A DNA stretch of 64,000 nucleotides from assembly GCF_964213995.1 (NCBI RefSeq), contig NC_135801.1, positions 40,548,001 through 40,612,000 of the forward strand. Reading direction: 5' to 3'. The notes under the pieces are model-generated. The model was not told the DNA's origin. It saw only the letters and a list, made by a program, of their open reading frames with translations, and searched no databases. Both the position numbers and the translations under genes were made by a program. This document shows positions 1 to 64,000 of the stretch, piece after piece. The stretch comes from Mustelus asterias. Its lineage: Eukaryota. Position 1 is the stretch's first letter; each line of letters begins with the position of its first letter.

Positions 1-290
1 TGTTGCCACTTCCTACTCTGGATCTATCTTTTGTTTCTTATCCCGCTATCACCTCCATTTTGTACCACTTTTCTGTCATTTAATCACTCTTTCTTTCCAC
101 GCTATCCCAGATTTTCCCTTTTATTCCCATCACACCCCCACCTTTCCCCACCCCTTCTCTGTACTGATGTAAAAACTGTTAAATCTCTAACTATTTCCAG
201 TTCTGAGGAAAGCTCAACCTGAAATGTTAATTCGTGTTTTTGTACCCAATGATGCTGCCTTAATTGCTGGTATTTCCATCATTTTCTGAC
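1..290 (+). mobile_element. Penelope-like element family B, decayed 3' terminus with degenerate hammerhead motif
   Basis: A pyrimidine-rich 3' region is followed by CTGAGGA(203-209)…GAAATGTT and 'gatgctgcc…tatttcc…cattttctg'. This matches the termini at 22790-22925 and 37535-37664. Confidence 0.55.
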
Positions 291-374
291 TAGGTACTAA
301 TTACTTGAGTTCCCATTATCCAAGTTCCTGGTAGTTTTAAGGATGCAGACCTATATATAGTTTTAGTCTTCTCG

Positions 375-860
375 TTTAAGGAAATACTTACATTGGTAAA
401 ACTTCAGTTCGCTAAAAAGTGATCCCTGGATTGAAAATTAGGAAAGTTTGGGCAGGTTGGGCCTATGCTCATTGGAGTTTCAAAAAATTAGAATGATCTA
501 ATTGAAACATTTAAAATGCTGAGGGAGCTTGTTCGGAGGTTGTTTCTTCTCGTGGGGGAATCTAGAACTAAGGGACAGTTTAAAATTAAGGTATCTCTCA
601 TTTAAAATGGAAATGAGAGAAATTTATTTTCTCAAAGGGTCAGTGGTCTTTAGAATCCTCTTCTACAAATAGGAGTGGCGGCTGAAGCATTGAATATATT
701 CAAGACCAGGTTACATCGATATTTGATTGACAACAGAGTCAAAGGTTATGGGGGAAGGGTGGCAGGCAGGAAAGTGGAATTAAGGGCAATCTTATTGTTT
801 GGCAGAACAATGGGCCAAATAACCTACTCCTGCTCCACTTTCTTATAATCTATTATGATC
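375..860 (+). mobile_element. CR1 LINE, old 3' fragment
   Basis: Decayed match to the CR1 ORF2 C-terminus (…LGLCSLEF…DLIETFKML…) and the CR1 3' UTR/short-repeat tail seen in the younger copy at 45250-45690. Confidence 0.8.
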
Positions 861-1229
861 AAAGAAAACGTAAATTTAAGAGCCTCTTTGTAGATGCACA
901 AATGGGTTCAATTAGTAGAGTCTCCCAAGGGTGATTAATTCAATCTGGGAGCATAGCAGTCTTATGGATAGGGCTGGCTTCTGGCTATGATTTTTTAAGC
1001 TAGTGCAACATCTAATAGTTACATTCCAAATTATGACATTTTTCACAAGGTTTTGACTCATTTTAGGAAAAATGCATCGGAGAACAATAGTGCAACCTAG
1101 CAGATACCAAGCCTATGTTCTTATTTTCAACAACTCTACTGGCAATGCAGTCATAAGAACAAAGACTGGAGTCTGCTTTGAGGGCAAAATATATCTCAAA
1201 GTGCACATAACAATTGTAGACCATTTCAG

Positions 1230-2536
1230 TTTTGAATTCATGGAGTATGAGCTAAGTGAAGGAATGATACAATCCCCTTAAAGAAAGTTCCCCACACGAA
1301 TACGTGAAAACCAACCACTGACCCTGGGGGCCAATGTGAAAAAACAAGAACACGTGACAAGGACAGATTGGCGAAGAGGCGGAAGCTGAAGTGCTGTTGT
1401 TAGCTCTGTGCAGCTGGGGCTCAGAGAAGCCCTGGGGTGGTTGTCAGTTTAGTAAAGTTGAAGTGAAGCTGCCTGCTCCATGAACTGGCAATTGGGCAAG
1501 AGAAGCTCACGGTGAGATCATGCAAGTGGATAGATGCAGGGGTGTTTTCTAGGGTAGTAGTCTTGGACAAAGTGATTATGCTGTTGGGAGGTGAGCAGTC
1601 ATTGGGACAATGTGAGCTGAAGTCTGGTTGCTGGACAATTCATAGTAGACAGAAGAACCAAGTGGACTTCAAAGCTGAATTGGAACTGCTATTTTTGGAA
1701 ATCAGAGATTTTATCCTCAAAAGAGAGGAACTGAAATCCCTTTTGAGGAAGACAGAATTTTAAAGATTTTTGTGACACTCAGTGGTGTCTGGATAGGTTG
1801 CTGCAAAATTCAGGGATGTGCCTCACCATTGAATACACAGTTTGTGGTGTGTTTGACCATAGTTTGCCTGTTAATTCATGTTTAACTCATGGTAATTCTC
1901 TATGTAACAGTATAAGATAGATAGTAGTAAATGTTTGTTGACTCTTGTACAGTAAAAAGCCTGTTTGTTTGAAGCCATGGAACCTTGTGGCTCAGAAAAT
2001 ACCATAAGATATAGGAATAGAATTAGGCCATTCACCCGTCGACTCTGCTCCGCCATTCAATCATGTCTGAAATGTTTCTCAACTCCATTCTCCCACTTTT
2101 TCCTTGTAACCCTTGATCCCTTTACCAATCAAGAACCTATCTATCTCTGTCTTAAATGCATTCAATGAGCTGGCCTCCACAGCCTTCTGTGGCAATTAAT
2201 TCCATAGATTCACCACCCTCTGGCTGAAGAAATTCCTCCTCACCTCAGTTCTAAAGGGTCATCCCCTTACTCTGAGCCTGTGCCCTCGGGTCATAGTCTC
2301 TCCTACTAATAGGAACATTTTTCCCACATCCACTCTATCCAGGTCTTTTATTAGTCTGTAAGTTTCAATGAGATCCCGCCCCCCCTCACCTTCTATACTC
2401 CGTTGAGTATAGACCCAGAGTCCTCAGATGCTCCTCATACATCAAGCTTTTCATTCCCAGGATCATTCTAATCCCAAATACCTGGGATTTCAAATTTTGT
2501 CTACTTTACATATTGGCTTCCAACCAGATAACAACA
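1230..2536 (+). mobile_element. Putative LTR (solo or partial) interrupted by a CR1 fragment
   Basis: Non-coding and ends in …ATAACAACA. The 3' part (ttcaaattttgtctact; gaagccatggaaccttgtgg) resembles 53700-53910, which ends …GATTGTAACA. The 5' boundary is uncertain. Confidence 0.35.
2001..2469 (-). mobile_element. CR1 LINE 3' fragment
   Basis: Reverse complement of the CR1 ORF2 end and 3' UTR (ccataagatatagg…aggccattc…gccattcaatcatg). Confidence 0.9.
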
Positions 2537-2750
2537 CATGCAAGAATTGTCAATTACTGTGATGGTTAACTGCTTAATTGTGCAGCTGTTTGCTCACATA
2601 TTCACATGACTGCTTTCTAACTTGTCTCACGTCTGCTTCATTTCTGCCTGTTGATGCAATCCCACATGTATAAATAGGAATTTTATTTCTATCATGGGTG
2701 ATATCCAAACTAAAGATTGTCCTTTTTGAGAATAGTGGCGTGCATCTTAC

Positions 2751-2807
2751 TTCTGGTATGACATGTAGCAAACCCAGAAGTGAAAGAGGTAATGAAGGGA
2801 AGTGAGG
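2751..2807 (-). other. Candidate 57-nt exon (unverified)
   Basis: Minus strand reads ttcttcttctttacag | 57 nt, open in all three frames | GAA/gtaaga. It lies in non-repeat sequence and no protein is recognised. Confidence 0.2.
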
Positions 2808-3967
2808 CTGTAAAGAAGAAGAATTACACCAGATTCACCTAAGACATATGAAGCAAATTTCCACATGAAAAGCACTCAAGGCAACATTTATCACTTTCAA
2901 ATGGCCACAGTTTTGTACATGAGCCCAGCGTTGAAGTCTGAACCATGCTGGAGAGGTTTCATTCATGTATTTCTGTGCCTCTTGACATAAATTTGGTCTT
3001 GAAAGTAACCTTGCAATTTTCAAACAGGATCATATGTCGCGAAATTTCAACAGCAGTGGAAGAGGAAATTAGGAGAAGCGCAGGATGTGTTTGCTTGATA
3101 TGCATCATACCTATACTGTCTACTATATTGCATCTGTTATCCACCCTTAGGCAAGAACCATCGTAAACAGGCTTTTATGCTTAACTGGGATATCCTGTAT
3201 AAACATCCATTTCCTCCAGCTGTGTTGCATGTACAATTCTTAACAAAAGGACATTAAATGCCAACTAAATTCTAGCCTTGCTCGGAAGCCCTTTCCTCAG
3301 AAATAAACAGCACATCTGCATTTTACATCAGAAAAATCATACTATTTGGGATAGACCATGTACAGGTCAAAACATCTTGTATAGCAAGCTCATTTGAGAC
3401 CTCAGAAAATGGTCGTCCCTGCCCTTCTGAAGTTGGCCCAGAAACAGATGAGGGTCCTATCCTCAGTGTTACAAGCCATGGCCAATGGTGAAACCAGCAA
3501 ACTTTTGGCCCTGACGCATGTTAGAACCTTAAGGAACAACAGTTGCTTACAGGTGGAGGATCATTCAGGAAAAAGGCTTGCATCTCCTTTAAGGACAGTA
3601 GGAAGATAACAGGAAACCACAATGTATTATTTTTCCGAGTCATAATGTTCATAGCTCAGTGAAGGTGAAAATGAGAGGCACTTATGAGCAACTGAAGAAG
3701 AAAGTGCAGGACCATGAGATATGGAGAAATGAGCTGAAGGACCTGCCCTTAAACATACCACCACTAATGCATATACGAACAGGCAGAGGACTTATAACTA
3801 ACAACTTCATGCTATATTATAGTAGATACACTTCAGCAACATTGCCATATTAGGAAGACTGGTACCACATTCATGAAGTAACACTATTGTCTCCCAACAG
3901 CAAAGGATAATTATTTCATTCTGCAACACAAATGGCTTATCACTCTTGACACTGGGTGTTATACTCA

Positions 3968-4034
3968 GATGTGGAGATGCCGGTATTGGACTGGGTCCAA
4001 CCTTTAACCTGGTGTTGTGAGACTTCTTACTGTG
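3968..4034. mobile_element. Penelope-like family A mini-insertion (inverted terminus plus subterminal piece)
   Basis: gatgtggagatgccggtattggactggg is the reverse complement of the family 3' end. It is joined to ctttaacctggtgttgtgagacttcttactgtg and flanked by gtgttatactcaga (3956-3969) / gtgttatatgcaga (4032-4045). Confidence 0.75.
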
Positions 4035-4949
4035 TTATATGCAGAACCATTATATTCCAACTGTGGACAGACTGAACAGGGCTTGCATTCCTGCTTCCAT
4101 ATCATCATGGATGGTGTAATGCCAAAAACATTAAACCCAAAAGTGCAATGCTTTTGCTTTTTCCCCAAAATCCTGGTTTTTAAGGTTACAGAACATTAAT
4201 GCTACATATTTATTCCAGTTTTGTGGTCTTTGTAAATTACAAGTTTTTATTTTAGAAAAGGCTATATGGTTCTGTTAACTCCAGTTCCGTACAGATTTTT
4301 CCACGAACATTCTCAAATACTCACTTCTAGTCAAGTACTAAGCTTGTTGTTGAATAATATCACTTTTCATTTCCTGTTGCAACTGTTTTCATTTTCTTTA
4401 CTTTTTCAATGTACACTGCTTCTAAAGTCTAGGTTTTTGGTTTCAGGATTCATACATGCTGTTTTACAGGCTTTTCCTCCAACGTGCATATTCACATATT
4501 TGAAATCAAAGTTCACTGCACAAATTCAGAATCTAACTTGTTCTTTGCCAAAACCTCAAAACTTCGAAACTCTTTTTCCTCTTGCTACATCTCTCAGGTT
4601 TTAAAAACAGAAGAGAACGGTGGTATTTCAGTTCTTATTAAATTGTTGCCACCAAACATCCTCTCCAGAGTTCAGCTAGAGTAACCTGATCCATTTCCAG
4701 CCAGGAGTCCCAACCTGTCAGGAAATCATTGATGGTCAGCAGCTTGCCTCACTTCTCTAGTCAAAAAGCAAGATAAATGCAGGTGAGCAGCCCTGCTAGT
4801 TCAGAGAAGTTTGGAAAAGGATGAGGCTCCATGGAGGCATTTGACATGTGCTAGTGCTAGGAAGCTTAAAAAGATGGCAGAGTTCTCTCCCACAGGACAA
4901 TCTCTCCAGCCTGTCCTTGTCCACATGGCATGCCCTTGCATTGAGGAAA

Positions 4950-5345
4950 AGTTCAACCGGCAGGACAAACATTTGCCATGAACAACCTGCCCAGAGTCAG
5001 GTCCTCTTCCTGAGGGCCTGATGGCAGGGCTGTCAATAATGGTAGCCAGTTTGTGGAGAGTACAGCAGACCACAACGAATTTGGAAACTTGTTCCAGCAC
5101 ATATTATAGGAACTTCCCCCCACCCTCCCTGCCACCGAGCCACCCAGATATCTGCTTTAGAACACCATTGATTTGATCCCCGACAGTCTTGGTGGCTTCA
5201 TGTCTCTCCTTGTATGCATGCTGTCCATGTGTGCTTGGATGGCAGAGAAGAGTCAGATGTAATGGTTAGCCATAGTCACCAAGCTTTCAGCCTCTGGCTT
5301 TTCATGGGGTGGCTTGAGTATGGTGGGAACAGCTGAAGGGCACCG
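4950..5345 (-). pseudogene. PIF/Harbinger (HARBI1-like) DDE transposase relic
   Basis: Minus-strand peptides LGDYG…, HAYKERHEATKTVGDQINGVLKQ and EQVSKFVVVCCTLHKLA match the Harbinger C-terminal motifs GD.GY, YN..H..TR..IE..IG.LK and V..I..CC.LHN. The frame is broken. Confidence 0.6.
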
Positions 5346-5549
5346 GATCAAAGTAACATGGCTGGTGTCAGAGGATACAGTGTATGCATCGATATGATGC
5401 TCTACACGTGGTCAGACAACAACTATATATTATGGAAGCATGGTCTCAATATGTCTCCTCAATGGGTTGTGATGCCCATAGAGGCACAGGTGTATTTAGT
5501 GACTCAATGTACTAATGGGAATCCCGCTACTCTGGCAAAACCACATGCA

Positions 5550-6480
5550 TGTGGATCCCCACTGGTTAGAGGTTGCCAACCTGAAAAAGAACCCCTTATC
5601 CCCACTCGCTGTTTCCTGCCCATTAGCCAATTCACTACCGCCAACGCCATGGGCCCTTATCTTATGACTTAACCTTTTGTGAGAGGAACCTTGTTGAACG
5701 CCTTCTGGAAGTCCAAATACAACACATCTACTGGTTCCTCTCTATCCACTCTGGTTGAGACTCCCTCAAAAAAAATTTAATAAATTAATCAGACACCATT
5801 TCCCTTTCATGAAGCCATGCTGACTCTGCTTGATTAGATTATGATTTTCCAAATGTGCAGCCATTACTTCCTTAATATTGATTCTAACATTTTAATCATA
5901 GAATCATAGATGTTAGGTTAATCGGCCTATAGTCACCTGTTTTTTGCCTCCCTCCCTTTTTGAATAAAAAGCACATTGGTAGTTTTCCAATCCTCCAGTA
6001 CTTCTTCAGAATCTAAGGAGTTTTTAAAAATTACAACCAATGCATCCGCTATCTCTCTACCTTACTTCTTTAGGATCCTAGGATGAAAGCTGTCAGGGCC
6101 AGGGGACTTATCTGCGTATATCCCCATTAGTTTGTCTAATATTACTTCTCTAGTGATGGTGCTTAGTTCCTCCCCTGTATTCTTTATTAATGGGATGTTT
6201 GAAGTATCTTCCACCGTAAAGACTGATGCAAAATATCTGTTTAACGGCTCTGCCATTTCCTTGTTACCCATAAATAAAGATTCATTTTCTAAGGGCCTAT
6301 GTTCACTTTCACCTCTCTCTCTTCCTTTTGATAAATTTAAAGAAGCTCTTGTCAGTTTTTATATACCTCATTTGTTTGCCCTCTAATTTATTTGCTCTTC
6401 CTTCATTTTTTTTTAAAAGTCCTCCTTTGCTGAATTTATCCAGTCTTCAGGGCTATCAATTACTTTTTAGATAAGGTAAA
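5550..6480 (-). mobile_element. CR1 LINE ORF2 internal fragment
   Basis: ORF 6062-6271 (MAEPLNRYFASVFTVEDTS…DKSPGPDSFHPRILK) is collinear with the 883-aa CR1 ORF. Confidence 0.9.
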
Positions 6481-6899
6481 AATGCTCCCTGAAGACTGTA
6501 GGTCAATATTGGCCTTCTACTGATAACCTTCCTCCCTCTGTGCACAGTGTCCATTATCTGCTGTCTGTGCTCTATATCTGTCATACCACAGCCCAAGTTC
6601 AGCTGAGTGTGTTTTAGAGGACCTGTGTGGCCTAAATGGCAAGTTGGGAAACAAATCAGCATTAGATGCTGAGCGATGTCACAATCTGCCAGTTCTGCAT
6701 GCTTCCGACGCATGCACAACACAAGTCATACTAGTGCTCTTTCAAGTATAGAGCACCAGACCTGGCACACCAGACATGGTTGCAAGCATAGTGACTGCCA
6801 TTTTCGGATCTCTAAGTTCCCATGGCACCGACCAGCAATGTCACAAAGCCCAGTTTTGCAGGCACAGAGTCTGAAACTTGAAGTGCAAGTTAGAATACA

Positions 6900-7358
6900 T
6901 AATTGAAATACAATGACAGCTTTTGTACAGAAAGTAAAATGGAGAGAAATAAAAGACAGAATCAAGATAGAGAGTTGGAGAAAAAGCAAAATTAATAGTT
7001 TTTACATTTTTAACAATAATTCGCTCTGAAGGAATGAATTTCTACATTCAGTCACTCCCAACATCTCTGGGACCAAGACTTAACACATCATTAAAAACTC
7101 ATGTGCACTTGAATGGATAAACTCGTAACTTTTTCTGGTATGGTTTATCACATATGCTCATGCTCTTTCTTACATCTAAATGCCAAGTCTCTCAGTGAGA
7201 TACCAGTTTAGTGCAGCTTCCAAAAGCAAGGTAACTCAGACAACATATTTCTGATTTCCATATTTAACAGCAAATTTGCGATCGCTGGCAGTTACTCTCT
7301 GATCTATTCCTTAATGATCTGAGAGTTGATTGGCTCACCATTTTTATCGTTCCGGGCC
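6900..7358 (+). repeat. Unclassified old interspersed repeat (copy 1)
   Basis: Shares 'gcaaggtaactcagacaaca…gatttccatatttaacagc' and a terminal 'tccgggcc' with 19130-19620 ('gcagggcaactcagacagcaac…tttccacatttaactgc', 'ttcaggcc'). Confidence 0.45.
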
Positions 7359-7407
7359 ATTATTTCTTGGTTTTGTTATAAATGTAACGCCACTGGTTAC
7401 ATTTACG

Positions 7408-8626
7408 CTAGCATGTTTTTGTGAAGGGGAGGTCGTGCCTCACTAACTTGATCGAGTTTTTCGAGGAAGTGATGGACTTCAGTAAAGCCTTTGACAAGAT
7501 ACCTCATGGTAGACTGGTATAACAGGTGAAGTTACACAGGATCAGAGGAGAACTGGCAAGATGGATACAGAACTGGCTTGGCCATAGAAGACAGAGGGTA
7601 GCAGTAGAGGGTCCTTTTCTGAATGATCCACAGGGATCAGTTCTGGGACCTTTGTTGTTCGTAGTATATATAAATGATTTGGAGGAAAATGTAGCTGGTC
7701 TGAGTAATAAGTTCGCAGACGACACAAAAATTGGTGGAGTTGCGGATAGTGAAGAGGATTGTCAGAGGATACAGCAAAATATAGACTGGGTGACTTGGAT
7801 GGAGAAATGGCAGATGGAGTTTAATCCGGACAAGTGTGAGATAATACATTTTGGAAGGTCCAATGCATGTAGAAATTATACAGTAAATGGTAGAACCCTT
7901 AGGAGTATTGACAGGCAGAGATCTGGGCGTACATGTCTACTGATCACTGAAAGTGGCAACGCAGGTGGATAAGGTAGTCAAGAAAGCACACGGCATGCTT
8001 GCCTTCATCGGTCGGGGCATTGAGTATAAAAATTGGCAGGTCATGCTGCAGCTGTACAGAACCTTAGTTAGGCCTCATTTAAAATATTGTATACAATTCT
8101 GGTCGCCACACTACCAGAAGGATGCTTTGGAGAGGGTATGGAAGAGGTTTACCAGGATGTTGCCTGGTCTGGAGGGTATTAGCTACGAGGAGAGGTTGGC
8201 TAAATTTGGTTTGTTCTCACTGAAACAACGGAGGTTGAGGGGTGACCTGATAGAGGTTTACAAGATTATGAGTGGCATGGACAGAGTGGATAGTCAGATG
8301 CTCTTGCCTAGGGTAGAAAAGTCAAGTACTAGGGGACATAGGTTTAAGGTGCGTGGGGAAAAGTTTAGACAAGATGTGCGAGGCAAATGTTTTTTTTTTA
8401 CACAGAGGGTGATGAATGTGTGGAACACGCTGCCTGGGGAGGTGGTGGGAGCAGGTACGAAAGCGGCATTTAAGGGGCAACTAGACGAATACATGAATAG
8501 GATGGGAATGGAAGGATACGGACTCCGTAAGTGCACACGGTTTTAGTTTAGGCAGGCATCATGATCGGCGCAAGCTTGGAGGGCTGAAGGGCCTGTTCCT
8601 GTGCTGGATTGTTCTTTCTTTTCTTT
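7408..8626 (+). mobile_element. CR1 LINE, RT to 3' end, frameshifted
   Basis: ORFs 7526-7972 (PQGSVLGPLLF…KFADDTK) and 7953-8546 (LYRTLVRPHL…QFWSP), followed by a CR1 3' UTR. Confidence 0.95.
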
Positions 8627-8771
8627 CACTGTCCTCAAAGAACTTATAAAATATTTTGCAATAGTGTCATTGTATCTAAATACACAGAGTTATTTCCACC
8701 AGATATATGTTTTAGACCATGTGAATCATTGAAACATTTCTATTCCTCTGTCCCGATTAAAATGACCTTCC

Positions 8772-9462
8772 AACAGAACAAAGAACAATACAGCACAGGA
8801 ACAGGCCCTTCGGCCCTCCAAGCCCGCGCCGCTCCCTGGTCCAAACTAGACCATTCTTTTGTATCCCTCTATTCCCACTCCGTTCATGTGGCTATCGAGA
8901 TAAGTCTTAAACGTTCCCAGTGTGTCCGCCTCCACCACCTTGCCCGGCAGCGCATTCCAGGCCCCCACCACCCTCTGTCTAAAATACGTCCTTCTGATAT
9001 CAGTGTTAAACCTCCCCCCCCTCACCTTGAACCTATGACCCCTCGTGAACGTCACCACCGACCTGGGAAAAAGCTTCCCACCATTCACCCCATCTATACC
9101 TTTCATAATTTTATACACCTCTATTAGGTCACCCCTCATCCTCCGTCTTTCCAGTGAGAACAACCCCAGTTTACCCAATCTCTCCTCATAACTAAGCCCT
9201 TCCATACCAGGCAGCATCCTGGTAAACCTCCTCTGCACTCGCTCTAAAGCCTCCACGTCCTTTTGGTAGTGTGGCGACCAGAACTGGGCGCAGTATTCCA
9301 AATGCGGCCGAACAAACGTTCTATACAACCGCAACATCAGACCCCAACTTTTATACTCTACGCCCCGTCCTATAAAGGCAAGCATGCCATATGCCTTCTT
9401 CGCTACCTTCTCCACCTGTGCCGTCACCTACAAACCTTCTCCATCTGTGCCGTCACCTTCAA
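8772..9462 (-). mobile_element. CR1 LINE, young 5'-truncated copy
   Basis: ORF 8846-9427 is an uninterrupted CR1 ORF2 C-terminus, CpG-rich, with the 3' tail at about 8772. Confidence 0.95.
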
Positions 9463-9489
9463 AACAAATTACAAATTTGAAAATGTAAT

Positions 9490-9590
9490 AGGTTCTAAGC
9501 AAGTGAAATGGGGGTGTGTGGATAATAGAAGGGAGGGAAGGTCTGTGATAAAGTGGAATACAGGAGAGATTAAATGACAAAGATTAAATG
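9490..9590 (-). mobile_element. Penelope-like family B 3' UTR fragment
   Basis: The reverse complement (ctttgtcatttaatctctcctg…) resembles 71-95 (ttttctgtcatttaatcactct). Confidence 0.4.
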
Positions 9591-9620
9591 CAGAGCAGTT
9601 TCATTAAGTTACCCAAAAGC

Positions 9621-9972
9621 TTTTTTTATTCATTCGTGGGATATGTGACGTCACTGGCTGGCCAGCATTTATTGTCCATCCCTAGTTGCCCTTGGAGGAC
9701 AGTTGAGAGTCAACCACATTGCTGCGGCTCTGGAGTCACATGTAGGCCAGACCAGGTAAGACCAGATAAAGACAGCAGATTTCCTTCCCTAGGTTTTTCC
9801 GCCAATCGACAATGGTTTCACGGTTATCAATAGAGAATCTTAATTCCAGATATTTTTTATTGAATTCAAATTCCACCATCTGCCATGGCGGGATTCGAAC
9901 CTGGGTCCCCAGAACATTAGTCGAGTTTCTGGATTAATAATTTAGCGATTATATCAGTACGCCATCACCTCC
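9621..9972 (-). mobile_element. tRNA-derived SINE (non-HE1 family)
   Basis: The minus strand has a B-box-like GGTTCGAATCCC near its 5' end and the tail gggcaactagggatggacaataaatgctggcc…gaataaaaaaa. A second copy lies at 46925-47295. Confidence 0.75.
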
Positions 9973-10094
9973 TTCCCTTACTATCTTTCCGTTGTTTCAG
10001 TAGTCAAGAGAAAACAAGCATGTACCATGTCAAACACAGTCATTTTCATAGTTCCTTTGGGGAATAAGTCCTGATGAATACAAAATCTCAGCAA

Positions 10095-10605
10095 TTGGAA
10101 TACTCATTATTTGCATGGATGACTGCAGTGCGAAAAACACACAAGAGCCTCAACACCATCCAGGACAAGGCAGCCCACTGTATCAGTACCCTATTCATCA
10201 CCTGAAACATTTACTCCTTCCACCACCAATATAGAGAAGCAGCAGTTTGCACCATATACAAGATGTACTGCAATAATTCACCAAAGCTCCTTCAACAGCA
10301 TCTTCTAAACCTGTGACCTCTACCACCAGAAGGACAAAGGCTACAGACACATGGGAACACCACCACATTATAAGTTCCTCTCAAAGCCGCACACCACCCT
10401 GACCTGAAACTATAAACGGCCTTTCGCTGTCACTGGGTCATAACCCTGGAATTCCATTCCCAACAGCACGATAGGTGTTCCAAACCAGATGAACTGCAGC
10501 AATTCAAAAGGGTGACTCACTGACAACGTTTCAAAGGCAATTATGGATGGGCAACAAATGCTGCCCTTGCCAATGACATTCATATACCAGCAAGAATAAC
10601 AAAAA
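10095..10605 (+). mobile_element. Non-LTR LINE 3' end (second CR1-group family)
   Basis: Decayed RT C-terminus (EY…AWMTA…LNTIQDKAA…WNSIPNS) and a 3' tail shared with the SINE at 9621-9972. Confidence 0.65.
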
Positions 10606-10609
10606 GGAA

Positions 10610-12420
10610 AAGTTGGGGGGGATGCAAAGAAAGAGGTTCAGGGAGGAATTCTAGAAATTAAGACACAGGTTTGAAGGCTTTGGCCACCAATTGTGGAGAT
10701 GAAAATCAAGGATTTGCATGAGACCAGAGTGCAAACATTTCAGAGAAAGTTAGAGAGCCACAAGAAAATGAGACCATGGAGGGACTTGAAATTAAGGAGG
10801 ATTTTCTTTTAAATTGAGGCGTTGTCAGAGCGGGAGTCAACGTAGGTTAGTGAATACAGAAGCCTTGGATGAACAAGACTTGATATGGGCAGCAGTTTTG
10901 GATGAGCTCTAGTTTATGGAGGGAGCAGGGTGGGAACCTGGCAGGAAGAGCATTAGAATAGTCAGCCAGATAGAGATAGATGACTGTTTCAGCAGATGAG
11001 CAGAGTCAAAGCAGAGATTAGTAATATTACTGAAATGAAAGGTAGTAGTTACATTGATGAAGCACATACGATCTGAAGCTCAATGCCATCAAAAAAGGAC
11101 ACCAAGGTAGAGAAGACATTGATTCAGACTCAACAGTGGCAAGCAGGGAAATGTAGTTCATTGCAGAGAACAGAACTTGTGGAATTAACCCAAGGTTTCA
11201 GTTTCAGCCATCCTCATATTTAGTTAGAAGAAATTTCAGCTCGTCTATTATTGGATATCGGAAAAGCAGCTTGTCAAATCAGAGGTAGTGGAGGGGATCA
11301 AGAGACATGTTGGTTAAGTACCGCTAAGTGTCATCAGCATACACATGGAACCTGGTGTTATATTTCAGATGATTTTGCCAAGGGCAGCATGTAGATGAGA
11401 AATAGAAGCTAAGGATAGCTTGGGATGCTCCAGGAGGAATGGTACGTGTGGCTGAATAGGAAAAGCAGATGAGGACAACCCAACAGTTAGATGACAGAGG
11501 GGAAACATCTGGAGAAGAATGGTGTGGTCATCTGTGTCAAAGGCTACAAACATGTTGAGAAGTATGAGGTGGGATAATTCATCATGGTCACAATGACATA
11601 GTGGGTCATATGTAAATGATAAGAACCGCTTCAGTGCTGTGCATGGCAGAAGCCTGATTTGAATGGTAGGGAGGGGATTCAAACATTAAGTTACAATAAA
11701 AATGGACATGGATTTAGAAGACAATAATATGTTCACTGACTTTGGAGAGAAAAGCGAGGATGGAGATGGGACAGAAGTTTGCAGAGTGTAAAACAATGGG
11801 CGGCACGGTAGCACAGTGGTTAGCACTGCTGCTTCACAGCTCCAGGGACCTGGGTTCGATTCCCGGCTTGGGTCACTGTCTGTGTGGAGTTTGCACATTC
11901 TCCTTGTGTCTGCGTGGGTTTCCTCCGGGTGCTCCGGTTTCCTCCCACAGTCCAAAGATGTGCGGGTTAGGTTGATTGACCATGCTAAAAATTGCCCCTT
12001 AGTGTCCTGGGATGCGTAGATTAGAGGGATTAGCGGGTAAAATATGTAGGGATATGGGGGTAGGGCCTGGGTGGGATTGTGGTCGGTGCAGACTCGATGG
12101 GCCGAATGGCCTCTTTCTGTGCTGTAGGGTTTCTATGATTTCTATGATTTCTATAAGGGTGTGCTATTTGAGTAATATGTGCTGATGGCGAATTTGAAGG
12201 AAGGGCGTGGGGCAGACAGTACCCAAGGATGGAGAACAGCAAACAATAAACTAACATGAGAAGGGAAGGTAGATGTGCACCAGTTTGATAGGAATAGGGT
12301 TGGAAGATTCAGAGCTGAGTCTCATGGGCGAGAAGAGCTTGGTGAGGGCATGTGGAAATATATGAAAGAAACTAGAGAAATGCATGAAATGCTTCTAGGC
12401 AGACTAACAGACATCAAGAT
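10610..12420 (-). mobile_element. L2 LINE relic, interrupted by an HE1 SINE
   Basis: ORF 11365-11682 (…CDHDELSHLILLNMFVAFDTDDHTILL) matches the L2 RT motif SLLILLDLSAAFDTVDH. Confidence 0.75.
11798..12154 (+). mobile_element. HE1-type V-SINE, full length
   Basis: tRNA-like head with A box and B box (GGTTCGATTCCC), V-domain (gtctgtgtggagtttgcacattctcc…), CR1-like tail and (tttctatga)n end. Confidence 0.92.
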
Positions 12421-13329
12421 TCAGGTCTTATTACATCAAATTAACTTTGTGCCTTGTTATTTGTTAATAACCTGCAACCCATCATCCGAAGGTGGAAATG
12501 CAAATGAAGAGCAGTTGCATGAAAACCTCGGGCCTTTCAATGTCTCAGGCACTTGGTTATTCACGTATGAATTAGACTAGATACTTGGATTTTCATGGCC
12601 TTTGCAGTCAAGTCTAACATCCAGTTATGCATTTATTAAGGATATTTTCACCAAGGATTATTGGATACCAAACACGCATGATAAAAGGCATAAAAAACAA
12701 ACTGCTTCATCATGTTTAACTAGTTAAAAAAATCATCATGAACAATGTAATCATAATTGCAGGGCTTAAAGGCTGGTCCAAGACAACTGCAAAAGTTCGC
12801 AAAAAGGTTAATGCCTAATTTGTCTCAACAAGAACAATGCTTTTTCTTGGCAACAATTACACTTCCTTTCCATACTCACTTGCGTGGTGGAGGAGGGTTG
12901 TGTTTCTATTTATATAAACGACTTTCTGATGTGCAATGTAGCTTACCCATCAACACTATTAGGGCGACCGCAGCCCCCACCCACCCCAAGCAATACACTG
13001 CACACAGCTGAGCTTCCTTTCTAGGTATGTTTGTAATGCCTACTAAATTTACTCAACCTTAGTGTAGAATGGAAAGTGCAAAAAATGTCCTTTACGCAAT
13101 GAAGCGCTCTCTTGTCTTCCAGAATTTGTACACTAAGAGCAGGCGTCATTTTGAACATTGCCAGTTAAAGCTACATAAAATCAACAACTCAAATATCACT
13201 GTGAAGGACAAATATACAAAATCAATTCTGTTCAACTATGGTAACTTTTAAACCAACACAAGTCCAAGTCACCTTCAGCACAATATTATTGAGAAAATAT
13301 AGCTGACTAGCATCAGAAATCATAAACAG

Positions 13330-13555
13330 GCTAAATTAAAACAGCAAACTTTGCCAGTTAACACCAAAGATGAGAAAAATGTTAAATGAACAAGGCTACA
13401 GAGAAATTAAGCATTTCTTCCATAAAGATGCCTACAATATAACAGAAAAAAATCAACATTGGATTCTATTAAAGATATGAGATATTTGCAGATCATGTAA
13501 TGAATGATATTTCTTGACATTGATGAAACAGGGCTGTGTTCAAAATTCTAGTCCG
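13330..13555 (+). pseudogene. Possible ancient pogo/Tigger transposase relic
   Basis: gacattgatgaaacagggctgtgt encodes DIDETGLC, resembling the pogo N.DETGL first-aspartate motif. There is little other support. Confidence 0.25.
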
Positions 13556-13879
13556 TTTACAGCCATTAGCAGATCTAATTTGGATTCACATGGCCAGTTC
13601 GTGTGTGTTACGGAAAACTAGGTTGCCTTTACAGAGTACAATTTAAAATGTTACCAAGATTAACCCATCAACAAATTAACACATAGTTATTCAAGGGGAA
13701 ATATGAAACAAAATTTTAGATTTAGATTATTCCATTTTACACAAACATTTAAAAAAATGAAAACCAACCTTGAAAAATAGAAAAAAATTAGGAAAAAGCA
13801 ATCTTCAAAACTTTCATATCCAAACTATAAAACCGTACAAGTACATGAGGCAGCAACTTTGAAAGAACTGTCCAAATTA

Positions 13880-14080
13880 GTCCCACACCACAATTCCTCT
13901 TCCTAATCCTTCAAATTAGTTCTCTTCACTACAGATTCCATTGCCATTTAAAAGTTCCTATGAAATCTGATTCCACTACCCCTTTGGGAAATGCAATCGC
14001 CTTGTCTAAAACAATTTCTTCCAATTTTCCCTCTAAATTTACTGCCAATTGACCTTAAACCTGTGACCTCTGGTTTCTAT
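13880..14080 (-). mobile_element. Old CR1 3' fragment
   Basis: Decayed reverse complement of the CR1 ORF2 end (ttaaacctgtgacctctggtttct). Confidence 0.5.
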
Positions 14081-14263
14081 GCTTAGAAGAAAAAGTAATT
14101 TTATGAATTTTGAGATACAGAATGGAATCTTATCAGCCATTATCAGGTCAGGTTCAAAAGTCTCCAATTTGTAAGTTTTGTGATTGCTCTTTTCCACAGC
14201 AAGTCAATTAAGTTCCCCATCAATCAGGGTGGATGCAGTGAAGGACCCTGGCAGGACTCTCAA

Positions 14264-14503
14264 TAAGAAGTTTAACAACACCAGGTTAAAGTCCAACAGG
14301 TTTATTTGGTAGCAAATGCCACTAGCTTTCAGAGCGCTGCCCCTTCATCAGGTGGAGTGGCAGATCTCCACTCCACCTGACGAAGGGGCAGCGCTCCGAA
14401 AGCTAGTGGCATTTGCTACCAAATAAACATGTTGGACTTTAACCTGGTGTTGTTAAACTTCTTACTGTGTTTACCCCAGTCCAACGCTGGCATCTCCACA
14501 TCA
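14264..14503 (+). mobile_element. Penelope-like family A fold-back insertion
   Basis: 97-bp inverted arms (14264-14360 / 14368-14464, 3 mismatches) plus a 3' tail ending CTCCACATCA. Flanked by the 13-bp direct repeat caggactctcaat (14252-14264 / 14502-14514). Confidence 0.9.
14373..14409 (+). ncRNA. Minimal type I hammerhead ribozyme motif (PLE-type)
   Basis: CCAC-CUGACGA-A-GGGGC(AGC)GCUCC-GAAA-GC-UA-GUGG gives the conserved core, stem II and stem I CCAC/GUGG, with stem III reduced to palindromic AGCU. Confidence 0.75.
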
Positions 14504-14570
14504 GGACTCTCAATGGCAGTGTTCTGAGGGAAACAAATCCAGTGTGAAGAAAGCAAGCACTGCAGAATAG

Positions 14571-15620
14571 ATGCCAGACATGGAAAGGCTAATCTCCCAG
14601 TTCACAGGCTTGTCCATGGAGGTCATGTTTCAAGAACTGAGGTCAGAAAGAGAAGAGCTTTTCCTGGAGGGAAGCAGAAGGAAGCCTGCCAACTTCATCA
14701 AGTTGCTATGGCAGTGAGCAGGAGTGCGGCGTCAGGGACCTTGATCTCGTGCTGAAAAAGGTGCAATGATCTCATGAAGTTCATTAAGGTGAAGCTCCTG
14801 ATGACAGCCATCACAGTCACCTTCCCAGCAATCTTCTGCACAACACTCAGTTGACCAATAAACCATGCTATCACAAACATTTCTCTCTCTCTCCAACCTC
14901 CATCTCAACAGATAATACTTGTACTCACCCTCAGCTTATTTGCTCTCTCGCTCCCATTCCTCACAGTTACGCACCTCAAATGTCTACCTTTCATCCTAAA
15001 CCATTTCATTGCAGAAGAATCTACAACTTCAGGGAAAGGCCAAGAACCAGGTATGGAGCTGCAGCCATCCCTGACATTGATGCAGGAGTAAGCCATGGAA
15101 GTCAGCAAGGCATTGGTGATGAGAGATAAAGATAGCCGTGGAACCTGGTGACAACACTGAGATCATACTGTCACTGGCCACTTAACTGTCACTCACATTT
15201 CATGTATTGGTGACATCGACTCAATATTATGGTGCGCACAATGTTAACTTGAAACTCTATTTCACCTACATACATCACTTACTCATGTATTTCACTTCCC
15301 ACAGGTACATTGCCAGATACAGTGCAGGATATGGGCGAGATGAGATTTAAGCCCATGGACTTCTCAAAAAAAAGACCAGCATTCTGAGGATCCATCATCA
15401 CATGCTTCCTGCACACTCTCCACCAGCGTAGACATGCTTCTCAGTGGGTCCAGCTTTTTAGTTACATAGAGTAACACATGGTGAGGAGAATATCACATAT
15501 AAGGAGACAAGAACAGATGTGAAGAGTCCCCATCAGGAAGCGCTTCCAAGCACTTCCAAGTTCCACTCAGCTGGACACAGATGCTGAAACACAGGGATCA
15601 TAGACTAAATGGATACTTAT
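14571..15620 (+). pseudogene. Myb/SANT-like DNA-binding gene of a Harbinger transposon, decayed, with introns
   Basis: MERLISQFTGLSMEVMFQELRSEREELF…VAMAVS…C*KRCNDLMK followed by a gt donor at 14789. After ttcattgcag (15014) comes RIYNFRERPRTRYG, and there is a further acceptor at 15304. This resembles Harbinger Myb/trihelix ORFs (RF…LEVL…R..LF…C.KRFNDL / HN.RER.KTGGG). Confidence 0.55.
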
Positions 15621-16264
15621 TGACAAGCACGTGTACGTGCATCTATCAGAATTGTTAATTGCTTCTGAAGCCAGACGGTGAAGTAGGACACCAGACACTT
15701 TCTTAATATTAGACTTATTTACAGAAGGCAACATTACACATGTCTGTCTGCCCTCCAACCAATACCCTGCATTCTGCGTGCTCAAGGTACAGAATCAATC
15801 AATGCCCTTCACCAATGTATTCTTAACTTTGATAATAAAATTAACGTACCATAAACAAGAATTTCCTGAAGCTTTAAGCAACTTTGCACAGAAAAAAGAG
15901 AAATCCATCTCTACACTGCCAGGATGTCATGGACATTTGCACTGAGGACAACCTCCATGGAAAAAGTAGTTAACATGGAGAGTCAGATGTGGCAGGTCAC
16001 AGTGCATGTTGGCTCACACCAGTGGTCTAGAGTCTAGCTTCTAGTTTGCACAACATCAGTCCAAGTGTCACTAAACACCAAGCTCACAGGAAGCCAAGTG
16101 TTTTTCTGTAGTAGGTTAACAGAGAACTGCAGGCGTGCCCCAACAGGAAGATGAAAGAAAGGGCTGATGGCAATGTGGGCTCTTCCTAAGGCACTACCAG
16201 TTCGCATGTCTTGCCCTCCTCCTCCCCCCACCCTGACAGAGCCACACATGTTCCGTCCTACCCT

Positions 16265-16546
16265 CAGCACGGTGGCACAATGGTTAGCACTATTGCCTCA
16301 CAGCGTCAGGGACCTGGGTTCGATTCCTGGCTTGGCTCATTTGTGTGTGGAATTTGCGCGTTCTCCCCATGTCTACGTGAGTTTCCTCTGGGTGCTCCGG
16401 TTTCCCCCCTCAGTGAAAAATGTGCTGGTTAGGTGCATTGACCCGAACAGGCGCTGGAGTGTGGTGACTAGAGGAATTTCACAGTAACTTCATTGCAGCG
16501 TTAATGTAAGCCTTACTTGTGACTAATAAATAAACTTTAACTTTAA
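16265..16546 (+). mobile_element. V-SINE with non-CR1 tail
   Basis: Same tRNA head and V-domain as HE1, but ends ggaatttcacagtaacttcattgcag…tgtgactaataaataaactttaactttaa. Confidence 0.85.
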
Positions 16547-16659
16547 TAATTGAGTTTTCTCTTACAATTACTACGACTACTGCATTTCTACGCTTCACTT
16601 CCATTTCTTTGGCAACTACTTGTTCCAGAGTGCTCGTGGTGCTTTTTCCTAATTTATCA

Positions 16660-16985
16660 TACAGAAACCTTTGGTGTTAGAAAAACATCATGCAGATGCT
16701 AAAAAGAGCTTACAGGATCCTTAGCGTTATAAATAGAGACAGAGTACAAAAGTTAGGAAGTTATGTTAAACCTTTATAGATCACTGATTAGACCTCACTA
16801 CGCTTTGGGAATAATAACAAAGCTTTGTAGAGGGCAAAAAGGAAATTTATCAGAATTGTACCAGTTACATGGAGAGGCTTGAAAACTTGGGTTCGATTTC
16901 CTAGAACAGGTCAGGTTAATAGGAAATTTTAATAGAGGTGTTCAAAATTATAAGGGACTTTAAAGAGAAAACTTTATCACTGACA
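16660..16985 (+). mobile_element. Old CR1 fragment
   Basis: Decayed …INRDIEYK..EVMLNLYRSLIRPH…LIEVFKII. Confidence 0.7.
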
Positions 16986-17329
16986 GTGTGATCAGTGCCC
17001 TCAACGTAATGGATCCCATTAGGGGTTTCTTGCTCCTGGTAGAGCCATAAATGGCAGCAAGGTCGGTGGAGAGGTGCCAAACAAAGTGTGGCTTAGGAAT
17101 CCTCATCAGCAGGACAGGCAAAATAAAACTGTCTCTCTCACTGGCTGCGAAGCTGGAAAAAGACTGTAATAGCAAGATGGTCTAGTCATCGTGGTTCAAC
17201 ACATCTCCAAAATCTAATCCATCGAGATCATGTGGATAAAGACAGCTCCCCAAGGTCCCAAACAAAATCTCAACAGATGAAGATGGATGTCCAATATACT
17301 TTATCAGTATCACAATGCAATTGCATTTT

Positions 17330-18015
17330 CATAACTGCAATTGTCTTGAGTGGAAGATCTGAAACACTCACCTCTAAAATTCAGACTGTGATAGCCCCCA
17401 TACTTTTCACAATCTATCTGGTAATTCACTTCAAAGATCTATTGTCCTCTCGTATCAAATTGAATACAGCCGAAATGGAAAATTTTTAACCTCAGTCACC
17501 TGTGCCAAAACTAAACTGACTATCATAACTGACATGATCTACAGTTTGTGGATGACTAGTGTCATTGCCCATGCTGCACCAGATTTGCAAATCACATTCA
17601 ATCTCTTCAGTTCTGAGATACTTGGCTTATCCTTGAATGTTAGCAAAACAAAACACTTATCAACCTTCACCGGGTCAGCCCAATATTCCACAACCTATAT
17701 CTGTTAATGGAACTAATTTGGATTATGTCAAGCACTTTCCATATCTTGGCAACCACTTGTCTCAAAAGGCCACCACTGACAAGGAGATCCAATACCGTAT
17801 TAGCCACACCAGTTCAAACCTCTACAAACCATGCAAGTCCTAGTGTACAGAGGTGGTGTCATCACCACACTCTTGTACTACAGTGATACCTAAACTGTAC
17901 ATCAGTGACACATAAGAATGCTGTAGAAATTCCATCAGCAACGCCTCCGCCACATCCTCCGGATTCAACGGGAAGACTGTTGGACAAATTCTGGTGTCCG
18001 TCTTGAAGCAATTTG
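17330..18015 (+). mobile_element. RTE-clade LINE relic
   Basis: Peptides VIAPILFTIYL, LQFVDD, GLSLNVSK and ISVNGTNLDYVKHFPYLGNHLSQKATTDKEIQYRI are RTE RT domains 4-7. Confidence 0.75.
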
Positions 18016-19129
18016 TTGCACCCATGAAATAATAGTGCCATGATCACAACAAAAAGGAATTATAAATGCATCATTCATTATTTGCTGTTTGGGCATCTAA
18101 CATGGGGGAGCCAGACCCTATTTTGATGATAAATAATTTTAGCAATACTTTTAAAATGCAGTTTTCGGCATCTTTCTTCAGTAACATGTATCTTGTATTC
18201 TTGTTCTAAAATGTTTGGGTATTATAAATTAGCACTCAAACTGAGTCTATGCAAATACTTGGCAATGTTCCAACTGTAAGATAATGTTTTTAATATTACT
18301 CCATGGAAGACAAAAAGCAAAGGCATTTACTAAAATAGAAAACAAGTTCATTCTATTTTTTCATACAGTTAAAAATGGGAAGGAAAGTACTTCATTCATA
18401 ATTAGCTGGAACCGAATTCTGTAAATTATTTGCCATTTTCACTTATAGGACTTGTTCCTTTAGCTAAATCAGTGAGACCTGCCACCTTTAATGTAAAGGA
18501 TAGAAAATAATTTTGAAGCAACTTGAAATTCTCATTCCCTCTCTGTTAGTCCCCATCGACAATCATACTTCCTGTTTACAAGTCCCAATCTCATCCTGTA
18601 CTTGGCTTCATCCTTTTTGATGCTTCCTGCACCCGTAAAATGGTTATCCTGACTTATTTTAGATTGGTTGAAGAGGATATTGTTTAAAAATGAGTAGAAG
18701 ATGTACAACAATAAGCACTTCAGGCAACATCCACATCTAGCATAACTTTGAACTGTAGACACAAAGCCCACTTAAATGTTGTTGTGTAAAAGTAGATCTC
18801 AGGAAAGAGTGCTGCTCATTTTGACTAACGGGAGGATTTCTGTAATAAATCTTATATCTGTAAAACTAGACTTTTTATATTATAGTCCTTTTCATGAACT
18901 GACTGGCGGGGGAGGGCATAAGAATTGGATATCATTCTTCTAAATATTTCACATACAATACATTCTTTGTGCATGTGCGCACCATGTCTGGAACATAACC
19001 TTACAAGTTTCAAGTGCGTACTTATCCATACGTCCAACATTCAGATCCAAGAAAAATTATATGCACAGAACTGCCTAAAGACGCAAAAAGATTATTGCAC
19101 TGAATCTATAAACACAAGGTGCAGATTTT

Positions 19130-19620
19130 GAAGGTAACAGCAAACAAACAATGCCAGCTGTATAAGTCAGAATTGTTAATTCAAAGCCAACTCATTATAA
19201 TGAAAGTAAAATAAGAAAGTTTAAATTATGAGAAAGAAACAAAAGATACAAGTTTTAAGTTAACCGTTCTAATTTTCTAAAAATCTCCGATAATTGAAGT
19301 CTAAAGAAATGAAGCATAATGCTTGTGAAATTTAATTTTCAGGGAGAGGGAGGTCATTTCCAATAATAATTACTTAACGTGTAGTTAAGAATTCACTTAC
19401 AGTGAAATACATGAGCCGTAATTTTCTCTAGCATGTTTATATGACAACTTCACACCCTTCCACATGTTTAAATAGCAAGTCTTTCAGCAAGTTATGACTA
19501 TAGCTAAGCTTTTGATGGAGCAGGGCAACTCAGACAGCAACTTCATGGTTTCCACATTTAACTGCATATTTGGTCACTGGAAGTAGCTAATAACCTCATT
19601 TGTAACTGAAAATTCAGGCC
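19130..19620 (+). repeat. Unclassified old interspersed repeat (copy 2)
   Basis: Similar to 6900-7358 as described for that copy. Confidence 0.45.
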
Positions 19621-21359
19621 TATTTCTTTTTCAATCAGGATCCTGCAAAGTCAAATCAAGACCAAAACCTCAATAGTGCCACATCTTAAATGCATCTTTG
19701 GTGATGCCAAGTTACATTGGTAGAAGAATAGGTAACTCACTTTATCTACACGTTTAATATTATGTGGTCTCAGACCCAAGAGGCATGGAAATCAGCTGCA
19801 ATATATTATTTTGCCATTCGTAGCAATAGTACCTCCAGTCAATGATTCCAAAGTGGATGTTAGATAAATAGAAACCATCCCATGAGAATGAAGTTGGCAT
19901 TATTTTTCATGTTTCTTCCTTTCAGACTAACCTAATGTTACTGAAGAACTCAATGCCAAAAACATATATTAAATCAAATATCAATGTTCTACAAGTAGGT
20001 AATTTATATGGGTAATATTTCAAAATCAACAGATAAATGGAAAAATATCACTGCCTAACCTGAATATTTCCAGAATTTACTGTTTTCCTTCAAATTTCCA
20101 GCACAGTATTTGCTTAGAAAACTGTTGTGTTGTCATTAATCATCAAACTTTCTCTTCCCTCCTATTTATCGTGCTTCCCGAACTTCAGAAGAAATTCCCA
20201 TACTGTTCAAAATAAAATATTTTCACTAGTTTCATTTTGTTTAATATTTCTTCAACAAACCCTACCATTGTGATTTCAGAACAGTTGTAACAGAAAAGGC
20301 AACAGCAGGATTTTTTTGTTAAAAAGATTAGGGTGGAATGTCCTGGGGGACATAGTCAGGAAGTTACATCCCAGGACCTGGGAGAGGGGGGTGCACACTG
20401 CACAAAATACCAAGACCTGGCAACTAGGGGACCCTGACCTCAGCACTATAAATGGAGTTCTCAACGTTGTCCAGACTAAGCAGCTGGATCTTCAAACCCG
20501 AAAGGCTGGCTTTAAAAAAATAATCGGCACTGTCAGGCTGAAAGCTCCATTTCTTTTAAACAGCTGGTGTTTCAGGTCAGTTTCACTCCGCTTCTGACAT
20601 TTAGGCAGCTTTGTGATCCCGATTTGTTTTCGCCACAAAACCACAGAGCTACTTAAAGATCAGCAGCAGCAGTTCCTACTCACAGCAACTTTCATAAGAA
20701 TATTTTTGGTTAAAATCCCTGGAATCATTTTAGAGACAATTAGATGCTGTGAGGGATGGATTTTTTTCTGGATGGATCTGATGGGCTGGACTAGATGGCT
20801 TTAACATCCATAACTATCTTACAAACAGGGTGGAATCATGGAAAAAATCCTAATTATTTTGTTGCTAATGTGAAAAGACTGTGCGGGGTGAGCTGTCAGG
20901 AGTAATAGGCTCAAGAGTGAATCCGTAATCTGTCTTACACTGCACATGATTCCCAAGAATCTTTTGCATTGACCTCAATCTTGTCCTTTTATCTACTTGC
21001 CTATTATCCCCACTTGATTTTGGTGCTTTTGAGCTTTTTGAGGTACGAAAATGTTGTACAGTTGATATAATGTAGTGGGCAACAGCAATTAGCAGAGTCT
21101 TCATGCATGCTGATCACAAAAATGCAGACACAACTGTGAACAATTCAGTCTTTATTCTACGGCCTCTTAAAAGTTGTGTTGAACAAAGACACACGAGGGC
21201 TCCAATGCTTCTCAAGGACAGTGAAGGCCTATGTTGTTCAATCATTCTTACATTGTTTGTTGCTCAGGCATCATTTGATCATTCTACCTCCACGATTACT
21301 GTTAAAATTGAACCCAAATACAGCCCTAGTGTGAAATAATTATATTGAATATCATGCAC

Positions 21360-21462
21360 CTGGGTAGAAGAAAGCCTCTATTTCATCTTTATGACCACAG
21401 GACATTCCAAAACACTTTGCAGTCAATTGCCTGCTCTCAAAGTGCAGTCACCGCAGCGAAAC
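21360..21462 (-). mobile_element. DeuSINE (SacSINE1-like) 3' fragment
   Basis: tttatgaccacaggacattccaaaacactttgcagtcaattg…aagtgcagtcac resembles the reverse complement of the DeuSINE 3' part (recalled consensus). Confidence 0.45.
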
Positions 21463-22427
21463 TAACAGTTTGGATTTTTATTTTAAAAAGCCTGTTGAAC
21501 ATTAAGCTGCCCAAAGGTCTTTCCTGCTCTCAGCAACTGTTAGAGTTTTTTTTAAAAAACCACTGACTGTCAGTTGCTAAGAACGGGAACTGACTGCAGA
21601 GCAGTGATTTGAGGAACAGCAACCACAGGAAAGGCAAAGCTGCTTCTCCAATCACAGAATAGATCTTTCCCATGCTGGATATATGCAAGTTCTTCCTTTT
21701 GTTTTTATTTCTGGCGATTTACTTGCAAACTGGTTTTCCAGTGCATACTTACTCTTTAAGTTTCAAACCATCTAATTATAAGTTATACACATTAAACACA
21801 TAATATGTTTTAGGAACATGCAATTGTAGGAACTTATCACTTTCATGAAAGTTATACCGAATCCATAAAAATGTGTTCAAAGAAACAAACACAGTAGGTC
21901 TCATGAGGAGATGCACATTTTCACAAACTGAAATCACAATCCAACACCAGACTCCTACAGCACCATTAATGCCCATTGTGAACCTACATAATGGCAGGAA
22001 GTATGCTTGGAGGCAAGATGCCTTCTCAGGCTAGGATCAACAGATTGGCATAAAAAGCCAGGAAAATCACATGTAGCATAAATACTTGCACAACACACAT
22101 ACCCAAGTGTGTTTACTTTTATATTTTGATTATGTGCGTTTCTGTGCTCAAATACATAGGAAATATTGCCCCAACAATGGATCTCCTATAATTTGTCTGC
22201 AAGTTGCCTGGAGCATTGTTGCAAAATTTAACTGTTAAGTTTACACACTAACTTCTGTTTAAATTGGTCTGCCATTTTAAGTCCATTGCTCTAGTACTCT
22301 CCACAAGGAAGTATCTGAGGAGGCAAATCCGAGTAACTGTAGCTGCTTGGTCAGTTTTAGTCGCAGAAGAATTGTGCAATGACTAACTCTATTTTCCCTC
22401 CTAGTGACTTAAAGGGATTAAACTGTT

Positions 22428-22640
22428 TATAGAATCACAGAATTGTTAAAGTGCAGAAGGAGGCCATTTGGCCCATTGTGTCTGCACCGGCTCTTCAAAC
22501 GAGTATCCTGGCTTAGTGTCTATATGCCTTTTCCCCATACCACTGCACATTGTTGTTTCTACTCAAGCAATCATTTGATGTCCTCTTGAATGCCTCAATT
22601 GAACCTGCCTTCACCACACTTTCAGGCAATGCATTCCTGT
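22428..22640 (-). mobile_element. CR1 3' end fragment
   Basis: atagaatcacagaat…agaaggaggccatttggcccatt is the reverse complement of the CR1/HE1 shared tail. Confidence 0.75.
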
Positions 22641-22732
22641 GCTAAGCTGTCGAAATAGGGAAATGATGCAGATCTTTACTGAAAGAATTTGGAAAGCACC
22701 GTGAAACATCTCCCCAGAGAGCATAGCAGTAA

Positions 22733-23108
22733 ATTAGAAACAGAAAATGCTGGAAATACTCAGCAGGTTTGGAAACCAAAAGAGAAAATGCTTTGACAAA
22801 GGGTCATCTGGACTTGAAACGTCAGCTCTTTTCTCTCCTTGCAGATGCTGCCAGACCTGCTGAGATTTTCCAGCATTTTCTCTTTTAGTTTCAGATTCCA
22901 GCATCTGCAGTAAGTTGCTTTTATCCATGTTTTGAAACATCTTTATGGAATTAACATTTCAGGTGTTCATCTCTTCTAACAAACGGTCACCAAACTGAAA
23001 CAATAACTGCTTAAATCTCCAGAGATCCAATCAGAACTGATGTGTATTTCCAGCATTTTCTACTTTTATTTCAGATTTCCAACACCTGCGATATTTAGTT
23101 TTTATATT
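22733..23108. mobile_element. Two nested Penelope family B terminal fold-backs
   Basis: An older inverted pair (cagaaaatgctggaaatac… / …gtatttccagcattttct) contains a younger terminus at about 22787-22928 with a hammerhead-like tract TTGACAAA-GGGTC..GACTT-GAAA-CG-TC. Confidence 0.65.
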
Positions 23109-23226
23109 GTAAAGCAATTAAATTGCTGTCTCCCAAATAAATAAGCATTTACCTTATTCACTGAAATTGGTTAAATTTTCTGGTATATTATATAGTAGCG
23201 GTTTCTTATTTGTAATACCAATTTAG

Positions 23227-23413
23227 TCATGATGTGGAGATGCCGGCGTTGGACTGGGGTAAACACAGTAAGAAGTTTAACAACACCAGGTTAAAGTCCA
23301 ACAGGTTTATTTGGTAGCAAAAGCCACACAAGCTTTCGAAGCTCTAAGCCCCTTCTTCGACCTGAAGAAGGGGCTTAGAGCTTCGAAAGCTTGTGTGGCT
23401 TTTGCTACCAAAT
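23227..23413 (-). mobile_element. Penelope-like family A fold-back insertion
   Basis: Perfect 50-bp inverted arms (23309-23358 / 23364-23413), family 3' end at about 23230, and the 12-bp direct repeat ataccaatttag (23215-23226 / 23414-23425). Hammerhead core CTGAAGA…GAAAGCTT at 23362-23392. Confidence 0.9.
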
Positions 23414-23556
23414 ATACCAATTTAGGGCATGGCATTTTGTAGTAAGCACTAGGAAATATATAGCCGCTTTCCAACTTGACTGAATAGTTTCAACCTTTAG
23501 CTTTACAAAATGTTTTACAAACTACCAGTCAATAATCAAGAGTAGATAAAGGGAGA

Positions 23557-24660
23557 GATTTGATTTTTGATTTGATTTATTATTGTCACATATATTAATA
23601 TACAGTGAAAAGTATTGTTTGTTGCATGCTGTACAGACAAAATATACCATTCATAGAGAAGGAAACGAAAGAGTACAGAATGTAGAGTTACAGTCATAGC
23701 TAGGGTGTAGGTAAGGTAAGTGCAAGGTAAGTCCATTCAAAAGTCTGACAGCAGCAGGGAAGAAGCTGTTCTTGAGTCAGTTGGTACGTGATCTCAGACT
23801 TTTGTATCTTTTTCCCGAAGGAAGGTGGTGGAAGAGAGAATGTCCGGGGTGCATGGGGTCCTTAATTATGCTGGCTGCTTTGCCGAGGCAGCGGGAAGTG
23901 TAGACAGAGTCGATGGATGGGAGGCTGGTTTGCGTGATGGATTGGGCTACATTCACGACCTTTCGTAGTTCCTTGCAGTCTTGGGCAGAGCAGGAGCCAT
24001 ACCAAGCTGTGATACAACCAGAAAGAATGCTTTCTATGGCGCATATATAAAAATTGGTGAGAGTCGTAGCTGACATGCCAAATTTCCTTAGTCTTCTGAG
24101 GCATTGGTGGGCTTTCTTGACTAGTGTCGGCTTTGGGGGGGACCAGGACAGATTGTTGGTGATCTGGACACCTAAAAACTTGTAGCTCTCAACCCTTTCT
24201 ACTTCGTCCCCATTCATGTAGAGAGGGGCATGCTCTCCTTTATGCTTCCTGAAGTCGATGACAATTTCCTTCGTTTTGTTGACATTGAGGGAGAGATTAT
24301 TGTTGCCGCACCAGTTCACCAGATTCTCTATTTCATTTCTGTACTCTGTCTCATCATTGTTTGAGATCCGACCCACTACGGTGGTGTCGTCAGCAAACTG
24401 AAAATTGAGTTGGAGGGGAATTTGGCCACACAGTCATAGGTGCATAAGGAGTATAGTAGGGGGCTGAGAACACAATCTTGTGGGGCACCGGTGTTGAGGA
24501 TGATCGTGGAGGTGGTGTTGTTGCTGGTCTGTGAGTTAGGAAGTTCAGGATCCAGTCGCAGAGGGAGATGCCAAGGCCCAGGCCATGGAGTTTGGAGATG
24601 AGTTTCGTGGGAATAATAGTATTGAAGGCTGAGCTGTAGTCAATAAATAGGTGCCTGACA
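23557..24660 (-). mobile_element. Rex1/Babar LINE, 3' portion
   Basis: ORF 23777-24376 (WCGNNNLSLNVNKTKEIVIDFRK…KFLGVQITNNLSWS…IESILSGCITAWYG), upstream APQ/FADD motifs, and an (ATCAA)n-like tail. Confidence 0.9.
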
Positions 24661-24734
24661 TACAGCTAAGTGATTTTCTGGACACAAAATGACCATCACA
24701 TTGCATCATGGAATGATTAAAAGAATCACAAAGT

Positions 24735-24890
24735 ACATACGAATATACAAATTAGGCGGAATAGGGCTCTCAGCCTCTCAAACATGCTCCGCTATTCAAT
24801 AAGATTGTGACTGGTCTGATTGTAACTTTAACTCCACATTCTCACCGTCCCAATAATCTTTTATATACTTGCTCATCAAAAATCTATCCA
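24735..24890 (-). mobile_element. CR1 3' end fragment
   Basis: Reverse complement of a CR1 3' UTR (catgctccgctattcaataagat…). Confidence 0.7.
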
Positions 24891-24989
24891 ATTGGGGGGT
24901 GGGGGGGGGTGGGAGGGAGGGGTGTTGCACAACCCATAATTATCCATTCCTGATGTGTATCATCTTTGCCATGTTCCTGGAAGATCATG

Positions 24990-26560
24990 ATTAAATTTTA
25001 ATCAAGGGGGAGCTGAATTAAGCCAAAAATATTCTTGTTTGATCGAGGTGGTGCAAGACGATCGGGTGGGGCTCAGTTTGCAGTGGCTGTTTCGCTGATG
25101 AGCAAGCCTATGCTTCAGTGGTTCTGTTGCCTTTGAGATGATGGCCACCATTATGAGTGAAGTTGTGGACTACAGTCTCAGCTCTCCGGCACAGATTCTC
25201 AGTGTTCATATCGATAAACTGCAAGATATCTTAAAGAGAATGGATGAAGGGGTGAAGATAATCTTGTTAATGGAAAGGGCAGTTCCCTCAGAGAAGTCTC
25301 ACCTTCAGTTCTTGGAACTGCATAGTGTGCCATATTTGCTGGCTGAATTGGGGGAGATGGCGCTGGAGGAGGAGTATCCGTACGCCTGGTGTCCCAATGG
25401 GTACTAAGAATGAATTCCCAGCCGTGCTTTTACAATTTTGATTTGATAGCTGGGCGCTTCGATTCAATGATGCACAGTGTATCCAGTCTTTGAGGCTTGG
25501 GGTCAGTTGAAGACACTGACCATTGGTCTTATGTTGCCTTGCCCTCAGTATTCATCAAGAAGAGTTGGAAGGCAACCAGACATGCCAGGTCCTTGCCACC
25601 CGCTGAGGCCTAGGCTTTTCTTCAGCTGGGCTTCAGGATGACAACATAGCGGAGGTGCAGAGGCTTCAGTGTCCTGTTGGCTGTGGGGCCTGAGTGCATA
25701 TCTGGGGGCTTCAGTTCAGCGTTGTTGAAGTCCTTCTTCGGCTGGAGGCATAGGTTGCCTCAAGTAACCTTATATGGAGACCTCCAGTCTGTCCATCTTC
25801 TAGTTCTGAGATTCCCTTGGGAGGCAGTGTCCTGTACCTTTTGAGGTTATGCTGTTCTGTTCCTGGTATCCTTTTTGTGAAAGTGTATGCCAAAAGACTA
25901 TGCGTGGCACCTTATTGGATAATCCTGATGTTTTTCTCTCTTTGGGACTTCCTTTCTTTATCCAGGTAACTGGAGTGGTGATACAAGATCTGATTTGTTA
26001 CAATTAATCTGGAGAGGGTTTTCTTTATCTTGTAGGACAGAGGAGGGTAATATCTCTCCCTGAGATGTTGATGGGTGTCTTGACGATTCTTATTCTCCTT
26101 ATCAAAGGGTTTCATTGTTGGAAAGTGGTGTAAATTTTCCAGTGATGGGGTCTGATCAGTGCCTCTGATATGGCTGGAGAGGAGGGAGGTTTGTAGTGTT
26201 GCGAGCCTAGGCAAGGTGTACAAATCTTTGGTTTGCTGGTCCCTGCACACGAGAGCATATGCTGCCATGTCACATCCTGTACCGATGGTGGCATCCTGAG
26301 GTTCCCCTTTTTCTGAGTTATCCTTTCATTGTTTGTAGGTCCTGGGATGCAGAGTTAGGTCCCAGTTGGTTGTATATTACCCCATAAGGGATCCTGTATA
26401 TTGTGTAGCTCTGTCTCCGTTATCCTGTGGAGGATGGTGTGTGCACTGCACCATGGGGCCATGTGATCATGATTATATCCTGTTATCCTAAGATCCCCCA
26501 CTCTTGTATCCTTTCTTTCTCCATACGAGAGGAGACACTGACTACAACATTTGCAATGAT
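24990..26560 (-). mobile_element. Highly decayed LINE, probably I-group (RNase H-containing)
   Basis: Minus-strand remnants: GCDMAAYA (YADD region), IRSCI…RIIQ*GA.R (post-RT motif of I-group LINEs) and a TNGS-like tract at about 25515-25530 (RNase H TDGS). Confidence 0.4.
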
Positions 26561-26734
26561 TGACAATTTGAATCATTTATATGAATGGCCGCTGGCCTTT
26601 TCTATATGTTCACATGAAATAATGGTCACTCTGTACCATACTAGGTATTGGGGATTTGTTACATTTTGTGGCAAATGTAAAATGGAAAACTTTCAACATG
26701 AAAATTTTTTTAAAATCCATATACTTCAATTTTA

Positions 26735-29700
26735 AATCTATTTGGATTCTGCTTCCACCATTTTTTGAGGAAGAGATCCTTGGGAGAAAAAAAGTTTCTC
26801 CTCATCACTGCGGGATGACCCCTTATTTTTAGACAGTAACCCCTTCTAGATTCTCCCACAAGAGGAGCCTCTTTTCCACATGCACCCAGTTAAACTTATT
26901 AAGACCCTTCGCGATCTTATATGTTTCAATCAAGTTACCACTTACTTTTCTGAAGTCCAATATTTCCTCAAAGGACAATTCCCCCAATCCATCTTTTAGT
27001 CTAGTATGCCCTCTCTGAACTGCTTTCAAAATCATTTACATCCTTTCCTTATTTAGAGAACATCCCCCCAATATTGTACACAATACTCCAGATGTGGTAT
27101 CACCAAGGCCCTGTACAACTGAAGCATAATCTCCCTACTTTTGAATTAAATTCCCCTTGCAATAAACAATAATATTCTATTAATTTTCCTAATTACCTGC
27201 TGTACCTGCTCAGGAGCCTTTTGCGATTCATACACTAGGACATCCAGATCCCCCTGCACCTCAGAGCTCTGCAATATCTCATTAGATAATATCTTGCTTT
27301 TTAATTCTTTCTGCCAAAATGGACAATTTCACATTTGCCCACATTATACTCTATTTGCCAGATCTTTGCCCACTCACTTAACCTATCTATATCCATTTGT
27401 AGCTTCCTATGTCTTCTTCACAACTTATCTTCCTACCTATCTTTGTATCATAGAATCCCTACAGTGCAGAAGGAAGCCATTTGGTCCATTGAGCCTGCAC
27501 TGACAACAATCCCATCCGGGCCCTATCCCTGTAAACCTCTGTATTTACCCCGCTAATCCCGCTGACACTAAGGGGCAAATCAGCATGGCCAATCAACCTA
27601 ATCAGCACATCTTTGGACTGTGGGAGGAAACTGGAGCAAACCCACTCAGACATGGGAAGAACGTGCAAACTCCACACAGCCAGTGACCCAAGCCGGGAAT
27701 CGAACCCGGGTCCCTGGCGCTGTGAGGCAGCAGTGTCACCCTCCATAAGCAAATTTAGCAACCATACCTTTGGTCCCTTCAGCCAAGTAATTTATGCAAA
27801 TTGTAAAAAATTGAGGCCCGAGCACTTCCCATAGCCAACTTGTTACATCTTGCCAACCAGAAAATGACCAATTTATGCCTACCCTCTGTTTCCTTTCAAA
27901 TCTTCTATCCAATCTATATATTACCCTCTACACCATGAGCTTTTATTTTCTGCAATAACATTTGGTCTGGCACTTATCAAATGTCTTCTGGAAATCTAAG
28001 TACAGTACATCTACTAGTTCACCTTTATCCACAGCACATATTACTTCTTCAAAGAACTCCAACAAATTAGTTAAACATGATTTTTCTCTCTCTCAAATCA
28101 TGCCAGCTCTGCCTGATTACCTTGAATTTATCCAAGTGCCCTGCTAAAATATCTTTAATAATAGCTTCTAACATTTTCCCTACCAAAGATGTTAAGCTGA
28201 CTAGACAGCAGTTTCCTACTTTTTGTCTCCCTCCCTTTTTGAATAAAGGAGTTACATTCACTAGTTTCCAATCTAATGGGACCTTCTCGGAATCTACGGA
28301 TTTTGAGAAAATTAAAATCAACACATCAACTATCTCACTAACCACTTCTTTTAAGACCTTAGGATGTAGTCCATTAGGACCCAGGGACTTGTCAGTCTGC
28401 AGCTCCAACTATTTATTCAGTAACACTTCCCTGGTGAGTGCATTTTTCTGGAGTTCCAAGTTCTTTCCTCTCTTCTATTTCCTGATTTAAATCTATTTCT
28501 GAGATGTTATGTGCATTCTCAATAGTGAAGACTGGTGCAAAATACCTGGTTAATTCATCCACCTCCTTATTTTCCATTATTAATTCCTCAGACTCACTTT
28601 CTAGGACTAACTCTCACCTGTTCATTCTTTTGTTTTTTTAAAGAGCTATAGAAACTCTTACTGTCTTTATATTTCTAGCTATCTTCCTCTTGTACGCTAT
28701 TTTTTCCCTCCTTGTTAATTTTTTAGTCATTGGTTGCTATTTTTATATTCTGCCCAATCTTCCTACCTGCCACCTATCTGTGCACAATTATATGCTTTAC
28801 CTTTAAGTTTGATACTATCCTTACCTTTTTTAATTAGCCAAGATGTTGGGTCCTTGAATTTTTCTTTTGCGTCGAAATGTATCTATTCTCTGTATTCTGA
28901 AGTATGTCTCTGAATGTCTATCACTACATCTCTACTGACCTAAACCTTTAACCTCATTTGCCAAATTACTTCCATGCCCTCATAATTGCCCTTATTTAAG
29001 TTCAAAATACTAGTCTTGGATCCACTCATCTCTCCCTCAAACTAAATGTAAAATTCAATGATATGATCACTGCTTCCCACGCCTTCACTATGAGGTTATT
29101 AATTAATCCCATAGCCTTCTCTCTATTTGACTCCAGACAAAGCTCTTCTAAGAAGCTATGCTGAAGACATCCGTATAAACGCATCTACGCTATCGTTGCC
29201 CATTTGCGTTTGCGCGACACACACCACACACGCCCGACACGCGCACACACCTTTCTGACAAACTCCCATTATTTCTTCCTTTAAACCCTATCCTAATGTG
29301 TGGTTAATTAAGAGTCCATACACCACTCCCACAAGTGACCTCTTCTCTTTACCATTTCTCATCTCTAACCAAACAGCTTCTACATCCTAGTTTCCTGAAC
29401 TTCAAGTCATCCCTCTCTACTGTGCTACTACCATCATTAATTAACAGAGCTACCCCTCCACCTTTTCAAAGTTTCCTGTCCTTCCAAAATTGCATGTACC
29501 CTTAAATATTCAGGTCCCAATCTATGTCATGCTTCAGCCATGTCTCTGTAATGGCCCATCAGATTGTAATTATTTATTTCTATTTGCGCTACCAGTTCAT
29601 CCGTTCTGTTTTAAATGCTATGTGCTTTTGGATACATAGCCTTTAGTTGTCCTTTCATTATTTTTGTAACCTCGAGCATCATCTGCTCATTTACTTTTAG

Positions 29701-30660
29701 ATTTGTACGCTCTATTCCCTCCTCTCATGATCTGTTTATCATTTCCCATGTTAGTACCTTTCTCTCTTGCCTTGTCTCTATTCTTTGATTCATAAATCTT
29801 GCCAAATTTGATCCCTTGTCCCCAGTATTTAATTTAAATTCTTCACAACTTCCCAGTTTTGCAAATTCTGGTGCACTGCTCCCAGAATGGTTCAGGTGCA
29901 GAAGTCCCAACAATACAGCCTCCACTTTCCCTAGTACTGGTGCTAGTGCCCCACAAACCGGAATCCACTTCTACCACATCATTCTTTGAGCCACCCTGTC
30001 ATTTCTCTAATCGTATTTGTCCTATGCCAATTTGTACATGGTTCAAGATCCCGAGATCATTACCTTTGAGGTTAGCTTCTTAATTATATGCCTAGCTCTT
30101 CATGCTGACTATGCAGAATCTCTTTCCTTGTCTTGCCTATGTCATTGGGAACTAAATGCACCATGATGACTGGATCCTCCCCCTCCTACACACCATGTTT
30201 CTCTCCAGGCCTGTGCACATATCCCAAACCCTGGCACCAGAACATGCAACAGAACCTTCTGTAGTCTCGCTCTTTGCTGCAGAGAACAGTGTCAATCCCC
30301 CACACTATATTACTCCTGCTACATTCCTTTTTGCTTTCCACCTGAATGGCTTCCTACACCACAGTGCCATGGCCAGCCAGCTCATCCCCCATGCAGACCA
30401 CACTCTCACCCGAACAATCTGAAAGAATCCCAAACCTGTCAGACATGCAAAGGCAGAGACTCCTGCACTCCCACCTCAGGATCCCCTCACCTGGCTCACT
30501 TGTAGTCACATCTCCTGCCTTTAACCATTGACCAATTCAGAAGACCCTATCGTAAGAGTTGTGATCACCCCCAGCTACAAAGTGTCCAGATAACTTTCCC
30601 CCTAATTGAATCATCACAGTGCCTCCAGCTGAACGACTGAGTCAAAGCTCCTCGACCCGC
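26735..30660 (-). mobile_element. Old near-full-length CR1 (ORF1 remnant plus ORF2)
   Basis: ORF 28067-28408 (DKSLGPNGLHPKVLKEV…PLFKKG), APE remnants at 29000-29650, and ORF1 coiled-coil-like RVEEL…GESYLDTL near 30580-30660. Confidence 0.85.
27447..27736 (-). mobile_element. HE1-type V-SINE inserted in CR1
   Basis: Reverse complement of the 11798-12154 type sequence, slightly 5'-truncated. Confidence 0.9.
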
Positions 30661-30932
30661 AATCTTAGGTCCAATTGGCCAGACTTTACACGTGGCTGCT
30701 TCATAGGGTCCAGCCTGATCACGTGGCCCGCAAAGGATTACTCCTTAAAAAGGGGTAAATGGGAATTGTAGATGAATTACAGGAAGATATGGACTAACAA
30801 TCAGAGGAGCATAGAGAAGGAATGGGCTCAAAAAATTATGATGTGGAGATGCCTGCGTTGGACTGGGGTAAACACAGTAAGAGTTTTAACAGTACCAGGT
30901 TGAAGTCCAACAGGTTTATTTGATAGCAAATG

Positions 30933-30969
30933 CCATTAGCTTTCGGAGCGCTGCTCCTTCGTCAGATGG
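30933..30969 (-). ncRNA. Minimal type I hammerhead ribozyme motif (best-preserved copy)
   Basis: Minus strand reads CCAU-CUGACGA-A-GGAGC(AGC)GCUCC-GAAA-GC-UA-AUGG, with stems I and II fully Watson-Crick. Confidence 0.78.
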
Positions 30970-31119
30970 AGTGGATATCTGCTCTCAAACAGGGCATAGA
31001 GAGACACAAAATCAAGTTACAGAATACTGATTAGAATGCGGATCTCTACAGCCAACCAGGTCTTAAAGATACAAACAATGTGAGTGGAGGGAGCCACTGT
31101 TTGAGAGCAGATATCCACT

Positions 31120-31156
31120 CCACCTGACGAAGGAGCAGTGCTCCGAAAGCTAATGG
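31120..31156 (+). ncRNA. Minimal hammerhead motif, opposite arm
   Basis: CCAC-CUGACGA-A-GGAGC(AGU)GCUCC-GAAA-GC-UA-AUGG, with one stem I mismatch. Confidence 0.6.
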
Positions 31157-31614
31157 CATTTGCCACCAAATAAACCTGTTGGACTTTAACCTGGTGTTGT
31201 TAAAACTCTTACTCAAAGAATTAGCCAAACCTGAGGTGCATGGGTTACCAGGACGTGACAGCATATACATTAGGCCATTAAAATAACAGAACAGATAGAA
31301 GAGAATTGTACGCACAATGCTTCAATCCTCCTTAAGTACTCAAATTGTACCAGACTCCAGAATTGACAATCTTTTATCAAATAATGAATAGAAAGACAAC
31401 TTATTCATAATGAACACTTAATGGTCCGATGTAATTTTTGTGAGCAAACTCTCCAGATTCATAATTTGAGATAAAATCAATTAATATTTAGAAATGCATG
31501 GGTTAATCATGGTTGGCCACACAGATTCTGTTAAAAATAAGTCATGATTGATAAATATAAAACTACATACAATAATTCCCAGTTATTTAATCCTTCGGAC
31601 ATTCTATTAGATAA

Positions 31615-34490
31615 ATATAACATAAGAACTCGGAGCAGGCCATTTAGCCCCTCGAGCCTGCTCCGCTCTGCAATAAGATCATGGTTGATCTTTTTGTGGA
31701 CTCAGCTCCACTCATCCGTCCACTCACCATAATCCTCAATTCCTTTACTGTTCAAAAATCGATCCATCTTTGCTTTAAAAACATGCAACGAGGTAGCTTC
31801 AACTGCTTCACTGGCAGGGAACTCCAAAGATTCATAACCCTTTGGGTGGAGAAGTTCCTCCTCAGCTCAGTCCTAAATCTGCTCTCTTTTGTTTTGAGGC
31901 TATGCCCCCTAGCTCTGGTTTCACCCACCAGTGGAAACAACCTCCCTGCTTCTATCTTATCTGTACCCTTCATAATTTTATATGTTTCTATAAGATTCCC
32001 CCCTCATTCTTCTAAATTCCAGTGAGTATAGTCCCAGCCTATTCAGTCTCTCCTCATAAGCCAACCCTCTCAACTCCAGAATCAATTTAATGAATTTCCT
32101 CTGCACCCCCTCAAGTGCCAGTATCTCCTTTCTCAAGTAAGGAGACCAAAACTGTACACAGTACTCCAGGTGTGGCCTCACCAGCACCTTATACAACTGC
32201 AACATAACCTCGCAGTTTTAAACTCCATCCCTCTAGCAATGAAGGACAAATTTCCATTTGCCGCCTTAATTACCTGCTGCGCCTGCAAACCAACGTTTTG
32301 TGATTCATGCACAAAGACAGCTAGGTCCCTCTGCACAGGAACATGCTGCATTTTTTATCATTTAAAAATAGTCCATTTTGCTATTATTCCTACCAAAATG
32401 GATGACCTCACACTTATCAACATTGTACTCCATCTGCCAGAACCTTGCCCACTCATTTAAACTATCTATATCCCTTTGCAGAAGTTCAGTGTCCTCAGCA
32501 CACTTTGCTCTACCACTCAGCTTAGTGTCAGCTGCGAACTTTGACACACTACACTTGGTCCCCAATCATCTATGTAAATTGTAAACAATTGGGGTCGTAA
32601 CACTGATCACTGAGGCACACCACTAGTCACTGCTCGCCAACCAGAAAAACACCAACTTATCCCCACCCTTTGCTTTCTGTGAATTAACCAGTCCTCTTTC
32701 CATGCTAACACCTTTATCTTGTGCAACAGCCTTCTGTGCAGCACCTTGTAAAATGCCTTCTGGAAATCTAGATACACCACATCCACCGGTTCCCCACTGT
32801 CCACTGCACTCGTAATGTCCTCAAAGAATTCCACTAAATTAGTTAAACATGACTTACCTTTCATGAACCCATGCTGTATCGTTCCAATGGGACAATTTCT
32901 ATCCAAATGTCTCGCTATTTCTTCCTTGACGATAGATTTAAACATTTTTCCCCACTACAGACGTTAAGCTAGCCAGCCTATTGTCTACCTCCTTTTTTAA
33001 ACAATGGCGTCACATTTGCTGTTTCCCAATCTGCTGGATAGAATCCAGCAAATCTTGGTAAATTACCACGAGTGCATTTCCCCCACCATCTCTTTTAGTA
33101 CCTTGGAATGCATTCCATCAGGGTCAAGAGACCCGTCTACCTTTAGCCCAATTAGCTTACCTAACACTGCTTCTTTAGTGATAATGATCGTTTCTAGGCC
33201 CTCACCTGCCATAGCCTTCTTGTCATCAATTTTTGGCATGTTACTTGTATCTTCCACTATGAAAACCGACACAAAATACGTATTCAATGCCTCGACCATT
33301 TCCTTATTTCCTATTATTAAATCCCCCTTCTCATCCTCTAAAGGACCAATGTTTACCTTAGCCATTCTTTTTCGGTTTGTACATTTGTAGAAACCTTTGC
33401 TATCTGTTTTCATATTCGGAGCTAATTTACACTCATCACCTATCTTACTTTTCTTTATAGCTTTTTTCGTGGCTGTCGACCTTTAAAAGATTTCCCAATC
33501 TTCTAGTTTCCCATTAATCTTTGCCACTTTGTACGCATTTTCTTTCAGTCTGATACCCTCCTTTATTTCCTTAGATAGCCATGGCTGATTATCCTTTTTC
33601 TACAGTCTTTCCTTTTCACTGGTATATACTTTTGCTGAGCACTGTAAAAAATCACTTTGAAAGTCCTCCACTGTTCCTCAATTGTTCCACCATAAAGTTT
33701 TTGCTCCCAGTCTACCCTAGCCAACTCCTTCCTCATCCCATTGTAGTCTCCTTTGTTTAAGCACAAAACACTGGTATTGGATTTTACCTTCTTACGCTAC
33801 ATTTACATTGTAAATTCAACCATACTGTCATCGTTCCTTCCGAGAGGATCCCTTACTGTGAGATCATTAATTATTCCTGTCTTATTATACAGGACCAGAT
33901 CTAGAATAGCTTGCTCCTTATAGGTTCCATTACATATTGTTCGGGGAAACTATCGCAAATACATTCAATGAACTCCTCCTCAAGGCTGCCTTGACCGACC
34001 TGATTTGACCAATCGACATGTAGATTAAAGTCCCCCCATGATAATTGCTGTACCATTTTTTACATGCATCAGCTATTTCCTTGTTTATTGCTCGCCCCAC
34101 CGTGATGTTATTGTTTGGTGGCCTTTGGACTATACCTATAAGTGACTTTTTCTCCTTACTATTTCTAATTTCCACCCAAATGGATTTAACGCTTTTCTCC
34201 ATAGAATCTATATCATCTCTTACTACCACCCTGATGTCATCCTTAAATATCAGAGCTACACCACCTCCCTTACCTTCCTGTCTGTCCTTCCGAATAGTCT
34301 GATACCCCTGGATACTTAACTCCCAGTCATGACCACCCTATAACCATGTCTCTGTAATGACCACTAAATCATACTCATTCATGATGATTTGTGCCATCAA
34401 CTCATTTACCTTGTTTCAAATGTTACGAGCATTTAGGTAAAGTGCCCTTATGCTAAGTTTTTATGCCTTCTTTTTGAAACCTAACACCTC
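31615..34490 (-). mobile_element. CR1 LINE, complete but frameshifted ORF2
   Basis: A series of minus ORFs from 31752 to 34229 spans APE (LYLNAR…ITETWL at about 34340-34450), RT (QHGF.KGKSC, DFQKAF, GVPQ) and the 3' tail. Confidence 0.95.
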
Positions 34491-34719
34491 CATTAATTAC
34501 ATCTAAACTAATAACTAAACTACTAAATCTAAAACCAAAAAGGTATTAATTTCATGCAAATTATTTACCCAAAGTGTATTAATTTTAAATTAACTTTTCA
34601 CATTTAAATTATCTTGTCAAATGATTGACATACCTTAAAATAACATTGTTTCATCTAGTCTACAGCACATAATAGTTACACATGTCAAGAGCAACTTCCA
34701 CCCACCCAGCTTCCCTTTA

Positions 34720-35075
34720 ACTGTAGAGTTGAGTTGATAGCACTCTTGACTTAAGAGTCAAAAGTTTGTGGGTTCAAGTTGTGCTGTTTCAGAATTAATG
34801 CAAATAATATTTGCTAATATTCAATAGAATATGTACTCAGGATCTGTTCCACTGTTGATTAAATGGAGTGTCATATCTTGCCATTTCTGGTGATTTACAA
34901 CATTGGGCAATGTTATACAAGTGAAAAAAGGCGTGATGGTCTCTCAATTGAAGCCACCAAAAGTAAAATAATTGGTCATTGGTCTTATAGCTATTGATGG
35001 CGCTTGGTCACATTTGTTTAAAAACTCAGTATTTCTAAATATTCTGTGTACATGAAGTATTTTGAGACATTTCAG
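34720..35075 (+). mobile_element. Ancient DeuSINE (SacSINE1-like)
   Basis: tRNA-like head gttgatagcactcttgacttaagagtcaaaagtttgtgggttcaagt, then decayed Deu-domain-like tracts (ataattggtcatt…gctattgatgg). Confidence 0.5.
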
Positions 35076-35089
35076 ATATTAGATCTTTG

Positions 35090-35620
35090 TCTCATCCTGT
35101 TTTATAGTTTATTCGCTTCACACTTCAGATCATGTTGCTCATCTCTGTAGTCATACCTCTTGAAGTAAAATAATCAGAACTGCATTCGATATTCCAAGTG
35201 AGATTTGCCTCAGCATAGTCTCTAAATTTATGTGCATTCTTCTGCTGATGCATTCTATTTTTTTCAATTACTTCTTCACAAATGAAAAGTTGCAAGTCTG
35301 TCAATATCCTCAGTTTTCACCAACTCTCCTTGTGTGACTACAATTCCATTTATTGTTTTCCTATGCTACACATTTTTAATCCAATATATAATACTCTACA
35401 TTTATTAGAAAATTAAATTTGCCATAAACCATTTTACAAATTATGAATTGTACCCTCCATGCTTACTGCTCCCCTGATGTTGTGGTTTTCTTCAAATTTA
35501 GCAGACTTACACTTGTTTTTGCATCTAAATTCTGGTTAAACATCATACCATGGTACATTTTTTCTTTCATATTGACCTAATTTGTCCAATCAGGTTTCTG
35601 ATGTAACGACCTTAGTTAAT
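35090..35620 (-). mobile_element. Very old CR1 fragment
   Basis: aatcagaactgcattcgatattccaagtgag is the reverse complement of HLEY..QFW. Confidence 0.5.
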
Positions 35621-35912
35621 TTTTGGAACCATTGTGACCAAGTGGAGTGCAGATAAATTTTTTACTACTTTCACACACACTGCAGGAGCAGAGTTCTACC
35701 ATCACTGCAACTTGGTACTACTGTCTATCATATGCTATACAAGTTTGTTTACTGGAGCCTGAAACTGCCTTTTATGACAGCCACAAAGGCCAAAGGGGAT
35801 CATTAACAGATCCAACTGTGGGCTTTGTGGAGTACAAGCTGCCTCATTGAGCAAGCAGAGATTTGCCCAATGGGAAGCAGTCAGCAGGGATTTTTAAGCC
35901 TGTAACGTTACC

Positions 35913-36548
35913 CAGTAAGAGGTCTCACAACACCAGGTTAAAGTCCAACAGATTTACTTGGTAGCAAAAGCCACTAGCTTTCAGAGCGCTCGCTGCTCCT
36001 TCGTCAGGTAAGTGGGATTTCAGTTCACAAACAGGGCATATAAAGACACAAACTCAATTTACAAAATAATGGTTGGAATGCGAGTCTTTACAGGTAATCA
36101 AGTCTTAAAGGTACAGACAATGTGAGTGGAGAGAGGGTTAAGCACAGGTTGAAGAGATGTGTATTGTCTCCAGCCAGGACAGTTAGTGAGATTTTGCAAG
36201 CCCAGGCAAGTCGTGGGGGTTACAGATAGTGTGACATGAACCTAAGATCCCGGTTGAGGCCGTCCTCATGTGTGTGGAACTTGGTTATCAGTCTCTGCTC
36301 AGTGACTCTGCGCTGTCGTGTGTCATGAAGGCCGCCTTGGAGAACGTTTACCTGAAGATCAGAGGCCGAATGCCCATGACCGCTGACGTGTTCCCCCCAC
36401 AGGAAGAGAACACTCCTGTTGCCTGGTGATTGTTGAGCAGTGTTCATTCATCTGTTGTCGTAGCGTCTGTACGGTCTCCCCAATGTACCATGCCTCGGGA
36501 CATCCTTTCCTGCAGCGTATCAGGTAGACAACGTTGGCCGAGTTGCAA
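35913..36548 (-). mobile_element. Penelope-like family A, GIY-YIG endonuclease end plus 3' region
   Basis: CNSANVVYLIRCRKGCPEAWYIGET.QTLRQ.MNEH…EQRLITKFHTHEDGLNRD (GIY-YIG). Hammerhead motif at 35971-36011 (-). Confidence 0.92.
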
Positions 36549-36558
36549 ATCTCACACT

Positions 36559-37664
36559 TGTGAGATTTATACTGTGAGGATTGGGGCGGGGGGGGGGGGG
36601 GAGAGAGAGAAGAGAGAGAGAGAGGAAGGAATTGATAAGAATGGCATAGGCAAAAAGGCAAAGGGAATGTAAATGGTGATGATAAAGGTAGGAATGGTGC
36701 TAAGAGCATCCATTGAGAGACTGGAATGTGTAAATGGCAGAACAAAGGAACAGAGTGTAGAAATGTGGCAGATGGCCCTAGTGGGGGGAGGGGGAAACAA
36801 GATGGAAAGCCACTTTTTAGAAGTGAAAAAATAAAATGTAAGCATATAAAGTAATAAAGTGGATGACGAAGAGGAAAAGAAGAAATTAAATACAATAAAT
36901 GGAGATGGAATGGAGGTGGAGGAAAGAGTTCATGCTCTGAAGTTGTTGAACTTAATGTTCAGTCCGGAAGGCTGTAAAGTGCCTAATCGGAAGAGGTGGT
37001 GCTATTCCTTCAATTTATGTTCGGCTTCACTTGAACATTGCAAAAGGCCAAAGACAGACATGTGGACAGGAAAGCAGGATGGTGTGTTGAAATGGCAAGT
37101 GACTGGGAAGTCTGGGTCCTGCTTGCGGACGGACCAAAGGTGTTCTGCAAAGCAGTCACCTAGTCTGCGGGACCGCATTGTGAGCAGCAAATGCGATAGA
37201 CCATAGAATGATGCCTCACCTGAAAAGTGCGCTTGGGCCCTGGGGTGGTGAACAGGGAGAAGGTGATGGGGCAGGTGTTGCACCTTCCACAAATGCATGG
37301 GAAGGTGCCATCAGCAGTGGGTGAGGTGTAGGGTGTGTTGGAGGAGTGGACCAGGGGATACAGTAGGTACACTCCCTGTGGAGTGTTGACAGGGCAAGTA
37401 AGGGGAAGATGTGTTGGGTAGTGGCATCATGCTGGAGTTGGCGGAAATGGCTGCAGATGATCCTTTGAACGTGGAGGCAGGTGGGGTGAAAAGTGAGGAC
37501 AAGGGGGACCGTATTCTGGTTCTGGGAGGCAGTGAGAACTCTGATGAAGTGTAATCCTGACTCAAAACGTTGGCTCTATTCTTTCTCGACAGATGGTGTC
37601 AGACCTGCTGAGATTTTCCAGCATTCGCTGTTTTTGTTTCAGATTCCAGTATTTTGCTTTTATT
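36559..37664 (-). mobile_element. Penelope-like family B, GIY-YIG region with inverted terminal copy
   Basis: ORF 37002-37298 (RRLGDCFAEHLWSVRKQDPDFPVTCHFN…KLKE) and PCICGRCNTC. A plus-strand terminus at 37535-37664 carries CTGATGA…AAAACGTT. Confidence 0.85.
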
Positions 37665-37908
37665 CAAAAGAAGCGGTTGGCAAAACCCAGTTTGGATTTT
37701 AAAAGAGCCGTCAAAATAGCGTTGTCATTTGAGAACGGAGAGAGAAGGGCTCAGGAGCTACAAGGGACATCAGGCAATAATGTCTTCCAACAAGGGGGTG
37801 GGACATCATGAAACCAAGTCCTTAATGGGGAGTGCTTGTGTCAGATATTAAATGGGCCCAATTGAAATAGGAACGCTAATGTCACCACCAGACAGTCAAG
37901 GAACGGCA

Positions 37909-38252
37909 ATCATAGAAATCATAGAAACCCTACAGTGCAGAAGGAGGCCATTCGGCCCATCGAGTCTGCACCAACCACAATCCCACCCAGGCCCTACCCC
38001 CACATATTTACCCACTAATCCCTCTAACCTACGCATCCCAGGACTCTAAGGGGCAATTTTTTTTAACCTGGCCAATCAACCTAACCCGCACATCTTTGGA
38101 CTGTGGGAGGAAACCGGAGCACCCGGAGGAAACCCACGCAGACACGAGGAGAATGTTCAAACTCCACACAGACAGTGACCCGAGCCGGGAATCGAACCCG
38201 GGACCCTGGAGCTGTGAAGCAGCAGTGCTAGCCACTGTGCTACCGTGCCGCC
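37909..38252 (-). mobile_element. HE1-type V-SINE, full length
   Basis: Near-identical reverse complement of 61829-62173. Confidence 0.92.
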
Positions 38253-38329
38253 GTTGGCAATGCCAACTCCAAGAATACTTCAAGAAGGATGTAACTTTCA
38301 GCTGACAGATTAGTGCAAGCACTGTCAAA

Positions 38330-38535
38330 GGATTTGATTTATTGTCATATGTATTGGTACAAAGTGAAAAGTATTGTTTCTTGCGCACTATACAGACAAA
38401 GCATACCATTCATAGAGTACATAGGGGAGAAGGAAAGAAGAGGGTGTAGAATATAGAGTTACAGTCATAACTAAGATATAGAGAATGATCGACTTAACAT
38501 AAGGTAGGTCCATTCAAAAGTCTGATGGCAACAGG
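38330..38535 (-). mobile_element. Rex1/Babar 3' end fragment
   Basis: Matches 23570-23760 (gatttgatttattgtcatatgtatt…tacagtcata…tccattcaaaagtctga). Confidence 0.85.
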
Positions 38536-40426
38536 CATTCATCGCTGGGTGATACGGTGCTGACGTCACATGTCTGATTCTGTGGTGCTCCATGTATTCA
38601 GCAAAGTGTTTTACTACAAACTGGGGTCCATTGTCATTGACCACTTGTTCCGGATTGCCAAACCGAGCAAATATTTTATCAAGTTTGTCTAGCATTAACT
38701 CTGCCGATGTGGACTCCATAGCCACGACCTCCAGCCACTTGGAGTGGGCATCCACTACCACTAAGAGCATCTGCCCTTCCACTGGAATAGCAAAGTCAAT
38801 ATGGATTCACTGCCATGCCGATTGGGCTCTTCTCTCAGATGGAGAAGCAAAAAGGGCAGCACCTTCCATACTAAGGCACAGGACTCGCACGATCCTGCTT
38901 TTACTTCAATTTGTGCATTAATTTGGCCACCAAAAATAGATTCCTGCTACTTCTTTCATTCGCACCACCCCGTCACCCTTGGTGCACCTGTTCCAGCATC
39001 TTTCCTCTTATTGATGGAGGAATGATGACTCTCATACCTCAAACTAAACATCTCACTGACAACTCCCATTTTCGGGACATATACAGCCGAAACTTTGGGT
39101 GGTTTCCATTACTCGACACTCAGGACTGGGACCACAACCTGCCTCATAATCGGATCGTTTCAAAACCTGTTTAGCAGTTATCTGAACTTTATCTTCTTGT
39201 GTGAAGTGCAGTATTTTCAGATTCCAGCCAGGAGCAGCTTTACCCCCAGGCAAAGGCAGCCTTGACAGAGCATCCGCATTGCCGTGTTTTTCAGACTGGC
39301 AGTACTGGATTTCGTACGAGGACGTTGACAGCACCAATGCCCACCTTTGCAATTGAGCTGCTGTCATGGACAGTATTCCTATGTAAGGCCCTAAGCTGGA
39401 TGTCAAAGGCCTATGGTCTGTTAGAAGTACAAAATGCCTGCCGTATAGGAAGTAATAAAATTATTTGTCGCCAAAGACTATGCCCAAGCCCTCTTTTTCC
39501 ACCTGTGCATATTTTCTCAGCCTTTGTCAATGGTCTCTCTCAATTTGGCATAATATGAGACAGGACAGCTCCAACTCCATAGGACGAGGTGGCATGCAAG
39601 TTGCAGCAGTAACTTTGGGTTGAAATGAACTAGCACTTCCGATCTCTTCAAAGCCTGTTTTACCGCCAGGTAGGCCTCCTCTCATTCTTTAGCCCATTTC
39701 CACAGCTGCGCTTTTCCCAGCACCGATGCATCGGTTTCAACACCGTCACCAGATCCAGAACAAACATGCTATAGTAACTAAGAAGTCCCAATAACAACCT
39801 CCATAGGGAAACATTTTCTGATCTTGGGGCCTTCCTGATGGCCTTCTTGTAACCCATCTTGTAAGCCTGTGTAATCCATCACCATCAATTACTTGGCCCA
39901 GGTACTCCATTGACTCCTTAAATAACTCACATTTCTCTCTTGACTTATAGACCATCCTCCTGCAACCTCTGAGATGTGTTCCAGGTTCTTTAAATGCTCC
40001 TCCTCTATCGAACCAGTGACCAAAATATTGTCCTGGTAACACTGGACTCCTGTCAACCCACTCAAAGATTTGGTCCATTGCCCCCTGGAAGAGAGCCAGA
40101 GCTCATGTAATGCTGAATGGAAGCCGTTTATAGCAGAACAGGCCCCTTTATGTGACTATTGTTAGCAACAACTGTGAATCCTTCACTACCCCCATCTGCA
40201 AATAGGCCTGCAATAGGTCCATTTTGGAGAATTTCTTTCCTCCTGCCAGGACACTGAAAAGATCCTTGACGAGAGGAAGTAGGCATTTGTCAGCACACAG
40301 ACCTGGGTTTACTGTCACTCTAAAACCCCACAAATTCTTAGTGATCCGTCTGATTTCAAAACTGGAACAACTGGAGTGGCCCATTCACCAGTTCCAACGC
40401 ACCAGATCCACAAGGCATTCCAATTC

Positions 40427-40600
40427 AGTCCAAAGATGTGCGGGTTAGGTTGATTGGCCATTCTAAATTGCCCCTTAGTGTCCCGGGGGGTTAGTGGGTA
40501 AATATGTAGGGATATGTGGATAGGGCCTGGGTGGGATTGTGGTTGGTGCAGACTCGATGGGCCGAATGGCCTCTTTCTGCACTGTAGGATTCTATGATTC
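40427..40600 (+). mobile_element. HE1-type SINE 3' half inserted in Gypsy pol
   Basis: agtccaaagatgtgcgggttagg…gactcgatgggccgaatggcc…ttctatgattc. Confidence 0.9.
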
Positions 40601-42106
40601 AGCGTCCACCTTAGGCCTAATGGCGTACAGTACCAGATGTGCCGTTAAACTTCTTGGGCTAGCATCCAGCTTCAGCCACAATTTAACCTAGACACCCTTC
40701 ATCTCTCCAAGGGTTCCTTGAAAGACATCATTAAATTTTTCCAAAATATCTTGAAACCTCATGTTCAAGTCCGCCAGCCTATTAACCATGCTCCTGTTCA
40801 ATTTCAACTTCTGTAATCAGGAGCATCCGAATAACGCAAGGTAGTTGCTTTTTACCACCCCTGTATCAGCTTCCATTTTCACAGTTTTCCCTTCCAGAAC
40901 CCAGAAACAATCGGCTTCCCCCCACCCCCCATACCAAAAAATATTCAGCCCGTTTCTCCGGACTGTCTGCTTCCTCTGCAGACCCAGTTGACTCCCTATC
41001 CTCTCCATGGCTGGCATCATAGACCTTTTGTCTTGGCCTGCTAGAAGCTCATTTTTGTTTTCCTCTCTCTGGGCTTAAATGCACTGGCATTTCCACGCAA
41101 TGTGACCAACAAGTTTGCACTTGTGACACTGGGTCTCTCGTGTCCAGCAATTCGACTCTGTGGCCTTTCCTGCTACACTGGTGGCATTACAATGCTAGCA
41201 CCAAACTCTTCCACTTCCCACCTTGTGCACCTGAACGCTGACACCCAACTGTGCTGCTTCTCTGGCGGCTAACTCCATGGAATTGCAATCTCAAACCCAG
41301 ACTTAAACTGTAAATTCTTTTCAGCCAATAACTTCCGTTGGATGGCTTCATGCCAGAGGCCACAAACCAGCTGGTCCCGTAAGGCATCCTGGAGTATGTT
41401 TCTGAACTCTCAGTGCTCTGTCAGTCTCTTCAGAGTAGCCACGAATTGAACAATTGATTCCCCTTCGAATTGGTCTCGCTTATAAAACCTGAAACGCTCC
41501 GCAATCATCAATGACTTGGGGACAAAGTGATCTTTTACTATAATCACACAAATCTTGGTAAGTCTTCTCAGCGGGTTTTTCAGGTTGTACCAAATTTCTT
41601 AAAGCAGCAAAGGTCTTGCTCGACATGGTAGTTAAGAAAACTGGTACAACCAGGTCATCACCCACGTTATTGGCCATCAGATAATCACTGAAGCACTCAG
41701 TCTATGGTATCCAGTTCTCTGCCTCTTCAAAGGGGCCTATGGCGCTGAATGTGGCCACCATTTTCCTTAGCCGGTGGCGGGAATGTTTCCCACCAATCGA
41801 GTCTAGGCCCAAAACTTCCTCTTGCCATCGCCCGCAAGCCATCTGCAGCCCGAGTCCCCTTGGCGCCCGCTTCCTGAGATGTTTTTGGCCAGCTACCAGG
41901 CAAGTATTACTTTCTCCCTGAATGGACTGTTCAAACAAAGCAATGGCGGTTGGAACATTCCTATCTTTTCTTCGCAGGGTTGCCACACTACAGTTCCCTT
42001 TCCAGTGCCTTTCTATGAAGTCCGGGCCGATGCTCAATACCCTCCCCCTTCAGCAGAATGGAATGCCAGCTGAATGCATAGGCCATGAAGCAGCTTCGTT
42101 ACCAGT

Positions 42107-42266
42107 TGTTATGTATGCACCTATCAACTTATGATGCCTAGTAAGCTTGTTAATTGAACACTTGGGAGCATTTTATTGTAGGTGTGCCCTGTTCAGAGGT
42201 CACCTGACCTGAACTCTTAAAGGGTAGTACGCACCCCAAACTCCAACATACATTATATATATTACA
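42107..42266 (-). repeat. 5' LTR (about 160 bp) of the Gypsy element
   Basis: Minus strand runs TGTAATA…AATAAA…ATAACA and is followed 2 nt later by the PBS-like TGGTAACGAAG (42094-42104). Confidence 0.7.
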
Positions 42267-42671
42267 GTTAGATCACGCCCACTCTGTCAAATAGCTAGCC
42301 ATGAACACAAAGGATTGATCCAGAAACAATAGTCAGATCATATACAAGCCTGTTGGAGAGAAAATCCTGGTAGGTTAGAGAAACTTCAAATAATTAGGGG
42401 TTTAAGGCACTAATCAAACCACTGACACGAAGTGAAATGGCCTTAGATCAGACTAACAGTTTAACAGGGAAACTGCCTGCATAAAGGCATGTAAGAATGA
42501 GATTTGAACAAGTATTTCTGATTTAAACATGTATTTTGGTATTTTAAATGTATTATATAAAATAATTGTGCACCTTAGCCAAGAGCAGATTGCTGCATGG
42601 GATGATGGGATGAAGCCTTAGCAGACAGAACCACATTCTTTGGAAACAATGAAACCTCCAAATGTGCAAGT

Positions 42672-42790
42672 ATCATAAGACCATAAGACATAGGAGGAGA
42701 ATTAGGCCACTCAGCCCATCGAGTCTGCTCTGCCATTCAATCATGGTTGATATTTTTCTCATCCCCATTCTCCTGCCTTTTCCCCATAAC
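42672..42790 (-). mobile_element. CR1 3' tail fragment
   Basis: cataagaccataagacatagg…gccattcaatcatggttgat. Confidence 0.85.
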
Positions 42791-42918
42791 AAAAGTTGCT
42801 AGCAGTAAGGTTCTCAGGGCTACTTATGAAGAGTTTTTCACACTATCCAGATAAGACAGTTACCTTCTCAGACATGAGAATGTACATCGGTCTCATTTGG
42901 CCAGTGACGTAGCAGGAA

Positions 42919-45570
42919 TTGATGCTACTGGACTGGCAGTTAAACATCCAGGGATTCACAACCTATCGAAAAGACAGAGGGGTGGGTAGAGGGGGCGGGG
43001 TTGCCTTGTTAATTAGAAATGAAATTAAATCAATAGCACTAAACGACATAGGGTCAGACGATGTGGAGTCTGTGTGGGTAGAGTTGAGGAACCACAAAGG
43101 CAAAAAAACCATAATGGGAGTTATGTACAGGCCTCCTGACAGTGGTCAGGACCAGGGGCACAAAATGCACCACGAAATAGAAAGGGCATGTCAGAAAGGC
43201 AAGGTCACAGTGATCATGGGGGATTTCAATATGCAGGTGGACTGGGTAAATAATGTTGCCAGTGGACCCAAAGAAAGGGAATTCATTGAATGTTTACAGG
43301 ATGGCTTTTTGGAACAGCTTGTGATGGAGCCCACGAGGGAACAGGCTATTCTGGACTTAGTGTTATGTAATGAGCCAGACGTGATAAAAGATCTTAAAGT
43401 AAGGGAACACTTAGGAAGCAGTGATCATAATATGGTAGAATTCAGTCTGCAATTTGAAAGAAGGAAGGCAGAATCAGATGTGAAGGTTCTACAGTTAAAT
43501 AAAGGTAATTACAGGCGCATGAGGGAGGAACTGACAAAAATCGACTGGAAGCAGAGCCTAATGGGAAAGACAGTAGAACAGCAATGGCAGGAGTTTCTGG
43601 GAGTAATTGAGGACACAGTGCAGAGGTTCATCCCAAACAAAAGAAAGGTTATCAGAGGGGGGATTAGGCAGCCATGGCTGACAAAGGAAGTCAGGGAATG
43701 CATCAAGGCAAAAGAGAGAGCCTATAATGTGGCAAAGAGTAGTGGGAAGTCAGAAGATTGGGAAGGCTATAAAAACAAACAGAGGATAACAAAGAGAGAA
43801 ATAAGGAAGGAGAGGATCAAATATGAAGGTAGGCTAGCCAGTAACATTAGGAATGATAGTAAAAGTTTCTTTAAATACATTAAAAACAAACGGGAGGCAA
43901 AAGTAGACATTGGGCCGCTCCAAAATGACGCTGGTAATCTAGTGATGGGAGACAAGGAAATAGCTGAGGAACTTAATAAGTACTTTGCGTCAGTCTTCAC
44001 AGTAGAAGACATGAGTAATATCCCAACAATTCAGGAAAGTCAGGGGGCAGAGTTGAATATGGTTGCCATCACAAAGGAGAAAGTGCTAGAGAAACTAAAA
44101 GGTCTGAAAATTGATAAATCTCCGGGCCCAGATGGGCTACATCCTAGAGTTCTAAAGGAGATAGCTGAAGAAATAGTGGAGGCGTTAGTTATGATCTTTC
44201 AAAAGTCACTGGAGTCAGGGAAAGTCCCAGAGGATTGGAAAATCGCTGTTGTAACCCCACTGTTCAAGAAGGGAACAAGAAAAAAGATGGAAAATTATAG
44301 GCCAATTAGCCTAACCTCAGTTGTTGGCAAAATTCTAGAATCCATCGTTAAGGATGAGATTTCTAAATTCTTGGAAGTGCAGGGTCGGATTAAGACAAGT
44401 CAGCATGGATTTAGTAAGGGGAGGTCGTGCCTGACAAACCTGTTAGAGTTCTTTGAAGAGATAACAAATAGGTTAGACCAAGGAGAGCCAATGGATGTTA
44501 TCTATCTTGACTTCCAAAAGGCCTTTGACAAGGTGCCTCACGGGAGACTGCTGAGTAAAATAAGGGCCCATGGTATTCGAGGCAAGGTACTAACATGGAT
44601 TGACGATTGGCTGTCAGACAGAAGGCAGAGAGTTGGGATAAAAGGTTCTTTCTCAGAATGGCAACCGGTGACAAGTGGTGTCCCGCAGGGTTCAGTGTTG
44701 GGGCCACAGCTGTTCTCTTTATATATTAACGATCTAGATGACGGGACTGGGAGCATTCTGGCCAAGTTTGCCGATGATACAAAGATAGGTGGAGGGGCAG
44801 GTAGTATTGAGGAGGTGGGGAGGCTGCAGAAAGATTTAGACAGTTTAGGAGAGTGGTCCAAGAAGTGGCTGATGAAATTCAACGTGGGCAAGTGCGAGGT
44901 TGTACACTTTGGAAAAAAGAATAGAGGCATGGACTATTTTCTAAACGGTGACAAAATTCATAATGCTAAAGTGCAAAGGGACTTGGGAGTCCTAGTCCAG
45001 GATTCTCTAAAGGTAAACTTGCAGGTTGAGTCCGTAATTAAGAAAGCAAATGTAATGTTGTCATTTATCTCAAGAGGCTTGGAATACAAAAGCAGGGATG
45101 TACTTCTGAGGCTTTATAAAGCACTGGTTAGGCCCCATTTGGAGTACTGTGAGCAATTTTGGGCCCCACACCTCAGGAAGGACATACTGGCACTGGAGCG
45201 GGTCCAGCGGAGATTCACACGGATGATCCCAGGAATGGTAGGCCTGACATACGATGAACGTCTGAGGATCGTGGGATTATATTCATTGGAGTTTAGGAGG
45301 TTGAGGGGAGATCTGATAGAAACTTACAAGATAATGAACGGCTTAGATAGGATGGACGTAGGGAAGTTGTTTCCATTAACAGGGGAGACTAGGACGCGGG
45401 GGCACAGCCTTAGAATAAAAGGGAGTCACTTTAGAACAGAGATGAGGAGAAATTTCTTCAGCCAGAGAGTGGTGGGTCTGTGGAATTCATTGCCACAGAG
45501 GGCTGTGGAGGCCGAGACGTTGAGCGTCTTCAAGACAGAAATTGATAAATTCTTGATTTCGAGGAATTAA
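42919..45570 (+). CDS. CR1 LINE ORF2 (APE endonuclease plus reverse transcriptase), 883 aa uninterrupted, N-terminally truncated
   Basis: APE motifs RKDR…GGGV, YRPP, MGDFN, LDLVL and SDH; RT motifs NYRPISLTS, QHGF, DFQKAFD, GVPQGSVLGP and FADD. The first few codons come from flanking DNA. Confidence 0.93.
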   Translation: MMLLDWQLNIQGFTTYRKDRGVGRGGGVALLIRNEIKSIALNDIGSDDVESVWVELRNHKGKKTIMGVMYRPPDSGQDQGHKMHHEIERACQKGKVTVIMGDFNMQVDWVNNVASGPKEREFIECLQDGFLEQLVMEPTREQAILDLVLCNEPDVIKDLKVREHLGSSDHNMVEFSLQFERRKAESDVKVLQLNKGNYRRMREELTKIDWKQSLMGKTVEQQWQEFLGVIEDTVQRFIPNKRKVIRGGIRQPWLTKEVRECIKAKERAYNVAKSSGKSEDWEGYKNKQRITKREIRKERIKYEGRLASNIRNDSKSFFKYIKNKREAKVDIGPLQNDAGNLVMGDKEIAEELNKYFASVFTVEDMSNIPTIQESQGAELNMVAITKEKVLEKLKGLKIDKSPGPDGLHPRVLKEIAEEIVEALVMIFQKSLESGKVPEDWKIAVVTPLFKKGTRKKMENYRPISLTSVVGKILESIVKDEISKFLEVQGRIKTSQHGFSKGRSCLTNLLEFFEEITNRLDQGEPMDVIYLDFQKAFDKVPHGRLLSKIRAHGIRGKVLTWIDDWLSDRRQRVGIKGSFSEWQPVTSGVPQGSVLGPQLFSLYINDLDDGTGSILAKFADDTKIGGGAGSIEEVGRLQKDLDSLGEWSKKWLMKFNVGKCEVVHFGKKNRGMDYFLNGDKIHNAKVQRDLGVLVQDSLKVNLQVESVIKKANVMLSFISRGLEYKSRDVLLRLYKALVRPHLEYCEQFWAPHLRKDILALERVQRRFTRMIPGMVGLTYDERLRIVGLYSLEFRRLRGDLIETYKIMNGLDRMDVGKLFPLTGETRTRGHSLRIKGSHFRTEMRRNFFSQRVVGLWNSLPQRAVEAETLSVFKTEIDKFLISRN

Positions 45571-45690
45571 GGGCTATGGGGAGAGAGCGGGTAAATGGAG
45601 TTGAAATCAACCATGATTGAATGGTGGAGTGGACTCGATGGGCCGAATGGCCTTACTTCCGCTCCTATGTCTTATGGTCTTATGGTCTTA
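42930..45690 (+). mobile_element. Young 5'-truncated CR1 (HER1-like) LINE
   Basis: Contains the ORF above, a 3' UTR with gactcgatgggccgaatggcc (shared with the HE1 tails) and a (tcttatgg)n end. Confidence 0.95.
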
Positions 45691-45867
45691 ATTGGTGGGA
45701 ATCTTAACTTTGACCTTTGTAGTTCAGCATCAGGGGTTACGAGGCAACAGAGGTAGAAGCATCAGCAATAGGGGGAGAAAGCATCGGGATTCTACGGACC
45801 ATTGAAATCCATGATGTCAGAGGGTAGAATGCAATTGGCTAAAGTATGTGACAAGTGTTATTAATGA

Positions 45868-46165
45868 TTAGAATCCCTACTGTGCAGGAGGCGGCCATTC
45901 TGCACTGACTACAATCCTACCTAGGCCCTATTCCCGTAACTCCACTTATTTACTCTGCTAATCCCCCTGACGCTAGGGTCAATATAGCATGGCCAATCAA
46001 CCTAACCTGTATATCTTTGGACTATGGGAGGAAACCAGAGCACCCAGAGGAAACCCATGCAGACACGGGTAGAATGTGCAAACTCCACACAGACAGTGAC
46101 CCAAGACGAGAATTGAACCCAGGTCCTTGGCGCTGTGAGGCGGCAGTGCTAACCACTGTGCCACC
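45868..46165 (-). mobile_element. HE1-type V-SINE
   Basis: Reverse complement of the HE1 head, V-domain and tail. Confidence 0.9.
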
Positions 46166-46924
46166 AATTGATTTATATTGAAGATGATTTGATCATAACT
46201 AACAGAAGGCGGGGAAAATGTATAATTGACCAATCTGTGCAACGTAACTTCAGAGTAGTATTGAACTGCTCAAAGCTTTCTCTTGTAGTGAGGCATTGGA
46301 CTGCCTAATGCTCATTCCCCCTACGATCGTTGGTTAATAAAGATACCTCTTTAAACCGGTACACTGGCTTTCGTGAGTCTTTGTATTGGCTGAAGTTGTG
46401 GCAATATCCAGCCTCCAGGGAACCCTGCAACAAAGCCAGTTTTTAAGTATAACTTAAGTATTAATCTATAAATTTTGAAACTCAAGCAACGTTGTAGATG
46501 GATTCTTTATCTGCATTTCATTCTCAATTTTATTTGCAGCCTCCTTGCAGAAATAATGTTTTTGTATGCTCTCAAATATAACTTCAATGTCTACTTAATG
46601 TCATTGTACCAAGTTAACTCTCTGAACTAATATTTTTAAATCACAAGCAACATTTGCAACATTATCTTTCTTTATTTTCAATACCACCTTAATTTCAAAC
46701 ATTTTAGTTCCAAAATAACTGAATCTCTGAAGCATACATTACCTTTGATATGATGGAAAATGAGATGCTGAATTTCAAATTAATAAAGAGACAGATAATT
46801 GGATAGGCACCTTTAATCTCTGTGGTGTAAATGTTAGCTAAACTATTTTGCACTAGCTGTAATTATACCAGCTAACATTTCTCTTTGTCAGTGTCGCTGC
46901 TTTTTTTTTGCTATTTTTCAACTC

Positions 46925-47295
46925 TAATTTTTTCATGTCTTCATGGGACATGGACACCATTGGCAAGGCCAGCATTTGTTGTCCATCCCAAATTCTCCTT
47001 GGACGAAGTGACCTGCTAGGCCATTTCAGAGGGCAATTAAGTCACCACATTGCTGTGGGTCTGCAGTCACATGTAGGCCAAACCAGGTCGAGGTGGCACA
47101 TTTCCTTCCCTAAAGGACATTAGTGAATCAGATGGGTTTTTAAAACAATCATGGTCAGCGTTACTGAGATGTGTTTTATATTTCAGATTTAGTAATTGAA
47201 TTTAAATTCCAGTAGCTGACATGGTGTGATTTCAACCCATTAGCCTGGGTCTCTGGATTATTAGTCCAGCGACATTATCACCACATGACTATCTC
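46925..47295 (-). mobile_element. tRNA-derived SINE, same family as 9621-9972
   Basis: Shares ggccagcattt.ttgtccatccc…ccacattgctg.gg.tctg.agtcacatgtaggcca. Confidence 0.75.
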
Positions 47296-48149
47296 AATTA
47301 TGAAATATTTATTCGACAGTTAATCTGAAGTCTGACAGTTTTTTTACTGATCGAATTAAAAATTTATCTTCATTTGCGATCAACAGAATAAAATGGCAGA
47401 GTGAAGTTTTTTTGACTGCTAGCCTCATTTCTAAATTATCCTTTCCTTATCGGTCCATCTGCCTACAACTACATGCAATAGGAGACCACTTCTATTTTCT
47501 TCTTTTTCTCCATATGACTCTCAGAAGATCACAAAATAATTGCATTAAAGGAGGAACTTTAGCCCACATTAGGCTCATTATGGATGGATGAACCAAAGTC
47601 CCCCTGTTGTACCAACAATTTACATTTATACAGCATTTATAGTAGCCTAAAGTAAACAAAAACATGATCTTTCAGCAGCAGATGACCTAAGGCGGAGGTG
47701 AAAATAGGGCAACATTACTGAGGTAGATGGTTTTGCTAATGAAGAGGATATAGAGTCAGTAGTTCACTTCAGAGGTGATCACCCATTTTGCATTCATCGT
47801 CCTCTAAAGAAATTCTTCCACACGACTAGGTCAATGAGGGATATCATTTCCTTTTCTCCACATTTGGCAACTGATAAGGAACAGAGTACGAATGAGAATT
47901 TTACATGTATATCCCGCAATGATATTGTTAATTCTTTTAGCTATCGGTTCTTTGAAGTTTCACATCAATTTGTGAACAGTTCAAATAATTTACTTATTTA
48001 ATAACTTGACTAATAGGTTTTGCAGTGATCAACCTTTATGACAAGCCTACTCTTTCACAATCATTTAGTCTACAGTATTTTGAAAGTTTGACATACTTGA
48101 TCATCTATTTCCTGAATATTTAAGTGAGAATTAGTTAAACCTCTATATA

Positions 48150-48480
48150 TTATCATTGAATCATAGAGCAAAGGTGCAGGTAATTCAACCCACCACGCCG
48201 ATGCTTTGAAAAAGATATCCAATTAACCCAGTCTGCTGCTCTTGCCCCATATCCCAACAATGTTTCCTCCAAGTATTTAACCAGTTTCCTTTTGAAAATT
48301 ACCATTAGACCTACTTCCAGTACCCTTTTAGTCAGTATATTCCAGGTTGCATAACTCTCTGCATAAAAATAACTCATCTTCCTGTGGTTCTTTTGATAAT
48401 TATCTTAAATTTATGGCCTCTGGTTGCCAACACGCCAGCGAGTGGAAACATTTTCTCCCCATTTACTTCATCAAAAGACA
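48150..48480 (-). mobile_element. Old CR1 3' fragment
   Basis: ORF 48153-48377 (WNIL..RVLE…FKRKL.KYL…GYG.RA..W). Confidence 0.7.
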
Positions 48481-48499
48481 TCAATTTTGTACACATACA

Positions 48500-50110
48500 T
48501 TAAGTTCACTCTCCCTGTCCCAGCAGCAGCACAGACACAACAGAGGTGCTGAGCCAGTAGTATACAGTCAGGAAGAAGTTGCCCTGGGTCCTCAACATCG
48601 ACGCCAGACTCCATGAAGTCATATGGCATGAGGTTAAACATGGACAAGAAAACCTCCTGCTTATTACCATGTACCATTCCCCCACTCAGCTGATGAATCA
48701 GTATTCTTCCATGTCGAACACCACTTGGATGAAGCACTGAAGGTTGCAAGAGCACAGAATGTATTCTGGGTTGGGGACTTAAATGTCCATCACAAAGAGT
48801 GGCTCGGTAGCACCATAACTGACCAAACTGGTACAGTCCTAAAGGACATTACTGCTAGTCTGGGCCTGCAGCAGGTGGTGAGTGAACGAAAAAAGGGAAA
48901 AGCATACTTGACCTCATCCTCACAAACCCCCCTACTGCAAATGCATCTGTCCAAGATAGTAACGGTAGGAGTGATCACCGCACAGTCCTTGTGGAGGTAG
49001 AGTCCCAACTTCACATTAAAGATACCCTCCACTATGTAGTGTGGCACTACCACTGTGCTAAATGGGATAGATTTTAAACTGATCTAGAACTCAAGACTAG
49101 GCACCCATGAGGAGCAGTAGCAGAATTGTACTCAACCACAATCTGTGACCTCATGGCCCAGCATTTCCCCACTCTACCATTACCACCAAATAGTGGTTCA
49201 AAGAAGAGTGCAGGAGGGCATGCCAAAAGCAGTACCAGCCATACCTAAATATGACGTGAAGCTTCTACACAGGACTATTAGCATGCCAAAAAATATAAGC
49301 AGCAAGTGATAGACAGAGCTAAGTGATTCCACAACCTACATGTCAGATCTAGGCTCCAGAGCCCTGCCACATCCAGTTGTGAATGGTGGTGGACAACTAA
49401 ACAACTCACTGGAGGTGGCTCCACAAGTATCCCTATCCTCAAATGATGGAGGAATCAAGCACATCAGTGCAAAAGAAAAGGCTGAAGCATTTGCTACAAT
49501 CTTCAGCCAGACGTGCCGAATGGATGATCCATCTTGACCCTGCCCTGAGATCCCCAAAATCACAGATGTCAGTATCCAGCCAATTTGATTCACTCCCAGT
49601 GATAACAACGACTTAAGGCACTGGAAACTGCAACGGCTATGGGCCCTGACAACAGTCCAGCAATAGGACTGAAGACTTGTGCTCCAGAACTTGCTGTGTC
49701 CCTTGCCAAGCTGCTCCAGTACAGCTCCAACACTGGTATCTATCTACCCAGCAATGTAGAAAATTGCTCAGATATGTCCTGTTCATAAGAAGCAGGACAA
49801 ATCCAATCTGGCTAATTACCGCTCAATCAGAATACTCTTGATCAGCAGTAAAGTGACAGGAGGGGTCATCAACAGCACTATCAAATGGAACTAACCTATT
49901 CACCGAGGTTCAGTTTGGTTTCCACCAAGGCCACTCAGCTCCTGACCTCATTACAGCCTTCGTTCAAACATGGACTAAAGAGCTGAACTCCAGAGGCGAG
50001 GTGAGATTGACTGACCTTGACATCAAGGCCGCTTTTGACTAAGGTGTAGCATCACAGAGCCCGAGCAAAACTGGAGTCAATGGATATTAGGGGAAAATTT
50101 ATGCTGGAGT
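48500..50110 (+). mobile_element. LINE (second CR1-group family), APE-RT fragment
   Basis: WVGDLNVHHKEWLGS, ILDLIL, SDH, AMGPD, HKKQDKSNLANYRSI and LDIKAAFD, with frameshifts. Confidence 0.8.
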
Positions 50111-50319
50111 CATGGAGTGAATGAGAAAATACTTGACATCTTCAGCATCCTTCCATCCACAAAAGATGATTGACAGGCAGCAAACAATCAATTTCAGATG
50201 GGGTGTCTACAAATGGCACACACCTTTGAACATGACTGAATAGGCTAATCCCCAAAGTGGCAGCTTCTGTCAGACATGCCGTATATTAAGCATCCAAGTG
50301 TTGTTGTTTTTTGGCATTG

Positions 50320-50990
50320 ACACCTATTGCCAAGCTGGCGTATGAGGAAGATCATCTTCTGGCATGGAACCTGCACTGTGTTTCTGGGTATAATCAGTCT
50401 GCAAGTAAGCATGACCAAGGCAAAGGCCTCGTCTGTGACACTAAGGAGTTAGGTGCTCCAGTAGTTGTGGCAGTCTCTTTTGTTGTCTTTGTTTTTCAGT
50501 GAGATGGTTTTTGCACTAGTTACCTTCCGTACAACAGAGCCTCTTTTCCAGCAGAGGAAGAAAAGATCATTGAGGTGTGGCAATATACAAAACATTGTGC
50601 TTCAGTAATATGGTTGGGATTCCATCCTATCCAGGTGCCTCGGTTGGAATTCTATCCTAGTCAGATGCTTTCCTGTTTATGAAGTGTTCCAAGGCCTTCT
50701 CGAGCTCAACTGAAGAAGGTTTTTCAGCTAACTCATCCATAACAGGAAGCAGGAGAAGTGTCAAGTGCAGACTGGGACATATCCGTCTCACAGGAGTATA
50801 GCTCACAGTTCAACCCAACAGGACATCGGTTTACTTTTGCTGGTGAATACTTCACAATCAGCTGACTTCAGGGGAGAAACTTTGGTGATTGTACGACTGA
50901 GTTTCCTCAAGGTCCCTTCATACACGAGCTTGTAGATTTCCATCATCATAGGCAGTTGGATTTCTTGACACAAGTTAATCCAGTGTTTAT
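50320..50990 (-). mobile_element. RTE-clade LINE relic
   Basis: Minus strand APG*DGIP…DCHNY…LLSV…YPETQCRF is RTE RT domains 0-2. Confidence 0.65.
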
Positions 50991-50999
50991 TTGCGCAAT

Positions 51000-51369
51000 A
51001 CTTCCCTATTTATTTTTTGCATGGCTATCTTGGCTACTTTCAGGCTGTACATTATTTTAGCTGTTAGGTTTATGTTGGCAACGTGGCAACATACTAAATA
51101 ATGAATAGGATAAAAGCAGACTTTGTGAGGGCATAGTCTTCGATTAAAATGGAAAAACATATGCAAATGTAATTTAATGCAGGCAAGTGAAAAGTGATGC
51201 ATTTTGGGAAAAATGAGGAGGCATTATAATTTAAGGTGAAGGTGCAAAGGGACCAATGAAGTGCATCTACAAATCTCTGAATGTGGCAGGGCAAGTTGAT
51301 ATGGTAGGGCAGGTTGATATGGCAATTTGAAAAGTTTACGGCATTCTTATAGGGGCAGTGAATACTAAA
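51000..51369 (+). mobile_element. Old CR1 fragment
   Basis: Decayed QM*FNAGK*KVMHFGK…SLNVAGQVD. Confidence 0.65.
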
Positions 51370-52554
51370 CTTATGAGGGCATAAGATTCTTATGAAAGAT
51401 GCCTTCATAACAACATATACACAGGATCTGCTCAGATGAGGAGGATCGCAACAGACACCTCCAGACGCTGAAAGATGCCCTCATAAGAACAGGATATGGC
51501 GCTCAACTCATCGATCGACAGTTCCGACGCACCACAGCCAAAAACCACACCGACCTCCTCAGAAGACAAACATGGGACACGGCGGACAGAGTACCCTTTG
51601 TCGTCCAGTACTTCCCCGGAGCGGAGAAGCTACAACATCTTCTCCAGAGCCTTCAACATATCATCAATGAAGACAAAGGCCATACCCACACCCCCACTTC
51701 TTGCCTTCAAACAATCACGCAACCTCAAACAGAGCACTGTCCGCAGCAATCTACCTAGCCTTCAGAACAGTGACCACGACACAACACCACACAACCCTGC
51801 CACAGCTACCCCTGCAAGACGTGCCGGATCATCGACATGGATGCCATCATCTCACGTGAGAACACCATCCACCAGCTACACGGTACATACTCTTGCAACT
51901 CGGCCAACATTGTCTACCTGATACGCTGCAGGAAAGGATGTCCCGAGGCATGGTACACTGGGGAGACCATGCAGACGCTACGATAACGGATGAATGAACA
52001 CCGCTCGATAATCACCAGGCAGGAGTATTCTCTTCCTGTTGGGGAACACTTCAGCAGTCACGGGCATTCGGCCTCTGATCTTCAGGTAAGCGTTCTCCAA
52101 GGCGGCCTTCACGACACACGACAGCACAGAGTCGCTGAGCAGAGACTGATAGCCAAGTTCCGCACACATGAGGACGGCCTCAACTGGGATTTTGGGTTTG
52201 TGTCACACTATCTGTAACCCCCACGACTTGCCTGGGCTTGCAAAATCTCACTAACTGTCCTGGCTGGAGACAATACACATCTCTTTAACCTGTGCTTAAT
52301 CCTCTCTCCACTCACATTGCCTGTACCTTTAAGACTTGATTACCTGTAAAGACTCGCATTCCAACCATTGTTTTGTAAATTGAGTCTGTGTCTTTATATG
52401 CCCTGTTTGTGAACAGAACTCCCACTCCTCCTGAAGGAGCAGCGCTCTGAAAGCTTGTGGCTTGTGCTACCAAATAAACCTGTTGGACTTTAACCTGGTG
52501 TTGTGAGACTTCTTACTGTGCTTTCCCCAGTCCAACGCCGGCATCTCCACATCA
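51370..52554 (+). mobile_element. Penelope-like family A, 5'-truncated (RT thumb/linker, GIY-YIG, 3' terminus)
   Basis: RICSDEEDRNRHLQTLKDALIRTGY…VPFVVQY…IVYLIRCRKGCPEAWY.GET…EQRLIAKFRTHEDGLN. Ends GGCATCTCCACATCA. The hammerhead core at about 52431 has a 3-nt deletion. Confidence 0.93.
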
Positions 52555-53164
52555 GGGACAGAAAGCCAGGCCTCTTTTTCTTGCCCTACCATGCCCCACC
52601 TACCCCAACCATGTTAAAATCAGCTAACTCAGAACAGAGCAAAAATTGAACCTGGGGCCTTTTTGTCTGCATGGAATTGCAAGTTCATCCAGTGAGTAGC
52701 TTAGAATTGGGATAGCTATTTTACTGTCTTTGTGCGGTATGCAAAATAGCCTATTATGTTCGTGTGAATTGTCGGTTGTTACAATTATTGCAATTTCATT
52801 ACTTTTGTCAAACAAATGCTGGGACAGTAACAACACAAAGATGATTACAGTTAAAAATTATTCACTCCCCTAAGATCCAAAATGATATTCCTTAATTCAG
52901 CAAACAACAGAGAAAGTTGACTTCTCCATTTCAGTTCCTGACATCAGCTCTGTCACTATGGGAATGCGACAAACAGGTGGCAAGTAATTCATTAAGCCTT
53001 ACATGGATCTGGGACTGAATGCAGAATATTATTTGCAAGGTCTAACATGAAATGTACATATTTCATGTTAAACATTGGACGTAATATTCGACTGGGGGCT
53101 CGGTGGGGGGGAAAAAGGCCCAGCATTTGACTGGGGGCTTGGTGGGGATGCCCGGGTGAAACTT

Positions 53165-53697
53165 TGGCGAGGCCACAGTTAAGAGTAGTGAATGCAGTTC
53201 TGGTCGCCAAGTTATAGGAAGGGTGGGATTGCACTGGAGGGGGTGCAGAGGAGATTAACCAGGATGCTTCCTTGGATGGAACATTTAAATTATGAAGAGA
53301 GATTGGATATGCTTGGATTGTTTTTGTTAGAGCAGAGAAGACTGAGGAGTGACCTGATCAAGATACAGAAGGTATTGAGGGACATGGACAAAGTGGATAA
53401 GGACCAGCTGTTCCCTTAGTTGAAGCGTTAGTCACAAATGAGACATAGGTTTATTAAGGAGGAAAAACCTTTTTACTCAAAGGGTGGTGATGGTCTGGAA
53501 CGCACTGCCTGGGAGGGTGGTAGGGGCGGGTTCCCTCACATCCTTTAAAAAGTACCTGGACGAGCATTTGGCAAATCATAACATTCAAGGCCATGGGCCA
53601 AGTGCTGTAGATGGGATTACATGGGAGTTCAGGTGTTTCTCATGTCTCGGTGCAGACCCGATGGGCCGAAGGGCCTCTTCTGCATCGTATCATTCTA
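53165..53697 (+). mobile_element. CR1 3' fragment
   Basis: ORFs 53192-53419 and 53484-53753 (QFWSP…YEERL…WNALPG). Confidence 0.9.
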
Positions 53698-53699
53698 AG

Positions 53700-53910
53700 C
53701 ACAAGTATAGAGTAGACAATATTGTAAATTGTTTTATCTTTGACCTTGCATAGAACAATTTTTTTATTGTTCAAAACTTGTGGAAACATTGTAGTTTTAT
53801 TCGCTTAACAAGTGTCTTAGATCTCAAACTTTGTCTATATTAAACAAAAAGTTAATGGACCCTAACCAAATAATACTAAAACCTTGGGGGTCTGGCCCAG
53901 GATTGTAACA
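53700..53910 (+). mobile_element. LTR 3' end fragment
   Basis: Ends …ggtctggcccaggattgtaaCA and resembles 1900-2000/2480-2536. Confidence 0.4.
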
Positions 53911-54799
53911 GTTGTGTCACACTATTCCTCGCTACACTAAAATTGCATAGTACACCGACAGTGGCTGTAGAACTTGATCCAAAAATAAATTAAATGCTGC
54001 TTTTCAAAGTACCACTGTATATGAAGGTATTTCTTCTTTTTAAAAAAGTTAGGCTCATTTATAAACTCTACTTTAAGTACTGTATTTTATGAACACTCAC
54101 AGGGACCTTTTAGAGCAATTATTCTCTACAGCCCATGGTCTAAACTGTCTGAATATGACTGAATCAGTCAGTGACCAACAGTTAACTCAACCTCAGCAAC
54201 TGAACAATAATCCAGAGCCTGCAGGATTTCACAGATCTGCCCAGGCAGAGGTCATTAGCAAAATAAACTTAATAAAATTAAAAAAGCTATTTCCACCAAC
54301 TTAACTGGTTGTTTCTCAATTATCTGAGCATAAAATTAAATAAATTTGTTTCCACAAGAAATAAACAATCACTGAGTTTTATACAGCCTACTTTGAAAGT
54401 TATTGTGGTAGGTTTTTAACATTTTCTCAGACTAGTTATGTACTATGATTTTTAAAATTAATAACCCAATGCATTCATTTTAATTAACAATCTGGCAGTA
54501 CCATGTTAGAATGCAATGGTGCCAGAGGTATGTTAAACTTGGACTAATGTCTACAAGTCACCCATTTTAACAAAGTCATTGTAGACATTAGTAATTGGAG
54601 GCTACATACTCCCCTCAGGAGCAGATACTTGCATTCATTTAGTTGCAGCAGTTCCAAGCATCATTGGAAGTACTGGAAATAGTTTGACCATTTGCCCTCT
54701 TAGTTATAAAATCCAATGTGAATTGGTCCAGCTTGGAATTATTTTTCATTTATTTAAACAAAATACAAAAATTTGGGTTTCCCCAGTGATTCAGAGATA

Positions 54800-55440
54800 A
54801 GTATAATCTCCAAAATATTCTCACTGGGAAAAGATGGAAAGAGCTCAGCATGGACAGATCCAGATGCAACTGTGATACCCTCCCAACCCCATCCCTACAA
54901 CCTAAGTTCTCAGCACTCACATAAGAATAATGGTCACTTAGACAAGGTACAAAGTGGAGGTACACAGAAGTGAAAATCCAAGTACATAGATCATTAGAAT
55001 GTCATGAACAGGTACAGAAAATAATGTAAAATGGCTACTGGAATAGTGGGCCTTTATATCCAGAGGACTAGAAAACAAGGGGGTAGAAGTTATATCACAG
55101 GGATACAAAGTTCTGTTAAACCACATCTGGAATACTGTAAGCAGTTCTGGGCACCAGATCTTGGGAAGAATACACTGGACTTGAAGGGGATGTCGTGTAG
55201 GTTTAGCAGTATGATAAGGATTGAATTATATAAACTGAAGTTGTATTCCTACAATTTAGACAGTTAAAGCAGTGGTGGAGAATCTGATTGAGGTTTTCAA
55301 GATATTAAGGGGAACACATATGGTAGATAGATGCTAATGCAGCTGATTGGAGAGTCCAGAATGAGGGACATAATCTAAAAATTAGGCCAGGCCTTTCAGG
55401 AATTAAATTATGGAATACTACATGCAAAAGGTAAAATAAG
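54800..55440 (+). mobile_element. Old CR1 fragment
   Basis: VKPHLEYCKQFWAP…LIEVFKILRG. Confidence 0.75.
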
Positions 55441-55447
55441 TTGGGTT

Positions 55448-55568
55448 CACAGAATCCCTACAGTGCAGAAGGAGGCCATTCAGCCCATCAAGTCTGCACC
55501 GACCACAATCCCATCCAGACCCTATCCCCATAACCCCTTATATTTACCCTGCTAATCTCTCTGACACA
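55448..55568 (-). mobile_element. HE1-type SINE 3' fragment
   Basis: cagaatccctacagtgcagaaggaggccattc…. Confidence 0.85.
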
Positions 55569-55569
55569 A

Positions 55570-56735
55570 GTGTGTGGATGAGGGTAGTGCAGTAGATGTA
55601 GTTTACATGGAGTTCAGCAAAGCCTTTGACAAAGTCCCACATGGGAGACTTATTAAGAAGGCTAATGCACATGGGATACAGGGTGAACTGACAAGGTGGA
55701 TTCATAATTGACTTAGCGGTAGGAAACAGAGGGTGATGATAAAGGCTGCTTTAGTGACTAGAGCCCAGTTGTGTACCACAGGGATCCGTGCTGGGCCTCC
55801 TATTGTTCGTCATTTACATAAATGACATAGATGACTATATGGGGGGTAGTTTGCCGATGACACAAAGGTTGGCTGGGTAGTTAACAGTGAGGTTGAGTGT
55901 CTTTGATTACCAAGAAGATATAGACAAGATGGGTGGATAAGTGGCAGATGGAATTTAACCCTGAAAAGTGTGAGGTGATGCACTTTGGAAGGAATAATTT
56001 GACAAGGAACCATGAAAGGTCTGACACTGGGAAATTCCGAAGAACAAAGGGACCTTGGCGTGTTTGTCCATCGATTTCTGAATGCAGAAAGGCAGGTAAA
56101 TAGGATGGTGAAAAAGGCATATGGCACACTCGCCTTTATCAATCGGGGTATAGATTACAAAAGCAGAGAGGTCATGATGGAGTTGTATTGAACTTTGGTG
56201 AGGCCACAGCTGGAGTACTGTGCGCAGTTCTGGTCGCCACATTATAGGAAGGACGCGAACGCACAGGAGTGGGTGCAGAGGAGATTCACCAGGATGCTGC
56301 CTGGGATGGAACATTTAAGTTATGAAGAGAGGTTGGATAGGCTTGGGCTGTTTTCACTGGAGCAGAGAAGACTGAGGGGCGACCTGATTGAGGTGTTCAC
56401 GATTAAGAGGGGCATGGACAGGGTGGATAGGGAGCAGCTGTTCCCCTTAGTTGAAGGGTCAGTTACGAGGGGATACAAGTTAAAAGTGAGGGGTGGGGAT
56501 TTAAGGAAAAACGTTTTTACTCAGAGGGTGGTGGTGGTGATCTGGAATGCACTGCCTGGGAGGGTGGTGGAGGTGGGATACCTCACATTCTTTAAAAGGT
56601 ACCTGGATGAGTACTTGGCACGCCATAACATTCAAGTGCTGGCAAGTGGGATTAGGTGGGCAGGTTTTTTTTAACATCGGTGCAGACTCGATGAGCCAAA
56701 GGGTCTCTTCTGCACTACAGTATTCTGTGATTCTG
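55570..56735 (+). mobile_element. CR1 LINE, RT to 3' end
   Basis: FSKAFDKVPH…PQGSVLG…FADDTK, and ORF 56195-56674. Confidence 0.93.
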
Positions 56736-57249
56736 ATATGCCAGAGCATATGAAGTCATGAGTAGACAAACAAAGATGCCAACTACCCAAACAGCTAGTC
56801 TTCAGTTAAGTCAAAAGAAAAGCAGCTATGTTGATACAGTGAAACAGAAACAAAATAAAACACACAGAATACAGAAGAGTTTTGGACGAACACAGGCAGA
56901 ATAAAATGTCCCGCATATGGGTCAAACTGCAGAGTGTCTTGAAAAACTGATCACTGGGAAGGGATGTGCAAAAGAAGATAGTAAAAGGTGTTACCAAAGG
57001 TAAAGCAAGAGAAAAAATGAGAACAAACCAAAATATCCATTTTCACACCCGATGATGGTGAGTTTGAGGACACAATAGACACAGGAACCATGCACCTAAA
57101 AATACACCCAGAAGCATCTGGATGCAATAGTTCCCAGAGGGAATTTTTTTTTTTTAAATCACACAACCATTCACATCAAGGAGAAGGTCAGAAATAAGTC
57201 CACAACTATAAATCTGAACCAGAGTCCAGAATATCATCCCGTTCAGATT

Positions 57250-58403
57250 ATAAGAACATAAGAACTAGGAGCAGGAGTCGGCCATCTGGCAGCTTGAGCC
57301 TGCTCCGCCATTCAATAAGATCATGGCTGATCTTTTTGTGGACTCAGCTCCACTTACCCGCCCCCTCACCATAAACCTTAATTCCTTTACTGTTCAAAAA
57401 TTTATCTATCCTTGCCTTAAAAACATTCAATGAGGTAGCCTCAACTGCTTCACTGGGCAGGGAATTCCACAGATTCACAACCCTGTGTGTGAAGAAGTTC
57501 CTCTTCAACTCAGCCTCAAAATAAGGGGAAGCAGATTTAGGACTATGCCCCCTAGTTCTAGTTTCACCCACTAGTGGAAACAACTTCCCTGCTTCTACCT
57601 TATCTATTCCCTTCATAATCTTATATGTTTCTATAAGATCTCCCCTCATTCTTCTGAATTCCAATGAGTATAGCCCCAGTCTACTCAGTCTCTCCTCATA
57701 AGCCAACCATCTCAACTCCGGAATCAATCTAGTGAATCTCCTCTGCACCCCTCCAGTGCCAGTATATCCTTTCTCAAGTAAGGAGACCAAAACTGTACAC
57801 AGTACTCCAGGTGTGGCCTCACCAGCACCTTATACAGCTGCAACATAATCTCGCTGTTTTTAAACTCCATCCCTCTAGCAATGGAGGACAAAATTCCATT
57901 TGCTTTCTTAATTACCTGCTGCACCTGCAAACCAACTCCTTGAGATTCCTGCACAAGGACACCCAGGTCCCTCTGCACAGCAGCATGCTGCAATTTTTTA
58001 CCATTTAAATAATAGTCCATTTTGCTGTTATTCCTACCAAAATGGATGACCTCACATATACCAACATTGTACTCCATCTGCCAGACCCTCGCCCACTCAC
58101 TTAGATTATCTATACCCCTTTGCAGACTTTCAGCGTCCTCTGCACACTTTGCTCTTCCACCCATCTTAGTGTCATCTGCAAATTTTGACACACTACATTT
58201 GATCCCCGACTCCAAATCATCTATGTAAATCATAAAAAACTGCGGTCCCAACGCTGATCCCTGAGGCACACCACTAGTCATTGATCGCCAACCAGAAAAA
58301 CACCCATTTACCCCCACTCTTTGCTTTCTGTTAGTTAACCAATCCTCTATCCATGCTAATACATTACCCGTAACACTGTGCACCTTTATCTTATGTAGCA
58401 GTC
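57250..58403 (-). mobile_element. CR1 LINE, RT to 3' end
   Basis: ORFs 57724-58545 (GVPQGSALGP…KFADDTK) and 57344-57790. Confidence 0.95.
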
Positions 58404-58476
58404 TTACGCCAGAAGAATGGTCCCAAGAAAGATGCTCTGAAAATGAGCGTGGTGATGCTGACAGCATATGGTGGAA

Positions 58477-58498
58477 TTCCAACGCCGGCATCTCCACA
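58477..58498 (+). mobile_element. Ultra-short Penelope family A terminus insertion
   Basis: tccaacgccggcatctccaca (identical to 52531-52551) sits between perfect 16-bp direct repeats acagcatatggtggaa (58461-58476 / 58496-58511). Confidence 0.85.
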
Positions 58499-60019
58499 GC
58501 ATATGGTGGAACAGAGATTTGACAGTTAAGAATGACCCAAATCAAATGGACATAAAAAGGAAAAGCTGTTAACAGTATGCCCCTTCATCACTGAAAAGAT
58601 GGTCCTGCTACCCTGGAGTTGAGCAGTTGCAAAGAGCTGCAGATGATCTCAGTAAACCATCTGATGAAGGAGACATCACTGAAGAACGGGCATAGCATAC
58701 CCGATGAAATGCACATTCCAATCAGAAGCAAGAAAGTTTAGGCCCAAATGTATCCCGAGTGTTTTGGCGAGACGGTTGTTTGCTTTGAAGATTTTGAGTA
58801 TCATATCACCAGAGAAGAAACCAGTGATTCATCCCTCACGCAAGCATCAATAAAGCTAAAAGGAGAACTTGAAAGGGGGCTCCAAGAGATGGAAGAAAAG
58901 GAAATGTTCGCCAACATCACAGAGCCTACAAATTAGGTTTATTCCATTGTTGAGAGAGAAGCTAAATTAGTGGTTACTGATTTGTCTTGATCCCAAAGAT
59001 CTTAGTCAAGCAATAAAGAGGAATCACTACCCTTTTCAACAATGGAAGAAATTACACCAGCACTGGCAGGAGCAAATATTTTTTAAAAATATAATGCTAG
59101 AAGTGATTACTGGAACATAAAGATTGACAAGGAATCTTTGTTGTTGATAGTACAAATTCCTGCACCTATCATTTGACCTTAAAATGAGCCCTGGATGTGT
59201 CCCAGCCAAAAGTAAACAAGACCAATAAAGCAGCATAGCCAATGACATTTAAATCTATCATGCCGATGAAAAAGACAATGACTACCATCTACATGAAGCC
59301 ATGGAAACAACCAGGAAAGTTGGGATCCAGCTAAACGTAAACAACTGCATTGTGAAGGTGATAAGAGTGCCAGTTCTTCAGATGGTGGACACACTGCAGG
59401 GTCCTGAAAAAAATCAAGCTATCTCAGAGTTGGAAACTCTAACAGACAAGAAAGAGCTGAGAAGTTTCCTCAGCTTAAGCAAGTATGAGCTCTCTCGTGT
59501 CTCATGTGTCAGAGCACACAGCAGACCTATGAGAGCTGATGAGAAAATACGCTGAGTACTAGAGTTATGAGAACTAGTATGCAAAGAGACATGTCTGTCA
59601 TTCTACAACAAAGATAAACCTGTCACTCTACAAGTAGATGCTTCCACAGAAGGACTGGGGGTAGCCCTGGATACAAGGTGGAAAACCTTTGCATCTGAAC
59701 CTCTAACATTAGCCTAGACCAGAGATGCCAACACAGATATTTTGGCAGTCATGCAAGAAATTACATACATGTCTCTATGGGGAAAAAGTTCACAGTGCAG
59801 ACTGATCATCATCCACTAGAATAGATCTACAAGAAAAATCTTTGCAGGACACCAGCAAAACTTAACAGGGTACTCTTGAGGCTTCAAAGTTATAATTTCA
59901 CTTGAAAATTCAAGTCAGGAAGAGAAATAGTGCTCGTTGGTAGATGCCATATCTCATTTACACCACTTGAGATAAAAGATCTAGGTTCTTTATCCATCAT
60001 CTTGTGAACACCATCAAAA

Positions 60020-61030
60020 TGCTCCTCATTCTGCGACTGGATCCTGAACTTCCTAACTCACAGACCGCAATCAGTAAGGATAGGCAACAACACCTCCTCC
60101 ACGATCATCCTCAACACTAGTGCCCCACAAGACTGTCTCAGCCCCCTAATATACTCATTATACATTTATGACTGAGGCCAAATTCCCCTCCAACTCGATT
60201 TTCAAGTTTGCTGACGACATCACTGTAGTGGATCAGATCTCAAACAACGATGAGACAGAGAATCTGGTGAACTGGTGCGGCGACAATAATCTCTCCCTCA
60301 ATGTCAACACAACAAAGGAGTTTGTCATCAACTTCAGGAAGCGTAAAGGAGAAAATGCCCCTGTCTACATCAACGGGGACGAAGTAGAAAGGGTCAAGAG
60401 TTTCAAGTTTTTAGGTGTCCAAATCACCAACAACCTGTCCTGGTCCCCCCATGCCGACACTATAGTTAAGAAAGCCCACCAATGCCTCTACTTTTTCAGA
60501 AGACTAAGGAAATTTGGCATGTCAACTATGACTCTCATCAACTTTTACAGATGCATCATAGAAAGCATTCTTTCTGGTTATATCACAGCTTGGTATGGCT
60601 CCTACTCTGCCCAAGACCGCAAGAAACTACAAAAGGTCGTGAATGTAGCCCAGTTCATCACGCAAACCAGCCCCCCATCCACTGACTGTCTACACTTCCT
60701 ACTGCCTCGGCAAAGCAACCAGCACAATTAAAGACGCTACACACCCCGGACATTCTCTCTTCCACCTTTTTCCGTCGGGAAAAAGATACAAAAGTCTGAG
60801 GTTACGTACCAACCGACTCAAGAACAGCTTCTTCCCTGCTGATGTCAGACTTTTGAATGGACCTACCTTGCATTAAGTTGAGCTTTCTCTACACCCTAGC
60901 TATGGCTGTAACACTAGATTCTGCACTGTCTCGTTTCCTCCTCTATGAACGGTATGCTTTGTCTGTGTAGCACGCAGGAAACAATACTTTTCACTATGTT
61001 GACACATGTGACAATAATAAATCAAACTAA
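60020..61030 (+). mobile_element. Rex1/Babar LINE, 3' portion
   Basis: ORF 60168-60731 (KFADDITVV…WCGDNNLSLNVNTTKE…), same family as 23557-24660. Confidence 0.9.
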
Positions 61031-61767
61031 AATGGAGTTAAAGCAGAAATTAGGCCAGAAGAGACCAAGAATTACAGACGCTTGCTCAGGGAGTAAGGGT
61101 GCAACAAAAAAAAAAGCCAACAGTACAGCAGCACTGATCAGTCAGAGGTGGCATGTCACTAAAAGGAGGGTGTTCTGCTAGCTGCATCCAGAATCACTGC
61201 ATACAAAGCAGAGAGAGCTTGTTCAGATCGCATATAGTACGTCAACTCAGCAAAGTAATAAATATGAATTTTATGAGGTGGAAGCACAACATTTCCCCAC
61301 CTGAGCAACAGCCTTTTTGTCAAAAAAACTAAAAGAACTTTAAGTTCAGGATTTAGTCATAAAAGTCAATTGTAAATTTGCTTTAAAAAGTTAATGACTG
61401 AAATGTCGATTATAAAGAGGCATTAAACTTTCTTTTTTTAAAATAAAGATGGATGTTATATTGTTATATTATTCCAAAATGATATACGAACTATATTGTC
61501 ATGCATTTGTATATATGTGTAAGTGGTCCTGTAGCACAGAAAGTAGCATCGCTACCTCTTGAGCCGAAGTTCTGGATGAGGATCCATTCCAGCACCTGAT
61601 GGCCAAACAAGGTATTTTATTACACAGCCAAACAGATCGAGTATACGGCAATGGCAGACAGTAAGAGTGGAGGGATTCTAGGTCTGCCATGTTATGGAGG
61701 AAAGATTGGAGCTTCCACCATCACTACTCATACCTCTAGAAGTGCATGTTGCCACTGCATTTCCATT

Positions 61768-62280
61768 GGGGACCAAATGGTTCAACTGGCTGGATGGCTG
61801 GTGTGGATCAGATTGTTGCCAACAGCACGGGCGGCACGGTAGCACAGTGGTTAGCACTGCTGCTTCACAGCTCCAGGGTCCCGGGTTCGATTCCCGGCTC
61901 GGGTCACTGTCTGTGTGGAGTTTGCACATTCTCCTCGTGTCTGCGTGGGTTTCCTCCGGGTGCTCCGGTTTCCTCCCACAGTCCAAAGATGTGCGGGTTA
62001 GGTTGATTGGCCAGGTTAAAAATTGCCCCTTAGAGTCCTAAGATGCGTAAGTGAGAGGGATTAGCGGGTAAATATGTGGGGCTAGAGACTGGGTGGGATT
62101 GTGGTCGGTGCAGACTCGATGGGCCGAATGGCCTCCTTCTGCACTGTAGGGTTTCTATGATTCTATGATTCTAAAAGGTTCAACCCGCATCCTAACTCAG
62201 GTGGGTTCAGGAAGTGCCTCCTTTCCCTACCCATGGTGAAGATCATGGTGCTGTGGGTCAGTCTTGCCTTTGGGCAAAGA
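61768..62280 (+). mobile_element. Older tRNA-derived SINE split by HE1
   Basis: A-box-like tggttcaactgg…gccaacagcacg, then [HE1], then a B-box-like continuation ggttcaaccc. Confidence 0.45.
61829..62173 (+). mobile_element. HE1-type V-SINE, full length, young
   Basis: CpG-rich tRNA head, V-domain, CR1-type tail and (ttctatga)n. Confidence 0.92.
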
Positions 62281-64000
62281 ACGGAAGTTGATGATGATGG
62301 TGACGTATGCATGGACATCCAGAGTAGAGTGCCACATCGCTCAACACTATACTACAATCATTGTACCATAACAACATTGTATCATTCCACAGCACATAAT
62401 GAGATCTGGAAAAGTACCTAAAAGTAAAATAATGTGATTATTTCAGACTTCTGGGGACCACAAGACATAACAGTTCATAACAACAATGATCACACTGCAG
62501 AAATACCAGCACAAAATATGTGGTCAATAGGACAAGCATTACGAAAATATGAGTGGATCCAATTTTATCATGCTATAATATCACACAATACCATTCTGCA
62601 CAGTATGTTTAAGATTCAATCTATCAATGAAGGCTGGAATTATAATGTCTAACCTCATCATCATGCCTCAGAAAAATTATAATAATTAAGCATATGAGCA
62701 TAACAAAAATGGACATTAAAAGACTGGCAGATCCATCAAGCCTGTCCTGACAAATATGATGCCTTGAATGCTGATTACATTTGATTCAATCCTGTTTTCT
62801 GGTGTTGCAACAGTCTTCTTCCTACCTCTGTACAAGGATCAGATTTTAACAGTTTTTTATCCACCAATTCACCACTACACAACAATAGCTAATCCGGACC
62901 AACACCCACTTTAAAATCCTTTCAAGAACTGTGTTAAACATCTGCACCACAGCCAAAATAATGAGTGGAATTTTATATTTTCTAGGTTTACTATAAAAAT
63001 ATATTCCATATGTTCTGCAGAATACATGGTGCTCCTTTGCAGCAATGCAAAATTGCAGAGTATGCTGGGGGGGGGGTTGCAAAAACTGTGATGTTCAGAG
63101 TCGGGAGGTCTGGTGATCATTAATGTCCTAAAGGAAATCTCTAGCTGAAACACAAGTACATTATTGCCTTAGAAAGCTTCAGTCTTTGCATACCACCACC
63201 TTTTCAATTTCAGTGTGGTAGTACAAGTAAAATTCCAGATGAACTAGTCATTAAATTGCATGTTATAGGATTTTAACTTTTTTAATTAAATCTTCCATCC
63301 TTTGCCATTGAATATTGAAATTTAAGTCAATTTTGATTTGTAAACTATTTTGCTTTATACTTACTGATTGAAATCTTGTACCTTTCAGCTATATTTCTGA
63401 AAACAGTAAACCTTAATTTTAACAGTACAAAATTACCATTCAATACACTATATTTTACAATTACAACAGTTTATTTTTACAAAAAAATCAAAGCTAACAA
63501 CCAAGAAAAACAAAAAATTATAACGTAATGACTTTTGTGCCCATGTTTCAGCTTTCTTCTCCAATGGTGCAGTACTCTACGTGAATATAGTTAAGTGGAC
63601 TGACACCACAATGTCTGAGTCTCAATTGGTTATGATTTGAAAGAATATCCATTTACTACCATTACTTAGTAAGTAATTATAATGCTTATAAAACCTGCTG
63701 ATACATACCTATTGTTACTGCACTGTGCAAGCTGTATTTAAATCTGTGAGAACATCTTTCAACTGTGAGACAGTTAACCTTGCAGAGCTGAACACAATTA
63801 TTCCAGCTACAAGGATGCACACAAACATCAACAGTGACAAAGATATTTTCTAGACATAATGAAGGACTGCATGAAAAGGGAACACTTGAAAAACTGATTT
63901 TGTTCTTTCTGAAACACCCAGTTATTGCACAACTCTGAAAATATATTATCCATACCTTTTCACTTTTCAGTCAGGATTACGAAGATTGAGAACATATGCA

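Follow-up and report, generated by a model that had tools for sequence, protein, structure and literature searches.

A hairpin-forming PLE insertion in Mustelus asterias and the head-to-head, one-tailed layout of its family

A fold-back element at positions 14252-14514 of the Mustelus asterias stretch analyzed here (64,000 nucleotides; hereafter the window) was found to be a real but ordinary insertion product of an EN+ PLE. The element is a single non-coding, 5'-truncated insertion of putative Penelope/Poseidon type, and we consider it likely that it arose at a 13-nt staggered cut, where both strands primed at two fixed sites in the RNA separated by about 37-39 nt. Our best reading of the family as a whole is that the two strands of the target each prime cDNA synthesis at one of two fixed sites, which probably lie on the same RNA. 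The 14252-14514 copy itself is most likely inert.

Layout of the element and its relatives in the window

The element spans about 240 bp, is non-coding, and lies between two 100% identical copies of a 13-bp TSD, CAGGACTCTCAAT (Table 1). The arms called by the program (14261-14360 and 14368-14467) are 96% complementary across a 7-nt gap and include 4 nt lying in the TSD; without these, they measure 96 nt each (14265-14360 and 14368-14463) and differ by three mismatches, two of which represent CpG decay. A tail of about 39 nt is found at one end, and the folding energy of the hairpin is -185.2 kcal/mol (z -25). Six of seven bases match the RNA at the TSD start, and likewise 6/7 at the TSD end. 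The initial annotation had described a fold-back with a TSD, inverted arms, a 7-nt loop, and a ~39-nt tail, which was borne out with arms of 96 nt rather than 97 bp. Its attribution to a PLE was also confirmed. Identity of the arms to the 3' ends of the copies at 35910-36009 and 52414-52552 is 86-88%. All four insertion traits are present, namely a parent with an RT plus a GIY-YIG at its C-terminus, an inverted 5'-truncated partner, a one-sided tail of 30-40 bp, and a TSD.

Table 1 Features of the fold-back element and of related copies in the window
Feature	Positions	Strand	Remarks
Left TSD, 13 bp	14252-14264		
Inverted tail-less arm	14265-14360	-	Outer end is the family short end, ~37-39 nt before the tail end
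Junction	14360-14367	+	1-nt microhomology, G14360 being compatible with either arm
Loop CAGATCT	14361-14367	+	Parent sequence of the direct arm
Direct arm	14360-14463	+	3' UTR / pseudo-LTR of the parent PLE subfamily
PLE tail	14464-14503	+	Last 2 nt in common with the TSD
Right TSD, 13 bp	14502-14514		
Minimal hammerhead motif	14373-14409	+	Predicted cut after 14405
Minimal hammerhead motif	14355-14319	-	Cut predicted between 14323 and 14322; CpG decay has left a G10.1-U11.1 wobble
Sister-subfamily fold-back	23230-23418	-	55-nt arms; 12-bp TSD read by eye
Sister-subfamily fold-back	30839-31213	-	117-nt arms, 104-nt spacer, one hammerhead per strand
Tail-less 5'-truncated PLE copy	35910-36548	-	Endonuclease remnant
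Tailed 5'-truncated PLE copy	51370-52554	+	GIY-YIG coding region broken

Five other copies in the window match the arms. Relatives beyond the two GIY-YIG elements already listed in the initial annotation were found at 23230-23418, where the end of the short arm lies about 74 nt away from the tail end, off the usual site, at 30839-31213, and at 3969-4036. The last is a rearranged PLE end, with tail and core opposite in orientation and no hammerhead. An open 915-aa ORF at a locus elsewhere in the genome sample (L099) shows 87% identity to the remnant at 51774-51983; for this ORF, the profile hits were RVT_1 (4e-10) and GIY-YIG (2.8e-5, above the cut-off). This open PLE frame (L099:5192-7936) sits on the tail-less arm, and the arms of L099 are 99.6% identical, so the insertion is very young. 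In a pLTR-ORF copy (L117), the tail directly joins the ORF, the last A of the tail being the A of the start codon. The window also contains an 885-aa ORF with endonuclease/exonuclease/phosphatase and RVT_1 domains, corresponding to a LINE ORF2 (42913-45570, + strand), and an old 1.5-kb inverted structure of LINE-like fragments that are about 70-78% complementary (7948-9432).

One tail per pair and coupled arm lengths across the family

The family sample comprised 251 loci (1.87 Mb) and yielded 531 arms with the 32-nt core; two loci repeating the finding and 30 loci picked for likeness were kept out of it. The 3' ends of the arms fall into two groups, one at the tail end and one about 28-40 nt before it. 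Among 252 head-to-head candidates, 143 were closed by a TSD of at least 10 nt (mode 12-13), while the number of TSDs was 0 in a control with shifted boundaries. In 143/143 of these pairs, a tailed arm is joined to a tail-less one, a count that covers the TSD-closed pairs, the other 109/252 candidates having no TSD. Detection was independent of the tail for 46 of the 143 and tail-anchored for 72; 0/72 carried two tails, an arrangement that would be common in this subset if the ends were independent. In loci from a search with the 29-nt tail end, an inverted partner was found for 64 of the 85 tailed arms, and 49 were TSD-closed. It should be noted that pair detection needs the 32-nt core in both arms, so ends like that of 23230-23418 are missed. 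In contigs (of unconfirmed kind) from four other organisms, loose ends were seen at the tail end, and for three of the four at the short end as well, from which the two-ended pattern extends beyond the M. asterias genome.

Arm lengths were analyzed in 126 simple pairs, 17 complex pairs having been dropped from the 143. The lengths of partner arms correlate (rho 0.82), the two arms lie within 12 nt of each other in 65/126 pairs versus 15 by permutation (maximum 29), and when both exceed 130 nt, 17/43 pairs are within 20 nt versus 2.8 expected. Junctions are blunt, have a few common bases, or contain templated inserts. Two near-perfect palindromic insertions with matched arm lengths were also observed, of 4.1 kb (L153:4909-9021) and 2.0 kb (L096:2875-4881).

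Pairs of this kind might also arise by snap-back self-priming, in which a single cDNA or antisense template would fold back at a small palindrome and be copied, with the endonuclease trimming one end to leave a one-sided tail. Self-priming readings have been offered before (PMC3846280, PMC8557442), and they agree with the 65 near-symmetric pairs, with the palindrome AGATCT at the 14252-14514 junction, and with the presence of the same junction geometry in 12 of its 30 closest copies. Yet the tailed arm is longer in 22 of the 126 pairs and the tail-less arm in 27 (extreme, 2788 versus 561 nt); since either arm can be longer, the tail-less arm is not a snap-back copy of the tailed one. Indeed, in those 27 pairs, the tail-less arm is longer by more than 20 nt and holds sequence absent from its partner. 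Snap-back also fits poorly with near-symmetric pairs in which neither arm is regularly longer (26 / 15 / 36), with the templated inserts at many junctions, and with target microhomology at both outer ends: in exact-TSD pairs, at least 2 nt of target/RNA microhomology were found at 39/84 tail ends and 33/84 short ends, with 18% expected. We regard it as an unlikely origin of the element, which could nonetheless explain a minority of symmetric copies. Another alternative retains two-ended priming but on two RNAs or two pLTRs, lengths being equalized by synchronous stopping or trimming. The protein is a predicted dimer (PMC11167929), and eight pairs (L008, L010, L013, L020, L021, L055, L200, and L028) have a recurring 2-4 nt loop-II indel between their arms, the tailed arm being the longer in seven and the tail-less arm in one; such indels fit two templates as well as slippage. 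Against this, partner arms are much closer to each other than random pairs (3.0 versus 7.9 differences per 80 nt; 79 pairs), L055 carries the same one-base deletion in both arms, and lengths match even at 1000-2000 nt. We hold the use of two templates to be possible, if doubtful, and keep to priming by both target strands at two fixed sites, probably on one RNA.

Insertions of different subfamilies were found independently at one LINE site (L177, L178, L183, L186, L187, L191, L193, L195, and L197-L200). This hot-spot site lies in an abundant LINE and resembles the PLE start-codon region; judging from the sequences, it is likely set by primer-template pairing. A recurring 3' flank, TGACTACAGGGGAGG, was considered as a mark of a chimeric family and rejected, as it is a preferred target within a LINE.

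It had been proposed as an alternative that elements such as 14252-14514 are protein-free, MITE- or retrozyme-like dependants of the PLE. A self-propagating family of this kind, in which the whole hairpin would be copied, was not supported. The 3.68-Gb genome contains 48,621 occurrences of the 29-nt tail end and 1,322 of the hammerhead 35-mer of this copy, while its junction 31-mer occurs once; with so many tail ends for a single junction, the element is not a self-copying MITE or retrozyme. Short junctions were distinct in 25/25 cases in a sample not picked for likeness to 14252-14514, arm lengths form a continuous range from about 30 to 3000 nt, and the copy is a single inverted unit, with no tandem array and no same-strand hammerhead units, whose ribozyme is predicted to be buried. 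What favors propagation as a unit is that the 30 closest copies have 27 distinct junction strings, one occurring three times and one twice, and that the total length is 200-280 bp in 36/143 pairs. The common junction geometry is found across several subfamilies, however, each with its own loop sequence, and so reads as a hot spot. Self-propagation is, in our view, extremely improbable. A host role for the hairpin, in which its dsRNA would trigger ADAR or small RNAs to act on the parent element, would draw on the stable duplex of about 96 bp that it would form if transcribed and on the tens of thousands of similar copies; as an insertion by-product fully explains the layout and the arms are CpG-decayed like neutral DNA, we consider such a role very unlikely.

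Hammerhead motifs and the 5' ends of the arms

The plus-strand motif reads CCAC CUGACGA A GGGGC-AGC-GCUCC GAAA GC UA / GUGG, and the minus-strand motif is identical save for a G-U in place of the conserved G10.1-C11.1 pair. The presence of a minimal hammerhead on each strand, as initially annotated, is thus upheld by motif pattern but not by the Rfam hammerhead models, which gave no match at the element at E<=5 and only hairpin look-alikes. In 16 hand-picked related copies, 97% of the stem cells were paired and two pairs showed a compensatory change, which supports a putative hammerhead fold without proving it, these copies being related. The hammerhead core is intact in 183/226 arms. For the whole element, the predicted pairing probability of stems I and II is 0 on both strands, and in a single arm folded alone the ribozyme stems form poorly (0.03-0.10). 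The antisense arm would be the first to be transcribed on either strand. The model predictions therefore agree with the annotated masking of the ribozyme: if transcribed either way, the hairpin would bury it.

Both arms span the hammerhead cut site, so the template RNA would have been uncut. No sharp peak was seen at that site, where 0/343 arms end exactly and 27/343 within 5 nt. A genome pattern search for breaks at or just above the cut site gave 2,374 matches. Among the matches listed were 11 copies of the element's own type: five break exactly at the cut, two fit via a chance match, and the other four are spread over four upstream positions, in what is a small hand count without a downstream control. 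Set against the lack of a peak in the 343 arms, this tally suggests that arm starts are modestly enriched at the hammerhead cut site.

The 5' ends of the arms (343 arms; 85 pairs) are most frequent at 30-49 nt above the predicted cut site and become fewer after 50; among unpaired arms, old subfamilies absent from the references inflate part of the +30 to +39 peak. In the ACTCAC/ACTTAC subfamilies, a TATA lies 29 nt above an A at +35 in 34/47 long arms. Breaks just before the A of ACTCACCTG gave 2410 matches, with a preceding G in 78/100 among the matches listed; for the neighboring position, one base further in, the corresponding values were 921 matches and 39/100 among those listed. After removal of the words explained by the other arm, the G was found in 27/44 cases versus 21/69 in the control (p 0.002, hand counts). 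The control value agrees with base composition, and 40 of the 44 loci were then read, giving 24/38 (also hand counts); two further control patterns were swamped by matches of other subfamilies. In L305 and L306, the order is TSD, one G, element. For L1 and SVA, it is accepted that an untemplated G indicates copying of the cap (PMC4859970), and the extra G before the initiator-like A in the TATA-bearing sister subfamilies is likely a cap copy, as far as sequence can tell. The subfamily group of 14252-14514 is without TATA in 24/25 long arms, its ends are spread from +39 to +46, and no clear G signal was seen at the same A in 155 matches. The cap reading is therefore confined to the TATA-bearing sister subfamilies.

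The putative RNA start ACU(C/U)ACCUG of these subfamilies (for example at window 36003-36011, - strand) resembles the 5' end of U1 snRNA. The opposite strand of the ACTCAC/ACTTAC arm start reads as a consensus 5' splice site. This U1/splice-site likeness may only reflect the constraints of initiator and hammerhead.

Proposed insertion route and comparison with known systems

The steps that follow are read from genomic end-points, which cannot show enzymatic steps. The protein, perhaps as a dimer, would nick both target strands; one nick would prime at the start codon, where the tail ends, and the second immediately upstream of the tail. Both cDNAs would probably be copied from one RNA, passing through the uncut hammerhead, and would end close to each other, in many cases shortly 5' of the ribozyme; in the TATA-bearing subfamilies, this stop looks like a capped mRNA start. 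End-joining with short microhomology or templated inserts would then join the cDNA ends head to head. A more specific version, in which the family would record the PLE cycle in the genome, one protein dimer copies one RNA twice from the two fixed sites into the two strands of the cut, and the templates in vivo include capped as well as ribozyme-cut RNAs, seems to us evenly poised between right and wrong. With the binding site at the start codon, an ordinary capped mRNA would serve as template, only the 5' UTR and the cap would be copied to give hairpins of about 240 bp, full-length moves would need a read-through tandem transcript, and a smaller class would start at the hammerhead cut.

In L1 twin priming, the element RNA is also primed by the second strand of the target, and an inversion results via end-joining; this second priming uses variable internal sites and duplicates no sequence. 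The PLE family differs in having two fixed starts, from which one sequence is copied twice. Twin priming of L1 is treated in PMC4859970. No twin priming or cap-derived G was found for PLEs in the titles and abstracts searched, a search in which the subscription literature was thinly covered.

The EN+ PLE insertion unit has been described as an inverted 5'-truncated pLTR, a one-sided tail of 30-40 bp, and a TSD (PMC8557442), and the same layout is known from Adineta vaga Pen2/Pen2a (PMC3846280) and from D. virilis, with a 34-bp repeat (PMC2377424). The element shares with these EN+ PLEs the head-to-head arms, the tail at one end, the TSD, the junction palindrome, and a parent with an RT plus a GIY-YIG at its C-terminus; unlike the published units, it is minimal and has no ORF between its arms. 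The strict one-tail rule, the coupled arm lengths, and the cap-like G are absent from the published layout passages considered here, and in those of PMC8557442 the origin of the tandem and inverted structures and of the tail is still undefined.

The Poseidon protein of the anole (Anolis carolinensis) nicks and extends both strands in vitro, with two start sites that bound the tail and uncut RNA as the main template (PMC11167929). The M. asterias family, as read here, resembles this system in having two start sites that bound the tail, nicking and extension of both strands, and an uncut RNA template. In the anole, the start codon is overlapped by the hammerhead and the two sites are located within the ORF, at 111-118 nt (PMC11167929), whereas the M. 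asterias tail ends at the start codon. The main text of that study does not link the two sites to an inverted arm, and its passages considered here report no target homology, while the M. asterias family has 1-3 nt of microhomology. Since no between-strand difference in start site is seen there in vitro, the strict one-tail rule is not explained by it.

Metazoan PLEs carry minimal type I hammerheads, with dual opposite-strand motifs 100-700 bp apart (PMC4209133). Those of 14252-14514 are alike in their short stem I, the bulged base before stem II, and the palindromic AGCU for stem III; being on opposite strands, and known here from sequence pattern, they could not dimerise within one transcript. 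Non-LTR retrozymes are PLE-related and non-coding, with a type I hammerhead, in tandem units with same-strand ribozymes (10.64898/2026.07.22.740005). The element has the first three of these properties but, unlike retrozymes, consists of one inverted insertion whose junction is unique.

The 14252-14514 locus is ordinary, and its value lies in the family statistics, which favor two-ended priming on one RNA. The family counts lead to predictions for Poseidon in vitro, namely one start site per strand, one RNA, an uncut template, and copying up to the cap. If true, the cap-like G would map the PLE promoter from DNA alone, and cap copying would explain why PLE-rich genomes are full of short hammerhead-bearing hairpins, for which the family statistics point to capped 5' UTRs as the source.
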